Shown: positions 1 to 10,489 of the stretch, in pieces
Position numbering within the stretch: the first letter of the stretch is position 1
Layout of the letters: the number at the start of each line of letters is the position of its first letter
Source: a virus
Lineage: Duplodnaviria > Heunggongvirae > Uroviricota > Caudoviricetes
Reading direction: 5' to 3' (one strand)
Length of the DNA: 10,489 bases
Virus record (IMG/VR): IMGVR_UViG_2703718820_000012
Location: 1-10,489 of that record
Program-made: the position numbers and the translations under genes
The notes under the pieces: model-generated
What the model was told of the DNA's origin: nothing
What the model saw: only the letters and a program-made list of their open reading frames with translations
Databases searched by the model: none

Positions 1-1
1 G

Positions 2-688
2 GACCAGGAAAAATGGAGCGGCGACGGTGCCGGACTCAAGGCCATCACCGGCGGCGATGCGGTGTCCGTGGACCCGAAATACCGGGATGCGTACTCCACG
101 CATATCCCGGCGGTAATTCTGGCCGTGAACAATAACCCGATGCGCTTCACCGACCGCAGCGGCGGCGTGTCACGCCGGCGGGTGATTATTCACTTCCCGG
201 AACAGATAGCCCCGCAGGAGCGCGACCCGCAGCTTAAGGACAAAATCACCCGCGAGCTGGCGGTCATCGTGCGTCACCTGATGCAGAAGTTCAGCGACCC
301 GATGCTCGCCCGGTCACTGCTTCAGTCCCAGCAGAACTCAGACGAGGCGCTGAACATCAAACGGGATGCCGACCCGACGTTTGATTTTATCGGCTATCTG
401 GAAACCCTGCCGCAGACCAGCGGCATGTATATGGGGAACGCCAGTATCATCCCGCGCAATTACCGTAAATACCTCTATCACGCCTATCTGGCCTACATGG
501 AGGCAAACGGCTACCGGAATGTACTCAGTCTGAAAATGTTCGGGCTGGGGCTGCCGGTGATGCTGAAGGAATACGGACTGAATTACGAGAAGCGCCATAC
601 CAAACAGGGGATACAGACCAACCTGACGCTGAAAGAGGAAAGCTACGGCGACTGGCTGCCAAAATGTGACGACCCTGCAACAGCCTGA
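2..688 (+). CDS. P4 alpha-like DNA primase/helicase, C-terminal portion (5' end lies upstream of the window)
   Basis: The listed ORF (62..688) starts at an internal GTG. The same frame is open from nt 2 with no stop in 2-61 (DQEKWSGDGAGLKAITGGDAVSVDPKYRD...). The sequence resembles the C-terminal region of phage/plasmid P4-family primases as I recall them. It is followed by an intrinsic terminator and by TGTTCACC iterons, the known binding motif of P4 alpha. Confidence 0.8.
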   Translation, partial: DQEKWSGDGAGLKAITGGDAVSVDPKYRDAYSTHIPAVILAVNNNPMRFTDRSGGVSRRRVIIHFPEQIAPQERDPQLKDKITRELAVIVRHLMQKFSDPMLARSLLQSQQNSDEALNIKRDADPTFDFIGYLETLPQTSGMYMGNASIIPRNYRKYLYHAYLAYMEANGYRNVLSLKMFGLGLPVMLKEYGLNYEKRHTKQGIQTNLTLKEESYGDWLPKCDDPATA

Positions 689-695
689 CCCACCT

Positions 696-720
696 GACCG
701 GCATCTGCCGGTCTTTTTTT
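696..720 (+). terminator. Rho-independent terminator of the primase gene
   Basis: Stem gaccggc (696-702) pairs with gccggtc (707-713), with loop atct, followed by a run of 7 T (714-720). It lies 8 nt after the TGA stop. Confidence 0.75.
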
Positions 721-738
721 ATCCCGACATCCCCCGAA

Positions 739-767
739 GGTGAACAATCCACTGTTCACTCTTCACT
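739..767. promoter_or_regulatory. Partial alpha-binding iteron cluster (TGTTCACC type)
   Basis: GGTGAACA at 739-746 is an exact reverse complement of TGTTCACC. TGTTCACT at 753-760 matches 7/8, and tcttcact at 760-767 matches 6/8. The arrangement is the same as at the start of each crr-like repeat further downstream. Confidence 0.55.
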
Positions 768-1149
768 GTATATCCCCCGTACCAATATGAATTTAGTGAC
801 AAGAAAACATAAGTTGAACAGGAAAACCCAAAGAACTTTTTATCCCCCTCCAGACATTACCTGTCGCATCCATATTGAGCAAAAAATCTCATAGATAGAG
901 TGGTATTATTAACGTTTATCGCTTATCTAAATAGTAAAAACAAAATGCGATTCTAATTTTATTCACAGGGTAAATAACTGAAATTATCTAAATAACTATA
1001 AACCCCTCATATATATAAATAAATTATACCACATAACCAAAATACGATATTCTGCTGAGATCATTAAATTTAAGCTTATTTCAATGGCTATTACTCTAAA
1101 GATTTGTTAATAACCAGTCGTCATGAAAATATACTTACAGTTATGTTTA

Positions 1150-1158
1150 TGCTATAAT
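1150..1158 (+). promoter_or_regulatory. Candidate extended -10 promoter element for the HAD gene
   Basis: tgcTATAAT has a TGn extension plus a perfect TATAAT at 1153-1158, 28 nt upstream of the ATG. No convincing -35 element is present. A strong Shine-Dalgarno GGGGAGG lies at 1175-1181. Confidence 0.35.
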
Positions 1159-1185
1159 CAGTGACAAATATTTTGGGGAGGAATT

Positions 1186-1872
1186 ATGAAAATTTGTTTT
1201 TTCGATATGGAGGGGACTTTACTTGAAAAGAACTCATATTTAGATAATGGAAAAGTTGCACCGAGCGCGTGGACAGTACTTGCCAAAGAAATCAGCGAAG
1301 CTTGTTTTATTGAAGAGGAAAAAACAAAAGATTTATGGCTAGCTAATAAATATATCAGCTATACACAATGGATGAAAGAAACTGTTGAAATACAAATCAA
1401 ACATGGAATGAACAAAAATCACCTACAAACGGTATTATCTCAAGCGAAGATACAAAAAGGTGCTGTGGAACTTATTCATTATTTGAAAAGTCAAGGATAC
1501 TTAACAGTATTGATATCTGGTGGGTTTAAAGAATTAGCAGACCTAACTCAAAAGAGCCTAAAAATAGATCATGCATATAGTGCTTGTGAATATTTTTTTA
1601 GGAAAGATGGTAGCATTGAGCACTTCAATCTATTACCAACAGATGAGGAAGGGAAACTGGTCTTCATGAAACACCTTGCCTCTGAATATAACGTAGAACT
1701 TGAAAATTGTATTTTTGTTGGCGATGGGAAGAATGATGTTTTTATCGCCAAAAATGTAGGTACTTCTATAGCCTTCAATGCTCAGAGAGAATTAAGAGAA
1801 GTATCTACATTTATTGTAGACCAAGAAACACCTGATTTATCAGCGATTATTGACCTTATTAGAACTATTTAA
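1186..1872 (+). CDS. HAD-superfamily hydrolase, subfamily IB (phosphoserine-phosphatase-like)
   Basis: A strong RBS (GGGGAGG) sits 4 nt upstream of the ATG. HAD motifs are visible: motif I FFDMEGTLL, motif II VLISGGF, and motif IV VGDGKNDVFIAKNVGTSIAFNA (GDGxND). The layout resembles SerB. The gene sits in AT-rich DNA. Confidence 0.8.
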   Translation: MKICFFDMEGTLLEKNSYLDNGKVAPSAWTVLAKEISEACFIEEEKTKDLWLANKYISYTQWMKETVEIQIKHGMNKNHLQTVLSQAKIQKGAVELIHYLKSQGYLTVLISGGFKELADLTQKSLKIDHAYSACEYFFRKDGSIEHFNLLPTDEEGKLVFMKHLASEYNVELENCIFVGDGKNDVFIAKNVGTSIAFNAQRELREVSTFIVDQETPDLSAIIDLIRTI

Positions 1873-2673
1873 TCGATTTTGGAAGTCAAGTTTATCTTTA
1901 ACTATTTCCAGTTGTTCCTCTAACTGTTTTATCTTTGATTCAGACTGTAATTTGTACTGATTAAATTCATTTAAGTCAAATTTCTCTGAGAAATAGTAAT
2001 CTCTCCCAAAAGAAATTAGCGAGAGGAATAACCCAACAACAGCGATCATCGTTCCTATTTTAGTTATCGATATAATTGATAATTTTTCAGTTAGCTCTTT
2101 GCTTATCTGCTCTTTTAGAACTACTGGTTCTAAAAAAGTTTTAGGAAAATTACTTATATCTGAAACACGGTAAGATCTATATTCATTATATTGTTCTATA
2201 ACATCATAAGAACTAGGCACAGCAGAAGCCGGTTGATAATTTGGATTTTTTTCTATTTCATGGAATACAACTCTAAAGAAAGATTTATCTTGCTCACTAT
2301 CAGTAACTGGAAGATATTCCTCTACAGCTGAGAAATTAATTAACAGTGTTGATATCGGACCGTTATATCCAGAATCGATAATACCAGTATTGAGTGCAAG
2401 AAACCCCTTTTGCGATAATCTATTTTTTAAAAATACATATGCAATAAAACCCTCTGGCACATGAAGTATTTCTTCTGATATTACAAAAGCCGAATCTTGC
2501 GGTTTAAGTAAAGTTCTTCCGAGAGATCTTACATGATTTTTTTCATCTTTAAAAAGAATTTCCCTAATAGAAAGATCCACACTTGATTTATTAGAATAAT
2601 CTTTTGTGATTTTTTTGTTATATCTATCACAAACAAACCCATATTCAATTGCTTTTTGAGCACTAATCTGCAT
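1840..2673 (-). CDS. dUTPase/dCTP-deaminase-fold protein with C-terminal transmembrane helix and coiled coil
   Basis: RBS aggtga lies upstream of the ATG at 2673. LKNRLSQKGFLALNTGIIDSGYNGPISTLLINFS aligns by eye with E. coli Dut ([35 protein letters not shown]) and Dcd ([33 protein letters not shown]). The hydrophobic stretch IGTMIAVVGLFLSLISFG spans aa 206-223 (nt 2005-2058). A heptad-like tail KLQSESKIKQLEEQLEIVKDKL follows. Confidence 0.75.
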   Translation of the reverse strand: MQISAQKAIEYGFVCDRYNKKITKDYSNKSSVDLSIREILFKDEKNHVRSLGRTLLKPQDSAFVISEEILHVPEGFIAYVFLKNRLSQKGFLALNTGIIDSGYNGPISTLLINFSAVEEYLPVTDSEQDKSFFRVVFHEIEKNPNYQPASAVPSSYDVIEQYNEYRSYRVSDISNFPKTFLEPVVLKEQISKELTEKLSIISITKIGTMIAVVGLFLSLISFGRDYYFSEKFDLNEFNQYKLQSESKIKQLEEQLEIVKDKLDFQNRLNSSNKVNNR

Positions 2674-2721
2674 ACTTCACCTAACTTAGCTTATTCTATC
2701 GAACAATAATTGAATCACATA

Positions 2722-2751
2722 GTTATAATGTAACTAGACGAATATATCCAA
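2722..2751 (-). promoter_or_regulatory. Candidate sigma70 promoter for the Dut/Dcd-like gene
   Basis: On the minus strand, TTGGAT (2746-2751) is followed by an 18-nt spacer and TATAAC (2722-2727), about 50 nt upstream of the ATG. This rests on a by-eye match to consensus only. Confidence 0.25.
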
Positions 2752-2892
2752 TGTTTTTGAATATATTATTGACGAAGCAAGTCAACTGATCAATACTGTG
2801 TATAAAAAAACAACATCTTCACCACATATAAAAAAAACATAAAATCATGGTACTACCTCAAAGTCCTGACTCCTGCTGAATTGCTTAATCAT

Positions 2893-2990
2893 AAGAAGCG
2901 CCATACAAAACAGGGAATAAAGAGCAACCTGACGCAAAAAGAGGAAAGCTACGGCCACTGGCTGCCAAAATGTTACGCTCCTGCAACAAC
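2893..2990 (+). pseudogene. Remnant of a second alpha-primase 3' end (copy B of the repeat)
   Basis: It encodes KKRHTKQGIKSNLTQKEESYGHWLPKCYAPATT, homologous to the last ~33 codons of the intact primase gene. There is no upstream coding body and the original stop is lost, so the frame reads on into the terminator and iterons. Confidence 0.75.
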
Positions 2991-2998
2991 CCTACCTA

Positions 2999-3022
2999 GA
3001 CCGTCCTCTGCCGGTCTTTTTT
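2999..3022 (+). terminator. Degenerate copy of the primase terminator
   Basis: gaccgtc (2999-3005) pairs with gccggtc (3010-3016) with one mismatch, followed by 6 T. It is homologous to the terminator at 696-720. Confidence 0.5.
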
Positions 3023-3039
3023 ATCCCGGCCCCCCAGAA

Positions 3040-3345
3040 GATGAACAATCCACTGTTCACCTTTCACCGTATATTCACCTGTTATCATACTGAAATTAAA
3101 AGAGAAAAATGAAAGGTGAACAGTGTGAACAATCAAATCAAAAAAACTCTTTTCTCCTTGTGTGATTTCAGTCCGGGGAATTAATCACCGGTATGAGTCA
3201 CACCGGCAGAATGCCGGAGGTGAAGAATCAAATGTTCACCCTTCACCCATTATTCACCACCTATCATACTGAAAGTAAAAGAGAAAACAGAAAGGTGAAC
3301 AGTGTGAACAGTTCTTTCGAAAAAAACTTTTTTCCTGTACGATAC
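3040..3345. promoter_or_regulatory. crr-like cis replication region: two ~125-bp direct repeats carrying TGTTCACC iterons
   Basis: Exact TGTTCACC occurs at 3054-3061 and 3233-3240. Exact GGTGAACA occurs at 3115-3122 and 3294-3301. 7/8 variants occur at 3040-3047, 3072-3079, 3124-3131, 3219-3226, 3251-3258 and 3303-3310. The units are about 3040-3165 and 3219-3345, with a 179-bp period. This matches the published description of P4 crr as two 120-bp repeats separated by 60 bp. Confidence 0.75.
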
Positions 3346-3618
3346 AGCATCAATCAAAGTAAAAATGAGCTTTCATTCCACATTAACTTACAGCCATTGG
3401 TATACAATTAGGTATACGCACAAAAGCTGAATTAAATAAAATAATTAAAAATCAAAGAAATAAAATACTTATTCAAACTCCGCCAGCCCAATCATGATTG
3501 GACGGTGTAAGGACAACACCAACAAAAACAGGAAGTTAGCAGTCTCAGCAGGACACCGACCAGACGGTGAGGAGACAAAAAAGGATACGCAAAGGAGCCG
3601 CGGCTCTCGAGTGACACA

Positions 3619-3649
3619 AAAGCCCGCTTATGCGGGCTTTTTGTTTTTC
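3619..3649 (+). terminator. Rho-independent terminator with no upstream protein-coding gene
   Basis: Stem aagcccgc (3620-3627) pairs with gcgggctt (3632-3639), with loop ttat, followed by tttgttttt. No ORF of 60 aa or more ends here. Confidence 0.65.
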
Positions 3650-3718
3650 CCTTAAGTTCCTAGCCGCTTATCTATAACTATGGAAAAATGTTAACCCTGA
3701 CTGTATGTTAACAAAGGG

Positions 3719-4933
3719 ATGTATATGTCGGTTTTTCATAACTGGCTGCTTGATATCGCAAGCGGGAATTACTTTATCTACATCAAACGCCTTTCTGCAA
3801 ACGACACAGGCGCAACAGGTGGCCATCAGGTCGGACTTTATATCCCCTCAAATATCGTTGAAAAGCTTTTTCCATCAATCAATCATACTCGCGAACTGAA
3901 CCCTTCAGTCTTCCTTACTGCGCATGTATCATCCCATGATTGCCCTGATACCCAAGCACGCGCAATTTATTACAACAACCGTTATTTTGGTAAGACCCGA
4001 AACGAAAAAAGAATTACGCGCTGGGGGAGAGGAAGTCCATTACAGAACCCTGAAAATACAGGAGCCCTCACAATTCTTGCTTTCAGGTTAAACGAACAGA
4101 ACACTGACTGTTCCGAGGTAGATATATGGGTCTGCGTCAATCCCGATGAAGAGGATATCATCGAGTCTGCTATTGGCGAAATCATACCTGGAACCCTAAT
4201 TTCCGGCCCTGCCGGACAAATTTTGGGCGGATTGTCTCTTCAGCAAACTCCAGTAAATCATAAATATGTTATTCCTGAAGACTGGAAGAAGCGTTTTCCT
4301 TCTGGAAACGAAATTATTCAATATGCTGCTGGCCATTATGCTAAAAACTCCAAGGATCCAGATGAGCAACTGATTGACCGTCGGCGTGTCGAGTATGATA
4401 TTTTTCTACTCGTCGAGGAATTACATGTTCTTGATATTATTAAGAAAGGATTCGATTCTGTAGATGAGTTTATTGCATTAGCCAACTCTGTCAGTAATCG
4501 ACGTAAATCAAGGGCAGGCAAATCACTTGAACTTCACCTAGAGAAGCTTTTTATCGAGCACGGACTACGGCATTTCTCCACTCAGGCAGTTACTGAAGGT
4601 AATAAAAAACCAGATTTCCTGTTTCCTTCAGCAGAGGCATATCATAACGTTGAATTTCCTGTAGAAAACTTACGTATGCTGGCAGTAAAGACCACCTGCA
4701 AAGATCGCTGGCGTCAGATACTGAATGAAGCAGATAAAATCCATCAGGTACATTTATTTACACTGCAAGAAGGTGTTTCTTCAGCACAATACCGAGAAAT
4801 GAAAGATGCGGGTGTCAGACTCGTTGTACCATCAACTTTACATAAAAAATACCCAGAAGCAGTTAGAGAAGAATTAATAACGCTCGGAGCATTCATTACT
4901 GAGCTGATAGAGCTTTACGCTGAACTATCATAG
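3719..4933 (+). CDS. ecoRIIR: Type IIE restriction endonuclease, EcoRII family (CCWGG)
   Basis: The 404-aa product is near-colinear with EcoRII as I recall it (SVFHNWLL...YIKRLSANDTGATGGHQVGLYIP...KKPDFLFPS...LAVKTTCKDRWRQILNEADK). Counting from the ATG at 3719, residues fall on the literature numbering: R88, E271, D299, Y308, K324, E337. An alternative ATG at 3725 has better SD spacing. Confidence 0.93.
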   Translation: MYMSVFHNWLLDIASGNYFIYIKRLSANDTGATGGHQVGLYIPSNIVEKLFPSINHTRELNPSVFLTAHVSSHDCPDTQARAIYYNNRYFGKTRNEKRITRWGRGSPLQNPENTGALTILAFRLNEQNTDCSEVDIWVCVNPDEEDIIESAIGEIIPGTLISGPAGQILGGLSLQQTPVNHKYVIPEDWKKRFPSGNEIIQYAAGHYAKNSKDPDEQLIDRRRVEYDIFLLVEELHVLDIIKKGFDSVDEFIALANSVSNRRKSRAGKSLELHLEKLFIEHGLRHFSTQAVTEGNKKPDFLFPSAEAYHNVEFPVENLRMLAVKTTCKDRWRQILNEADKIHQVHLFTLQEGVSSAQYREMKDAGVRLVVPSTLHKKYPEAVREELITLGAFITELIELYAELS

Positions 4934-4938
4934 GCTGA

Positions 4939-4961
4939 CTCCCGGCTTAAAAGGCCGGGAG
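4939..4961. terminator. Hairpin between the convergent R and M genes (possible bidirectional terminator)
   Basis: ctcccggc (4939-4946) pairs with gccgggag (4954-4961), with loop ttaaaag. It sits in the 34-nt gap between the two stop codons. Neither side has a clear T tract. Confidence 0.45.
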
Positions 4962-4967
4962 ATGTTC

Positions 4968-6401
4968 TCAAGGCTGCCCAGTCTTACCAGCATCAGCAGA
5001 AACAGCTTTGAGGATATAGGGTTCCAGAAGTCTGGCAACAGCTTCAAATACTGGCACCACAACTGAGTTACCGAACTGCCGATATGACTGAGTATCTGAA
5101 ACCGGAATACGGAATGGTTTCCCTCCAGGTTTTTCAAATCCCATAAGGCGTGCACACTCTCGGGGAGTCAGCCTGCGTGGTCGACGAGCCTGATTACTCT
5201 CATTCATAAAGTCAGCCTCTCCCGTTGCCATATCCCAACCACGATCAATAAGAATTTCTGATCCGTCTTTGTGATATCTGGCAGAAAGTGTGCGTGCAAT
5301 GCTTTCCTTATTCTCAGGATTGACCAACCCAAAGCCAAAACCATTCCCCTTGGCTGCATGCTTTTTGGCGTAGTTATAAAGGTACTCCCATAGTTTTGGC
5401 GTAAGTATATATTTACTGTCGACTACAGGCTCCAGCAATTCACCAAATGATGGGCGGTGTTCCGGATAAAAACGACTGATATCACGCAAGGTAAACCCCT
5501 TGTGAATATTCAGATCTCGTCTAAATCCGACCAGAACAATGCGTTCACGATGCTGAGGCAAAAAATGCTTCCCATCGATAATCTTTGGATCGTTTTTTCC
5601 CATTTCTGCAGCATCGGCAACTTCGTAGCCCAGCTCGTCAAGGGTCTCCATAATCACTTTGAAAGTTTTACCCTTATCATGGCTCTTCAGATTTTTGACA
5701 TTTTCCAGCACAAAAATTGCCGGTTTTTTTGCTCGTATAATACGTGCCACGTCAAAAAAAAGTGTTCCTTGTGCTTCACATTCAAAACCATGCGCACGAC
5801 CAAGTGAGTTTTTCTTACTAACACCAGCAAGGCTAAATGGCTGGCACGGGAACCCCGCAAGAAGCACATCATGATCCGGCACATGCTCATCAATATATGC
5901 ATAAGCATCCGTTTCCAATACATCGGTTTTATCACTCAGCGTGACTTCCCGAATATCGAGATTGAATTTATGCACCTGTTCATCGTTAAACCAGTTGGCT
6001 TTGTATGTACGCACAGCATCTTTATTCCATTCACTGGTAAAAACACACTGGCCTCCAATGGCCTCAAAACCTTTCCGTATCCCTCCAATTCCAGCAAATA
6101 AGTCAATGAAGCGGAAAGCATATTCCGGATGGTTTGCAGGTGGTTCTGGTAGCATCTTACGCAGAAGAGACTCTTCTACTGAAGTCAACGATTTTGGTAA
6201 ACACTTGCCATTAATCCAGCGGTTAATGGTTTCACGGCTCCACTCATTTTTTCCGACTTTTCTCAGTAATTCAGCCACATACTTCTGATCATAGATTTCC
6301 AGCACTTTCTCGATAAGCTTTTTATCATTTTCCTGTCGCAGCTTTTCTTCCGCCTCGGCTTCCTTCAGCAGATGCTGTGCCAACACTTCAAATTCAGACA
6401 T
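4968..6401 (-). CDS. ecoRIIM: DNA (cytosine-5) methyltransferase, M.EcoRII/Dcm family (CCWGG)
   Basis: The C5-MTase motifs are all present: [10 protein letters not shown] (I), GFPCQPFS (IV), FVLENVKNL (VI), QHRERIV (VIII), [11 protein letters not shown] (IX) and GNSVVVPV (X). The preferred start is the ATG at 6401 (MSEFEVLAQ...), preceded by GGAGG 5 nt upstream. This gives 477 aa and places the catalytic Cys at position 186, as in M.EcoRII. The ORF-track start at 6443 has no RBS. Confidence 0.93.
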
Positions 6402-6762
6402 AATTCCTCCAAGGGGTCTAATGGGTGAAACTTTATCACTCATTCAACCCAGAAGGAAATGTTTTATCTGGATATTTAAACAGTGACTACAACGTAATCT
6501 AGCACTGGTGATGCTTTGTTAGGCATAGAGAATCATTCTATATACGACTAATGACAGAAAAACAGCAGACAAGTAGTTTGTTCATAAATTAACGCATACT
6601 ATGTGTCTACGGTTTTCGAGACCGGTCCAATCATCAAACGAAACATAAAATTAGCTCACATTATGAGGAAAAGTATCTTTTTTGTACTATGTAAATTCAA
6701 AGGCTTAGCCTCATTTCTCCGATGGTTTTCTCAACACTACTGGTTGTGAGCCCTTGCAATGA

Positions 6763-7581
<819 letters not shown>

Positions 7582-7600
7582 GTCTTTAAGTGATAAGCAT

Positions 7601-7642
7601 AAACCGCAGCACGATCTTCTTCCATACGACGTGCTACGGTTT
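7601..7642. terminator. Long hairpin between the convergent GIY-YIG and invertase genes
   Basis: aaaccgcagcacg (7601-7613) pairs with cgtgctacggttt (7630-7642). The stem is 13 bp with one mismatch and the loop is 16 nt. It abuts the invertase stop codon. The T tracts are weak. Confidence 0.45.
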
Positions 7643-8196
7643 CATTTATCTCCGACCGGAAACTTCTTATACAGTGTCGATATACCAACATCATAGATGA
7701 TCGCCACCTTCTGGCGAGGAACGCCTGATGCAATTAATCGCCCGGCCTGCGCCCATTGTTCTGGTGTAAGTTTGGGACGACGTCCACCAATTCGTCCCTG
7801 TGCGCGAGCAGCTTCCAGTCCAGCTTTTGTTCGTTCAACAATCAGTTCTCGTTCCATTTCAGCCAGGGCACCCATCACATGAAAGAAAAAACGCCCCATC
7901 GGTGTGCTGGTATCAATAGCATCCGTCAGACTGCGAAAATTAACGCCACGTTCGCGCAACTCCTCAACCAGAATGACCAGATGCCGCATACTACGCCCCA
8001 GCCGATCCAGCTTCCAGACAACCAGAGTGTCACCTGCCGATAATGTCCTGAGCAGTTTTTTCAGTCCCGGCCTTTCGGACTTTGTACCGCTTATCTTGTC
8101 TTCAAAAATCAGCTCGCATCCTGCACAGTTCAGCGCATTACGTTGTAGATCTGTGTTCTGGTCATTTGTTGATACGCGTACATAGCCAATAAGCAT
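7642..8196 (-). CDS. pin: Serine-recombinase DNA invertase (Pin/Gin/Hin/Cin family)
   Basis: MLIGYVRVSTNDQNTDLQRNAL...VVWKLDRLGRS...MGRFFFHVMGALAEMERELIVERT...GRIGGRRPKL...IYDVGISTLYKK is the hallmark of this family. It includes the catalytic Ser in YVRVST and a C-terminal HTH. The true start is the ATG at 8196, giving 184 aa, the same length as e14 Pin. The ORF-track start at 8232 adds 12 unsupported residues. Confidence 0.93.
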   Translation of the reverse strand: MLIGYVRVSTNDQNTDLQRNALNCAGCELIFEDKISGTKSERPGLKKLLRTLSAGDTLVVWKLDRLGRSMRHLVILVEELRERGVNFRSLTDAIDTSTPMGRFFFHVMGALAEMERELIVERTKAGLEAARAQGRIGGRRPKLTPEQWAQAGRLIASGVPRQKVAIIYDVGISTLYKKFPVGDK

Positions 8197-8250
8197 GGTA
8201 GATCCCCCTGACAAAAGCAGGAATGATGCCATCTGCTCGTTATTTCTGCA

Positions 8251-8276
8251 TTTTCATAAACGTTGGTTTGGGAGAA
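8251..8276. promoter_or_regulatory. 26-bp invertase crossover site (pix/gix-like), invertase-proximal
   Basis: ttttcataaacg-tt-ggtttgggagaa is the reverse complement of TTCTCCCAAACC-AA-CGTTTATGAAAA. This matches the Din-family AAACC-NN-GGTTT core. It lies in inverted orientation to the site at 9782-9807 and shares its central AA/TT dinucleotide. Confidence 0.85.
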
Positions 8277-8630
8277 GCGGCAAAACGGAATGTAGGTAAC
8301 GGGCAAAACCAAATTCCGGATATGGCGGCGTTTGCCAGTTCACTTTCATCAACGGGTTTTCAAAAACTCCCTTCAGGTCTGATTATTCAGTGGGGTATTG
8401 TCAGTGGAGCATCAAACTATACGGTGACTTACCCGGTAACATTCCCAAATCGTTCACTTGCGCTGTTGGCTGTGCCACATACAACGTCGGTGGCTGGTAT
8501 ATCTGCAATGGGCATAGCGAACTGTTCTGATATCAGCAAATCACAGTTCTATATAATTGTTGGCGGTATATCTCAGGGAGAAATTGTCAAATATGAAAGG
8601 TCCTGTTTTTGGGTAGCAATCGGTGTATAG
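8265..8630 (+). CDS. Alternative tail-fibre C-terminal cassette (silent orientation, no start of its own)
   Basis: [23 protein letters not shown]... parallels [23 protein letters not shown]... of the expressed fibre, then diverges. After inversion it would be in frame with the constant part (9796-10489). The ORF-track portion 8223-8264 lies outside the segment and is spurious. Confidence 0.75.
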   Translation, partial: GLGEAAKRNVGNGQNQIPDMAAFASSLSSTGFQKLPSGLIIQWGIVSGASNYTVTYPVTFPNRSLALLAVPHTTSVAGISAMGIANCSDISKSQFYIIVGGISQGEIVKYERSCFWVAIGV

Positions 8631-8638
8631 GTATATCT

Positions 8639-9034
8639 ATGATTTATTTCTCAAAATCGACTAATGGTTTTTTCTTTGATGGTATAAACAGCGACATGCC
8701 TGCTGACATTGTTGAGATAAGTACAGACTTATACAATGAATTAATTGCCGGACAGCAGGAAGGGGGGAAATTAATCACGTCAGATGAAAATGGTTTACCG
8801 GTACTGAAATCTCCGGCGATTGATTATGTCGCACGTGCTGAAAATCAGCGAATGCAGTTACTTGCTCATGCCGATAATGTCACAGCTGACTGGCGGGTGG
8901 AATTAATGCTTGGTGATATCAGCAGTACAGATAAAGAAAAACTATCTGCCTGGATGGACTACAAAAAAGAAGTAAAAGCCGTCGACACTTCGACGGCTCC
9001 TGAGATTAGCTGGCCTGAGTTACCGGAGGTGTAG
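8639..9034 (+). CDS. tfa: Tail-fibre assembly protein (partner of the silent cassette)
   Basis: MIYFSKSTNGFFFDG...LYNELIAGQ...[30 protein letters not shown] follows the typical Tfa/U-family layout. It lies directly downstream of the fibre cassette. The start is placed at the ATG at 8639 rather than the ORF-track start at 8609. Confidence 0.8.
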   Translation: MIYFSKSTNGFFFDGINSDMPADIVEISTDLYNELIAGQQEGGKLITSDENGLPVLKSPAIDYVARAENQRMQLLAHADNVTADWRVELMLGDISSTDKEKLSAWMDYKKEVKAVDTSTAPEISWPELPEV

Positions 9035-9425
9035 GCCATTCAATATCTGGCGCACCGGAAGTATCGACCAGTTCCAGTGCGTCCAGGTAATCCAGCCACA
9101 AATTATATTGTGCCAGTTCCTCACCTTTCAGCCGGCCAATAGCCGCTTTACCAGGCCATTGTTTACTGTTCATATAATCGTTGGCCTGTTCAATAAGTAT
9201 ATTTTTCATTCCCTCCGCTTCAGCTATTTCCTGTTCATGTGTCTTCGCTGGATATTCAGTAAGTACAGGGTAGTTATCCGGGCTATTGATAATAATTTTC
9301 CCCGTACTCTGACCATTCATAAGTTCATAATAAAGAGCATCTTCAATATCGAAAGCATCATCGGGAATATCGCTGTTGTTTTCAGAGAAAAATCCCTGAA
9401 CAGATGGGGACCATTTCATTTTCAT
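9006..9425 (-). CDS. tfa: Tail-fibre assembly protein (partner of the expressed fibre)
   Basis: [15 protein letters not shown]...LYYELMNGQ...[28 protein letters not shown] is a paralogue of the 8639-9034 product. Its start overlaps the fibre stop (ATGA overlap at 9422-9425). Confidence 0.8.
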
Positions 9426-10489
9426 AATTTCCCAATTCCTAAAATATGGACATCATCAGCCTTACGGGCATTCCAGGTGACAATTACATCGGTAGAGTGA
9501 CGATTAACTGAGATTGCGTATGCTTCGTTAGTCGAGCCAGAAACTTTTGTGGCAAACACAGCAAACAGGACACCAAATGACTGGGGCCATTTATAGCCTG
9601 ACAGCTGATAATTACCATTATCCAGTGTTACAGCTTTGACTGCTGCACTTGATGGAATCGTCAGCCACTGGAGTATCAACCCTCCTGGCAAAAGTTGTTT
9701 TCCATAAAAATCCCTCACACCACTAAATGAAACCATATCCGGTATCTGATTTTCCCCTGTTCCCACGTCCCGTTTTGCCGCTTCTCCCAAACCAAGGTTT
9801 TCGAGAGCCGTTTGCACAGTGCCATCCGATTTGATATCGCCAAACGGATTCTTGCGGCTTAACAGCAGCGCACGAAGTGCGGTAAGCATCTGGTCATGCC
9901 GCCCTTTCTCCAGGCTGGCACCGGAGGCCTCCACCACGCTACAAAGTTCTTCCTGCAACATGTCAAAGTAGTCATCATCCAGATCGGTGGCAGGTGTGCC
10001 GGTCTGGGGGTTACCACGGGTATCCGGTTTGTCGGTGTTACTGCCCTGACCGTTCTCTCTGTGACGATGCCCGTTATAGGCAAGCCGCATCGCTGACATG
10101 GTGGTGCCGCCGGAGTCGCACAGGTCTTTCACCTGTCCGGTCACTTCCAGGTCCATTTCAAAACGTGCTTCAGGTGCATTGCGAAACGTGATCGTTTTAC
10201 CTGCACCGTCCACCACGATCCCCTCCCGGGTCAGCGTCACGGACTGCCCCTGATCGTCATAGACAGCCACCTCGCCCGTCTGCAGCCCTTTCAGGCGGTA
10301 GCGACGGTCCGACACCGTAACAACCACCGCATGAGAACGGTCGCCATCCGGAAACAACACCACCGCTTCCGCACCGCTGTTTGCCCTTGCGGTAAAACCG
10401 TAGGGTTCAAGATGTTCAACCCCGGCTTTGGGTTCACCGGCAATCAGGGACACATCCACGGTCTGTAGTGGCACACTAAATTTGGCCAC
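9422..10489 (-). CDS. Tail protein: Mu Gp45-like baseplate domain fused to an invertible tail-fibre C-terminus (5' end probably beyond the window)
   Basis: The N-terminal part [55 protein letters not shown]...YNGHRHRE resembles the Mu Gp45 / baseplate assembly V family. The C-terminal part [37 protein letters not shown]...[13 protein letters not shown] is tail-fibre-like and crosses the inversion site at 9794/9795. The frame is open to the window edge. Confidence 0.75.
9782..9807. promoter_or_regulatory. 26-bp invertase crossover site (pix/gix-like), within the fibre gene
   Basis: TTCTCCCAAACC-AA-GGTTTTCGAGAG is a near-palindromic Din-family site. It is inverted relative to 8251-8276 and sits at the constant/variable junction of the fibre ORF (codons LENLGLGE). 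Confidence 0.85.

What the first reader, a model, noticed from the sequence alone, without database searches (positions are those of the whole stretch)
588..3075. Duplicated, diverged primase 3' end, terminator and iterons bracket the cassette: a cargo-exchange scar
Copy A (588-775) forms the functional end of the primase gene. Copy B (2893-3075) is an orphan fragment that has lost its stop codon and carries a mismatch in the terminator stem. The copies differ at many positions, with several amino-acid changes over ~33 codons. This is therefore not a fresh target-site duplication. It looks like recombination between two different P4-like elements within the conserved alpha-3'/crr region, which delivered the AT-rich cassette. 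That would make the alpha-crr junction a cargo insertion point in addition to the hotspots already described for P4-like satellites.
Basis: partly seen in the sequence, partly recalled or inferred. Interest (0 to 1): 0.6.

Follow-up and report, generated by a model that had tools for sequence, protein, structure and literature searches.

The report
Satellite-into-satellite fusion scar in P4
The repeated primase end is real, and is best read as the scar left when one P4-like phage satellite carrying a two-gene cargo was joined, at its own attachment site, to the primase gene of a second satellite, which suggests how such cargo moves between satellites.

Summary
Copy A (578-~780) and copy B (2884-~3080) are homologous at ~85%. 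A is the working end of a P4-type primase gene plus a strong terminator. B is a decayed orphan: stop codon lost, weakened terminator, substitutions spread evenly over codon positions.

Several P4-like lineages are involved, but this is not an insertion point between alpha and crr.

- In at least six other lineages the same HAD + dCTP-deaminase-like cassette lies after crr, next to a selC (tRNA-Sec) attachment site, with no copy B.
- The window keeps that donor's attP arm and the first 8 nt of its att core (GACTCCTG, 2868-2875), fused directly to copy B.
- A Klebsiella satellite with a leuX-type tail shows the same fusion at a different primase codon.
- Three further satellites with other cargo (retron RT-TIR, cII/Beta-like, an unknown protein) carry equivalent scars.

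Best model: the donor's integrase recombined attP with a pseudo-site in the recipient's primase gene, homologous recombination resolved the cointegrate, and redundant parts decayed. The integrase step is inferred.

The primase-att hotspot is already published. The scar anatomy and the mechanism appear new.

The parts
1..688 (+). 3' part of the alpha (primase-helicase) gene, P4-type
   Evidence: Pox_D5 domain. 99.1% identical to P4 X51522 over 1-577. The satellite core is 97.5% P4 over 5,940 nt.
578..780 (+). Copy A: last ~36 alpha codons, terminator and first crr iteron pair. This is the functional copy.
   Evidence: Repeat families D1, D3, D5, D7. 96.6% identical to P4. 97-100% P4-like up to ~775, then ~50%.
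696..720 (+). Alpha terminator A (7-bp GC stem plus T-run)
   Evidence: -14.1 kcal/mol, z = -5.1. Found by the terminator scan. Corresponds to the annotated t-alpha of P4.
776..960 (+). Donor-type, decayed remainder of crr unit 1, the spacer and the start of crr unit 2
   Evidence: Aligns with the cassette-bearing selC-type satellites, not with P4. Only 3 iteron-like sites remain on the A side.
1186..1872 (+). HAD-superfamily hydrolase (SerB-like), cargo gene 1
   Evidence: Pfam Hydrolase/HAD. PDB phosphoserine phosphatase 1f5s, E = 1e-12. Always paired with gene 2.
1840..2673 (-). 277-aa dCTP-deaminase/dUTPase-fold protein with a predicted membrane helix and a C-terminal coiled coil, cargo gene 2
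   Evidence: Weak Pfam DCD/dUTPase hits. Family alignment. PDB dUTPase sequence hits. AF2 model pLDDT 77; Foldseek best hit 4xjc, E = 7e-8. No PADLOC model matches.
2777..2867 (+). Donor's selC-type attP arm: degenerate remnant of the (GTCAGCAG)n tract (2777-2794) and the arm-type motif TGTGTATA (2797-2804)
   Evidence: Colinear with the arm that precedes the tRNA-Sec core in L002, L013, L029 and L034. Local alignment z = 7.9, 0 of 300 shuffles.
2868..2875 (+). GACTCCTG: first 8 nt of the selC (tRNA-Sec 3' end) att identity block; the right junction
   Evidence: Only occurrence in the window. The full core GACTCCTGTGATCTTCCGCCA sits at the same position in the selC-type satellites and in tRNA-Sec.
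2876..2996 (+). Copy B alpha': orphan fragment of the last ~36 primase codons, stop codon lost
   Evidence: 18 differences from P4 in 108 nt, spread over codon positions [8,4,6], 11 non-synonymous to 3 synonymous. Functional lineages show a third-position bias such as [5,3,20]. RefSeq marks it as a partial pseudogene.
2998..3023 (+). Terminator B, weakened
   Evidence: -7.9 kcal/mol, G-to-T change in the stem.
3032..3332 (+). Intact crr: two ~115-120-nt direct repeats with five type I iterons each, and a 64-nt spacer
   Evidence: Repeat family D2, spacing 179. Iteron scan gave 21 sites against 7.9 expected. 94-95% identical to the annotated crr of P4.
3393..3490 (+). Right end of the satellite: ssrA-type attR arm (GGTATAC repeats, 3396-3418) and core-like ACTCCGCCAGCCCA (3477-3490)
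   Evidence: Arm repeat shared with the ssrA-proximal end. Homology with other genomic contexts stops at 3490. Resembles a tmRNA pseudogene/attP in phage LLS.

Best explanation
The repeat is a fusion scar between the att-proximal ends of two P4-like satellites.

The donor was a selC-integrating satellite. Its order was alpha - terminator - crr - HAD/dCTP-deaminase-like cassette - attP.

Proposed steps:
1. The donor's attP core was joined to a site about 36 codons from the end of the primase gene of a resident ssrA-integrating, P4-type satellite. This was most likely done by the donor's tyrosine integrase acting on a pseudo-att site.
2. Homologous recombination between the two sets of core genes removed one set. 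This left a single satellite: P4-type core and primase, donor crr remnant, cassette, donor attP arm with 8 nt of its core, then the recipient's orphan primase end, terminator, crr and ssrA attR.
3. A homologous exchange ending in the conserved iteron pair explains why copy A is P4-type up to ~775.
4. Redundant parts then decayed in a complementary way. The coding sequence and terminator were kept in copy A, and the iterons were kept on the copy B side.

Shown directly: the anatomy, the mosaic boundaries, the att-core junction, and its recurrence in other satellites.

Inferred: integrase catalysis, the cointegrate intermediate, and the order of events.
For: 1. In at least six lineages the cassette lies after crr and ends with (GTCAGCAG)n, a TGTGTATAG arm and the tRNA-Sec core. 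None of them has a copy B.

2. The window keeps that arm (z = 7.9) and GACTCCTG, then switches to alpha'. Its own integrase is only 40% identical to the selC-type integrase, and its attR is ssrA-type.

3. Klebsiella L018-L020 carry the same cassette and arm (z = 7.6). There GACTTCTGT is fused to alpha' at about codon -107, and the tail ends in the leuX/P4 core. This is an independent event in a recipient of a third att type.

4. L263 has a retron RT-TIR cargo and an arm with AATGTGTATAAA. Its junction reads ..cagtGAC|CCGGTGCTC in alpha.

5. In Klebsiella and L263 the alpha sequence at the target contains CGAC, the start of the core block; in the window it contains GGACT.

6. Copy A is P4-like up to ~775 and donor-like afterwards.

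7. Copy B decays neutrally only where it is redundant. It is 93-100% P4-like immediately after the duplicated part.

8. The A-side crr is decayed or deleted in the window, Klebsiella, L057 and L124, while the B-side crr is intact.
Against: - No intermediate (a primase gene interrupted by a whole satellite) and no reciprocal junction was found.
- At the nucleotide level the window junction needs an extra CTG or C to fit a clean crossover, and the Klebsiella junction is also blurred by decay.
- Target similarity to the core is short (4-5 nt).
- For L057 and L124 the donor arm could not be assigned to any att type (z = 0.7-3). For L263 the assignment is only suggestive (z = 1.5-3.4).
- Copy A being P4-type through the terminator requires an additional exchange, or a donor that was already chimeric.
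- L222 shows that cargo can also sit between the terminator and crr without any scar.
Confidence: 0.55

Rival explanations
1. Illegitimate recombination without integrase. Either two satellites sat in tandem and a random deletion removed the stretch from the end of the first to the primase 3' end of the second, or a donor fragment anchored by homology in alpha/crr was joined at its far end by microhomology (homology-facilitated illegitimate recombination).
For: Tandem P4-like arrays and internally deleted relics that keep alpha'-crr-att exist: L135 and L246. PMC8628076 reports tandem elements and their pseudogenisation. Small duplications would be the ones that survive packaging limits.
Against: In the window and in Klebsiella the donor's att type (selC) differs from that of the recipient tail (ssrA, leuX). 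Simple tandem integration at one site therefore does not apply. Three independent junctions fall at the first 3-9 nt of the att identity block. Random breakpoints would not do this.
Confidence: 0.22
2. One reading: homologous recombination between two P4-like elements inside the conserved alpha-3'/crr region delivered the cassette, making the alpha-crr junction a cargo insertion point.
For: The left boundary of donor sequence lies in the conserved iteron pair. The copies have different histories. Cargo lies between alpha and the intact crr in 5 scar-bearing lineages.
Against: Homologous crossovers do not create a direct duplication. The right junction is non-homologous, att core to alpha. The cassette's ordinary position is downstream of crr. 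200 of 204 sampled satellites have the first iterons 40-79 nt (IMG/VR set) or under 100 nt (metagenome set) after the alpha stop.
Confidence: 0.13
3. A long local duplication of a single satellite's own sequence arose when the cargo was inserted (staggered breaks or a replication template switch near crr), followed by in-situ divergence of the unused copy.
For: Copy B's changes are private and look neutral. Both copies are closest to the P4 lineage.
Against: The donor block brings its own crr remnant, attP arm and att-core prefix. The tail is 89% identical to P4 while the core is 97.5%.
Confidence: 0.05

Closest known systems
P4 alpha terminator and crr (cis replication region), as annotated in X51522/X05623
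   Same: Copy B plus 3032-3332 reproduces the P4 order: alpha end, t-alpha, then two 120-bp repeats with five type I iterons each.
   Different: Here that module is separated from the working primase gene by 2.1 kb of cargo. A second, partial module (copy A) ends the gene.
[quoted passage not shown]
   Same: The cassette and the other cargos seen here (retron St85 in L024, retron RT-TIR in L263, cII/Beta-like in L057) occupy that interval.
   Different: That paper describes the hotspot at gene level and leaves the exchange mechanism open. The alpha'-terminator-crr scar and the att-core junction are not mentioned in the passages I read.
Tandem and pseudogenised P4-like elements (PMC8628076)
   Same: L135 and L246 are of that kind, and orphan primase ends persist beside crr and att.
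   Different: In the window there is one complete, widely disseminated satellite with an internal scar. It is not an array.
Secondary-site integration by tyrosine integrases, and integrative elements that replace the 3' end of their target gene (for example e14 in icd, or tRNA-gene integration). Recalled from general knowledge, not tested here.
   Same: A functional gene end is supplied by the incoming DNA. A displaced, decaying original end is left on the far side, with the junction at the att core.
   Different: The DNA between the two copies no longer contains an integrase. On this model the rest of the incoming satellite was removed by homologous recombination with the resident one.

Membership tests
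P4-like phage satellite | Alpha primase-helicase with a D5/Pox_D5 C-terminal region | tested here: met
   Pfam Pox_D5. 99% DNA identity to P4 alpha. Full-length 777-aa gene in BEN2908.
P4-like phage satellite | crr: two ~120-bp direct repeats carrying type I iterons (TGTTCACC) downstream of alpha | tested here: met
P4-like phage satellite | Core set psu, delta, sid, alpA, a tyrosine integrase, and integration next to a tRNA or tmRNA gene | tested here: met
   RefSeq annotation of the identical locus in BEN2908, next to ssrA. 97.5% identity to P4 over the core.
Primase-att defence hotspot of P4 (PMC13586616) | Accessory genes between alpha and the att site | tested here: met
   Cassette at 1186-2673, attR at ~3490.
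Primase-att defence hotspot of P4 (PMC13586616) | Cargo is a recognised anti-phage system | tested here: not met
   No significant PADLOC model for either gene. Related scars do flank known systems: retron RT-TIR, E = 1.8e-192, and cII-like, E = 1e-21.
Transposon-type target-site duplication | Short, initially identical direct repeats flanking an element with a transposase or terminal inverted repeats | tested here: not met
   The repeats are ~200 nt and 85% identical. There is no transposase, and no inverted repeats bound the cassette.
Site-specific (tyrosine integrase) recombination junction | attP arm and a prefix of the core identity block abut the target sequence | tested here: met
   Window and Klebsiella.
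Site-specific (tyrosine integrase) recombination junction | Dependence on the integrase, a reciprocal junction, and target similarity across the overlap region | not testable with these tools
   Only a 4-5-nt resemblance (CGAC or GACT) is visible. No reciprocal junction is present.
dCTP-deaminase nucleotide-depletion defence | dCTP deaminase/dUTPase fold | tested here: met
   Foldseek hit to 4xjc, E = 7e-8, TM 0.65 normalised to the target. PDB dUTPase sequence hits.
dCTP-deaminase nucleotide-depletion defence | Match to the family's defence HMMs, or shown deaminase activity and phage protection | tested here: not met
   No PADLOC hit. Activity cannot be tested here.

The most novel reading that the evidence does not exclude
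Integrases of P4-like satellites can insert one satellite into the primase gene of another at pseudo-att sites. Homologous resolution of the cointegrate would then transfer att-proximal defence cargo between satellites that use different chromosomal attachment sites. The orphan primase end beside crr would be a diagnostic scar of this route.
Probability: 0.45. Interest if true: 0.65.

Novelty: new variant of a known kind. Interest (0 to 1): 0.5.

Why it matters
How defence cargo is swapped so quickly in P2/P4 hotspots is an open question. The 2026 survey lists possibilities but identifies no mechanism.

These scars are physical records of individual transfer events. They show which DNA came from which satellite and where the joints lie, and they point to the donor's own attachment site as one joint. 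If that holds, the route could be sought in thousands of genomes by a simple rule: an orphan primase end preceded by an att-core prefix. It could also be tested at the bench.

The scars also show redundant replication elements decaying in complementary fashion after duplication. That identifies the intact crr on the copy B side as the one presumably in use.

Tried and rejected
- The genome-contig scan with the dCTP-deaminase-like alignment returned only distant relatives outside P4-like satellites. The same scan of IMG/VR gave four loci. Exact-protein look-ups were more useful.
- tRNA and Rfam scans of the window found nothing.
- PADLOC gave no model for the cassette.
- I first read copy B as a possible second functional lineage. 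The codon-position test rejected that.
- I considered tandem integration at ssrA with a retained middle att site. No ssrA core or GGTATAC arm repeat lies between the cassette and copy B.
- I tried to assign the donor arms of L057 and L124 to selC or leuX types. The alignments were not significant.
- An apparent leuX pseudo-core in alpha at the L057 junction (GAGTACGGCCTGAAT against GAGTCCGGCCTTCGG) is noted from reading the sequences but is unsupported by the arm comparison.
- My interim statement that every cargo between alpha and crr carries a scar was corrected by L222.
Full report
**What is in the window**

Positions 1-688 are the 3' part of a primase-helicase (alpha) gene with a Pox_D5 domain. 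It is 99.1% identical to alpha of satellite phage P4.

The identical locus occurs in E. coli BEN2908. There it is part of a ~12.3-kb P4-like satellite next to ssrA, with the order int, psu, delta, sid, alpA and alpha. The core of that satellite is 97.5% identical to P4 over 5,940 nt.

After alpha comes an AT-rich stretch of 25-35% G+C with two convergent genes:
- a SerB-like HAD hydrolase at 1186-1872;
- a 277-aa protein at 1840-2673 on the minus strand. It has a dCTP-deaminase/dUTPase fold, a predicted membrane helix and a C-terminal coiled coil.

Then follow a fragment of the primase end, a second terminator, and the complete crr. The crr is two ~115-nt repeats with five type I iterons each. 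The satellite ends at about 3490, where homology with other genomic contexts stops. Downstream lie an EcoRII restriction-modification pair, a PD-T4-3 protein, an invertase and tail-fibre genes.

**The observation**

Copy A (578-~780) and copy B (2884-~3080) align at about 85%.
- Copy A ends the primase ORF and has a strong terminator (-14.1 kcal/mol).
- Copy B has lost the stop codon and has a weakened terminator (-7.9 kcal/mol).

Copy A is 96.6% identical to P4, and 377 E. coli records match it at 95-99%. Copy B's best match outside its own lineage is 89.6%.

Copy B is not the end of a different working primase. Its 18 differences from P4 in 108 nt are spread over codon positions [8,4,6], with 11 non-synonymous and 3 synonymous codon changes. 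Primase ends of functional lineages differ from P4 mainly at third positions, for example [5,3,20] and [4,0,16].

The extra divergence of the copy B side is confined to the duplicated stretch. Immediately beyond it, the B side is 93-100% P4-like.

**Where the cassette normally lives**

The same gene pair, at 74-88% DNA identity, follows alpha in P4-like satellites of E. coli, Citrobacter braakii, Enterobacter hormaechei, Pantoea vagans and unnamed metagenomic hosts.

In these elements the order is alpha, terminator, one intact crr unit, a spacer and the first iterons of unit 2, then the cassette. Where the downstream end could be read (L002, L013, L029, L034), the cassette is followed by:
- an eight-base microsatellite, (GTCAGCAG)n;
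- an arm with TGTGTATAG;
- about 85 nt further on, GACTCCTGTGATCTTCCGCCA, which is the 3' end of tRNA-Sec, i.e. the selC attachment core.

None of them has a copy B. So the cassette sits in the interval between primase/crr and att. That interval was reported in 2026 as a minor defence hotspot holding 7% of P4 systems.

**The junctions in the window**

Left junction. Copy A is 97-100% P4-like up to about 775, inside the first iteron cluster. From there the sequence resembles the donor-type satellites: a decayed rest of crr unit 1, the spacer, and the start of unit 2.

Right junction. The window keeps the donor's arm. It has a degenerate remnant of the microsatellite at 2777-2794 and TGTGTATA at 2797-2804. 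Local alignment to the selC-type arm gives z = 7.9, with 0 of 300 shuffles as good. It also keeps GACTCCTG at 2868-2875, the only occurrence in the window. Right after those eight bases the sequence switches from the tRNA-Sec core to the primase fragment.

The window's own integrase is only 40% identical to the selC-type integrase, and its attR is ssrA-type.

**Recurrence**

Klebsiella pneumoniae satellites (L018-L020) carry the same cassette and arm (z = 7.6). There GACTTCTGT is fused to a primase fragment that starts about 107 codons from the end. The two copies are 94% alike. The A-side crr unit has lost its iterons through two deletions. The tail ends in the leuX/P4-type core. This is an independent event in a recipient of a third att type.

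Scanning for the conserved iteron pair gave the following.
- IMG/VR: 104 loci. In 102 the iterons lie 40-79 nt after the alpha stop. The other two (L057, L124) have cargo there, and both carry an orphan primase end and a second terminator before the intact crr.
- Metagenomes: 100 loci, of which 98 are canonical. One exception (L268) is a duplicate of L057. The other (L222) has a small ORF inserted cleanly between terminator and crr, without a scar.
- Separately, two primase-end hits in one locus revealed L263, a new scar whose copy A keeps its first iteron pair next to the alpha stop.

The cargos differ:
- L057: a cII-like plus Beta-like pair.
- L124: an unknown 224-aa protein.
- L263: a retron type XII RT-TIR.

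In L263 the donor arm carries AATGTGTATAAA and the joint reads ..cagtGAC|CCGGTGCTC. For L057 and L124 the donor arm could not be typed.

**Mechanism**

The simplest account of a donor attP arm plus a prefix of its core abutting primase sequence, in recipients that use other att sites, is this: the donor's integrase recombined attP with a pseudo-site in the recipient's primase gene.

The Klebsiella and L263 targets contain CGAC, the start of the core block. The window target contains GGACT.

Such an event places a whole donor satellite inside the recipient in the same orientation. Homologous recombination between the two sets of core genes then removes one set. What remains is exactly the observed order. 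Only sites near the end of alpha would give small, packageable duplications, which would explain why the scars lie there.

In the window, an exchange ending in the conserved 19-nt iteron run would account for copy A being P4-type.

These steps are inferred. No intermediate or reciprocal junction was seen, and the window and Klebsiella joints are blurred by small indels and decay.

Tandem arrays and deletion relics do exist (L135, L246; PMC8628076). A route without integrase remains a serious rival.

**After the fusion**

The redundant parts decayed in a complementary way. On the copy A side, coding sequence and terminator were kept. On the copy B side, the iterons were kept. The A-side crr is degraded in the window, Klebsiella, L057 and L124.

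The copies share no exact run longer than 19 nt. From general knowledge of RecA-dependent recombination, this should make loss of the cassette by repeat recombination rare. The arrangement is indeed unchanged in ten different genomic contexts, and the exact protein is indexed in 275 blocks of the assembly collection.

**Verdict**

- Observation: confirmed.
- Interpretation: partly supported. Several P4-like lineages are involved and this is a cargo-transfer scar. It is not a new insertion point between alpha and crr, and not a purely homologous exchange.
- Hotspot: already described at gene level.
- Apparently new: the scar's anatomy, its recurrence with different cargos, and the att-core junction. 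They offer a testable route for cargo movement between satellites.

Noticed in passing
L002 13665-13810; also L013, L015, L025, L029, L034; window 2777-2794 (degenerate): An eight-base microsatellite, (GTCAGCAG)n or (GTCAGTAG)n, lies between the dCTP-deaminase-like gene's upstream region and the attP arm. Copy number varies from about 2 to more than 20 among satellites. In the window it is reduced to a degenerate remnant. It could act as a contingency (phase-variable) tract for the cassette.
   Followed up: partly
window 1840-1872: The HAD and dCTP-deaminase-like genes converge and overlap by 33 nt at their 3' ends. The pair is conserved from Enterobacterales to Vibrionaceae, Alteromonas-group genomes and IMG/VR contigs. 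No defence-system model covers it.
   Followed up: partly
window 3719-6443: Convergent EcoRII-type restriction endonuclease (404 aa) and C-5 cytosine methyltransferase (491 aa) lie just outside the satellite's right end. BEN2908 is identical to the window only up to 3642 and lacks them.
   Followed up: no
window 6808-7581: LEM-3-like GIY-YIG protein matching the PADLOC candidate defence protein PD-T4-3 (E = 1e-139).
   Followed up: no
window 7642-10489: Serine invertase followed by opposed tail-fibre C-terminal and tail-fibre-assembly genes. This looks like an invertible host-range segment of a Mu-like prophage, whose tail and baseplate genes follow in BEN2908.
   Followed up: no
window 3476-3642: The stretch resembles a 'tmRNA pseudogene / attP' region of phages LLS, Ayreon and phiNP at 86-89% and ends in a strong terminator (3618-3641). 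This suggests a second ssrA-targeting element abutting the satellite.
   Followed up: partly
L135 1-9000: Two P4-like satellites sit in tandem at an ssrA-type site. The second keeps int, a SIR2-HerA system, psu and delta, but is deleted from sid to about 130 codons before the end of alpha.
   Followed up: partly
L246 12800-13414: A relic in which the middle of an integrase gene is fused directly to the last 67 codons of alpha, followed by an intact terminator and crr.
   Followed up: no
L222 (reverse complement) 3874-4590: A 176-aa ORF of unknown family is inserted precisely between the alpha terminator and the first crr iteron, with no primase duplication. This is the one scar-free case of cargo between alpha and crr.
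   Followed up: partly
L032 / L033 (Leclercia pneumoniae) 7350-8813: The HAD/dCTP-deaminase-like pair occurs without any P4-like genes beside it, next to a SymE toxin gene like those found beside the selC-type satellites (L013, L029, L034). It may be what remains after loss of a satellite.
   Followed up: no
L024 (E. coli M10) 3713-5600: A retron St85 system lies after alpha and crr in a satellite at the selC/rhuM locus. It is another occupant of the primase-att interval.
   Followed up: no

Follow-up and report, generated by a model that had tools for sequence, protein, structure and literature searches.

What might two genes do that lie together in an AT-rich block beside the primase gene of a P4-like satellite? 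We addressed this question in viral record IMGVR_UViG_2703718820_000012, of which positions 1 to 10,489 were analyzed; this whole stretch of 10,489 nucleotides is referred to as the window. An initial annotation had described an AT-rich block between two copies of the primase 3' end. Repeat searches and pairwise alignment bore this out and shifted the boundaries only slightly, to 779 to 2883. The 2.1-kb block has a GC content of 0.313, compared with 0.580 for the primase end (positions 1 to 688) and 0.428 for the whole window, and it is bracketed by a direct repeat in which 578 to 778 recurs at 2884 to 3079 with ~85% identity. As had also been stated, the block contains just two genes, here called HAD and Dut-TM. 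The only further open reading frame of at least 50 aa, the lower limit of our listing, lies antisense within the HAD gene (1569 to 1778, minus strand, 69 aa). The features of the locus are as follows.

62..688, plus strand: 3' portion of alpha, the primase/helicase gene of the P4-like satellite, with the Pox_D5 C-terminal domain (Pfam Pox_D5, 4e-17)
578..778, plus strand: left repeat copy, with the primase 3' end, a terminator hairpin (696-719), and an iteron-like block (731-778), from repeat search, terminator scan, and pairwise alignment
779..1185, plus strand: AT-rich stretch (29% GC) upstream of the HAD gene, with a promoter-like site at 1107-1135 (a consensus-level match only, not enriched relative to shuffles) and a strong Shine-Dalgarno sequence, GGGGAGGA, before the ATG at 1186
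1186..1872, plus strand: HAD gene (228 aa)
1840..1872, no strand assigned: 33 bp shared by the HAD and Dut-TM genes, whose 3' ends converge and overlap here, from ORF coordinates
1840..2673, minus strand: Dut-TM gene (277 aa)
2674..2883, minus strand: AT-rich stretch (30% GC) upstream of the Dut-TM gene, where a promoter-like site (2793-2765) and a Shine-Dalgarno sequence, AGGTGA, are found
2884..3079, plus strand: right repeat copy, with a primase 3' remnant (a pseudogene per RefSeq annotation), a terminator copy (2999-3022), and an iteron-like block (3032-3079)

Identical DNA occurs in BEN2908 and DETEC-P793, in a P4-like satellite (int-psu-delta-...-alpha) inserted at ssrA; there, 62..688 is the last part of a primase of 777 aa. 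Another such P4-like element, at tRNA-Sec, carries a copy with 86% identity.

Folds and catalytic motifs of the two proteins

The 228-aa protein had been called a SerB-like HAD hydrolase, and it is firmly identified as a soluble phosphatase of HAD superfamily subfamily IB with a SerB-like fold. It matches Pfam Hydrolase (3.9e-15) and scores above the cutoff of TIGR01488 HAD-SF-IB (60.1 bits; cutoff, 45). Foldseek searches with its AF2 model (pLDDT, 93.3) placed single-domain phosphoserine phosphatases closest (target-TM, 0.82 to 0.88), followed by pyrimidine 5'-nucleotidase cN-III (query-TM, 0.67 to 0.68), and the model, in which a helical cap separates motifs I and II, superposes on PSP structures. 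Its catalytic residues are D7, E9 (the D+2 position), T11, S111, K157, D180, and D184. Across 30 aligned homologs, D7-M-E9-G-T11, S111 (S/T in the family), K157, and G179-D180-G181-K-N183-D184 are invariant or conservatively kept, and all four HAD catalytic motifs are present with one deviation, a Glu instead of an Asp at D+2. The protein thus shares the Rossmannoid core, helical cap, and canonical motifs II to IV of SerB/PSP and of cytosolic pyrimidine 5'-nucleotidase III (HAD-IB, C1 cap). It differs from them in the D+2 Glu, in a unique invariant cap segment (D20-T30, DNGKVAPSAWT), and in being encoded by mobile elements rather than in serine biosynthesis. Assignment as a SerB equivalog was rejected (TIGR00338, 85.8 versus a cutoff of 144.15; NF008350, 50.6 versus 413). 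In precomputed results, partner HADs gave weak or faint matches to Pfam UMPH-1 (pyrimidine 5'-nucleotidase). The D+2 Glu, together with nearest relatives that are phosphoserine phosphatases, counts against a nucleotide as the substrate, which is therefore treated here as putative.

For the 277-aa protein, a dUTPase/dCTP deaminase fold in the first ~140 residues and a transmembrane helix and coiled coil behind it had been proposed. Both proposals held. With the single sequence, Pfam scores are just below threshold (DCD, 25.0 versus 27; dUTPase, 21.5 versus 22). Foldseek with the AF2 model returned Dcd-dUTPases and dUTPases at probability 1.0 (target-TM, 0.54 to 0.71), and the family profile matched trimeric dUTPases in the PDB at 7.7e-7. 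The protein is divided as follows.

2254..2673, minus strand: dUTPase/Dcd-fold beta-barrel domain, aa 1-140 (fold search, profile, alignments)
2074..2253, minus strand: variable linker followed by helices with a conserved Y162/Y165...P177-x-x-F180-L181 motif, aa 141-200
2002..2073, minus strand: single predicted transmembrane helix, aa 201-224 (hydropathy)
1840..2001, minus strand: coiled-coil tail, aa 225-277 plus stop (AF2 helix 234-272, heptad register)

The hydrophobic segment is centered near aa 207 to 215 (KD19 about 2.0, precisely 1.96) and is found in nearly all of 30 family members, across which the value ranges from 1.53 to 2.69. Hydrophobic residues make up 54% of the heptad a/d positions in the tail versus 16% elsewhere, and no other structured part of the protein varies as much as the tail (region-wise identity, 0.20 to 0.30). 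A weak positive-inside bias on the N-terminal side suggests that the tail is probably extracytoplasmic.

The barrel shares its fold with trimeric Dut and with Dcd/bifunctional Dcd-dUTPase, and it keeps the motif I Asp, motif III (G-I-I-D-x-G-Y-x-G), and the Asn that follows. Motif III provides the catalytic Asp and the sugar-stacking Tyr of these families, both of which are found in Dut-TM. Residues S31, D33 (motif I), K83, N84 (motif II position), D100, Y103 (motif III), N113, and R134 vary little or not at all, and hhalign against Dut pairs D33 with D32, N84 with S72, D100 with D90, Y103 with Y93, and N113 with N103. In a 39-member sample of the superfamily, with 27% mean column identity, D100, N113, and R134 are invariant and K83 nearly so. 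D7 of HAD and D100 of Dut-TM, which had been named as targets for mutation, are both invariant catalytic positions.

The five motifs that define dUTPases are only partly retained. The motif I Asp and the motif III Asp and Tyr are kept, motif II reads K-N-R instead of R-S-S, the alignment of motif IV is ambiguous, and the score for TIGR00576 falls below its cutoff (26.6 versus 102.55). Motif V, the C-terminal arm RGxxGFGS(T/S)G, is absent, with the linker, transmembrane helix, and coiled coil in its place. In canonical trimeric dUTPases, the motif V arm is needed for full catalysis; the Y162/Y165...P177-x-x-F180-L181 helices may stand in for it. With motif V absent, motif II variant, and motif IV ambiguous, the domain could bind a nucleotide without hydrolyzing it. 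The possibility that Dut-TM is a dCTP deaminase, raised in the initial annotation, did not hold. An hhalign comparison of the family profile with E. coli Dcd (reference sequence verified against 1xs1) places Leu110 at the position of the catalytic Glu138. Column 110 is L, V, I, or S in 30 of 30 family members, and the score for TIGR02274, 29.2, falls below its cutoff of 92.8.

Proposed function

We hypothesize that the pair is a two-enzyme module for the two-step destruction of pyrimidine deoxynucleotides that is deployed in conflict with phages. Judged from sequence and predicted structure, this reading is tentative: quite possible, but short of probable. Dut-TM would be a membrane-tethered, probably trimeric pyrophosphatase of dUTPase fold that crosses the membrane once, with the catalytic domain on the cytoplasmic side and the coiled-coil tail outside, and it would convert dNTP to dNMP and PPi. 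The soluble HAD-IB phosphatase would then convert dNMP to nucleoside and Pi, which would make the loss irreversible. The substrate would probably be a uracil, thymine, or C5-modified pyrimidine nucleotide (dUTP/dTTP, 5m-dCTP, hm-dCTP, hm-dUTP) rather than bulk dCTP, and satellites, prophages, and 5-methylcytosine-type restriction-modification (R-M) islands would use the pair against incoming phages. A membrane anchor with a putatively extracytoplasmic coiled coil has no obvious role in a pool-depleting enzyme, a point against two-step destruction.

Linkage and genomic settings of the pair

The two genes had been expected to be genomically linked, and they are, far beyond chance. HAD adjoins full-length Dut-TM in every core-family locus (at least about 33% identity, with enough flank) except L006, where an IS transposase occupies the HAD position. 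The informative core-family pairs are all convergent except L064, with gaps of -26 to +532 nt between the genes (measured from tblastn-match coordinates, which omit stop codons). Convergence is unusual for a metabolic two-step pathway and also weighs against the two-step reading. The pair has been found in Enterobacterales, Vibrio, Idiomarina, and marine metagenomes, and its GC content is 31 to 40% in all hosts. We conclude that the cassette is a self-contained, horizontally mobile two-gene unit.

Consistent with the non-housekeeping role assumed for it, the pair occupies cargo slots of mobile elements and R-M or defense islands. P4-like satellites carry it in E. coli, Klebsiella, Citrobacter, and Enterobacter, and int, psu, delta, sid-like, AlpA/Icd-like, and alpha primase genes surround the cassette. 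The view that it is P4-like satellite cargo was therefore correct as to the element; the slot, which lies between alpha and crr-like iterons, differs from the canonical psu-int hotspot. Small integrative islands also carry the pair. In P2-like Vibrio prophages, it is cI-int cargo beside an LlaJI R-M system, with the Dut-TM gene starting 2 to 13 nt after the cI stop, and in Idiomarina it lies in an island with GmrSD, NgoMIV R-M, and BrxR. By guilt by association, these settings suggest a defense module.

It is conceivable that the pair is instead a nondefensive moron, providing nucleotide hygiene that aids satellite or prophage replication, or a counterdefense pair that breaks down nucleotide signals of host immunity. 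Numerous phages carry dUTPases that serve their replication, the best phage-database matches are dUTPases of staphylococcal phages, distant Dut-TM relatives lie in phage-like thymidine-hypermodification operons, and the cassette adjoins satellite replication genes (alpha, crr-like iterons). However, a search of 50,697 deposited phage genomes did not find the pair, only ~30%-identical soluble dUTPases. Because the slot between alpha and the iterons appears empty in most P4-like elements, the pair is dispensable for satellite replication. Its presence in nonphage islands with GmrSD, BrxR, and R-M genes and its position right after cI in Vibrio prophages, a sign that it is expressed by the lysogen and not during lytic replication, further argue against these roles, which we consider highly unlikely.

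Neighbors suggesting a link to C5-modified pyrimidines

In most nonenterobacterial loci, a C5-cytosine DNA methyltransferase (MTase) operon lies directly upstream of HAD. C5-MTases account for 14 of 114 flanking ORFs and occur with at least five different partner genes. They are on the same strand as HAD and immediately upstream of it in L003, L004, L010, L011, L018-20, L024-26, L043, L052/53, L056, L058/59, and L063, while an REase lies between the two in L009/L027/28 and L060/62. At least three types of MTase are represented, and their partners are LlaJI, NgoMIV, MvaI/BcnI, GHKL-ATPase, or ABC-ATPase genes. Among the top neighbor families of the pair, there was no N6-adenine MTase family. 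Distant relatives of Dut-TM are encoded in operons directly upstream of thymidylate-synthase homologs and 5-hmdU DNA kinase, and one from S. meliloti adjoins a Vsr-domain protein and a C5-MTase. From these neighbors, we infer a link between the Dut-TM superfamily and C5-modified pyrimidines.

One explanation for the MTase neighbors is that the pair is an accessory of 5-methylcytosine R-M systems. It would sanitize salvaged 5-methyl-dCTP/5-methyl-dCMP (or their deaminated products), stopping the random reincorporation of C5-methylated bases into host or phage DNA and preserving the self/nonself mark. The diversity of the MTases and their partners, the lack of N6-adenine MTase families at the top of the neighbor ranking, and the S. 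meliloti relative are all consistent with this idea, and epigenetic nucleotide sanitation is an established concept in eukaryotes (DCTPP1). Yet in Enterobacterales the pair resides on satellites and small islands with no adjacent MTase, 5mC should make up very little of the nucleotide pools, and a membrane anchor would be unneeded. Furthermore, R-M systems are the commonest neighbors of any defense gene, so the association may be partly generic. An accessory role of this kind is improbable in our estimation.

A bolder form of the two-step hypothesis holds that the pair selectively destroys C5-modified pyrimidine dNTPs (hm-dCTP, 5m-dCTP, hm-dUTP), which would make it the first immune module against modified nucleotide precursors. 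R-M systems self-marked by 5-methylcytosine are evaded by phages with fully C5-substituted DNA, and the pair would close this route. Such selectivity would explain both why C5-MTase operons of many kinds have the pair attached at their 3' ends and why distant relatives occur in thymidylate-synthase/5-hmdU-kinase operons, but we rate it as decidedly improbable.

The thymidine-hypermodifying phages offer a partial parallel. In their modification pathways, a dTTPase/dUTPase depletes dTTP and supplies dUMP (PMC13458397). Like the distant Dut-TM relatives, this dNTP pyrophosphatase is tied to a pathway (for example, gp18 of phage SH-Ab 15599, with dUMP hydroxymethylase and 5-HMUDK). The catalytic domain of gp18 was modeled on dimeric dUTPase homologs, whereas Dut-TM is a trimeric-type beta-barrel, and in the Dut-TM clade of the window, HAD takes the place of the synthase and the kinase.

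Comparison with known defense systems

The pair had been proposed to be undescribed, and our searches agree. No PADLOC v2.0.0 model matches Dut-TM, HAD has only a weak partial match to the candidate PDC-S34 (2.8e-4, aa 166-201), and our literature search found no paper describing a HAD and Dut-TM pair. The pairing of a HAD with a membrane protein, by contrast, is not new. Rousset et al. (2022) validated an unrelated "HAD-like hydrolase + transmembrane protein" system (Hydrolase + 3TM), a P4-like satellite cargo that blocks T7 and whose membrane protein was proposed to bring about abortive infection. It corresponds to PADLOC Hydrolase/Hydrolase-TM (PDLC03008/03009) and DefenseFinder Rst_Hydrolase-Tm and is carried on plasmid pFR97, from E. 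coli 2862600. Both systems consist of two genes, for a HAD-superfamily phosphatase and a small membrane protein, carried as P4 satellite cargo. They are not the same system: PDLC03008 and PDLC03009 match pFR97 at 6e-198 and 6e-140 but neither protein of the pair at E <= 0.1, and BLASTP aligned the HADs over 26 residues (E = 0.024) and the membrane partners not at all. The pFR97 HAD is HAD_2 (IA type, 288 aa), whereas that of the cassette is HAD-IB; the pFR97 partner is a 3-TM protein without a Dut domain; and the pFR97 system lies in the psu-int hotspot rather than between alpha and crr-like iterons.

Defensive "dCTP deaminases" reportedly have a cytidine-deaminase fold and are unrelated to Dcd. 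The dCTP deaminase and dGTPase of Tal et al. (2022), together with AvcID, share a proposed logic with the cassette, namely, that removal of deoxynucleotides starves phage replication. These enzymes are soluble single proteins of cytidine-deaminase or HD fold, and none of their PADLOC models matches the window proteins. In the chemistry proposed for the cassette, in contrast, two proteins, of which one is membrane bound, would combine pyrophosphohydrolysis with dephosphorylation. A cytidine deaminase is listed in the P4 hotspot by Rousset et al. (Table S2; pFR98), and one adjoins psu in L034.

HAD phosphatases and dUTPase domains recur among E. coli defense candidates in the DefensePredictor study (DeWeirdt et al., 2026). 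The candidates there include DS-9, a metallophosphatase with a HAD-IA, and a predicted "MazG-C kinase + dUTPase + aGPT-Pplase" system; the authors state that the role of the HAD in defense is unknown and that dUTPase domains lack validation in defense. As described there, these systems differ from the cassette in partners and architectures, the DS-9 HAD being a homolog of the Rousset HAD-IA hydrolase. Neither window protein accession is present in the available portion of the supplements.

Could the pair instead kill the infected cell? As a toxin-antitoxin-like system, the Dut fold would sense a phage-made or perturbed pyrimidine nucleotide, the signal would run through the conserved linker helices to the transmembrane/coiled-coil part, which would damage the membrane, and HAD would destroy the ligand or serve as the antidote. 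The nearest validated analog, the anti-T7 HAD + 3TM system, is itself proposed to be abortive. HAD is always the more conserved partner (mean identity, 0.60 versus 0.41 for Dut-TM), motif V is missing, and separate promoters with convergent genes would allow independent dosage. E. coli E1 has a frameshifted Dut-TM gene and other genomes have fragments of 84 to 142 aa, with HAD intact, and a toxin-like cost would explain such repeated losses more readily than two-step destruction does. However, each chain has just one transmembrane helix, and all superfamily members keep the catalytic Asp, Tyr, and Arg, a pattern that favors catalysis. In L006, the Dut-TM ORF is still open beside the transposase, which is unexpected if HAD is an essential antidote. 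Finally, the transmembrane/coiled-coil part is ancestral to a much wider superfamily in thymidylate-synthase operons. Its occurrence in relatives from such biosynthetic operons, with 5-hmdU kinase, fits a suicide effector poorly and weakens the idea of a dedicated abortive-infection effector; of that initial proposal, the membrane and coiled-coil segments stand, and the dedicated role is in doubt. Overall, we find abortive infection rather unlikely.

Implications

If the pair proves protective, it would add the dUTPase/Dcd beta-barrel fold to nucleotide-directed immunity, and it would add dNTP pyrophosphohydrolysis coupled to dNMP dephosphorylation at the membrane as a chemistry. The "HAD phosphatase + membrane protein" design already validated in P4 satellites would also gain a second representative, unrelated to the first, and comparison of the two would make this design tractable. 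For the satellites themselves, the region between alpha and the crr-like iterons represents a second cargo position. Synteny with C5-MTases and with thymidylate-synthase/5-hmdU-kinase operons provides a concrete, testable lead on how cells may police C5-modified pyrimidine nucleotides, which bears on the long-standing question of bacterial countermeasures to phages with hypermodified DNA.

Layout of the cassette and its surroundings

The two genes under study encode a 228-aa HAD phosphatase (HAD) and a 277-aa protein (Dut-TM) that combines a dUTPase/Dcd-type domain with a transmembrane (TM) helix and a coiled-coil tail. They occupy an AT-rich block at 779 to 2883, with a GC content of 0.313 versus 0.580 for the primase end and 0.428 for the whole window. 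A repeat of ~200 bp brackets the block. Its left copy (578 to 778), composed of the primase 3' end, the terminator, and an iteron-like segment, recurs at 2884 to 3079 with ~85% identity, and the iteron-like part has a third copy at 3211 to 3258. The GC, repeat, and ORF analyses bear out the layout given in the initial annotation, namely, an AT-rich block with two genes between copies of the primase end.

Features of the window
62 to 688 (+): last 208 codons of a P4-type primase/helicase, Pox_D5 domain
696 to 719: terminator hairpin of the primase gene, from a terminator scan
1186 to 1872 (+): HAD ORF, 228 aa
1840 to 2673 (-): Dut-TM ORF, 277 aa
3719 to 6443: complete EcoRII-type restriction-modification (R-M) system
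3719 to 4933 (+): EcoRII REase with EcoRII-N and EcoRII-C domains; PADLOC REase_II, 1.9e-234
4968 to 6443 (-): Dcm-type C5-MTase
6808 to 7581: full-length PD-T4-3 defence protein, LEM-3-like GIY-YIG; PADLOC, 1.1e-139
7642 to 8232 (-): Gin/Pin-type serine invertase

Three diverged blocks (731 to 778, 3032 to 3079, and 3211 to 3258) carry TGTTCAC(C/T)-type motifs, and 3039 to 3153 is likewise repeated at 3218 to 3332. These blocks are similar to the iterons of P4 ori/crr to which the alpha protein binds. Should they be such iterons, the cassette went in between alpha and crr, and the junction was duplicated in the process.

In the window, the HAD and Dut-TM genes are convergent, overlap by 33 bp, and are each preceded by a good Shine-Dalgarno sequence. 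The 3' overlap is not a conserved feature, since the intergenic gap ranges from -26 to +532 nt across loci, and an antisense overlap as a conserved regulatory device was therefore rejected. A promoter scan gave no enrichment over shuffled sequences (8 found versus 10.8 expected), so promoter coordinates are suggestions only. An Rfam scan of 600 to 3800 gave no sign of an RNA antitoxin and returned only subthreshold matches outside the cassette. These cluster at 3549 to 3689, just upstream of the EcoRII gene (STnc350 at 27.1 bits versus a gathering score of 60; RsmY, isrK, and Thr leader), and probably reflect chance or a terminator-like structure.

The EcoRII R-M system was excluded as part of the satellite or cassette unit. 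It lies outside the satellite, because in DETEC-P793 the same satellite borders core genes, and in BEN2908 it borders another island; the cassette DNA of both genomes is identical to that of the window. BEN2908 also has a similarly annotated GIY-YIG gene in reversed orientation relative to the PD-T4-3 gene of the window. From 7642 to 10489, alternative segments for tail fibres and tail-fibre assembly, located on both strands, flank the invertase; the arrangement looks like an invertible switch of host range in a Mu/P2-like cryptic prophage.

Linkage and conservation of the two genes

We gathered 71 loci from E. coli complete genomes, GTDB species genomes, IMG/VR, metagenomes, and exact-protein look-ups. 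Linkage was scored where a full-length Dut-TM match (at least about 33% identity) was accompanied by at least 900 bp of downstream sequence. On the question raised in the initial annotation of whether the two genes co-occur, the outcome was clear: a HAD homologue (52 to 99% identity) adjoins Dut-TM at every qualifying locus except L006 of Alteromonas confluentis, where a Mutator-family IS transposase takes the HAD position. The pairs are all convergent save one (L064, divergent). The two genes form a genuine module that is mobile and tightly co-inherited.

Of the two proteins, HAD is in all cases the better conserved, with a mean pairwise identity of 0.60 versus 0.41 for Dut-TM. Within Dut-TM, identity is highest in the catalytic core (0.56) and lowest in the coiled coil and tail (0.20 to 0.27). 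E. coli strains E1 and FXCREC043 carry a frameshifted Dut-TM gene (L002:12719-13557; annotated as 142 aa), and another complete genome has it reduced to fragments of 84 aa and 126 aa; the HAD gene beside these remnants is intact. Such a pattern may mean that the membrane protein is costly to the cell. Repeated disruption of Dut-TM with retention of HAD also speaks for the main rival explanation, an Abi/TA-like device in which the Dut domain would be a nucleotide sensor, the TM helix and coiled coil the effector, and HAD the antidote. We consider such a device unlikely, though it is the strongest competitor; against it, L006 keeps an open Dut-TM ORF without HAD (apparently intact, 285 aa, beside the transposase; L006:8862-10130).

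Genomic contexts

Contexts of the pair were consistently mobile or defensive across loci. The initial annotation had set housekeeping against mobile surroundings, and it is in satellites, prophages, and islands that the pair sits. P4-like satellites carry it in E. coli (at ssrA and tRNA-Sec sites), Klebsiella, Citrobacter, and Enterobacter, always just downstream of the primase gene. It was also found in a small int-AlpA-Rep island of E. coli, at the icd locus of Morganella next to an integrase fragment, and on four IMG/VR contigs. In Idiomarina, the island around the pair holds GmrSD, two C5-MTases, NgoMIV, BrxR, and TniQ. The pair has 31 to 40% GC in every host, usually 9 to 17 points below its flanks. 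The cassette is rare among E. coli complete genomes: an identical one occurs in 3 of 5,426 and an 86%-identical one in 2 of the same 5,426. In comparison, 845 E. coli genomes share some of the query, the match being confined in nearly every case to its first 96 nt (the terminator/iteron junction), which suggests that the cassette slot is normally empty.

In P2-like prophages of Vibrio cholerae and V. alginolyticus, the pair is cargo between cI and int, where phage K139 has its exclusion gene glo. Only 2 to 13 nt separate the cI stop from the Dut-TM start in these prophages (L018:9335-10930 and L024:7372-8969), and Dut-TM is therefore presumably expressed in lysogens, probably co-transcribed with cI. 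At the same two loci, HAD abuts or starts at most 3 nt after a LlaJI-type C5-MTase.

At the canonical psu-int hotspot, satellites with the cassette downstream of the primase hold further cargo. In one of them this is a 506-aa dCMP_cyt_deam_1/MafB19 deaminase of the defensive cytidine-deaminase type (L034:1-41), and a 458-aa ORF has the same position at L033 and L036; a single satellite may carry two different nucleotide-directed modules, the cassette and the cytidine deaminase. In Citrobacter and Enterobacter satellites (L033 to L038, about 8785 to 10037), the cassette is followed by DUF6680, a HicB-like gene, and a SymE type I toxin, beyond which come RhuM and T6SS Hcp/Tlde1 genes.

Dut-TM and HAD proteins

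The N-terminal domain of Dut-TM is modeled confidently by AF2 (pLDDT about 90) and has the Dcd/dUTPase beta-barrel fold (Foldseek probability 1.0; target-TM 0.54 to 0.71). Trimeric dUTPases are the closest relatives of known structure by sequence, and Dut-TM is itself probably a trimer. We aligned the protein to E. coli Dut and Dcd reference sequences that had been verified against PDB 1dud and 1xs1. In the profile alignment, D33, N84, D100, Y103, and N113 correspond to Dut D32, S72, D90, Y93, and N103. The catalytic Glu138 of Dcd aligns with Leu110, in a column that is never acidic in the family. Identity as a dCTP deaminase is thereby ruled out. Public sources name the protein "hypothetical" or "dCTP deaminase domain-containing." Judged from these residues, the domain is a dUTPase-type nucleotide-binding domain, and it probably also hydrolyses nucleotide. 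Dut-TM lacks dUTPase motif V, a point in favour of the Abi/TA-like device.

A variable linker is followed by conserved helices (with Y162, Y165, P177, F180, and L181), a single strongly hydrophobic helix at about aa 201 to 224 that is found in nearly all of 30 homologues, and a heptad-periodic C-terminal tail. Dut-TM is thus predicted to be anchored in the membrane by a single pass. It lacks a signal peptide and has a weak positive-inside bias, so its catalytic domain probably faces the cytoplasm and its coiled-coil tail the exterior.

The partner is a HAD-IB phosphatase, scoring above the curated cutoff (TIGR01488, 60.1 versus 45) and far under the SerB equivalog cutoff. Its AF2 model (pLDDT 93.3) superposes on single-domain phosphoserine phosphatases (target-TM 0.82 to 0.88), and the next distinct enzyme family by structure is cytosolic pyrimidine 5'-nucleotidase III (query-TM 0.67 to 0.68). 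Across 30 homologues, catalytic residues D7, E9, T11, S/T111, K157, D180, and D184 are invariant or conservatively kept, the D+2 position (E9) being Glu and not Asp. The cap segment DNGKVAPSAWT (D20 to T30) is unusual and is invariant in the same homologues.

A wider superfamily with C5-pyrimidine neighbours

With a cutoff of E <= 1e-10, an exhaustive profile search returned 626 cluster representatives. Of the 150 that were listed, most are 250 to 290 aa long and match over the Dut-like domain as well as the linker/TM/coiled-coil region; the membrane-anchored architecture is therefore ancestral to a large superfamily. A superfamily sample of 27% identity shows no variation at the motif III Asp, N113, R134, and F180, which argues for a preserved active site.

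Distant members occur without HAD. In 5 of 6 distant loci scanned, and on the P0344 contig, the next gene is a thymidylate-synthase homologue in the same direction that overlaps the Dut-like gene; in three such loci, a 5-hmdU DNA kinase (PF18723, about 1e-105) then follows.

Apparent Dut-TM/thymidylate-synthase operons at distant loci
L012: 7920 to 10830
L067: 4863 to 6526
L068: 4995 to 6618
L069: 1609 to 4458
L070: 4812 to 7661

We found no description of a Dut-TM/thymidylate-synthase/5-hmdU-kinase operon. In phage thymidine-hypermodification pathways, a dTTPase/dUTPase lowers dTTP and provides dUMP for the hydroxymethylase (PMC13458397). The distant operons may represent a module on the chromosome, either akin to thymidine hypermodification or serving defence, in which the dUTPase-like component is membrane-anchored. 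That the same TM architecture is found in biosynthetic operons argues against the Abi/TA-like device.

In the HAD-linked clade, C5-cytosine DNA methyltransferases made up 14 of the 114 ORFs flanking the pair at 31 loci; no N6-adenine MTase family was among the top neighbour families of this set. Nearly all nonenterobacterial loci, along with Rahnella (L003), have a C5-MTase directly upstream of HAD on the same strand, with gaps of 15 to 376 nt, or 895 to 1044 nt with an intervening REase. These C5-MTases are of at least three types, partnered by LlaJI-type, NgoMIV, MvaI/BcnI, GHKL-ATPase, or ABC-ATPase genes, and a distant S. meliloti relative adjoins a Vsr-domain protein and a C5-MTase. With thymidylate-synthase homologues, 5-hmdU kinase, and C5-MTases as partners, every recurrent partner of the superfamily handles the C5 position of a pyrimidine. 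Alternatively, the pair could serve C5-MTase systems as a nonantiviral accessory by sanitising 5mC nucleotides, a role that we rate as improbable.

Comparison with known defence systems

The initial annotation, which knew of no defensive deaminase that is membrane-anchored and paired with a HAD phosphatase, overlooked the most important comparison, a system of analogous design: the "Hydrolase + 3TM" system of Rousset et al. carried by plasmid pFR97. We took the pFR97 proteins from their Table S2A; these match PADLOC PDLC03008 and PDLC03009 at 6e-198 and 6e-140, whereas neither window protein matches either model. BLASTP between the two pairs detected only the GDxxxD motif of the HADs and nothing between the membrane partners. 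The pFR97 HAD is IA-type and its partner a 3-TM protein without a Dut domain, in contrast to the IB-type HAD and single-TM Dut-like partner of the window. These comparisons rule out identity with the Rousset system and leave the pair unrelated to it by BLASTP and PADLOC. The two are analogous in design, not homologous: the pair resembles the validated HAD + TM system of P4 satellites in design only. The interpretation of that analogue as Abi lends some support to the Abi/TA-like device.

DefensePredictor (2026) reports as validated DS-9, a metallophosphatase with a homologue of the Rousset HAD, and lists MazG-C kinase + dUTPase + aGPT-Pplase as a predicted, untested system; dUTPase domains, according to its authors, have not been validated in defence. 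The pair was distinguished from DS-9, the predicted dUTPase system, and the thymidylate-synthase system DS-4 by its different components, and its accessions are absent from the supplements as far as these are accessible. The accessions and architecture of the window proteins appear in none of the texts and supplements searched, and literature searches returned no paper on the pair, although an earlier purely computational mention may exist. The full Dut-TM architecture is shared by no phage family in PHROGs and no viral structure in BFVD. The pair, as far as these searches reach, is not in any tested defence family. The initial interpretation is partly supported. What stands of it is a mobile, co-inherited module with no match in those families; what falls is the deaminase option, given the Glu-to-Leu replacement.

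A possible two-step degradation of pyrimidine deoxynucleotides

The reading that we favour, if tentatively, is a two-step module that degrades pyrimidine deoxynucleotides in conflict with phages. Dut-TM would convert a pyrimidine dNTP to dNMP and PPi, and HAD would take the last phosphate off the dNMP; the substrate could be a uracil, thymine, or C5-modified nucleotide. In this picture the folds, catalytic residues, linkage, and synteny are established by the analysis; enzymatic activity, substrate, oligomeric state, membrane topology, and protection from phages are inferred. Enzymatic models leave the membrane anchor and the outward-facing coiled coil unexplained. A replication-helper or counter-defence moron seems the least probable of the alternatives. 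If the two-step degradation holds, phages whose DNA is fully C5-substituted, which leave a gap in R-M systems marked by 5mC, would be covered once the pair is joined to such systems. The pair is a well-founded candidate with a specific biochemical lead, C5-modified pyrimidines.

What the first reader, a model, noticed from the sequence alone, without database searches (positions are those of the whole stretch)
2005..2385. Dut/Dcd-fold domain appears to lack the Dcd catalytic Glu and is tethered to a single TM helix
The motif region ...GIIDSGYNGPISTLLINFS aligns by eye with Dcd ...[16 protein letters not shown]. This places Leu where Dcd has its catalytic Glu138. The Asp of dUTPase motif 3 (IDS-Y-G) is retained. 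The protein may therefore hydrolyse or merely bind a nucleotide rather than deaminate dCTP. The fold normally forms soluble homotrimers. A C-terminal hydrophobic helix (aa 206-223) followed by a ~25-aa heptad-like segment is unusual for it, and a trimeric coiled coil plus TM could suit a trimeric enzyme at the membrane.
Basis: partly seen in the sequence, partly recalled or inferred. Interest (0 to 1): 0.6.

Follow-up and report, generated by a model that had tools for sequence, protein, structure and literature searches.

The report
Membrane-tethered Dut-like protein plus phosphatase
A gene on an E. coli satellite prophage encodes a membrane-anchored relative of dCTP deaminase/dUTPase that lacks the deaminase catalytic residues and always sits next to a phosphatase gene in phage-defence hotspots, so the pair is a candidate, untested anti-phage module acting on DNA building blocks.

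Summary

The gene forms a fixed convergent pair with a phosphoserine-phosphatase-like HAD-IB gene (1186-1872 +). The pair lies at the end of a P4-like satellite, in P2-like prophage hotspots, and in defence islands of Vibrio, Idiomarina, Rahnella and Morganella. Distant relatives pair instead with ThyA-like, ThyX, dCMP-deaminase and 5-hmdU-kinase genes.

My best reading is an undescribed membrane-anchored branch of the Dcd/Dut superfamily that works with the HAD enzyme on pyrimidine deoxynucleotides, probably in phage defence. Catalysis, trimer formation and defence are all untested. No defence library or paper I could search describes it.

The parts
1840..2673 (-). Gene for the 277-aa membrane-anchored Dcd/Dut-like protein (RefSeq WP_062892052.1, annotated 'hypothetical protein')
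   Evidence: ORF. The gene is 100% identical in E. coli BEN2908 and DETEC-P793. The word-indexed search found 114 homologues and the representative library 1408 clusters at E <= 1e-3. The N-terminus MQ(I/L)S is conserved, which supports the start codon.
2239..2673 (-). Dcd/Dut-fold domain, about aa 1-145
2404..2427 (-). Motif-2 equivalent, K83-N84-R-L-S-Q88-K-G90
   Evidence: hhalign maps K83 to Dcd R110, N84 to S111 and Q88 to R115. EIAV dUTPase GKSS aligns with LKNR. Family counts are K83 207K/9R and N84 148N/63T/4S.
2359..2391 (-). Motif-3 equivalent, N95-T-G-I-I-D100-S-G-Y103-N-G105
   Evidence: D100 maps to Dcd D128 and to the dUTPase motif-3 Asp. Family counts are D100 217/219, N95 202/219 and Y/F/W103 217/219.
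2344..2346 (-). Codon of Leu110, the position of the Dcd catalytic Glu138
   Evidence: Alignment. No E or D occurs at this column in 219 relatives.
2260..2274 (-). R134-V-V-F137-H138, the motif-4 region (Arg kept, Gln replaced by Phe)
   Evidence: Family counts are R134 217R/2K, F137 197/219 and H138 182/219. The placement against E. coli Dut motif 4 comes from a weak alignment (probability 7.8%), so it is tentative.
2074..2202 (-). Family-specific helices aa 158-200, with invariant Y165 and the P177-x-x-F180 motif. There is no counterpart of Dut motif 5 or the Dcd C-terminal lid.
   Evidence: AF2 helices at 158-174 and 183-200. Invariant columns. The hhalign match to Dcd ends at aa 126.
2005..2067 (-). 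Single transmembrane helix, aa 203-223
   Evidence: Kyte-Doolittle 19-mer mean 1.96. AF2 helix 203-231. Present in 219 of 220 relatives, with flanking charges indicating N-in/C-out.
1861..1977 (-). C-terminal helical, heptad-patterned tail, aa 233-271, predicted periplasmic
   Evidence: AF2 helix 234-271. Heptad z is 2.0 here and averages 3.1 in the family. After the short aa 146-157 loop this is the most variable part of the protein: 25% mean identity, and tail lengths of 14-150 aa.
1186..1872 (+). Partner gene: 228-aa HAD-IB (phosphoserine-phosphatase-like) hydrolase, WP_058661114.1
   Evidence: Pfam Hydrolase 3.9e-15 and TIGR01488 HAD-IB 60 bits against a cut-off of 45. The best solved relative is M. 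jannaschii PSP 1f5s at 1.2e-12. The gene is convergent and adjacent in every locus with enough sequence to show it.
1204..1218 (+). HAD motif I, D7-M-E9-G-T11. The residue two positions after the nucleophile Asp (D+2) is Glu, invariant in 10 partners.
   Evidence: MAFFT alignment of 10 HAD partners.
1720..1737 (+). HAD motif IV, G-D-G-K-N-D (aa 179-184)
   Evidence: Conserved in the partner alignment (G179, D180, G181, N183 and D184 invariant; K182 is Glu in one partner). The position was counted on the translation.
1840..1872 (.). 33-nt overlap of the two convergent 3' ends
   Evidence: Coordinates. In other loci the ends overlap by 4-39 nt or lie 5-23 nt apart.
578..778 (+). Left copy of a direct repeat of about 200 bp: the 3' end of the P4 alpha primase gene, its terminator (696-713) and the downstream sequence
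   Evidence: the repeat finder families D1, D3, D5 and D7. Terminator-like site. Pox_D5/primase C-terminal match.
2884..3079 (+). Right copy, about 85% identical. It is a remnant of a primase 3' end with a terminator at 2998-3017, and it closes the low-GC cassette.
   Evidence: RefSeq annotates it as a partial 'poxvirus D5-like' pseudogene. GC is 0.31-0.33 inside the cassette and 0.43-0.60 outside.

Best explanation
Shown by the analyses. The ORF encodes an inner-membrane-anchored protein with a cytoplasmic N-terminal domain, one TM helix and a helical tail predicted to lie outside. It belongs to an undescribed branch of the dCTP-deaminase/dUTPase (Dcd/Dut) superfamily. All three deaminase catalytic residues are lost, so it is not a dCTP deaminase. 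The nucleotide-site core is kept nearly invariant: motif-1 Asp33, Lys83, Asn95, Thr96, motif-3 Asp100, Tyr103, Asn113 and Arg134. The gene is one half of a fixed two-gene cassette with a phosphoserine-phosphatase-like HAD-IB hydrolase. The two genes are convergent and their 3' ends overlap. The cassette is mobile and low in GC. Here it sits at the end of a P4-like satellite, next to an EcoRII restriction-modification system and PD-T4-3.

Inferred. The cassette is an anti-phage or inter-element competition module that acts on pyrimidine deoxynucleotides. I propose that the Dut-like domain, probably a trimer held at the membrane by the TM helix and coiled coil, binds a pyrimidine dNTP and probably cleaves it to dNMP plus PPi. 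The HAD enzyme would then remove the 5' phosphate. The net effect would be to drain, or police, a pyrimidine dNTP pool that phage replication needs. The variable outside tail is a candidate site for activation by infection.
For: Fold and residues.

Membrane anchor and topology.

Fixed pairing. The HAD gene is convergent and adjacent for about 15 distinct Dcd-like proteins from Escherichia, Rahnella, Morganella, Photobacterium, Vibrio, Pseudoalteromonas, Idiomarina and Pseudidiomarina, and on 4 IMG/VR contigs. The HAD partners are 54-71% identical while their Dcd-like partners are 33-47% identical.

Defence or mobile-element context:
- the end of a P4-like satellite, next to EcoRII and PD-T4-3 (E 1e-139);
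- between portal gpQ and gpA in a P2-like prophage; from memory, this is the old/tin position in P2;
- between the CI repressor and int in Vibrio P2-like prophages, next to Dcm and McrBC/LlaJI;
- an Idiomarina island with GmrSD, an NgoMIV restriction-modification system, BrxR and a HATPase protein.

Link to pyrimidine dNMPs. Distant members of the same architecture are encoded directly beside ThyA-like genes in 4 of 4 informative loci, and ThyX in a fifth. dCMP deaminase and 5-hmdU DNA kinase genes also occur there. The ThyA-like partners match the TS of the validated system DS-4 at E 1e-21 to 1e-24. Weak UMPH-1 (pyrimidine 5'-nucleotidase) hits are on record for several HAD partners.

From memory: a dNTP pyrophosphatase followed by a dNMP 5'-nucleotidase is the classical route by which hmU and U-DNA Bacillus phages remove thymidine nucleotides. 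dNTP depletion is an established defence strategy (dCTP deaminase and dGTPase, Tal et al. 2022).
Against: - No experiment exists. Neither PADLOC 2.0 nor any paper I could search covers the pair.
- The dUTPase machinery is incomplete. The motif-4 Gln is Phe, motif 5 and a Dcd-type lid are absent, and the motif-2 Ser is Asn. Hydrolysis is therefore not assured.
- The HAD enzyme resembles phosphoserine phosphatases more than known nucleotidases.
- Convergent, overlapping genes are more typical of products that need separate control, as in restriction-modification pairs, than of two steps in one pathway.
- Nothing in the model explains why a nucleotide enzyme needs a membrane anchor and an outside tail.
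- One Alteromonas locus has the Dcd-like gene followed by a transposase gene instead of HAD.
Confidence: 0.45

Rival explanations
1. Non-catalytic sensor with a membrane effector (abortive infection). The Dut-like domain only binds a nucleotide, or binds a phage Dut/Dcd-like protein. The TM helix and coiled coil then oligomerise and damage the membrane. The HAD enzyme acts as a regulator or antidote, not as a second pathway step.
For: - The catalytic equipment of both Dcd and Dut is incomplete.
- The convergent, separately transcribed arrangement is conserved from E. coli to Idiomarina.
- The closest sequence matches in PDB are S. aureus phage dUTPases. From memory, these act as signalling proteins towards the Stl repressor.
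- In the P4 hotspot system 'Hydrolase + 3TM', Rousset et al. suggested abortive infection because of its TM protein.
- In E. coli strain E1 the TM gene is broken by an 8-bp duplication while the HAD gene stays intact. This fits the TM protein being the costly part.
Against: - The phosphate-binding and base-site residues K83, D100 and R134 are nearly invariant in 219 relatives. That is more than binding alone usually needs, although Dcd also keeps its Asp without using it for hydrolysis.
- Relatives are encoded directly beside ThyA-like genes (stop and start codons overlapping or abutting in three of the four loci) or ThyX genes, which points to a metabolic role.
- A single TM helix is a weak pore former.
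- The Alteromonas copy appears to persist without an adjacent HAD gene.
Confidence: 0.3
2. An ordinary nucleotide-hygiene gene carried by mobile elements. In this reading it is a divergent, membrane-bound dUTPase that supplies dUMP or keeps dUTP low for the element's own replication, with no role in defence.
For: - The profile matches dUTPases better than Dcd by sequence.
- Relatives sit next to thymidylate synthases, the classic consumers of dUMP.
- From memory, many phages carry dut genes.
Against: - No homologue was found in 50,697 isolated phage genomes and only 4 in IMG/VR.
- The gene always sits in variable accessory hotspots, not in replication modules.
- It is rare in E. coli: 5 of 5426 complete genomes carry this cassette.
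- The Idiomarina copy lies among restriction-modification, GmrSD and BrxR genes with no prophage around it.
- Motif 5 is absent. From memory, motif 5 is needed for efficient dUTPase catalysis.
- A HAD partner and a membrane anchor have no place in this role.
Confidence: 0.15
3. A true dCTP deaminase whose catalytic Glu was missed through misalignment, or a spurious ORF or spurious TM segment.
For: - RefSeq names many relatives 'dCTP deaminase domain-containing protein'.
Against: - The profile-profile alignment is anchored on both sides of the Glu position at identical spacing: D100 with D128 and N113 with N141.
- No acidic residue occurs at that column in 219 relatives, and Ser111 and Arg115 are replaced as well.
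- TIGR02274 scores 29 bits against a cut-off of 92.8.
- The ORF, its TM helix and its tail are conserved across several gammaproteobacterial orders and beyond.
Confidence: 0.03

Closest known systems
dCTP deaminase Dcd and bifunctional Dcd-Dut (E. coli Dcd, M. tuberculosis Rv0321, M. jannaschii MJ0430; TIGR02274, Pfam PF22769)
   Different: Glu138 is Leu, Ser111 is Asn, Arg115 is Gln and His121 is Leu. The C-terminal lid residues (Y171, K178, Y179, Q182) are not detectable. The protein carries a TM helix and a tail. Scores fall far below the curated cut-off.
Homotrimeric dUTPase (Pfam PF00692), notably retroviral EIAV and S. aureus phage 80alpha/phi11-type enzymes
   Same: These are the best sequence matches (4.8e-7 and 1.4e-6 with the family profile). 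Motif 3, G-I-I-D-x-G-Y-x-G, is shared. Lys in motif 2 matches EIAV GKSS. An Asn lies five residues before the Asp, as in EIAV.
Rst 'Hydrolase + 3TM' system of P4 hotspots (Rousset et al. 2022, PMC9122126; plasmid pFR97, anti-T7)
   Same: It has the same logic: a two-gene cassette on P4-like satellites that combines a HAD hydrolase with a membrane protein.
   Different: It is not homologous. Its hydrolase is a HAD_2/HAD-IA-type protein of about 290 aa with a DxD motif, and BLASTP to our HAD gives only E 0.1 over motif IV. Its 3TM protein shows no similarity to the Dcd-like protein. It lies in the psu-int hotspot, whereas ours lies after the primase gene.
Nucleotide-depletion defences (dCTP deaminase and dGTPase, Tal et al. 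2022; AvcD dCMP deaminase). Recalled from memory; the DefensePredictor supplement lists the defence dCTP deaminase with kinase and APOBEC-like domains.
   Same: The proposed outcome is the same: phage replication is starved of a deoxynucleotide.
   Different: The defence dCTP deaminase has a zinc-dependent cytidine-deaminase fold with a kinase domain, not the Dcd/Dut fold. PADLOC models give no hit. Depletion by our pair is only inferred.
DS-4 of DefensePredictor (PMC13092281): thymidylate-synthase-like, dNMP kinase, 5-hmdU DNA kinase, TIR and Nmad2 genes; validated in E. coli
   Same: Distant members of our family are encoded with ThyA-like genes that are homologous to the DS-4 TS (E 1e-21 to 1e-24). 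One locus also has a 5-hmdU DNA kinase gene.
   Different: DS-4 has no Dcd/Dut-like membrane protein. The window's cassette has a HAD gene instead of a TS gene.

Membership tests
dCTP deaminase (Dcd, EC 3.5.4.13; TIGR02274) | Dcd/Dut beta-barrel fold with N-terminal extension | tested here: met
dCTP deaminase (Dcd, EC 3.5.4.13; TIGR02274) | Catalytic Glu (E. coli Glu138) | tested here: not met
   Leu110 aligns with Glu138. None of 219 relatives has E or D at this column. The reference sequences were validated.
dCTP deaminase (Dcd, EC 3.5.4.13; TIGR02274) | Ser111 and Arg115, which assist deamination (role recalled from the E. coli Dcd literature) | tested here: not met
   Asn84 and Gln88 occupy these positions. 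Family counts are N/T/S at 84 and mostly Q at 88.
dCTP deaminase (Dcd, EC 3.5.4.13; TIGR02274) | Score at or above the curated family cut-off | tested here: not met
   TIGR02274 scores 29.2 bits against 92.8. Pfam DCD scores 25.0 against 27.
Homotrimeric dUTPase (EC 3.6.1.23; PF00692) | Motif 3 with the catalytic Asp and the sugar-stacking Tyr | tested here: met
   G97-I-I-D100-S-G-Y103-N-G105 aligns with EIAV GIIDEGYTG and with the S. aureus phage Dut motif.
Homotrimeric dUTPase (EC 3.6.1.23; PF00692) | Motif 2, (R/K)-S | tested here: inconclusive
   K83 matches the EIAV Lys, but the Ser is Asn84. It is Thr or Ser in 67 of 219 relatives.
Homotrimeric dUTPase (EC 3.6.1.23; PF00692) | Motif 4, R-x-x-Q | tested here: not met
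   R134 is kept, but the Gln position is Phe137 (197 of 219). The alignment to E. coli Dut is weak.
Homotrimeric dUTPase (EC 3.6.1.23; PF00692) | Motif 5, the Gly-rich C-terminal arm | tested here: not met
   No such segment exists. After aa 139 come a variable loop, two family-specific helices, the TM helix and the tail.
Homotrimeric dUTPase (EC 3.6.1.23; PF00692) | Homotrimer with shared active sites | not testable with these tools
   Only single-chain prediction was available.
Rst Hydrolase-3TM defence system (Rousset 2022) | Homology of both proteins to the pFR97 hydrolase and 3TM protein | tested here: not met
   BLASTP gives E 0.096 between the HAD proteins (motif IV only) and E 1.5 between the TM proteins. 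PADLOC gives no hit for the Dcd-like protein.
HAD superfamily, subfamily IB (for the partner gene) | HAD motifs I-IV and a score above the subfamily cut-off | tested here: met
   TIGR01488 scores 60.1 bits against 45. The motifs D7-x-E9-x-T11, S111-G-G, K157 and G-D-G-K-N-D are conserved. It falls below the SerB and PSP-like equivalog cut-offs, so its substrate is unknown.
Known anti-phage defence systems (PADLOC-DB 2.0) | Match to any defence-protein model | tested here: not met
   The Dcd-like protein matches no family. The HAD protein gives only a weak PDC-S34 hit (E 2.8e-4 over 36 residues).

The most novel reading that the evidence does not exclude
The HAD and membrane-anchored Dut-like pair is a new two-gene anti-phage system. 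A trimeric, Glu-less Dcd/Dut-fold enzyme at the inner membrane is switched on by an infection cue, possibly sensed through its variable outside tail. Together with a dedicated phosphatase it destroys a pyrimidine dNTP such as dTTP, dUTP or a modified dNTP. Its relatives, coupled to ThyA-like or ThyX genes, would then form a wider, unrecognised class of immune modules that rewire pyrimidine nucleotide pools.
Probability: 0.3. Interest if true: 0.8.

Novelty: new variant of a known kind. Interest (0 to 1): 0.62.

Why it matters
If the reading is right, it adds a membrane-anchored, non-deaminating third branch to the well-studied Dcd/Dut superfamily. The branch holds at least 638 clusters at 50% identity with E <= 1e-10. 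It would also give HAD phosphatases a concrete partner. HAD enzymes keep turning up in defence loci, yet the DefensePredictor authors state that their role there remains unknown. The link to thymidylate-synthase-like genes ties this family to DS-4, a recently validated but mechanistically unexplained system. It suggests that control of pyrimidine deoxynucleotide pools is a broader immune theme than the known dCTP-deaminase and dGTPase systems. The cassette is small, about 1.9 kb, comes from E. coli, and could be tested directly.

Tried and rejected
- Misalignment of the Glu position: rejected by the profile-profile alignment and the family census.
- Membership in Rst Hydrolase-3TM or homology to the DS-9 HAD: rejected by BLASTP against sequences taken from the papers' supplements.
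- Known defence models: PADLOC gave nothing for the Dcd-like protein. PHROGs gave only a marginal dUTPase hit at E 0.035.
- Literature: five searches and three papers read found no description of the pair or of its RefSeq accessions (papers). The dUTPase-containing system predicted by DefensePredictor has a different architecture (MazG-C, dUTPase, aGPT-Pplase).
- Isolated phage genomes and plasmids: no true homologue in phages, and one distant hit on a Sinorhizobium megaplasmid. BFVD holds only soluble Dcd/Dut folds.
- Rfam: no RNA family in the window.
- Promoter scan: consensus-like sites lie upstream of both genes (1107-1135 on +, 2793-2765 on -). Such sites are no more frequent than in shuffled sequence (8 found against 11.5 expected), so they are not evidence.
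- The afdb50 fold library was unavailable. Multimer modelling, TMHMM/DeepTMHMM and inspection of model coordinates were not possible. I therefore could not check the trimer, the coiled-coil state, or whether H138 and Y165 face the active site.
- A strict toxin-antitoxin reading, with HAD as an essential antidote, is weakened but not excluded by the Alteromonas locus. There an intact Dcd-like gene is followed by a transposase gene and the contig ends soon after.
Full report
**What is at the coordinates.** The window carries an ORF at 1840-2673 on the minus strand, 277 aa long. Coordinates 2005-2385 map exactly to aa 97-223. That stretch runs from GIIDSGYNG to the end of the hydrophobic segment IGTMIAVVGLFLSLISFG. 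The gene is 100% identical in E. coli BEN2908 and DETEC-P793, where RefSeq calls it a hypothetical protein. Only 3 of 5426 complete E. coli genomes carry this cassette, and 2 more carry a version 86% identical.

**Catalytic residues.**
They score 224, 214 and 146 bits on TIGR02274, and they carry Glu at the published positions 138, 129 and 145.
- hhalign of A1 against these three gave probability 87.5% and E 3.6e-6.
- The residue map is D33/D34, K83/R110, N84/S111, Q88/R115, L94/H121, T96/T123, D100/D128, Y103/W131, L110/E138 and N113/N141.
- The Glu position is bracketed by two invariant anchors at identical spacing, so the by-eye alignment was right.
- I aligned all 219 full-length relatives from both database searches to the profile. 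The Glu column is L94/T39/V36/I23/A8/M7/S4 and never acidic.
- In the same census D100 is kept in 217 of 219, N113 in 219 of 219 and R134 in 217, K83 is K207/R9, N95 is kept in 202, H138 in 182, Y165 in 207 and F180 in 218.
- Deamination is thus excluded for practical purposes.
- The dUTPase set is incomplete as well. The motif-4 Gln position holds Phe137, although that placement rests on a weak alignment. No Gly-rich motif 5 exists. The match to Dcd ends at aa 126, so no Dcd-type lid was detected.
- In their place the family has its own conserved elements: a helix at 158-174 with invariant Y165, and a P177-x-x-F180 motif.

**Membrane anchor and tail.**
- The Kyte-Doolittle 19-residue mean reaches 1.96.
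- 219 of 220 full-length relatives have a window of at least 1.6, at a median start near residue 201.
- Lys plus Arg is more frequent on the N-side flank in 142 proteins and on the C-side in 19. This predicts a cytoplasmic Dut-like domain and an outside tail.
- AF2 draws helices at 203-231 and 234-271.
- Heptad periodicity in the tail is modest for this protein, at z = 2.0 with 15 of 300 shuffles reaching it. It is clear across the family, with mean z 3.1 and 75% of members above 2.
- After the short aa 146-157 loop (7% identity), the tail is the least conserved part of the protein, at 25% identity against 57% for the core. Tail length varies from 14 to 150 residues.
- Whether the coiled coil is trimeric could not be tested.

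The gene converges on a 228-aa HAD-IB hydrolase gene at 1186-1872 (+), and the two 3' ends overlap by 33 nt.
- The same convergent pair, overlapping by 4-39 nt or 5-23 nt apart, occurs at every locus with enough sequence to show it. That covers about 15 distinct Dcd-like proteins from Escherichia, Rahnella, Morganella, Photobacterium, Vibrio, Pseudoalteromonas, Idiomarina and Pseudidiomarina, and all four IMG/VR contigs.
- The HAD partner is the better conserved of the two, at 54-71% identity against 33-47%.
- Its motif I is D-M-E-G-T, with an invariant Glu two residues after the nucleophile Asp. From memory, enolase-phosphatase E1 has the same D-x-E pattern, so the pattern is compatible with catalysis.
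- Motifs II-IV are intact. An invariant cap insert, LDNGKVAPSAWT, marks the subfamily.
- The closest solved relative is M. jannaschii phosphoserine phosphatase at 1.2e-12.

**Where the cassette sits.**
- In BEN2908 the gene order is ssrA, int, an accessory gene, psu-delta-sid, the regulators, and the alpha primase. The cassette follows the primase, so it lies at the far end of a P4-like satellite.
- It is low in GC, 0.31-0.33 against 0.43-0.60 around it.
- It is bracketed by direct repeats of about 200 bp (578-778 and 2884-3079, 85% identical). Each repeat comprises the primase 3' end and its terminator.
- Downstream in the window lie an EcoRII-type restriction-modification pair and a PD-T4-3 homologue at E 1e-139.
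- In Rahnella the pair lies between portal gpQ and gpA of a P2-like prophage. From memory, that is the old/tin position in P2.
- In Vibrio it lies between the CI repressor and int of P2-like prophages, next to Dcm and McrBC/LlaJI.
- In E. coli relatives it lies in a small int/AlpA/Rep element.
- In Morganella it lies at prophage ends, with four different left flanks.
- In Idiomarina it lies among GmrSD, NgoMIV restriction-modification, BrxR and HATPase genes.
- It is absent from 50,697 isolated phage genomes.

**The wider family.** An exhaustive profile search found 1408 clusters at 50% identity with E <= 1e-3 and 638 with E <= 1e-10. Most are 240-290 aa and match through the TM helix and tail.
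- Members with K-T instead of K-N in motif 2 have a different partner. It is a ThyA-like gene immediately downstream on the same strand, with stop and start codons overlapping or abutting in three of the four loci. This held in all four informative loci: Bradyrhizobium, a deltaproteobacterium and two metagenomic contigs.
- In a fifth locus the partner is an overlapping upstream ThyX gene.
- Extra neighbours include dCMP deaminase, 5-hmdU DNA kinase, AIPR and Vsr genes.
- The ThyA-like partners are homologous to the TS of DS-4, a validated E. coli defence system (E 1e-21 to 1e-24).
- Every partner found is an enzyme of pyrimidine deoxynucleoside monophosphates or a phosphatase.

**How it most likely works.** Three things are shown: the protein is not a deaminase, the nucleotide-site core is conserved, and the protein has a membrane anchor and an obligate HAD partner in mobile and defence contexts. 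The rest is inferred.
- The Dut-like domain probably binds a pyrimidine dNTP and may hydrolyse it to dNMP.
- The HAD enzyme probably removes the phosphate.
- The cassette probably serves defence or inter-element competition by draining a dNTP pool.
- From memory, a dNTPase followed by a dNMP nucleotidase is how hmU and U-DNA Bacillus phages eliminate thymidine nucleotides, and dNTP depletion is a known defence strategy.

Four points weigh against this. The hydrolytic motifs are incomplete. The HAD enzyme resembles phosphoserine phosphatase. The convergent gene layout suggests antagonistic or separately controlled products. The membrane anchor is unexplained. The main rival is a non-catalytic nucleotide or protein sensor whose TM and coiled-coil part is the effector, with the HAD enzyme as regulator. 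I rate the two readings at 0.45 and 0.30.

**Comparison with what is known.** The protein fails the defining tests for Dcd (Glu, Ser and Arg all replaced; score below cut-off). It also fails for Dut (no motif 5, no motif-4 Gln). It is unrelated to the Rousset 'Hydrolase + 3TM' system despite the similar gene logic on P4-like satellites. PADLOC 2.0 has no model for it. I found no paper describing it. I class it as a new variant within a known superfamily and a candidate new defence module, with no experimental support yet.

Noticed in passing
window 578-778 and 2884-3079 (third partial copy at 3211-3258): Direct repeats of about 200 bp, 85% identical, bracket the low-GC cassette. Each comprises the 3' end of the P4 alpha primase gene, its terminator and the downstream sequence. 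This looks like the scar of a cassette insertion or exchange, or of tandem satellite remnants. RefSeq annotates the right copy as a partial 'poxvirus D5-like' pseudogene.
   Followed up: partly
L002:9716-10557 (E. coli strain E1), equivalent to window ~2300: The 86%-identical copy of the Dcd-like gene carries an 8-bp tandem duplication (ATTACTGA) that shifts the frame and splits the gene into ORFs of 175 and 142 aa. The HAD gene stays intact. The same truncated products appear as clusters P0039 and P0036.
   Followed up: partly
L023:6606-7499, L024:6804-7823 and 7853-8830, L029:1981-3353, L043:3876-4856, L031:202-969: Distant members of the family (K-T in motif 2) are encoded directly beside ThyA-like genes, with stop and start codons overlapping or abutting in three of the four loci, or beside ThyX genes. 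dCMP deaminase or 5-hmdU DNA kinase genes sometimes follow. AIPR or Vsr genes lie upstream. The ThyA-like proteins match the TS of the validated system DS-4.
   Followed up: partly
window 1204-1218: HAD motif I reads D-M-E-G-T. A Glu replaces the usual second Asp and is invariant in all 10 partners examined. An invariant cap insert, LDNGKVAPSAWT (aa 19-30), is also present.
   Followed up: partly
window 3719-4933 (+) and 4968-6443 (-): A complete EcoRII-type restriction endonuclease (404 aa, EcoRII-N and EcoRII-C domains) and a C5 cytosine methyltransferase (491 aa) lie in convergent orientation. This block is absent from the otherwise similar BEN2908 locus.
   Followed up: no
window 6808-7581 (+): A full-length homologue of the defence protein PD-T4-3 (LEM-3-like GIY-YIG nuclease), with PADLOC E 1.1e-139.
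   Followed up: no
window 7642-10489: A Pin/Gin-type serine invertase (7642-8232) lies next to oppositely oriented tail-fibre and tail-fibre-assembly ORFs (8223-9425) and a tail-fibre/baseplate ORF that runs off the window end. This is a tail-fibre inversion switch belonging to a neighbouring prophage remnant.
   Followed up: no
L017:5983-8130 (Alteromonas confluentis): An intact Dcd-like TM gene is followed by a 422-aa ORF that by eye looks like an IS256-family transposase (not scanned against any library), where the HAD gene normally lies. The contig ends 16 nt later, so it is unclear whether the HAD gene is lost or only displaced.
   Followed up: no
L036-L039 (Morganella and relatives): The identical HAD plus Dcd-like cassette has four different left flanks: icd, a prophage tail/invertase/UmuDC region, an ars operon, and a tail-fibre gene. 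The right flank is largely the same in three of the four loci. The cassette therefore sits at a recombination-prone prophage end.
   Followed up: no

What the first reader, a model, noticed from the sequence alone, without database searches (positions are those of the whole stretch)
3040..3345. crr-like replication enhancer with five exact TGTTCACC octamers and a 179-bp period
Exact TGTTCACC or its complement occurs five times in the window (739, 3054, 3115, 3233, 3294), all clustered downstream of primase-gene ends. A given 8-mer is expected well under once in ~10.5 kb on both strands. The two units (about 3040-3165 and 3219-3345) each begin next to a GC hairpin and end in an A-run/T-run. This reproduces the published architecture of P4 crr, the site bound by the alpha C-terminal domain. 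It implies the satellite replication module is probably still functional, and that the cassette in 776-2892 now separates alpha from its crr.
Basis: partly seen in the sequence, partly recalled or inferred. Interest (0 to 1): 0.5.

Follow-up and report, generated by a model that had tools for sequence, protein, structure and literature searches.

The report
P4-type crr replication site, displaced by cargo

Summary
TGTTCACC occurs five times, against 0.29 expected; none of 200 shuffles reached five. Segments 3039-3153 and 3218-3332 are direct repeats with a 179-bp period.

Window 2894-3333 aligns to phage P4 at E=5e-160, covering the alpha 3' end, the t_alpha terminator and crr. Inside the annotated crr, 278 of 300 bases are identical. 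All ten annotated P4 "type 1" iteron positions are kept, nine with P4's exact sequence. The alpha C-terminus in the window is 100% identical over 100 residues to the solved P4 origin-binding domain (1KA8).

Three refinements:
- The octamer at 739 belongs to a separate, decayed single crr unit (734-~845).
- The intact crr is preceded by a primase pseudogene fragment (2884-2994) and a weakened second terminator. This segment is only 85% identical to its counterpart at 588-773. The intact crr therefore derives from another satellite lineage, not from a simple insertion.
- Cargo between alpha and crr recurs in other Enterobacterales satellites. A minor hotspot between the primase and att was reported in 2026.

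The element is known biology and of low interest. Whether it still functions is inferred, not shown.

The parts
1..688 (+). 3' part of the alpha primase-helicase gene (last 228 codons). It includes the C-terminal winged-helix origin-binding domain (codons at 365-664).
   Evidence: 96.7% nucleotide identity to P4 alpha over window 1-821. 100% identity over 100 aa to PDB 1KA8. The stop codon maps to the P4 alpha stop.
696..720 (+). t_alpha, the rho-independent terminator of alpha (stem 696-713 plus T-run).
   Evidence: Terminator scan. Fold of -14.1 kcal/mol, z = -5.6. Aligns to the annotated P4 t_alpha.
734..845 (.). crr copy A: a single, decayed crr unit of the 'E1 type'. Iterons: 739-746(-) exact; 753-760(+) TGTTCACT; the third destroyed (771-777); 813-820(-) TGTTCAAC; the fifth deleted.
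   Evidence: Alignments to P4 crr unit 1 and to the single crr unit of the E. coli E1 satellite. Window 2-957 is 79% identical to L004 7807-8772.
1186..1872 (+). Cargo gene 1: HAD-IB family phosphatase-like hydrolase (228 aa).
   Evidence: Pfam PF00702 at 3.9e-15 and NCBIfam TIGR01488 above its cutoff. Annotated as 'HAD family hydrolase' in BEN2908 and E1.
1840..2673 (-). Cargo gene 2: a 277-aa protein with a weak dCTP-deaminase/dUTPase-fold N-terminal region and a hydrophobic C-terminal segment.
   Evidence: Pfam DCD at 2.2e-05 and dUTPase at 2.1e-04, both just below their gathering scores. NCBIfam dCTP_deam at 6.8e-07, below its cutoff. No PADLOC or PHROGs hit.
2884..2994 (+). Remnant of a second alpha gene (last ~36 codons plus stop); a pseudogene fragment.
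   Evidence: Window 2894-3074 is 85% identical to 588-773. RefSeq annotates the same bases in BEN2908 as an incomplete 'poxvirus D5-like family protein'. The stop maps to 2992-2994.
2998..3023 (+). Second copy of t_alpha, with a weakened stem.
   Evidence: Terminator scan. Fold of -7.9 kcal/mol against -14.1 for the copy at 696. Maps to P4 t_alpha.
3035..3153 (.). crr unit 1 (copy B). Iterons: 3040-3047(-) TGTTCATC; 3054-3061(+) TGTTCACC; 3072-3079(+) TATTCACC; 3115-3122(-) TGTTCACC; 3124-3131(-) TGTTCACA. There is an extra conserved TTCACC half-site at 3064-3069. The unit ends in an A-run/T-run at 3138-3152.
   Evidence: Maps to the P4 'crr 120bp direct repeat' at L001 4641-4760. Iteron columns are 91-98% conserved across 52 units, against 70% for spacer columns.
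3154..3213 (.). 60-bp spacer between the two crr units. It holds most of the hairpin CCGGCA-GAA-TGCCGG (3203-3217), which is related to the t_alpha stem and runs 4 bp into unit 2.
   Evidence: The 29-nt segment 3196-3224 folds at -14.5 kcal/mol, z = -4.6. The sequence is conserved in P4 and ETEC1717.
3214..3333 (.). crr unit 2 (copy B). Iterons: 3219-3226(-) TCTTCACC; 3233-3240(+) TGTTCACC; 3251-3258(+) TATTCACC; 3294-3301(-) TGTTCACC; 3303-3310(-) TGTTCACA. All five are identical to P4's.
   Evidence: Maps to P4 L001 4821-4940. It is a direct repeat of unit 1 with a 179-bp period.
3396..3420 (.). Probable integrase arm-type repeat ATTGGTATACnnTTAGGTATACG.
   Evidence: The same 23-mer (91% identical) lies between ssrA and the satellite integrase in BEN2908, L003 4723-4745. 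Its function is inferred.
3473..3488 (.). Right end of the satellite (attR core): TTCAAACTCCGCCAGC, a copy of the ssrA 3' end.
   Evidence: It resembles the ssrA 3' end TTCAACTCCCGCCAGC. Many E. coli genomes that lack the satellite segment match the window only from 3472 or 3488 onwards.

Best explanation
Window 3035-3333 is the crr (cis replication region) of a P4-like satellite prophage integrated at ssrA. It consists of two ~120-bp direct repeats separated by a 60-bp spacer.

Each repeat carries five 'type 1' iterons (TGTTCACC and one-mismatch variants, in both orientations), a conserved TTCACC half-site, and a terminal A-run/T-run.

Proposed mechanism, carried over from phage P4 and inferred here. 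The C-terminal winged-helix domain of the satellite's alpha primase-helicase binds these iterons and the same iterons in ori, several kb away. Bridging of the two iteron clusters enables alpha to open ori and start theta replication of the excised element. crr is needed in cis.

In this element alpha is followed first by a decayed single crr unit (734-~845), then by a 2-kb two-gene cargo cassette. After that comes a fragment of a second alpha gene with its terminator, and then the intact crr and attR. The working crr is therefore most likely this downstream copy. It was inherited from a resident ETEC1717-type satellite. The alpha gene, the decayed unit and the cargo come from an E1-type lineage.
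For: What the sequence and tools show:
- Octamer enrichment and a 179-bp direct repeat.
- 89% identity, E=5e-160, to P4 over the features annotated as crr, 120-bp repeats and type 1 repeats. 278 of 300 bases are identical inside crr, and 9 of 10 iterons are identical to P4's.
- P4's ori carries six annotated type 1 repeats. The near-identical BEN2908 satellite has six exact TGTTCACC at the equivalent place, between the sid-position gene (annotated only as 'hypothetical protein') and the HTH gene. Its alpha CDS is an intact 2334 bp.
- The alpha DNA-binding domain in the window is identical to PDB 1KA8. Literature held here states that alpha binds the origin repeats through this winged helix (PMC4234260; PMC2777425).
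- Purifying selection is visible. In 52 distinct crr units from Enterobacterales satellites, the columns of iterons 1-3 are 91% conserved. Spacer columns are 70% conserved (Mann-Whitney p=3e-5).

Evidence for mosaic origin:
- 588-773 versus 2894-3074 is only 85% identical.
- Window 2894-8277 is 97.8% identical to ETEC1717, which has a plain alpha-crr-att arrangement.
- Window 2-957 and 1127-2771 match the E1 satellite, which has one crr unit followed by the same cargo inside its att sites.
Against: - No binding or replication experiment exists for this sequence.
- The first iteron of unit 1 (3040-3047) carries a substitution (GGTGAACA to GATGAACA) at a column that is more than 90% conserved.
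- The intact crr lies about 7.1 kb from ori in the integrated map of BEN2908, against about 4.8 kb in P4 and ETEC1717. Tolerance of that distance is assumed, not shown.
- The alpha-fragment context would also fit a dead relic.
- The primary crr papers could not be read here. The looping and cis-requirement statements therefore rest on GenBank annotation and on my recollection of Flensburg & Calendar 1987 and Ziegelin et al. 1993/1995.
Confidence: 0.88

Rival explanations
1. The crr at 3035-3333 is an inert relic of a second, mostly deleted P4-like satellite. The resident element replicates using only the unit next to alpha (734-~845), or no longer replicates at all.
For: - It is preceded by an alpha pseudogene fragment and a weakened terminator, -7.9 against -14.1 kcal/mol.
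- Natural satellites with only one crr unit exist: E1, L024, L028 and L110. One unit may therefore be enough.
- The 2026 survey notes that the primase is pseudogenised more often than the other core genes in defective P4 and P2 elements (PMC13586616).
Against: - Copy A has lost two of its five iterons and carries mismatches in two more. The equivalent columns are more than 90% conserved across the family.
- Copy B keeps all ten iteron positions.
- All core genes of the BEN2908 satellite are annotated as intact.
- Decay of A with preservation of B is the pattern expected if B is the copy under selection.
Confidence: 0.15
2. The repeats are protein-coding. An ORF starting in the spacer (3193-3411, 72 aa) corresponds to the GeneMark-predicted P4p05 that overlaps crr unit 2 in NC_001609.
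For: The ORF exists. RefSeq P4 lists a 'hypothetical protein, Predicted by GeneMark' over the same bases.
Against: - Homology to P4 stops at 3333, so the C-terminal part of the ORF is unrelated to P4p05.
- The ORF lengths differ.
- Unit 2 sequences of other satellites carry 1-nt indels.
- Conservation is concentrated in octamers on both strands, not in a codon-like pattern.
Confidence: 0.03
3. The octamer cluster is a chance or low-complexity repeat with no specific role.
For: None beyond the AT-rich context.
Against: No shuffle out of 200 reached 5 copies. The match to an annotated functional element has E=5e-160. The octamers are conserved across genera.
Confidence: 0.01

Closest known systems
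crr (cis replication region) of satellite phage P4 (X51522 / NC_001609, bases 4291-4590)
   Same: - Two ~120-bp direct repeats with a ~60-bp spacer; the period is 179 bp here and 180 bp in P4.
- Ten type 1 iterons at the same positions and in the same orientations.
- Both lie between the alpha terminator and the att site.
- 278 of 300 bases are identical.
- The cognate alpha DNA-binding domain is identical.

   Different: - It is not contiguous with the intact alpha gene. A decayed extra crr unit, a 2-kb cargo cassette and an alpha pseudogene fragment lie between them.
- One iteron carries a substitution (3040-3047).
- The element integrates at ssrA with a different integrase and att. Homology to P4 ends at 3333.
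P4 ori (X51522 9086-9809), the origin proper
   Same: It uses the same TGTTCACC type 1 iterons bound by alpha; six are annotated in P4 ori.
   Different: - ori also has three tandem 10-bp type 2 repeats, and its iterons are packed at 10-11 bp spacing.
- The window region has the crr layout: iterons spaced at 14, 18, 43 and 9 bp, in two long direct repeats.
- It aligns to crr, not to ori.
[quoted passage not shown]
   Same: The HAD / DCD-like cassette at 1186-2673 lies in exactly this interval. The comparable cargo in L056, L069, L095, L040, L039 and L077 does too.
   Different: That paper does not mention crr (0 occurrences). In these cases, here, the cargo sits upstream of the full crr or between crr units. 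The cassette proteins match no PADLOC model convincingly.
Iteron clusters of theta-replicating plasmids that pair with the origin (e.g. R6K gamma-ori enhancer, P1 incA / F incC 'handcuffing' sites)
   Same: In both, a distant cluster of initiator-binding repeats acts in cis on the origin through initiator-mediated pairing. This is recalled from general knowledge and was not tested.
   Different: - The initiator protein family differs: a Rep winged-helix dimer, not a DnaG-type primase / SF3 helicase fusion.
- incA and incC are inhibitory, whereas crr is required for initiation.
- No sequence similarity was sought or found.

Membership tests
P4-type crr | Significant sequence homology to the annotated crr of phage P4 | tested here: met
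   blastn 89% identity over 434 nt, E=5e-160, onto the features labelled crr. 278 of 300 bases are identical within crr.
P4-type crr | Two ~120-bp direct repeats separated by ~60 bp | tested here: met
   Units 3035-3153 and 3214-3333, spacing 179 bp, 80-85% identical.
P4-type crr | Type 1 iterons (TGTTCACC and close variants) in both orientations, five per repeat | tested here: met
   All ten annotated P4 positions are retained, and nine are identical to P4's own sequence. The octamer is enriched over shuffles.
P4-type crr | Position downstream of the alpha gene and its terminator, next to the att site | tested here: met
   It follows an alpha 3' end and t_alpha (2884-3023) and lies about 140 bp before attR at 3473-3488. 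Caveat: the adjacent alpha is only a fragment. The intact alpha ends at 688, 2.3 kb upstream.
P4-type crr | A cognate alpha protein with the C-terminal origin-binding winged-helix domain is encoded by the same element | tested here: met
   The window alpha C-terminus is 100% identical over 100 residues to PDB 1KA8.
P4-type crr | A partner ori with the same iterons elsewhere in the element | tested here: inconclusive
   The ori lies outside the window. The BEN2908 locus is 99.7% identical over window 1-3642. It has six exact TGTTCACC at L003 9312-9415, between the sid-position gene ('hypothetical protein') and the HTH gene, mirroring P4's six annotated ori repeats.
P4-type crr | Bound by alpha and required in cis for replication | not testable with these tools
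   This needs EMSA or footprinting and a replication assay. Only conservation of the iteron columns across genera supports function.
P4 ori (origin proper) | Tandem 10-bp type 2 repeats plus six closely packed type 1 repeats, located between sid and the early regulatory genes | tested here: not met
   The region aligns to crr, not to ori. Its layout is two long direct repeats downstream of alpha.

The most novel reading that the evidence does not exclude
The alpha-crr junction of P4-like satellites may be a recombination-prone cargo slot in which crr units themselves are split, lost and replaced. In this element alpha, with its own crr unit now decayed, would depend on a crr 'borrowed' from another satellite lineage and displaced 2.3 kb further from alpha, about 7 kb from ori. 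That would make it a natural experiment on the position-independence and unit-number requirement of crr. The pattern of one unit, then cargo, then two units recurs independently with different cargo in Raoultella (L056). Cargo between alpha and crr is also seen in Cedecea and Citrobacter satellites and in two loci whose organism was not recorded (L095, L039).
Probability: 0.4. Interest if true: 0.3.

Novelty: already known. Interest (0 to 1): 0.15.

Why it matters
It confirms that the window begins with the right end of a P4-like satellite at ssrA, and that the satellite probably retains a complete replication module: alpha, an iteron cluster, and an ori in the near-identical genome. That helps delimit the element. 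Its right end is near 3488, not at the alpha stop codon that satellite-finding pipelines usually use.

It also shows that two cargo genes (1186-2673) travel inside the satellite.

For P4 biology, natural variants with one, two or three crr units, and with crr displaced by 0.7-2.2 kb, offer ready-made material for asking how many units crr function needs and how far it tolerates being moved. None of this changes current understanding.

Tried and rejected
- Primary literature on crr could not be read. Look-ups for Ziegelin 1993/1995, Tocchetti 1999 and the Lindqvist 1993 review failed. Full-text searches for crr phrases returned nothing relevant. Mechanistic statements therefore rest on GenBank feature annotation, two secondary citations and memory.
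- An Rfam scan of the whole window found no family at gathering score. ARAGORN found no tRNA or tmRNA, so the att site is only a 16-bp ssrA-like fragment.
- I looked for an att or integrase remnant in the junction 2674-2893, which would prove a history of tandem integration followed by deletion. Nothing was found beyond 51 bp shared with the E1 satellite. The exact recombination route stays open.
- PADLOC and PHROGs gave no convincing match for the two cargo proteins, so I do not call them a defence system.
- The 17-mer scan of genome contigs returned 110 stretches. By my arithmetic about 70 are expected by chance (596 Gb x 2 strands / 4^17). Only loci with an adjacent alpha homologue (35 by tblastn) were used. 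Iterons 4-5 were excluded from the conservation test because the search pattern forces their conservation.
- The reading of the ORF across unit 2 as a gene was considered and rejected (see rival explanations).

Full report
**1. The observation**

The octamer TGTTCACC or its complement occurs exactly five times in the 10,489-base window: 739(-), 3054(+), 3115(-), 3233(+) and 3294(-). In 200 dinucleotide-preserving shuffles the mean was 0.29 and the maximum 3, so none reached five.

Segments 3039-3153 and 3218-3332 are direct repeats with a start-to-start spacing of 179 bp. Identity is 80% without gaps and 85% mean column identity when aligned.

A G+C hairpin precedes each unit:
- 2998-3017, followed by a T-run: -7.9 kcal/mol.
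- 3203-3217 (within the folded segment 3196-3224): -14.5 kcal/mol.

No shuffle folded as well as either. Each unit ends in an A-run/T-run.

**2. What it is**

A distant blastn search of 2900-3500 against the phage collection hit only phage P4 (X51522, NC_001609, X05623). Identity was 89% over 434 nt, E=5e-160. The match lies on the features the depositors annotated as 'crr (cis required region for replication)', 'crr 120bp direct repeat (x2)', 'ori type 1 repeat (x10)' and the alpha terminator.

Reading P4's annotated type 1 repeats gives TGTTCACC five times, plus the variants TATTCACC, TGTTCACA and TCTTCACC.

A global alignment maps P4's features onto the window:

| P4 feature | Window coordinates |
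|---|---|
| alpha stop codon | 2992-2994 |
| t_alpha terminator | 2999-3022 |
| crr | 3035-3333 |
| crr unit 1 | 3035-3153 |
| crr unit 2 | 3214-3333 |

Inside crr, 278 of 300 bases are identical. All ten iteron positions are retained, and nine are identical to P4's own sequence. The exception is 3040-3047, TGTTCATC instead of TGTTCACC.

**3. The binding protein**

Window 1-688 is the 3' end of an alpha primase-helicase gene, 96.7% identical to P4 over window 1-821. Its translation is 100% identical over 100 residues to PDB 1KA8, the P4 alpha origin-binding domain.

Papers held in the library state that alpha binds the repeats of the P4 origin through this winged-helix domain (PMC4234260; PMC2777425). 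An identical DNA-binding domain next to iterons identical to P4's makes binding of alpha to 3035-3333 a strong inference.

**4. The partner origin**

The ori is outside the window. The E. coli BEN2908 locus is 99.7% identical to window 1-3642. In that locus:
- The satellite sits at ssrA. Its core genes carry no pseudogene flags; the sid-position gene is annotated only as 'hypothetical protein'. The alpha CDS is an intact 2334 bp.
- Six exact TGTTCACC lie between the sid-position gene and the HTH gene at L003 9312-9415. This mirrors the six type 1 repeats annotated in P4's ori.

**5. Evidence of selection**

An exact scan of one genome per species for GGTGAACAGTGTGAACA returned 110 stretches. 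By my arithmetic about 70 of these are chance. Thirty-five have an alpha homologue alongside. The recorded organisms include Enterobacter, Citrobacter, Raoultella, Klebsiella, Atlantibacter, Cedecea, Leclercia, Serratia, Pectobacterium and Pantoea. The set also includes Oceanisphaera, which is outside Enterobacterales, and a few MAG contigs labelled as unrelated taxa.

I aligned 52 distinct crr units from these loci:

| Columns | Mean conservation |
|---|---|
| Iterons 1-3 | 91% |
| TTCACC half-site (3064-3069) | 92% |
| A-run/T-run (3138-3152) | 87% |
| Remaining spacer | 70% |

The difference between iterons 1-3 and spacer columns gives Mann-Whitney p=3e-5. Iterons 4-5 were left out of the test because the search pattern forces their conservation.

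**6. The surroundings change part of the interpretation**

The octamer at 739 is not an outlier of the same array. Directly after the intact alpha stop (688) and its strong terminator (696-713, -14.1 kcal/mol) lies a separate crr unit, 734 to about 845. This unit has decayed:
- iteron 1 is exact;
- iteron 2 reads TGTTCACT;
- iteron 3 is destroyed;
- iteron 4 reads TGTTCAAC;
- iteron 5 is removed by a deletion.

This unit and its downstream flank are homologous to a P4-like satellite at tRNA-Sec in E. coli E1 (window 2-957, 79% identity). That satellite has a single, intact crr unit followed by the same two cargo genes (window 1127-2771, 86% identity). All of this lies inside its 23-bp att repeats.

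The intact crr at 3035-3333 is preceded by the last ~36 codons of a second alpha gene (2884-2994), which RefSeq marks as an incomplete pseudogene in BEN2908. A weakened copy of t_alpha follows the fragment. The duplicated stretch 588-773 versus 2894-3074 is only 85% identical.

Window 2894-8277 is 97.8% identical to E. coli ETEC1717. There a P4-like satellite at ssrA has the plain order alpha, crr, att, neighbouring prophage.

The arrangement is therefore a mosaic. An E1-type alpha, crr unit and cargo segment is joined to the residual right end of an ETEC1717-type satellite: alpha fragment, t_alpha, crr and attR. It is not a cassette dropped into one element.

I looked for an att or integrase remnant at the junction and found none. 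Whether the route was tandem integration followed by deletion, or illegitimate recombination, stays open. Three complete E. coli genomes carry the same mosaic at 99.6-99.9% identity.

**7. How it most likely works**

The sequence shows two iteron-bearing repeats homologous to P4 crr, the cognate binding domain, and conservation of the iterons across genera.

The rest is inferred from P4, partly from memory of Flensburg & Calendar 1987 and Ziegelin et al. 1993/1995, which I could not read here. In that model alpha bound to crr pairs with alpha bound to ori. This pairing is needed in cis for alpha to initiate theta replication at ori after excision.

The copy next to alpha has lost or damaged four of five iterons, while the distal copy keeps all ten positions. 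The distal copy is therefore most likely the one under selection. It lies about 7.1 kb from ori in the integrated map, against about 4.8 kb in ETEC1717 and P4. On the excised circle of about 12.3 kb, the other arc is about 5 kb.

The main rival is that the distal crr is a dead relic. It is not excluded, and I give it about 0.15.

**8. Comparison with what is known**

This is P4's crr in a P4-like prophage. About a fifth of complete E. coli genomes (1082 of 5426) match the 600-3500 segment, mostly through the alpha 3' end and crr.

Displacement of crr by cargo is not unique to this window. In a survey of 34 satellites:
- Most have two units starting 54-65 bp after the alpha stop.
- Three have one unit only (L024, L028, L110).
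- Three have a ~680-bp cargo, a 185-aa protein with a hydrophobic N-terminus, between alpha and crr (L069, L095, L040).
- One has a 1.3-kb cargo (L039).
- L077 and L108, with more distant alphas, have about 2.2 kb of cargo before iteron-like sites. In L077 this cargo looks like GNAT and Fic toxin-antitoxin genes, judged by eye from the translations.
- Raoultella L056 shows the same pattern as the window (one unit, 1.9-kb cargo, two units) but with different cargo.

[quoted passage not shown] An earlier paper delimited satellites at alpha and found no prevalent genes beyond it (PMC8628076). Neither discusses crr. The cargo slot is thus known at gene level. Only its relation to the crr units is a small addition.

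**9. Verdict**

The element is already known. Interest is low (0.15).

The most novel reading still open is that crr units are split, decayed and replaced at a cargo slot, with an alpha working on a borrowed, displaced crr. It would be of modest interest (0.3) at a probability of about 0.4.

Noticed in passing
window 1186-2673: A two-gene cargo cassette sits inside the satellite. It encodes a HAD-IB phosphatase-like protein (228 aa, +) and a convergent, overlapping 277-aa protein (-). The second protein has a weak dCTP-deaminase/dUTPase-fold region and a hydrophobic C-terminal segment. The same pair (86% nt identity) lies inside the att sites of a different P4-like satellite at tRNA-Sec in E. 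coli E1. No PADLOC model matches convincingly. A nucleotide-pool-based anti-phage role is only a guess.
   Followed up: partly
loci L069 3216-3950, L095 3013-3750, L040 4913-5650, L056 5477-7548, L039 5093-6461, L077 4895-7119, L108 2392-4576: Other Enterobacterales P4-like satellites also carry low-GC cargo between the alpha stop and crr. Examples are a 185-aa protein with a hydrophobic N-terminus, a 495-aa protein, a 626-aa protein, and what look by eye like GNAT/RHH and Fic toxin-antitoxin pairs. L056 repeats the window's layout of one crr unit, cargo, then two units. None of these proteins was scanned against a family library.
   Followed up: partly
window 3064-3069 and 3243-3248: A TTCACC half-site directly follows the second iteron of each unit (TGTTCACCyTTCACC). 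It is 92% conserved across 52 units but is not annotated as a type 1 repeat in P4. It may be a sixth alpha contact per unit.
   Followed up: partly
window 3138-3152 and 3317-3331: The A-run/T-run that ends each crr unit (AAAAAAACTyTTTT) is 87% conserved across genera. That is much higher than the neighbouring spacer. It could be an intrinsic bend or an easily melted element, but no function is known to me.
   Followed up: partly
window 3396-3420, 3473-3488 and 3618-3641: The right end of the satellite holds three features. The first is a 23-bp arm-type repeat also found next to the integrase in BEN2908. The second is a 16-bp ssrA 3'-end fragment, where homology to satellite-free genomes begins. 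The third is a copy of an ssrA-terminator-like hairpin. The satellite and the next prophage sit in tandem at ssrA.
   Followed up: partly
window 3719-7581: The neighbouring prophage starts with defence genes. These are an EcoRII-type restriction endonuclease (3719-4933), a C5 cytosine methyltransferase (4968-6443, minus strand), and a GIY-YIG protein (6808-7581) that matches PADLOC PD-T4-3 at 1e-139.
   Followed up: partly
window 7642-9800: A Pin/Hin-type DNA invertase gene (7642-8232, -) lies next to tail-fibre and tail-fibre-assembly genes. These are bracketed by 68-bp inverted repeats (8258-8325 and 9733-9800, 84% identical), which looks like an invertible host-range segment.
   Followed up: no
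loci L044 (Oceanisphaera) and L102, about 45-255 bp after the alpha stop: Two satellites with distant alpha proteins (54-57% identical in the C-terminus) carry about 12 TGTTCACC-like sites packed into ~210 bp downstream of alpha. This is a different crr architecture built from the same octamer.
   Followed up: no

Follow-up and report, generated by a model that had tools for sequence, protein, structure and literature searches.

The right-hand part of the window (the whole 10,489-nt stretch of DNA that was analysed, from the Caudoviricetes record IMGVR_UViG_2703718820_000012) carries an invertible segment with its invertase gene on one side and the remains of tail and baseplate genes on the other, as follows:

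7642-8196, minus strand: pin invertase gene, encoding a 184-aa small serine recombinase (Pfam Resolvase, E 9e-52; HTH_7, E 5e-13)
8112-8174, strand not applicable: candidate Fis-dependent recombinational enhancer in the 5' coding region of pin, with 15-bp Fis-type cores at 8112-8126 and 8160-8174
8223-8630, plus strand: stub ORF with silent fibre tip B (tip B at 8265-8630; ATG at 8223, outside the segment; Gp53-like_C, E 2e-15; 135 aa)
8251-8276, strand not applicable: pin-proximal 26-bp site (pix), TTTTCATAAACGTTGGTTTGGGAGAA, core TT at 8263-8264, 26/26 identical to the pinE-proximal site of K-12 e14
8639-9034, plus strand: tail-fibre assembly chaperone B, cognate to tip B (Caudo_TAP, E 2e-24)
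9006-9425, minus strand: tail-fibre assembly chaperone A, cognate to tip A (Caudo_TAP, E 3e-22)
9422-9794, minus strand: fibre tip A, now joined to the constant part in a continuous ORF (Gp53-like_C match weak, E 0.006, below threshold)
9782-9807, strand not applicable: distal 26-bp site (pix) inside the fibre gene, TTCTCCCAAACCAAGGTTTTCGAGAG, core AA at 9794-9795, 26/26 identical to the stfP-side site of K-12 e14
9795-10021, minus strand: what is left of the fibre constant part (residues 22 to about 97, the fibre having 220 aa), judged against strain DAM and K-12 StfP, whose fibres are intact
10021-10022, strand not applicable: junction of a 2,127-bp deletion that removed gp46, gp47/J, gp48/YmfQ and the fibre 5' end, with a 2-nt TA microhomology
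10022-10463, minus strand: fragment of the baseplate V (Mu gp45-like) gene, codons about 30-177 (Phage_Mu_Gp45, E 5e-20), as aligned to V of strain DAM
10464-10489, strand not applicable: terminal inverted repeat of an IS3-family insertion sequence, which interrupts V

The first-pass annotation had described an intact-looking, shufflon-like switch in which all parts were present, and each part that it listed was recovered in place, pin itself lying outside the interval given for the switch (8251-9807) and adjoining the 1.5-kb segment. The true start of pin is the ATG at 8196 (184 aa), as opposed to that of a 196-aa ORF, and its product shares 95% amino acid identity with K-12 PinE, 77% with Mu Gin and 80% with P1 Cin. 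The catalytic serine ascribed to the invertase is Ser9, within YVRVSTNDQ, which is invariant in a four-way alignment of Pin, PinE, Gin, and Cin. Equally invariant are Arg7, Asp64, Arg65, and Arg68, which we take to be active-site residues of the resolvase family. Over its first 110 nt the gene does not differ from K-12 pinE. Regarding expression, a simple scan gave neither pin nor the stub ORF a convincing sigma-70 promoter, and its counts fell below the shuffle mean.

A Fis-dependent enhancer had been proposed as something to look for in the 5' part of the invertase gene, and at the sequence level a fitting motif pair is found at 8112-8174. Measured between centres, the two Fis-type cores are 48 bp apart and the proximal one is about 96 bp away from the left site, and a KNNYRNNWNNYRNNM pair with 48-bp spacing occurs only once in the window, against an expectation of 0.68 for all 10.5 kb. 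Taken strictly, the Fis consensus GNNYRNNWNNYRNNC fits the distal core only, the proximal core requiring the relaxed K/M form. The identical sequence occurs in K-12 pinE, with hardly any variation in gin and cin, and the layout is that of the Hin enhancer, which measures 65 bp, has Fis sites at both ends and lies about 100 bp from hixL (PMC3798978). Motif, spacing, homology and this geometry point to a candidate Fis enhancer in the pin 5' region.

The two 26-bp sites are inverted with respect to each other, each being an imperfect dyad with a half-site symmetry of 8-9/12, and they do share the central AA/TT dinucleotide reported at first reading. The perfect inverted stretch (8263-8288 versus 9770-9795) covers 26 nt with this core dinucleotide, the 24 nt initially counted being the stretch internal to it, and sits in a 68-nt, 84% inverted repeat (8258-8325/9733-9800); by our own estimate, the chance expectation of a 26-nt perfect inverted repeat in 10.5 kb is about 1e-8. 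The distal site encodes LENLGLGE, and the pin-proximal site matches Mu gix at 17/26 positions. No further recombination site was found in the window, where the other near-matches have three mismatches and stand at chance level. With only two sites, a multi-site shufflon of the R64 type or a Min-type system is rejected, and the label "shufflon-like" has to be dropped: neither an Rci-type tyrosine recombinase nor multiple sites for permuting segments are present, the recombinase being of the serine/resolvase type.

Between the sites lie two opposed cassettes, each made up of an alternative fibre C-terminus and, after it, the cognate chaperone gene, as in the Mu G and P1 C segments. Tips A and B are 63% identical across their first 43 aa (through LPxGLIxQW), and BLASTP finds no similarity between them beyond that point. 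Their complete divergence had been placed after NQIPDM, which is too early, as the conserved LPxGLIxQW block still follows, but it holds beyond this block. The two chaperones, both Caudo_TAP proteins, are 33% identical to each other, and a terminator-like hairpin with a 12-bp stem follows chaperone A on the minus strand (8974-9001). When the segment is inverted in silico, tip B comes in frame with the fibre constant part, as had been claimed for the alternative C-terminus at 8265-8630, giving a 353-aa product with its stop at 8630. Besides this product, the stub ORF is present in both orientations, with 135 aa in the window and 137 aa after inversion, as an open frame only.

The word "intact" can only be retained for the switch itself, i.e., invertase, sites and cassettes, while the fibre gene that it feeds is broken, lacking its start codon and first 21 codons. 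BLAST against a relative with the full baseplate cluster, L001 (the others being L002, L003, and L009-L013), jumps from 10420 to 12548 at the deletion, and the V fragment is joined in frame to the fibre remnant, forming a V'::fibre fusion. The sequence at 10464-10489, where V is cut, recurs thousands of times in E. coli genomes beside a transposase gene, and one same-lineage assembly, L019, runs on into the insertion sequence, whose OrfA matches HTH_Tnp_1. By means of exact-protein look-ups, the same deletion junction was located in assemblies L014 and L015, while L019-L023 align to the window continuously across 10021/10022; each of these assemblies stands for further similar contigs, and the present contig is carried by GCA_023720095.1, GCA_049955235.1 and GCA_011836895.1, among others. 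An exact search for the junction gave 0 matches in GTDB species representatives and 0 in JGI metagenome contigs. That the fusion might be an assembly artefact is rejected, as the junction recurs in L014, L015, and L019-L023, in both orientations of the segment. Rfam at gathering thresholds returned nothing in the window, and the att boundary accordingly has no called tmRNA remnant.

This decay bears directly on the most obvious function of such a locus, namely a working host-range switch, in which an inducible prophage would release virions with either of two receptor specificities, like Mu G(+)/G(-). Every part of the switch is there, and close relatives (L012, DAM, and ANT) combine the same cassettes with a complete Mu-like tail/baseplate module. 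The present locus, however, has no complete fibre N-terminus with a start codon inside such a module: the fibre is without its first 21 residues, gp46, gp47/J and gp48 are deleted, V is split by the insertion sequence, and the annotation pipeline calls only a 186-aa product from a CTG start. The host-range reading is thus already contradicted at the level of the sequence and is extremely improbable. The two receptor specificities inferred in the first-pass annotation could not be displayed on a virion from this locus, because the fibre 5' end and three baseplate genes have been lost and V is interrupted.

The segment itself has turned. L014 is the window with 8265-9793 inverted, showing 0 mismatches over 3472-10462 against the in-silico inverted window, whereas the orientation of the window is also found in L015 and L019-L023. 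Likewise, two isolates from Lebanese seawater, DAM and ANT, whose genomes are of near-identical size, have the segment in opposite orientations, the end points of the inversion falling inside the repeats. When complete E. coli genomes are aligned at a coverage of at least 80%, the orientation of the window is seen in 18 and the inverted one in 8. Flipping has taken place in nature, and both orientations occur within the exact lineage. Considering the decay of the prophage, the switch could be thought of as a frozen fossil, with parts that look intact in a segment that no longer inverts in this lineage. This is improbable, since assemblies with an identical junction, all ending at the same insertion sequence, occur in both orientations with no other difference in the segment, and since no mutation separates the enhancer region, the two sites or the pin ORF from the functional K-12 versions. 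The present copy of Pin is probably active, but the segment could be flipped in trans by another Din-family invertase encoded elsewhere in the genome, as is the case with PinQ in K-12 (PMC12529663).

The same inversion could in principle be produced by RecA-dependent general homologous recombination between the 68-nt inverted repeats, with no part played by Pin, and any crossover within the 26-nt identical block would yield the same product, so that sequence alone cannot discriminate between the two routes. Yet a perfect match of 26 nt does not exceed the shortest length that RecA uses efficiently, and the repeats are exact copies of sites known for their use by Pin. Furthermore, K-12 pinE mutants as well as pinE pinQ mutants are locked in a single orientation (PMC12529663). 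The RecA route is accordingly very unlikely.

With all cis and trans parts of the switch intact and the exact predicted inversion product existing in a sister assembly, the locus is very probably a still-turning allele, in a prophage relic, of the P-segment/Pin switch of E. coli e14, which belongs to the Fis-enhancer-dependent serine DNA invertases of the Hin/Gin/Cin/Pin family. The mechanism can be outlined from that of the invertase family. Pin dimers would bind the two 26-bp pix sites and Fis the enhancer within the first 85 nt of pin, and the three elements would assemble into an invertasome on supercoiled DNA. Ser9 would then make 2-nt staggered cuts at the central TT/AA of each site, and a single 180-degree rotation of subunits followed by religation would leave 8265-9793 inverted. 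The last ~120 residues of the fibre would thereby be swapped (tip A or tip B) and the matching chaperone gene brought downstream of the fibre gene. In its outline this is the two-site inversion of the Pin/Gin type, exchanging fibre C-terminus and chaperone together, that the first-pass annotation had envisaged.

The closest known counterpart is the e14 segment of K-12, whose inversion is experimentally documented and has been seen in cultures and between genomes (PMC4272514; PMC12529663). The gene order is the same in both, with fibre, chaperone, opposed chaperone, opposed tip and invertase (StfP/TfaP, TfaE/StfE', and PinE in K-12); both 26-bp sites are identical, and so is 95% of Pin. In both, the switch belongs to a decayed prophage with a Mu-like baseplate remnant, has no functional virion fibre to control, and is associated with a defence gene after pin. 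The cassettes differ, however, both tips being here of the short Gp53-like type (with the match of tip A below threshold) and the StfE tip of K-12 being unrelated, and the segment measures 1.53 kb as against 1.8 kb in K-12. Different too are the decay events, here the in-frame V::fibre fusion and the insertion sequence in V, and the defence genes, with PD-T4-3 and an EcoRII-like restriction-modification system in place of mcrA.

As in the Mu G/Gin and P1 C/Cin systems, the gene of a serine invertase (77-80% identical) immediately flanks the segment and has the candidate enhancer region conserved in its 5' end, and fibre C-terminus and chaperone are swapped together; the 26-bp sites are 17-18/26 identical to gix. 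Unlike the present relic, Mu and P1 are functional phages in which the switch alters host range, and in Mu the gix core dinucleotide is TC/GA instead of AA/TT, the G segment is 3 kb long and the tips are much larger. Salmonella Hin/hix has in common with the locus the recombinase family, the 26-bp sites and an enhancer of ~65 bp with Fis sites in the invertase gene, ~100 bp from the proximal site (PMC3798978), the enhancer being a candidate here. In Hin/hix, on the other hand, it is a promoter that is inverted and the invertase gene is part of the segment, whereas the present switch exchanges a coding C-terminus and has pin beyond the segment.

Another proposal for why such a switch persists comes from the recombinase-activated phage inhibition described for PinQ and e14 StfE2 (Kirigo et al., NAR 2025), which involves a homologous invertible segment and a chimeric stub-plus-tip ORF beside pin. 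By analogy, the host might have kept the flipping segment as a domesticated defence toggle, in which the stub-plus-tip ORF (8223-8630, or the 137-aa alternative) or the fibre remnant would block the surface receptor of lytic phages. Such a chimeric ORF does exist here, as an open frame, running from an ATG on the pin side of the segment into a fibre tip; this ATG lies outside the segment in both orientations, and the stub is similar to the beginning of K-12 StfE. Tip B shows distant homology to the StfP tip, from which StfE2 is formed (34% over 82 aligned positions, E 1e-7), the neighbours are PD-T4-3 and the EcoRII-type restriction-modification system, and the switch was kept intact while the adjoining tail genes decayed. 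Such a role has been reported for the homologous K-12 segment, with e14 StfE2 acting against T2 (PMC12529663). However, that function is known for K-12 StfE2 against T2 alone, whereas the tips here are strongly different from those of K-12. The only Shine-Dalgarno-like sequence of the stub ORF, AGGA at 8219-8222, is poorly placed, abutting the ATG, and the reading frame of the stub largely follows from the site sequence itself. Moreover, selection cannot be measured, because all copies in the lineage are nearly identical. On balance, a defence role seems unlikely. Were it true, flipping would toggle which stub-plus-tip protein, or V'::fibre remnant, is made; this protein could mask an outer-membrane receptor as a bet-hedging defence beside the PD-T4-3 and EcoRII-like systems, and the single case of K-12 StfE2 would be joined by another with a different pair of tips.

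The exchange of two tail-fibre tips by DNA inversion of the E. coli e14/Pin type is well known, the kind of system being that of the e14 P segment, Mu G and P1 C, and in this respect the finding is an ordinary one, with little new biology beyond the textbook e14/Mu/P1 type. Identical genes are already in RefSeq as pinE, tail fiber assembly protein, and gp53-like protein. In practical terms, the fibre ORF of the window is properly annotated as a V'::fibre fusion remnant and not as a fibre gene, and the invertible segment is a source of assembly ambiguity and of strain-to-strain "inversions" that carry no phylogenetic signal. With regards to the e14/Pin-type switch, it still turns here without control over a functional virion fibre, and this lineage thus provides a natural example of a recombination switch that is active though its payload has decayed, which bears on the recent claim that cryptic-prophage inversions serve phage defence of the host.

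Every testable feature places this locus in the P segment/Pin system of e14, the cryptic prophage of E. coli K-12, as one of its alleles. Its parts, in the right third of the window, are arranged as follows.

7642-8196, minus: pin invertase gene, start codon ATG at 8196, product 184 aa (Pfam Resolvase, E 9e-52; HTH_7, E 5e-13)
8251-8276: left 26-bp site, central dinucleotide TT at 8263-8264
8265-8630, plus: fibre-tip cassette, tip B (Gp53-like_C, E 2e-15)
8639-9034, plus: chaperone gene B (Caudo_TAP)
9006-9425, minus: chaperone gene A (Caudo_TAP)
9422 upward, minus: fibre ORF (tip A end), with the second 26-bp site inside
9782-9807: right 26-bp site, within the fibre ORF, central dinucleotide AA at 9794-9795
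10464-10489: IS3-family terminal repeat (TGTAGTGGCACACTAAATTTGGCCAC), interrupting the baseplate gene V after about codon 29

The first-pass annotation had placed a complete switch at 8251-9807; all its parts are indeed present, but the invertase gene falls outside these coordinates. The two sites are mutually inverted with the AA/TT cores that had been read, and the 24 nt of perfect inverted identity also claimed become 26 nt (8263-8288 versus 9770-9795) when the core dinucleotide is counted, 24 nt being internal to the core, inside a 68-nt inverted repeat of 84% identity. Each site is an imperfect dyad having 17-18 of its 26 positions in common with Mu gix. No third recombination site was found in the window: the other near-matches carry three mismatches and are as frequent as expected by chance. 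The label "shufflon-like" was rejected, the system consisting of a serine recombinase and two sites.

In the window orientation the constant part of the fibre reads into tip A and chaperone A, while the opposed cassette, tip B with chaperone B, has nothing but a 14-codon stub in front of it. When 8265-9793 is inverted in silico, the fibre frame stays open through tip B to a stop at 8630, in agreement with the in-frame alternative C-terminus proposed for 8265-8630. The tips are 63% identical across 43 residues (GLGEAAKR...LPxGLIxQW), with no BLASTP match beyond, and the chaperones are 33% identical. A strong terminator-like hairpin (8974-9001, minus; 12-bp stem and T run) directly follows the chaperone A stop and lies within the 3' end of chaperone gene B, which runs the other way; the opposite direction yielded no counterpart.

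Pin shares 95% of its residues with PinE, 80% with P1 Cin and 77% with Mu Gin; Arg7, Asp64, Arg65, Arg68 and the catalytic Ser9 that had been noticed earlier are invariant among the four. The search for a Fis-dependent enhancer in the 5' part of the invertase gene, suggested by the first-pass annotation, was run with the degenerate Fis consensus KNNYRNNWNNYRNNM on both strands of the whole window. Two matches were found at pin nt 23-37 and 71-85 (8160-8174 and 8112-8126), 48 bp apart centre to centre, the sole such pair on either strand against 0.68 expected per 10.5 kb. The centre of the proximal match lies about 96 bp from that of the left site, TAATG is present between the matches, and both cores hardly vary among pin, gin and cin, even at third codon positions. 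At the sequence level this candidate enhancer agrees with the published one of Hin, which spans 65 bp with a Fis site at either end, lies about 100 bp from hixL and has AT-rich ATTTA and TAATG between its Fis sites (PMC3798978). By analogy with the family, Pin dimers would bind the two sites and Fis the enhancer, an invertasome would assemble on supercoiled DNA, Ser9 would make staggered cuts at the TT/AA cores, and a single 180-degree rotation would precede religation. Inversion swaps the C-terminal ~120 residues of the fibre as one unit with the chaperone encoded downstream.

All cis and trans parts of the switch are intact, and the predicted recombinant exists. The native-orientation query matches E. 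coli strain DAM, whereas the query with the segment inverted in silico finds strain ANT at 100% coverage; both are seawater isolates from Lebanon (genomes of 4,603,065 and 4,603,072 bp), and their sole difference at the locus is the inversion, with end points within the repeats. Among complete E. coli genomes at ≥80% coverage, 18 have the window orientation and 8 the inverted one.

The surroundings of the switch are decayed. At 10021/10022 the window jumps from position 10420 to 12548 of L001 (comparison with strain DAM), a 2,127-bp deletion with a 2-nt (TA) microhomology at its junction. Lost with it are the gp46, baseplate J/gp47 and YmfQ/gp48 genes and, from the gene for the 220-aa fibre, codons 1-21 (MHRIDTKTAQKDKFGAGKNGF). 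An in-frame fusion results between fibre residue 22 and residue 177 of the Mu gp45-like baseplate protein V (Pfam E 5e-20). Thousands of copies of the 26 nt at 10464-10489 exist across E. coli genomes beside a transposase gene, the OrfA of this element matching HTH_Tnp_1; sister contig L019 continues into the IS and others stop exactly there, and the window is apparently an entire draft-assembly contig with repeats at both bounds. Complete E. coli genomes, GTDB representatives and JGI metagenome contigs do not contain the junction, which is found in contigs L014, L015 and L019-L023, each standing for further similar ones. The remnant's annotated product (186 aa, CTG start) is recorded in 31 protein-collection blocks, on short contigs every time. 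The deletion is real and clonal. The full baseplate cluster is kept in every relative with a long enough contig (L001-L003, L009-L013), including the complete genome L012 (GCA_964047305.1, OZ039912.1), whose prophage at 6661-15787 matches the inverted window at 99.9% identity and appears to represent the undeleted, intact ancestor type of the lineage. With the deletion and the IS in place, no functional virion fibre can come from this locus, which contradicts its reading as a working host-range switch.

A frozen fossil that no longer inverts is likewise contradicted, and here the window's own lineage gives more direct evidence of flipping than the comparison of strains. L015 is collinear with the window across 3472-10461 with 0 mismatches, and L019-L023 are collinear at 99.96-100% identity, whereas L014 matches the window as inverted in silico, with 0 mismatches over 3472-10462 and no difference whatever at 8200-9850. 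Both L014 and L015 have the lineage-specific junction, and therefore the segment has inverted, conservatively and at the predicted place, after the 2,127-bp deletion arose. In published work on K-12, both orientations of the homologous segment coexist in clonal cultures, and mutation of pinE, or of pinE together with pinQ, locks it (PMC4272514, PMC12529663). RecA-mediated inversion is unlikely in view of these K-12 genetics and of an identity of only 26 nt. Since another Din-family invertase could drive flipping in trans, the activity of the window's own pin copy is what we infer.

Regarding a function other than host range, a role of the segment in host defence is possible. The stub ORF (8223-8263, plus; MMPSARYFCIFINV) has its ATG at 8223, beyond the edge of the invertible segment and 26 bp away from the start of pin, which is on the opposite strand; it continues into the tip that happens to adjoin it and is open in both orientations. 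It resembles the beginning of K-12 StfE (MPFACYFFIFINV), which forms the N-terminus of the StfE2 chimera reported in PMC12529663, a homologous stub-plus-tip protein, and tip B is distantly homologous to the tip of K-12 StfP. Defence genes are also neighbours: a LEM-3-like GIY-YIG protein (6808-7581, plus) matches PADLOC anti-phage system PD-T4-3 over its full length (E 1e-139), in the pin-adjoining place held by mcrA in K-12 e14, and an EcoRII-type restriction enzyme (EcoRII-N and EcoRII-C; 3719-4933, plus) is convergent with a Dcm-type C5 cytosine methyltransferase (4968-6443, minus), a pair that is part of a small cluster of defence genes where the prophage ends. Against this role, the stub's ribosome-binding site is poor and its frame is largely dictated by the site sequence.

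The prophage/attachment boundary lies at 3472-3488. Relatives L003, L020 and L021 have ssrA and smpB directly beside it, whereas in the window a P4-like satellite end (1-3470) intervenes; no tmRNA fragment was found in the window by Rfam. The last ~113 nt of the satellite's primase C-terminal ORF (62-688) and its terminator are repeated at 2884-3080 (85%). The repeats flank a convergent HAD-like hydrolase (1186-1872; marginal, partial PADLOC match only, PDC-S34, E 3e-4) and dCTP-deaminase/dUTPase-like protein (1840-2673; no PADLOC match), a pair that may be uncharacterised satellite hotspot cargo.

The switch system itself is already known. K-12 e14 likewise has the order ymfQ, stfP, tfaP, tfaE (opposed), stfE' (opposed), pinE; both sites are identical to the two K-12 sites (26/26), as are the first 110 nt of pin to pinE, and RefSeq genomes annotate identical genes as pinE, tail fiber assembly protein and gp53-like domain protein. 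The same family includes Mu G/Gin, P1 C/Cin and Salmonella Hin. What is added here is modest, namely that inversion of the switch went on after the fibre and baseplate genes of the lineage had been destroyed.

Follow-up and report, generated by a model that had tools for sequence, protein, structure and literature searches.

Phage Mu builds its central baseplate spike, gp45, and its tail fibre as separate proteins, with the spike at the baseplate centre and the fibre at the wedge periphery. In the cryo-EM structure the spike's N-terminus packs against the hub and the tape measure protein (TMP), the N-terminus of the fibre docks on a loop of gp48, and gp46–48 form the wedges (PMC11915804). The C-terminus of the Mu fibre is switched by a serine invertase (G segment, gp49–52, Gin), and this is also the case in the stretch of DNA analysed here, 10,489 nucleotides of a virus record from IMG/VR (IMGVR_UViG_2703718820_000012), which we refer to as the window. 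The tail module of the SfV family (SfV, SfI, SfII and SfIV; orf16–orf22) shows the same parental gene order as the one from which the window derives, V–gp46–gp47–gp48–short fibre–tfa, and SfV orf17, the V homologue, is annotated as 'similar to phage Mu GP45'. All of these genes are separate and complete in SfV, whereas the window is without gp46–48 and has V and the fibre fused; the SfV region shown also has no invertible segment, unlike the window. Phages and prophages of the SfV/e14 family have a lambdoid genome with a Mu-like contractile tail.

The element e14, a cryptic prophage of E. coli K-12, with its P segment, pinE, stfP/stfE and tfaP/tfaE, has the same kind of Pin invertase and crossover motif as the window. 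Like the window, it has two fibre tips and two chaperones, adjoins a variable defence locus and is a deletion-ridden remnant; the e14 of K-12 is without most of its tail genes. The fibre gene of e14 and its relatives begins with a start of its own, behind ymfQ, whereas in the window ymfQ and the first 21 codons of the fibre gene are deleted and the frame continues from V.

Results

One open frame joins a spike remnant to a tail fibre

The minus strand of the window at 9422–10489 holds one continuous open frame of 355 codons, which runs from the window edge at 10489 to the stop at 9422–9424. Its composition is 8 codons of an IS inverted repeat, V codons 30–177, tail-fibre codons 22–220 and the stop. 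A preliminary description of this DNA had read the frame as a Gp45-like front running into fibre-type sequence, and this is borne out by the length of the open frame, by a match to Pfam PF06890 and by identity to a known fibre protein (P0002); both peptides that it quoted are present in the ORF. Residues 7–63 match PF06890, 'Bacteriophage Mu Gp45, N-terminal', with E = 5e-20 and 71.7 bits (cut-off 24.1), the match covering profile positions 12–68 of 68 only, and residues 8–95 match the solved Mu spike gp45 (PDB 9ki1 chain V) with E = 1.4e-9. Formal domain annotation therefore assigns the N-terminal part, by its OB-fold domain match, to the Gp45/gpV spike family, the family of Mu gp45 itself, yet the match to the Mu protein is distant and partial.

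The fibre-derived residues, aligned over 56% of the ORF, are 100% identical to P0002, a stand-alone 220-aa E. coli protein annotated as 'gp53-like domain-containing protein', while the Pfam profile Gp53-like_C scores 17.6 bits on this part, under its cut-off of 24.9. The tip, gp53-like by its identity to P0002, is followed by a Caudo_TAP chaperone gene, as in short fibres of the SfV orf21 / e14 StfP type. The frame thus reads without a stop from a Mu-Gp45-type spike front into an SfV/e14-type short tail fibre. An AlphaFold2 monomer of the fusion was uninterpretable (mean pLDDT 35.8, pTM 0.25); the alignment behind it had little depth, with 17 nearly identical sequences, and the parents of the fusion are obligate trimers.

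The spike part is a remnant of V, the baseplate spike gene homologous to Mu gp45 and SfV orf17. By nucleotide and amino acid identity it comprises codons 30–177 of 182 and lies at 10023–10463 on the minus strand. Window 10021–10465 is identical at 445/445 nt (100%) to the V gene of E. coli EF7-18-58 (L002, 6001–6445), a stand-alone gene annotated as 'phage baseplate assembly protein V'; it shares 97.8% nt identity with the V of E. coli DAM (L001, 12951–13395), and the V part is 97% identical to SfV orf17 at the amino acid level. Most of the OB-fold N-domain is left in the remnant, as are the beta-helix and the H-x-H motif of the apex, GHRHRENG; 29 residues at the N-terminus and 5 at the C-terminus (KAMEA) are gone. 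V homologues all end ~6–10 residues past the H-x-H motif; in the ORF the motif is retained and the native end, KAMEA and its stop, is swapped for 199 fibre residues. With codons 1–29 replaced, the ORF has neither the own start of V nor the N-terminus that contacts the hub and the tape measure. Nor does V stand alone here between gp44 (hub) and gp46, as gp46 is absent and the fibre is directly next to it. Among the 1094 E. coli genomes that carry this V, the match extends over 80% or more of the gene in 1087, and in 59 of 60 records sampled across the ranking of these genomes V is complete, with gp44 on one side and gp46 on the other.

A contiguous 2129 bp of the tail operon is missing

Using megablast of the window against 5,426 complete E. 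coli genomes, we found that the ORF splits into two blocks. Window 6607–10022, which holds a GIY-YIG gene, pinE, the invertible fibre segment and the fibre gene, aligns with 7415–10823 of E. coli DAM (L001) at 98.3% nt identity. This block ends at window 10022, equivalent to L001 10823, and the next begins at window 10021, equivalent to L001 12951. The overlap of the two alignment blocks, at 10021–10022, is the deletion junction, a 2-bp TA microhomology common to both parental sequences. It lies at the upper edge of the preliminary estimate of about 9990–10020. The block spacing in a second complete genome (L005; 14093 and 16221) is the same, again with 2129 bp between. The 2129 bp that the window is without start with the final 5 codons of V, continue with gp46, gp47/J and gp48/YmfQ and finish with the initial 21 codons of the fibre gene. 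The baseplate genes 46–48, which the preliminary description had wished to see checked, are therefore absent between V and the fibre in the window and present in intact relatives: the order V-46-47-48-fibre-tfa is found in L001, L005 and L009 and in the viable phage SfV. Intact V ends in SNTDKPDKAMEA followed by its stop, whereas the fusion reads ...SNTDKPD up to the join and TRGNPQTG from there on. An in-frame join is a one-in-three prior for a random deletion and is no sign of selection.

A Pin pseudo-site in V, GAACCCTACGGTTTT, was considered as the cause of the deletion or of a recurrent V breakpoint at codon 45 and was rejected by inspection; its spacer is 4 nt, not 2, and it lies 13 nt from the breakpoint.

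An IS3-family end stands in place of the start of V

The other end of the V remnant is marked by the left terminal inverted repeat of an IS3-family element, TGTAGTGGCACACTAAATTTGGCCAC, at 10464–10489 on the plus strand. The V match stops at 10465 and the 26 nt recur elsewhere as an IS end; the TG at 10464–10465 is assignable to V or to the IS. The inverted repeat stands in place of V codons 1–29, and the first 8 codons of the ORF (10466–10489) are IS inverted repeat and not V sequence, which the preliminary description had overlooked. The GTG at the window edge, which makes the ORF look complete, falls inside the repeat. A 35-nt query from the window end gave 8102 matches in 3590 E. coli genomes, with at most 16 per genome and 1332 on plasmids. 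In E. coli MS1665 (L003) an IS3-family element of 1258 bp, located within a head–tail joining gene, has these 26 nt as its left end; its IS3-family transposase is frameshifted, its right inverted repeat matches, and its target duplication measures 3 bp. For the element at the window edge, the remainder would lie outside the window, with a transposase that reads away from the fused ORF. The exact IS–V junction was found in none of the 5,426 complete E. coli genomes, in which the best 35-nt matches are 94% identical. If the IS resembles the element of E. coli MS1665, the frame would hypothetically stay open for 40 more codons without an ATG.

As V codons 1–29 are replaced by the IS end, the fused ORF is without a native start or 5' end, and its earlier designation as the expressed gene is unsupported in this respect. 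The term is justified only insofar as the invertible segment lies in the orientation that is in frame with the constant part of the fibre.

The fibre part belongs to a Pin-type inversion module

The fibre part, at 9422–10020 on the minus strand, is a short tail-fibre gene of the stfP / SfV orf21 type with 98.3% nt identity to L001. The fibre's own N-terminus (MHRIDTKTAQKDKFGAGKNGF), its first 21 codons, is deleted, and homologues align from their residue 21. Its constant part runs from 10020 to ~9796, and the in-frame variable C-terminus from ~9779 to 9422, both on the minus strand. The invertible (P-type) segment is bounded by a right inverted-repeat arm at 9733–9800, with the crossover motif GCTTCTCCCAAACCAA at 9780–9795, and a left arm at 8258–8325, with the motif on the minus strand at 8263–8278. 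The motif therefore occurs twice in inverted orientation, which 0 of 200 shuffles reach (2 matches), and the sites agree at 15/16 bases with the motif published for the e14 P segment, CCTTCTCCCAAACCAA (PMC12529663).

The two inverted sites lie within the fibre coding sequence and bound two sets of tip and chaperone, with the invertase adjoining, as expected for an invertible switch. Paired with the in-frame tip is a tail-fibre assembly chaperone at 9006–9425 on the minus strand (Caudo_TAP, E = 3e-22), annotated as a tail fiber assembly protein in L001. On the plus strand, an alternative fibre C-terminus at 8223–8630 (Gp53-like_C, E = 2.1e-15), which inversion would join to the constant part, is accompanied by an alternative chaperone at 8609–9034 (Caudo_TAP, E = 2.2e-24). 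The Pin-type serine DNA invertase at 7642–8232 on the minus strand (Resolvase, E = 1e-51, and HTH_7) is intact; this pinE homologue is itself annotated pinE in L001, L002 and L005. Because the invertase and the crossover sites are intact, the segment probably still flips, and inversion here would switch the tail end of a presumably dead gene.

The spike–fibre fusion is a singleton

Among 5.8 billion protein clusters, only one (P0001) covers the whole ORF, with 355 aa, 100% identity and a single member, from metaclust only. The other listed cluster matches align to one half of the query (36–57%), save four 399-aa fibres with 81% coverage and 50% identity. One of these (P0088) was considered as a second fusion and rejected; its coverage results from a gapped, low-identity extension of the fibre alignment into the V part. 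A HMMER scan of 1.84 billion protein representatives gave 4,400 matches, and none of the best 150 spans both halves: they either cover the query up to residue ~159 and end near their own C-terminus, or cover it from residue ~155 on, starting at their residue 21. A 267-aa V homologue with two matched stretches (P0221) was likewise rejected as a fusion: it is a V whose beta-helix is longer, and it has no fibre portion. At the DNA level, no alignment in the 5,426 complete E. coli genomes spans the junction, and the exact junction string was not found in JGI metagenome contigs, IMG/VR or GTDB representative genomes. In a set of 50,697 phage records, coverage of the fused protein stays under 80% throughout; V and the fibre are separate in SfV-like phages. 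Conservation across genomes, raised earlier as a check, is thus contradicted in all protein and genome collections searched, with no recurrence of the spike–fibre fusion in independent genomes or in diverged homologues.

Other accidental fusions of V do occur in decayed relatives. In four proteins of decayed prophages (P0067–P0070), as in the window, the same V is joined by accident and in frame to unrelated phage genes, the partners being an Rz lysis protein, an HK97 prohead protease and a Dam methylase, and the joins were produced by large internal deletions. They carry a foreign N-terminus on the C-terminus of V, with the stop of V kept, whereas in the window the C-terminus of V is joined to the fibre; no further example of the latter join was found in the collections searched. 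From these fusions it follows that large internal deletions are frequent in this prophage family.

Discussion

The fused ORF is very probably a recent, deletion-derived pseudogene: two lesions, each independent of the other, would have struck the tail operon of a defective E. coli prophage of the SfV/e14 family. One lesion would be an illegitimate, microhomology-mediated deletion of 2129 bp, the ends of which would have joined at the common TA and by chance in frame. The other would be the insertion of an IS3-family element after V codon 29, which would have deprived the gene of its start codon and ribosome-binding site and cut it off from the late operon upstream. We infer the order and the recency of these two events, the latter from the lack of divergence, as the V part is DNA-identical and the fibre part protein-identical to extant intact genes. 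Since the spike N-terminus, the fibre N-terminus and the wedge proteins gp46–48 are all missing, a product, if made, would presumably play no part in a baseplate and be unable to build one. As the join is in frame and leaves the apex motif of the spike, the whole fibre tip and the chaperone of the tip in place, a translated product is nevertheless conceivable. Moreover, e14 fibre-gene fragments have been reported with a host function (PMC12529663), so that the lack of expression and function, and with it the term dead, is something we infer rather than a measurement.

The preliminary description had offered two explanations for the fusion. The one that invoked a gene-fusing deletion in a decaying prophage is borne out by the separate parents 2129 bp apart, the TA microhomology, the singleton status and the decapitation by the IS. 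The other, a genuine architecture in which the central spike carries a switchable receptor-binding fibre tip at its C-terminus and serves a tailocin or a satellite host-range module, is contradicted by a fusion unique to this sequence and by its context of gene decay, and we regard it as the least probable of the readings considered. Such a protein would parallel evolved VgrG or central tail-fibre proteins. The frame is indeed open across the junction, the invertase is intact, as are the two crossover sites, the two tips and the two chaperones, and a P4-like satellite fragment and defence genes adjoin. However, the fusion is a singleton in every collection searched, and its halves are 98–100% DNA-identical to separate genes, which means no divergence since the join. 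V codons 1–29 are absent from the ORF owing to the IS end, the wedge genes gp46–48 are deleted and not relocated within the window, and the fibre module in relatives belongs to an SfV/e14-like prophage tail operon, not to a satellite.

It is highly unlikely, too, that short-read metagenome assembly produced the junction, and perhaps the end of the contig, as an artefact. With just 2 bp in common, far less than the k-mer of any assembler, the two sides offer no repeat at which a mis-join could occur. They derive from one operon, are oriented alike and lie 2.1 kb from each other, a pattern that marks a simple deletion, and comparable real deletions exist in complete and draft genomes. What speaks for a chimeric assembly is that the sole matching protein record (P0001) stems from a metagenome-derived collection (metaclust) with no encoding contig on record, and that the window stops within an IS repeat, as is typical of short-read contigs. 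Still less likely, we think, is that a fibre-derived part may be expressed from a fortuitous promoter or internal start and may serve the host, for example by blocking phage adsorption. Inversion of the e14 P segment has been reported to create StfE2, which blocks T2 adsorption (PMC12529663), and the present locus lies in a defence island with an EcoRII restriction–modification system and PD-T4-3. Yet StfE2 as reported begins at the pin-proximal stfE side, whereas V is fused here to the other one, and a singleton gives no conservation signal. Nor was a promoter-like site found upstream of the ORF within the window: the promoter scan gave one consensus match, at 9131–9102 on the minus strand, which is downstream of the ORF and within the chaperone gene, and chance alone would have given more. 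By analogy with StfE2, the V'–fibre ORF or an internally initiated fragment, transcribed by read-through from the IS or from a fortuitous promoter, might act for the host as a Pin-switchable surface or periplasmic decoy that hinders phage adsorption, a notion to which we likewise give very little weight.

As a decayed pseudogene, the ORF would be a textbook product of prophage erosion, in which an internal deletion and an IS insertion have left an open frame, and prophage decay is already known. It also calls for caution: when a prophage tail module presents a domain-level 'chimera', a comparison with intact relatives that are nearly identical should precede any claim of a new architecture.

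The neighbourhood is biologically more interesting than the fusion, with its P4-like satellite fragment, variable defence island, pin and switchable fibre. At the left end of the window, the satellite fragment consists of the 3' fragment of a P4-alpha-type primase gene. It is followed by variable defence-type genes, namely a HAD hydrolase, a dCTP-deaminase/dUTPase-like pair, the EcoRII-type restriction–modification system and PD-T4-3, and then by pin and the fibre switch. The complete genomes L005 and L009 are laid out in the same way, except that their cargo differs and their tail operon is intact.

Fusions of V in related prophages share one breakpoint

The baseplate spike gene V (homologue of Mu gp45 and SfV orf17, 182 codons when intact) is fused to a tail fibre in the window, and other V fusions occur in decayed relatives of the prophage (L006, 10001-10597; L007, 10001-10654; L008, 6566-7219; proteins P0068, P0069 and P0070). 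In these relatives, V is joined at one and the same position to three upstream partners, i.e. the Rz lysis protein, the HK97 prohead protease and Dam methylase. For the Rz and protease fusions, the junction DNA (L006, L007 and L008) places the V-side breakpoint no more than 1 nt from V nt 134 (...|TGAACATCTTGAACCC), and the Dam methylase–V fusion P0070, compared at the protein level only, breaks at the identical residue ('EHLEPYGF', codon 45). Deletions nested in this way, all sharing their right end, point to a possible hotspot or to the former end of a mobile element. A Pin pseudo-site was also considered as the source of the shared breakpoint, and it does not fit. Such variants are rare: at least 80% of the V gene was matched in 1087 of the 1094 V-bearing E. 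coli genomes.

Another remnant of the same prophage family was found in E. coli EF7-18-58 (L002, 5580-7159). Here V is intact, gp46 is cut off against a pin-proximal fibre fragment and gp44 against a holin fragment, and an Avs2 gene adjoins the invertase gene pinE. This remnant is independent evidence that the prophage locus loses DNA by deletions, with the end that carries pin and the defence genes being retained.

Defence and candidate defence genes

Directly adjoining pin in the window, as in many E. coli genomes, is a gene for a LEM-3-like GIY-YIG protein (6808-7581, +). It is a full-length match to the PADLOC model PD-T4-3 (E=1e-139), already known as a candidate anti-phage gene. Two further genes, convergent with each other, encode a complete EcoRII-type restriction endonuclease with EcoRII-N and EcoRII-C domains (3719-4933, +) and a 491-aa C5-cytosine methyltransferase with a DNA_meth_N domain (4968-6443, -); together they form a type II restriction–modification system.

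Another convergent pair, whose genes overlap, consists of a 228-aa HAD-family hydrolase (1186-1872, +) and a 277-aa protein (1840-2673, -) whose N-terminal part bears a weak resemblance to dCTP deaminase/dUTPase (PF22769, E=2e-5, under the cut-off). PADLOC assigned no significant family to either protein. Among 5,426 complete E. coli genomes, just 5 carry the pair, three of the copies being 99.8-100% identical, and the same primase precedes it in every E. coli occurrence. We consider it a candidate nucleotide-depletion defence cassette.

Satellite junction and window edges

The C-terminal part of this P4-alpha-type primase-helicase enters from the left edge (1-688, +), its frame being open from base 2. 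Direct repeats with 85% identity, at 578-778 and 2884-3079, comprise the 3' end of the primase gene, the hairpin of its terminator (GACCGGCATCTGCCGGTCTTTTTT) and a 48-nt unit; a third, partial copy lies at 3211-3332. In E. coli ETEC1717 (L005), the ~2.1-2.3 kb separating the first two copies is missing and the primase lies immediately beside the EcoRII genes. The repeat arrangement and this gap look as if a cassette had inserted at a satellite-associated hot spot. The ETEC1717 primase gene is complete and belongs to a P4-like satellite, whose other genes include psu, delta and an icd-like gene. This satellite runs straight into the defence island and the fibre end of the prophage, and no integrase intervenes.

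At the right edge, V is broken after codon 29 by an IS3-family element, of which the window holds the first 26 nt of the left inverted repeat (10464-10489). The counterpart in E. coli MS1665 (L003, 2508-3765) is 1258 bp long and flanked by a 3-bp target duplication. The probable reason for the window ending at this point is that a contig assembled from short reads broke at the IS repeat.
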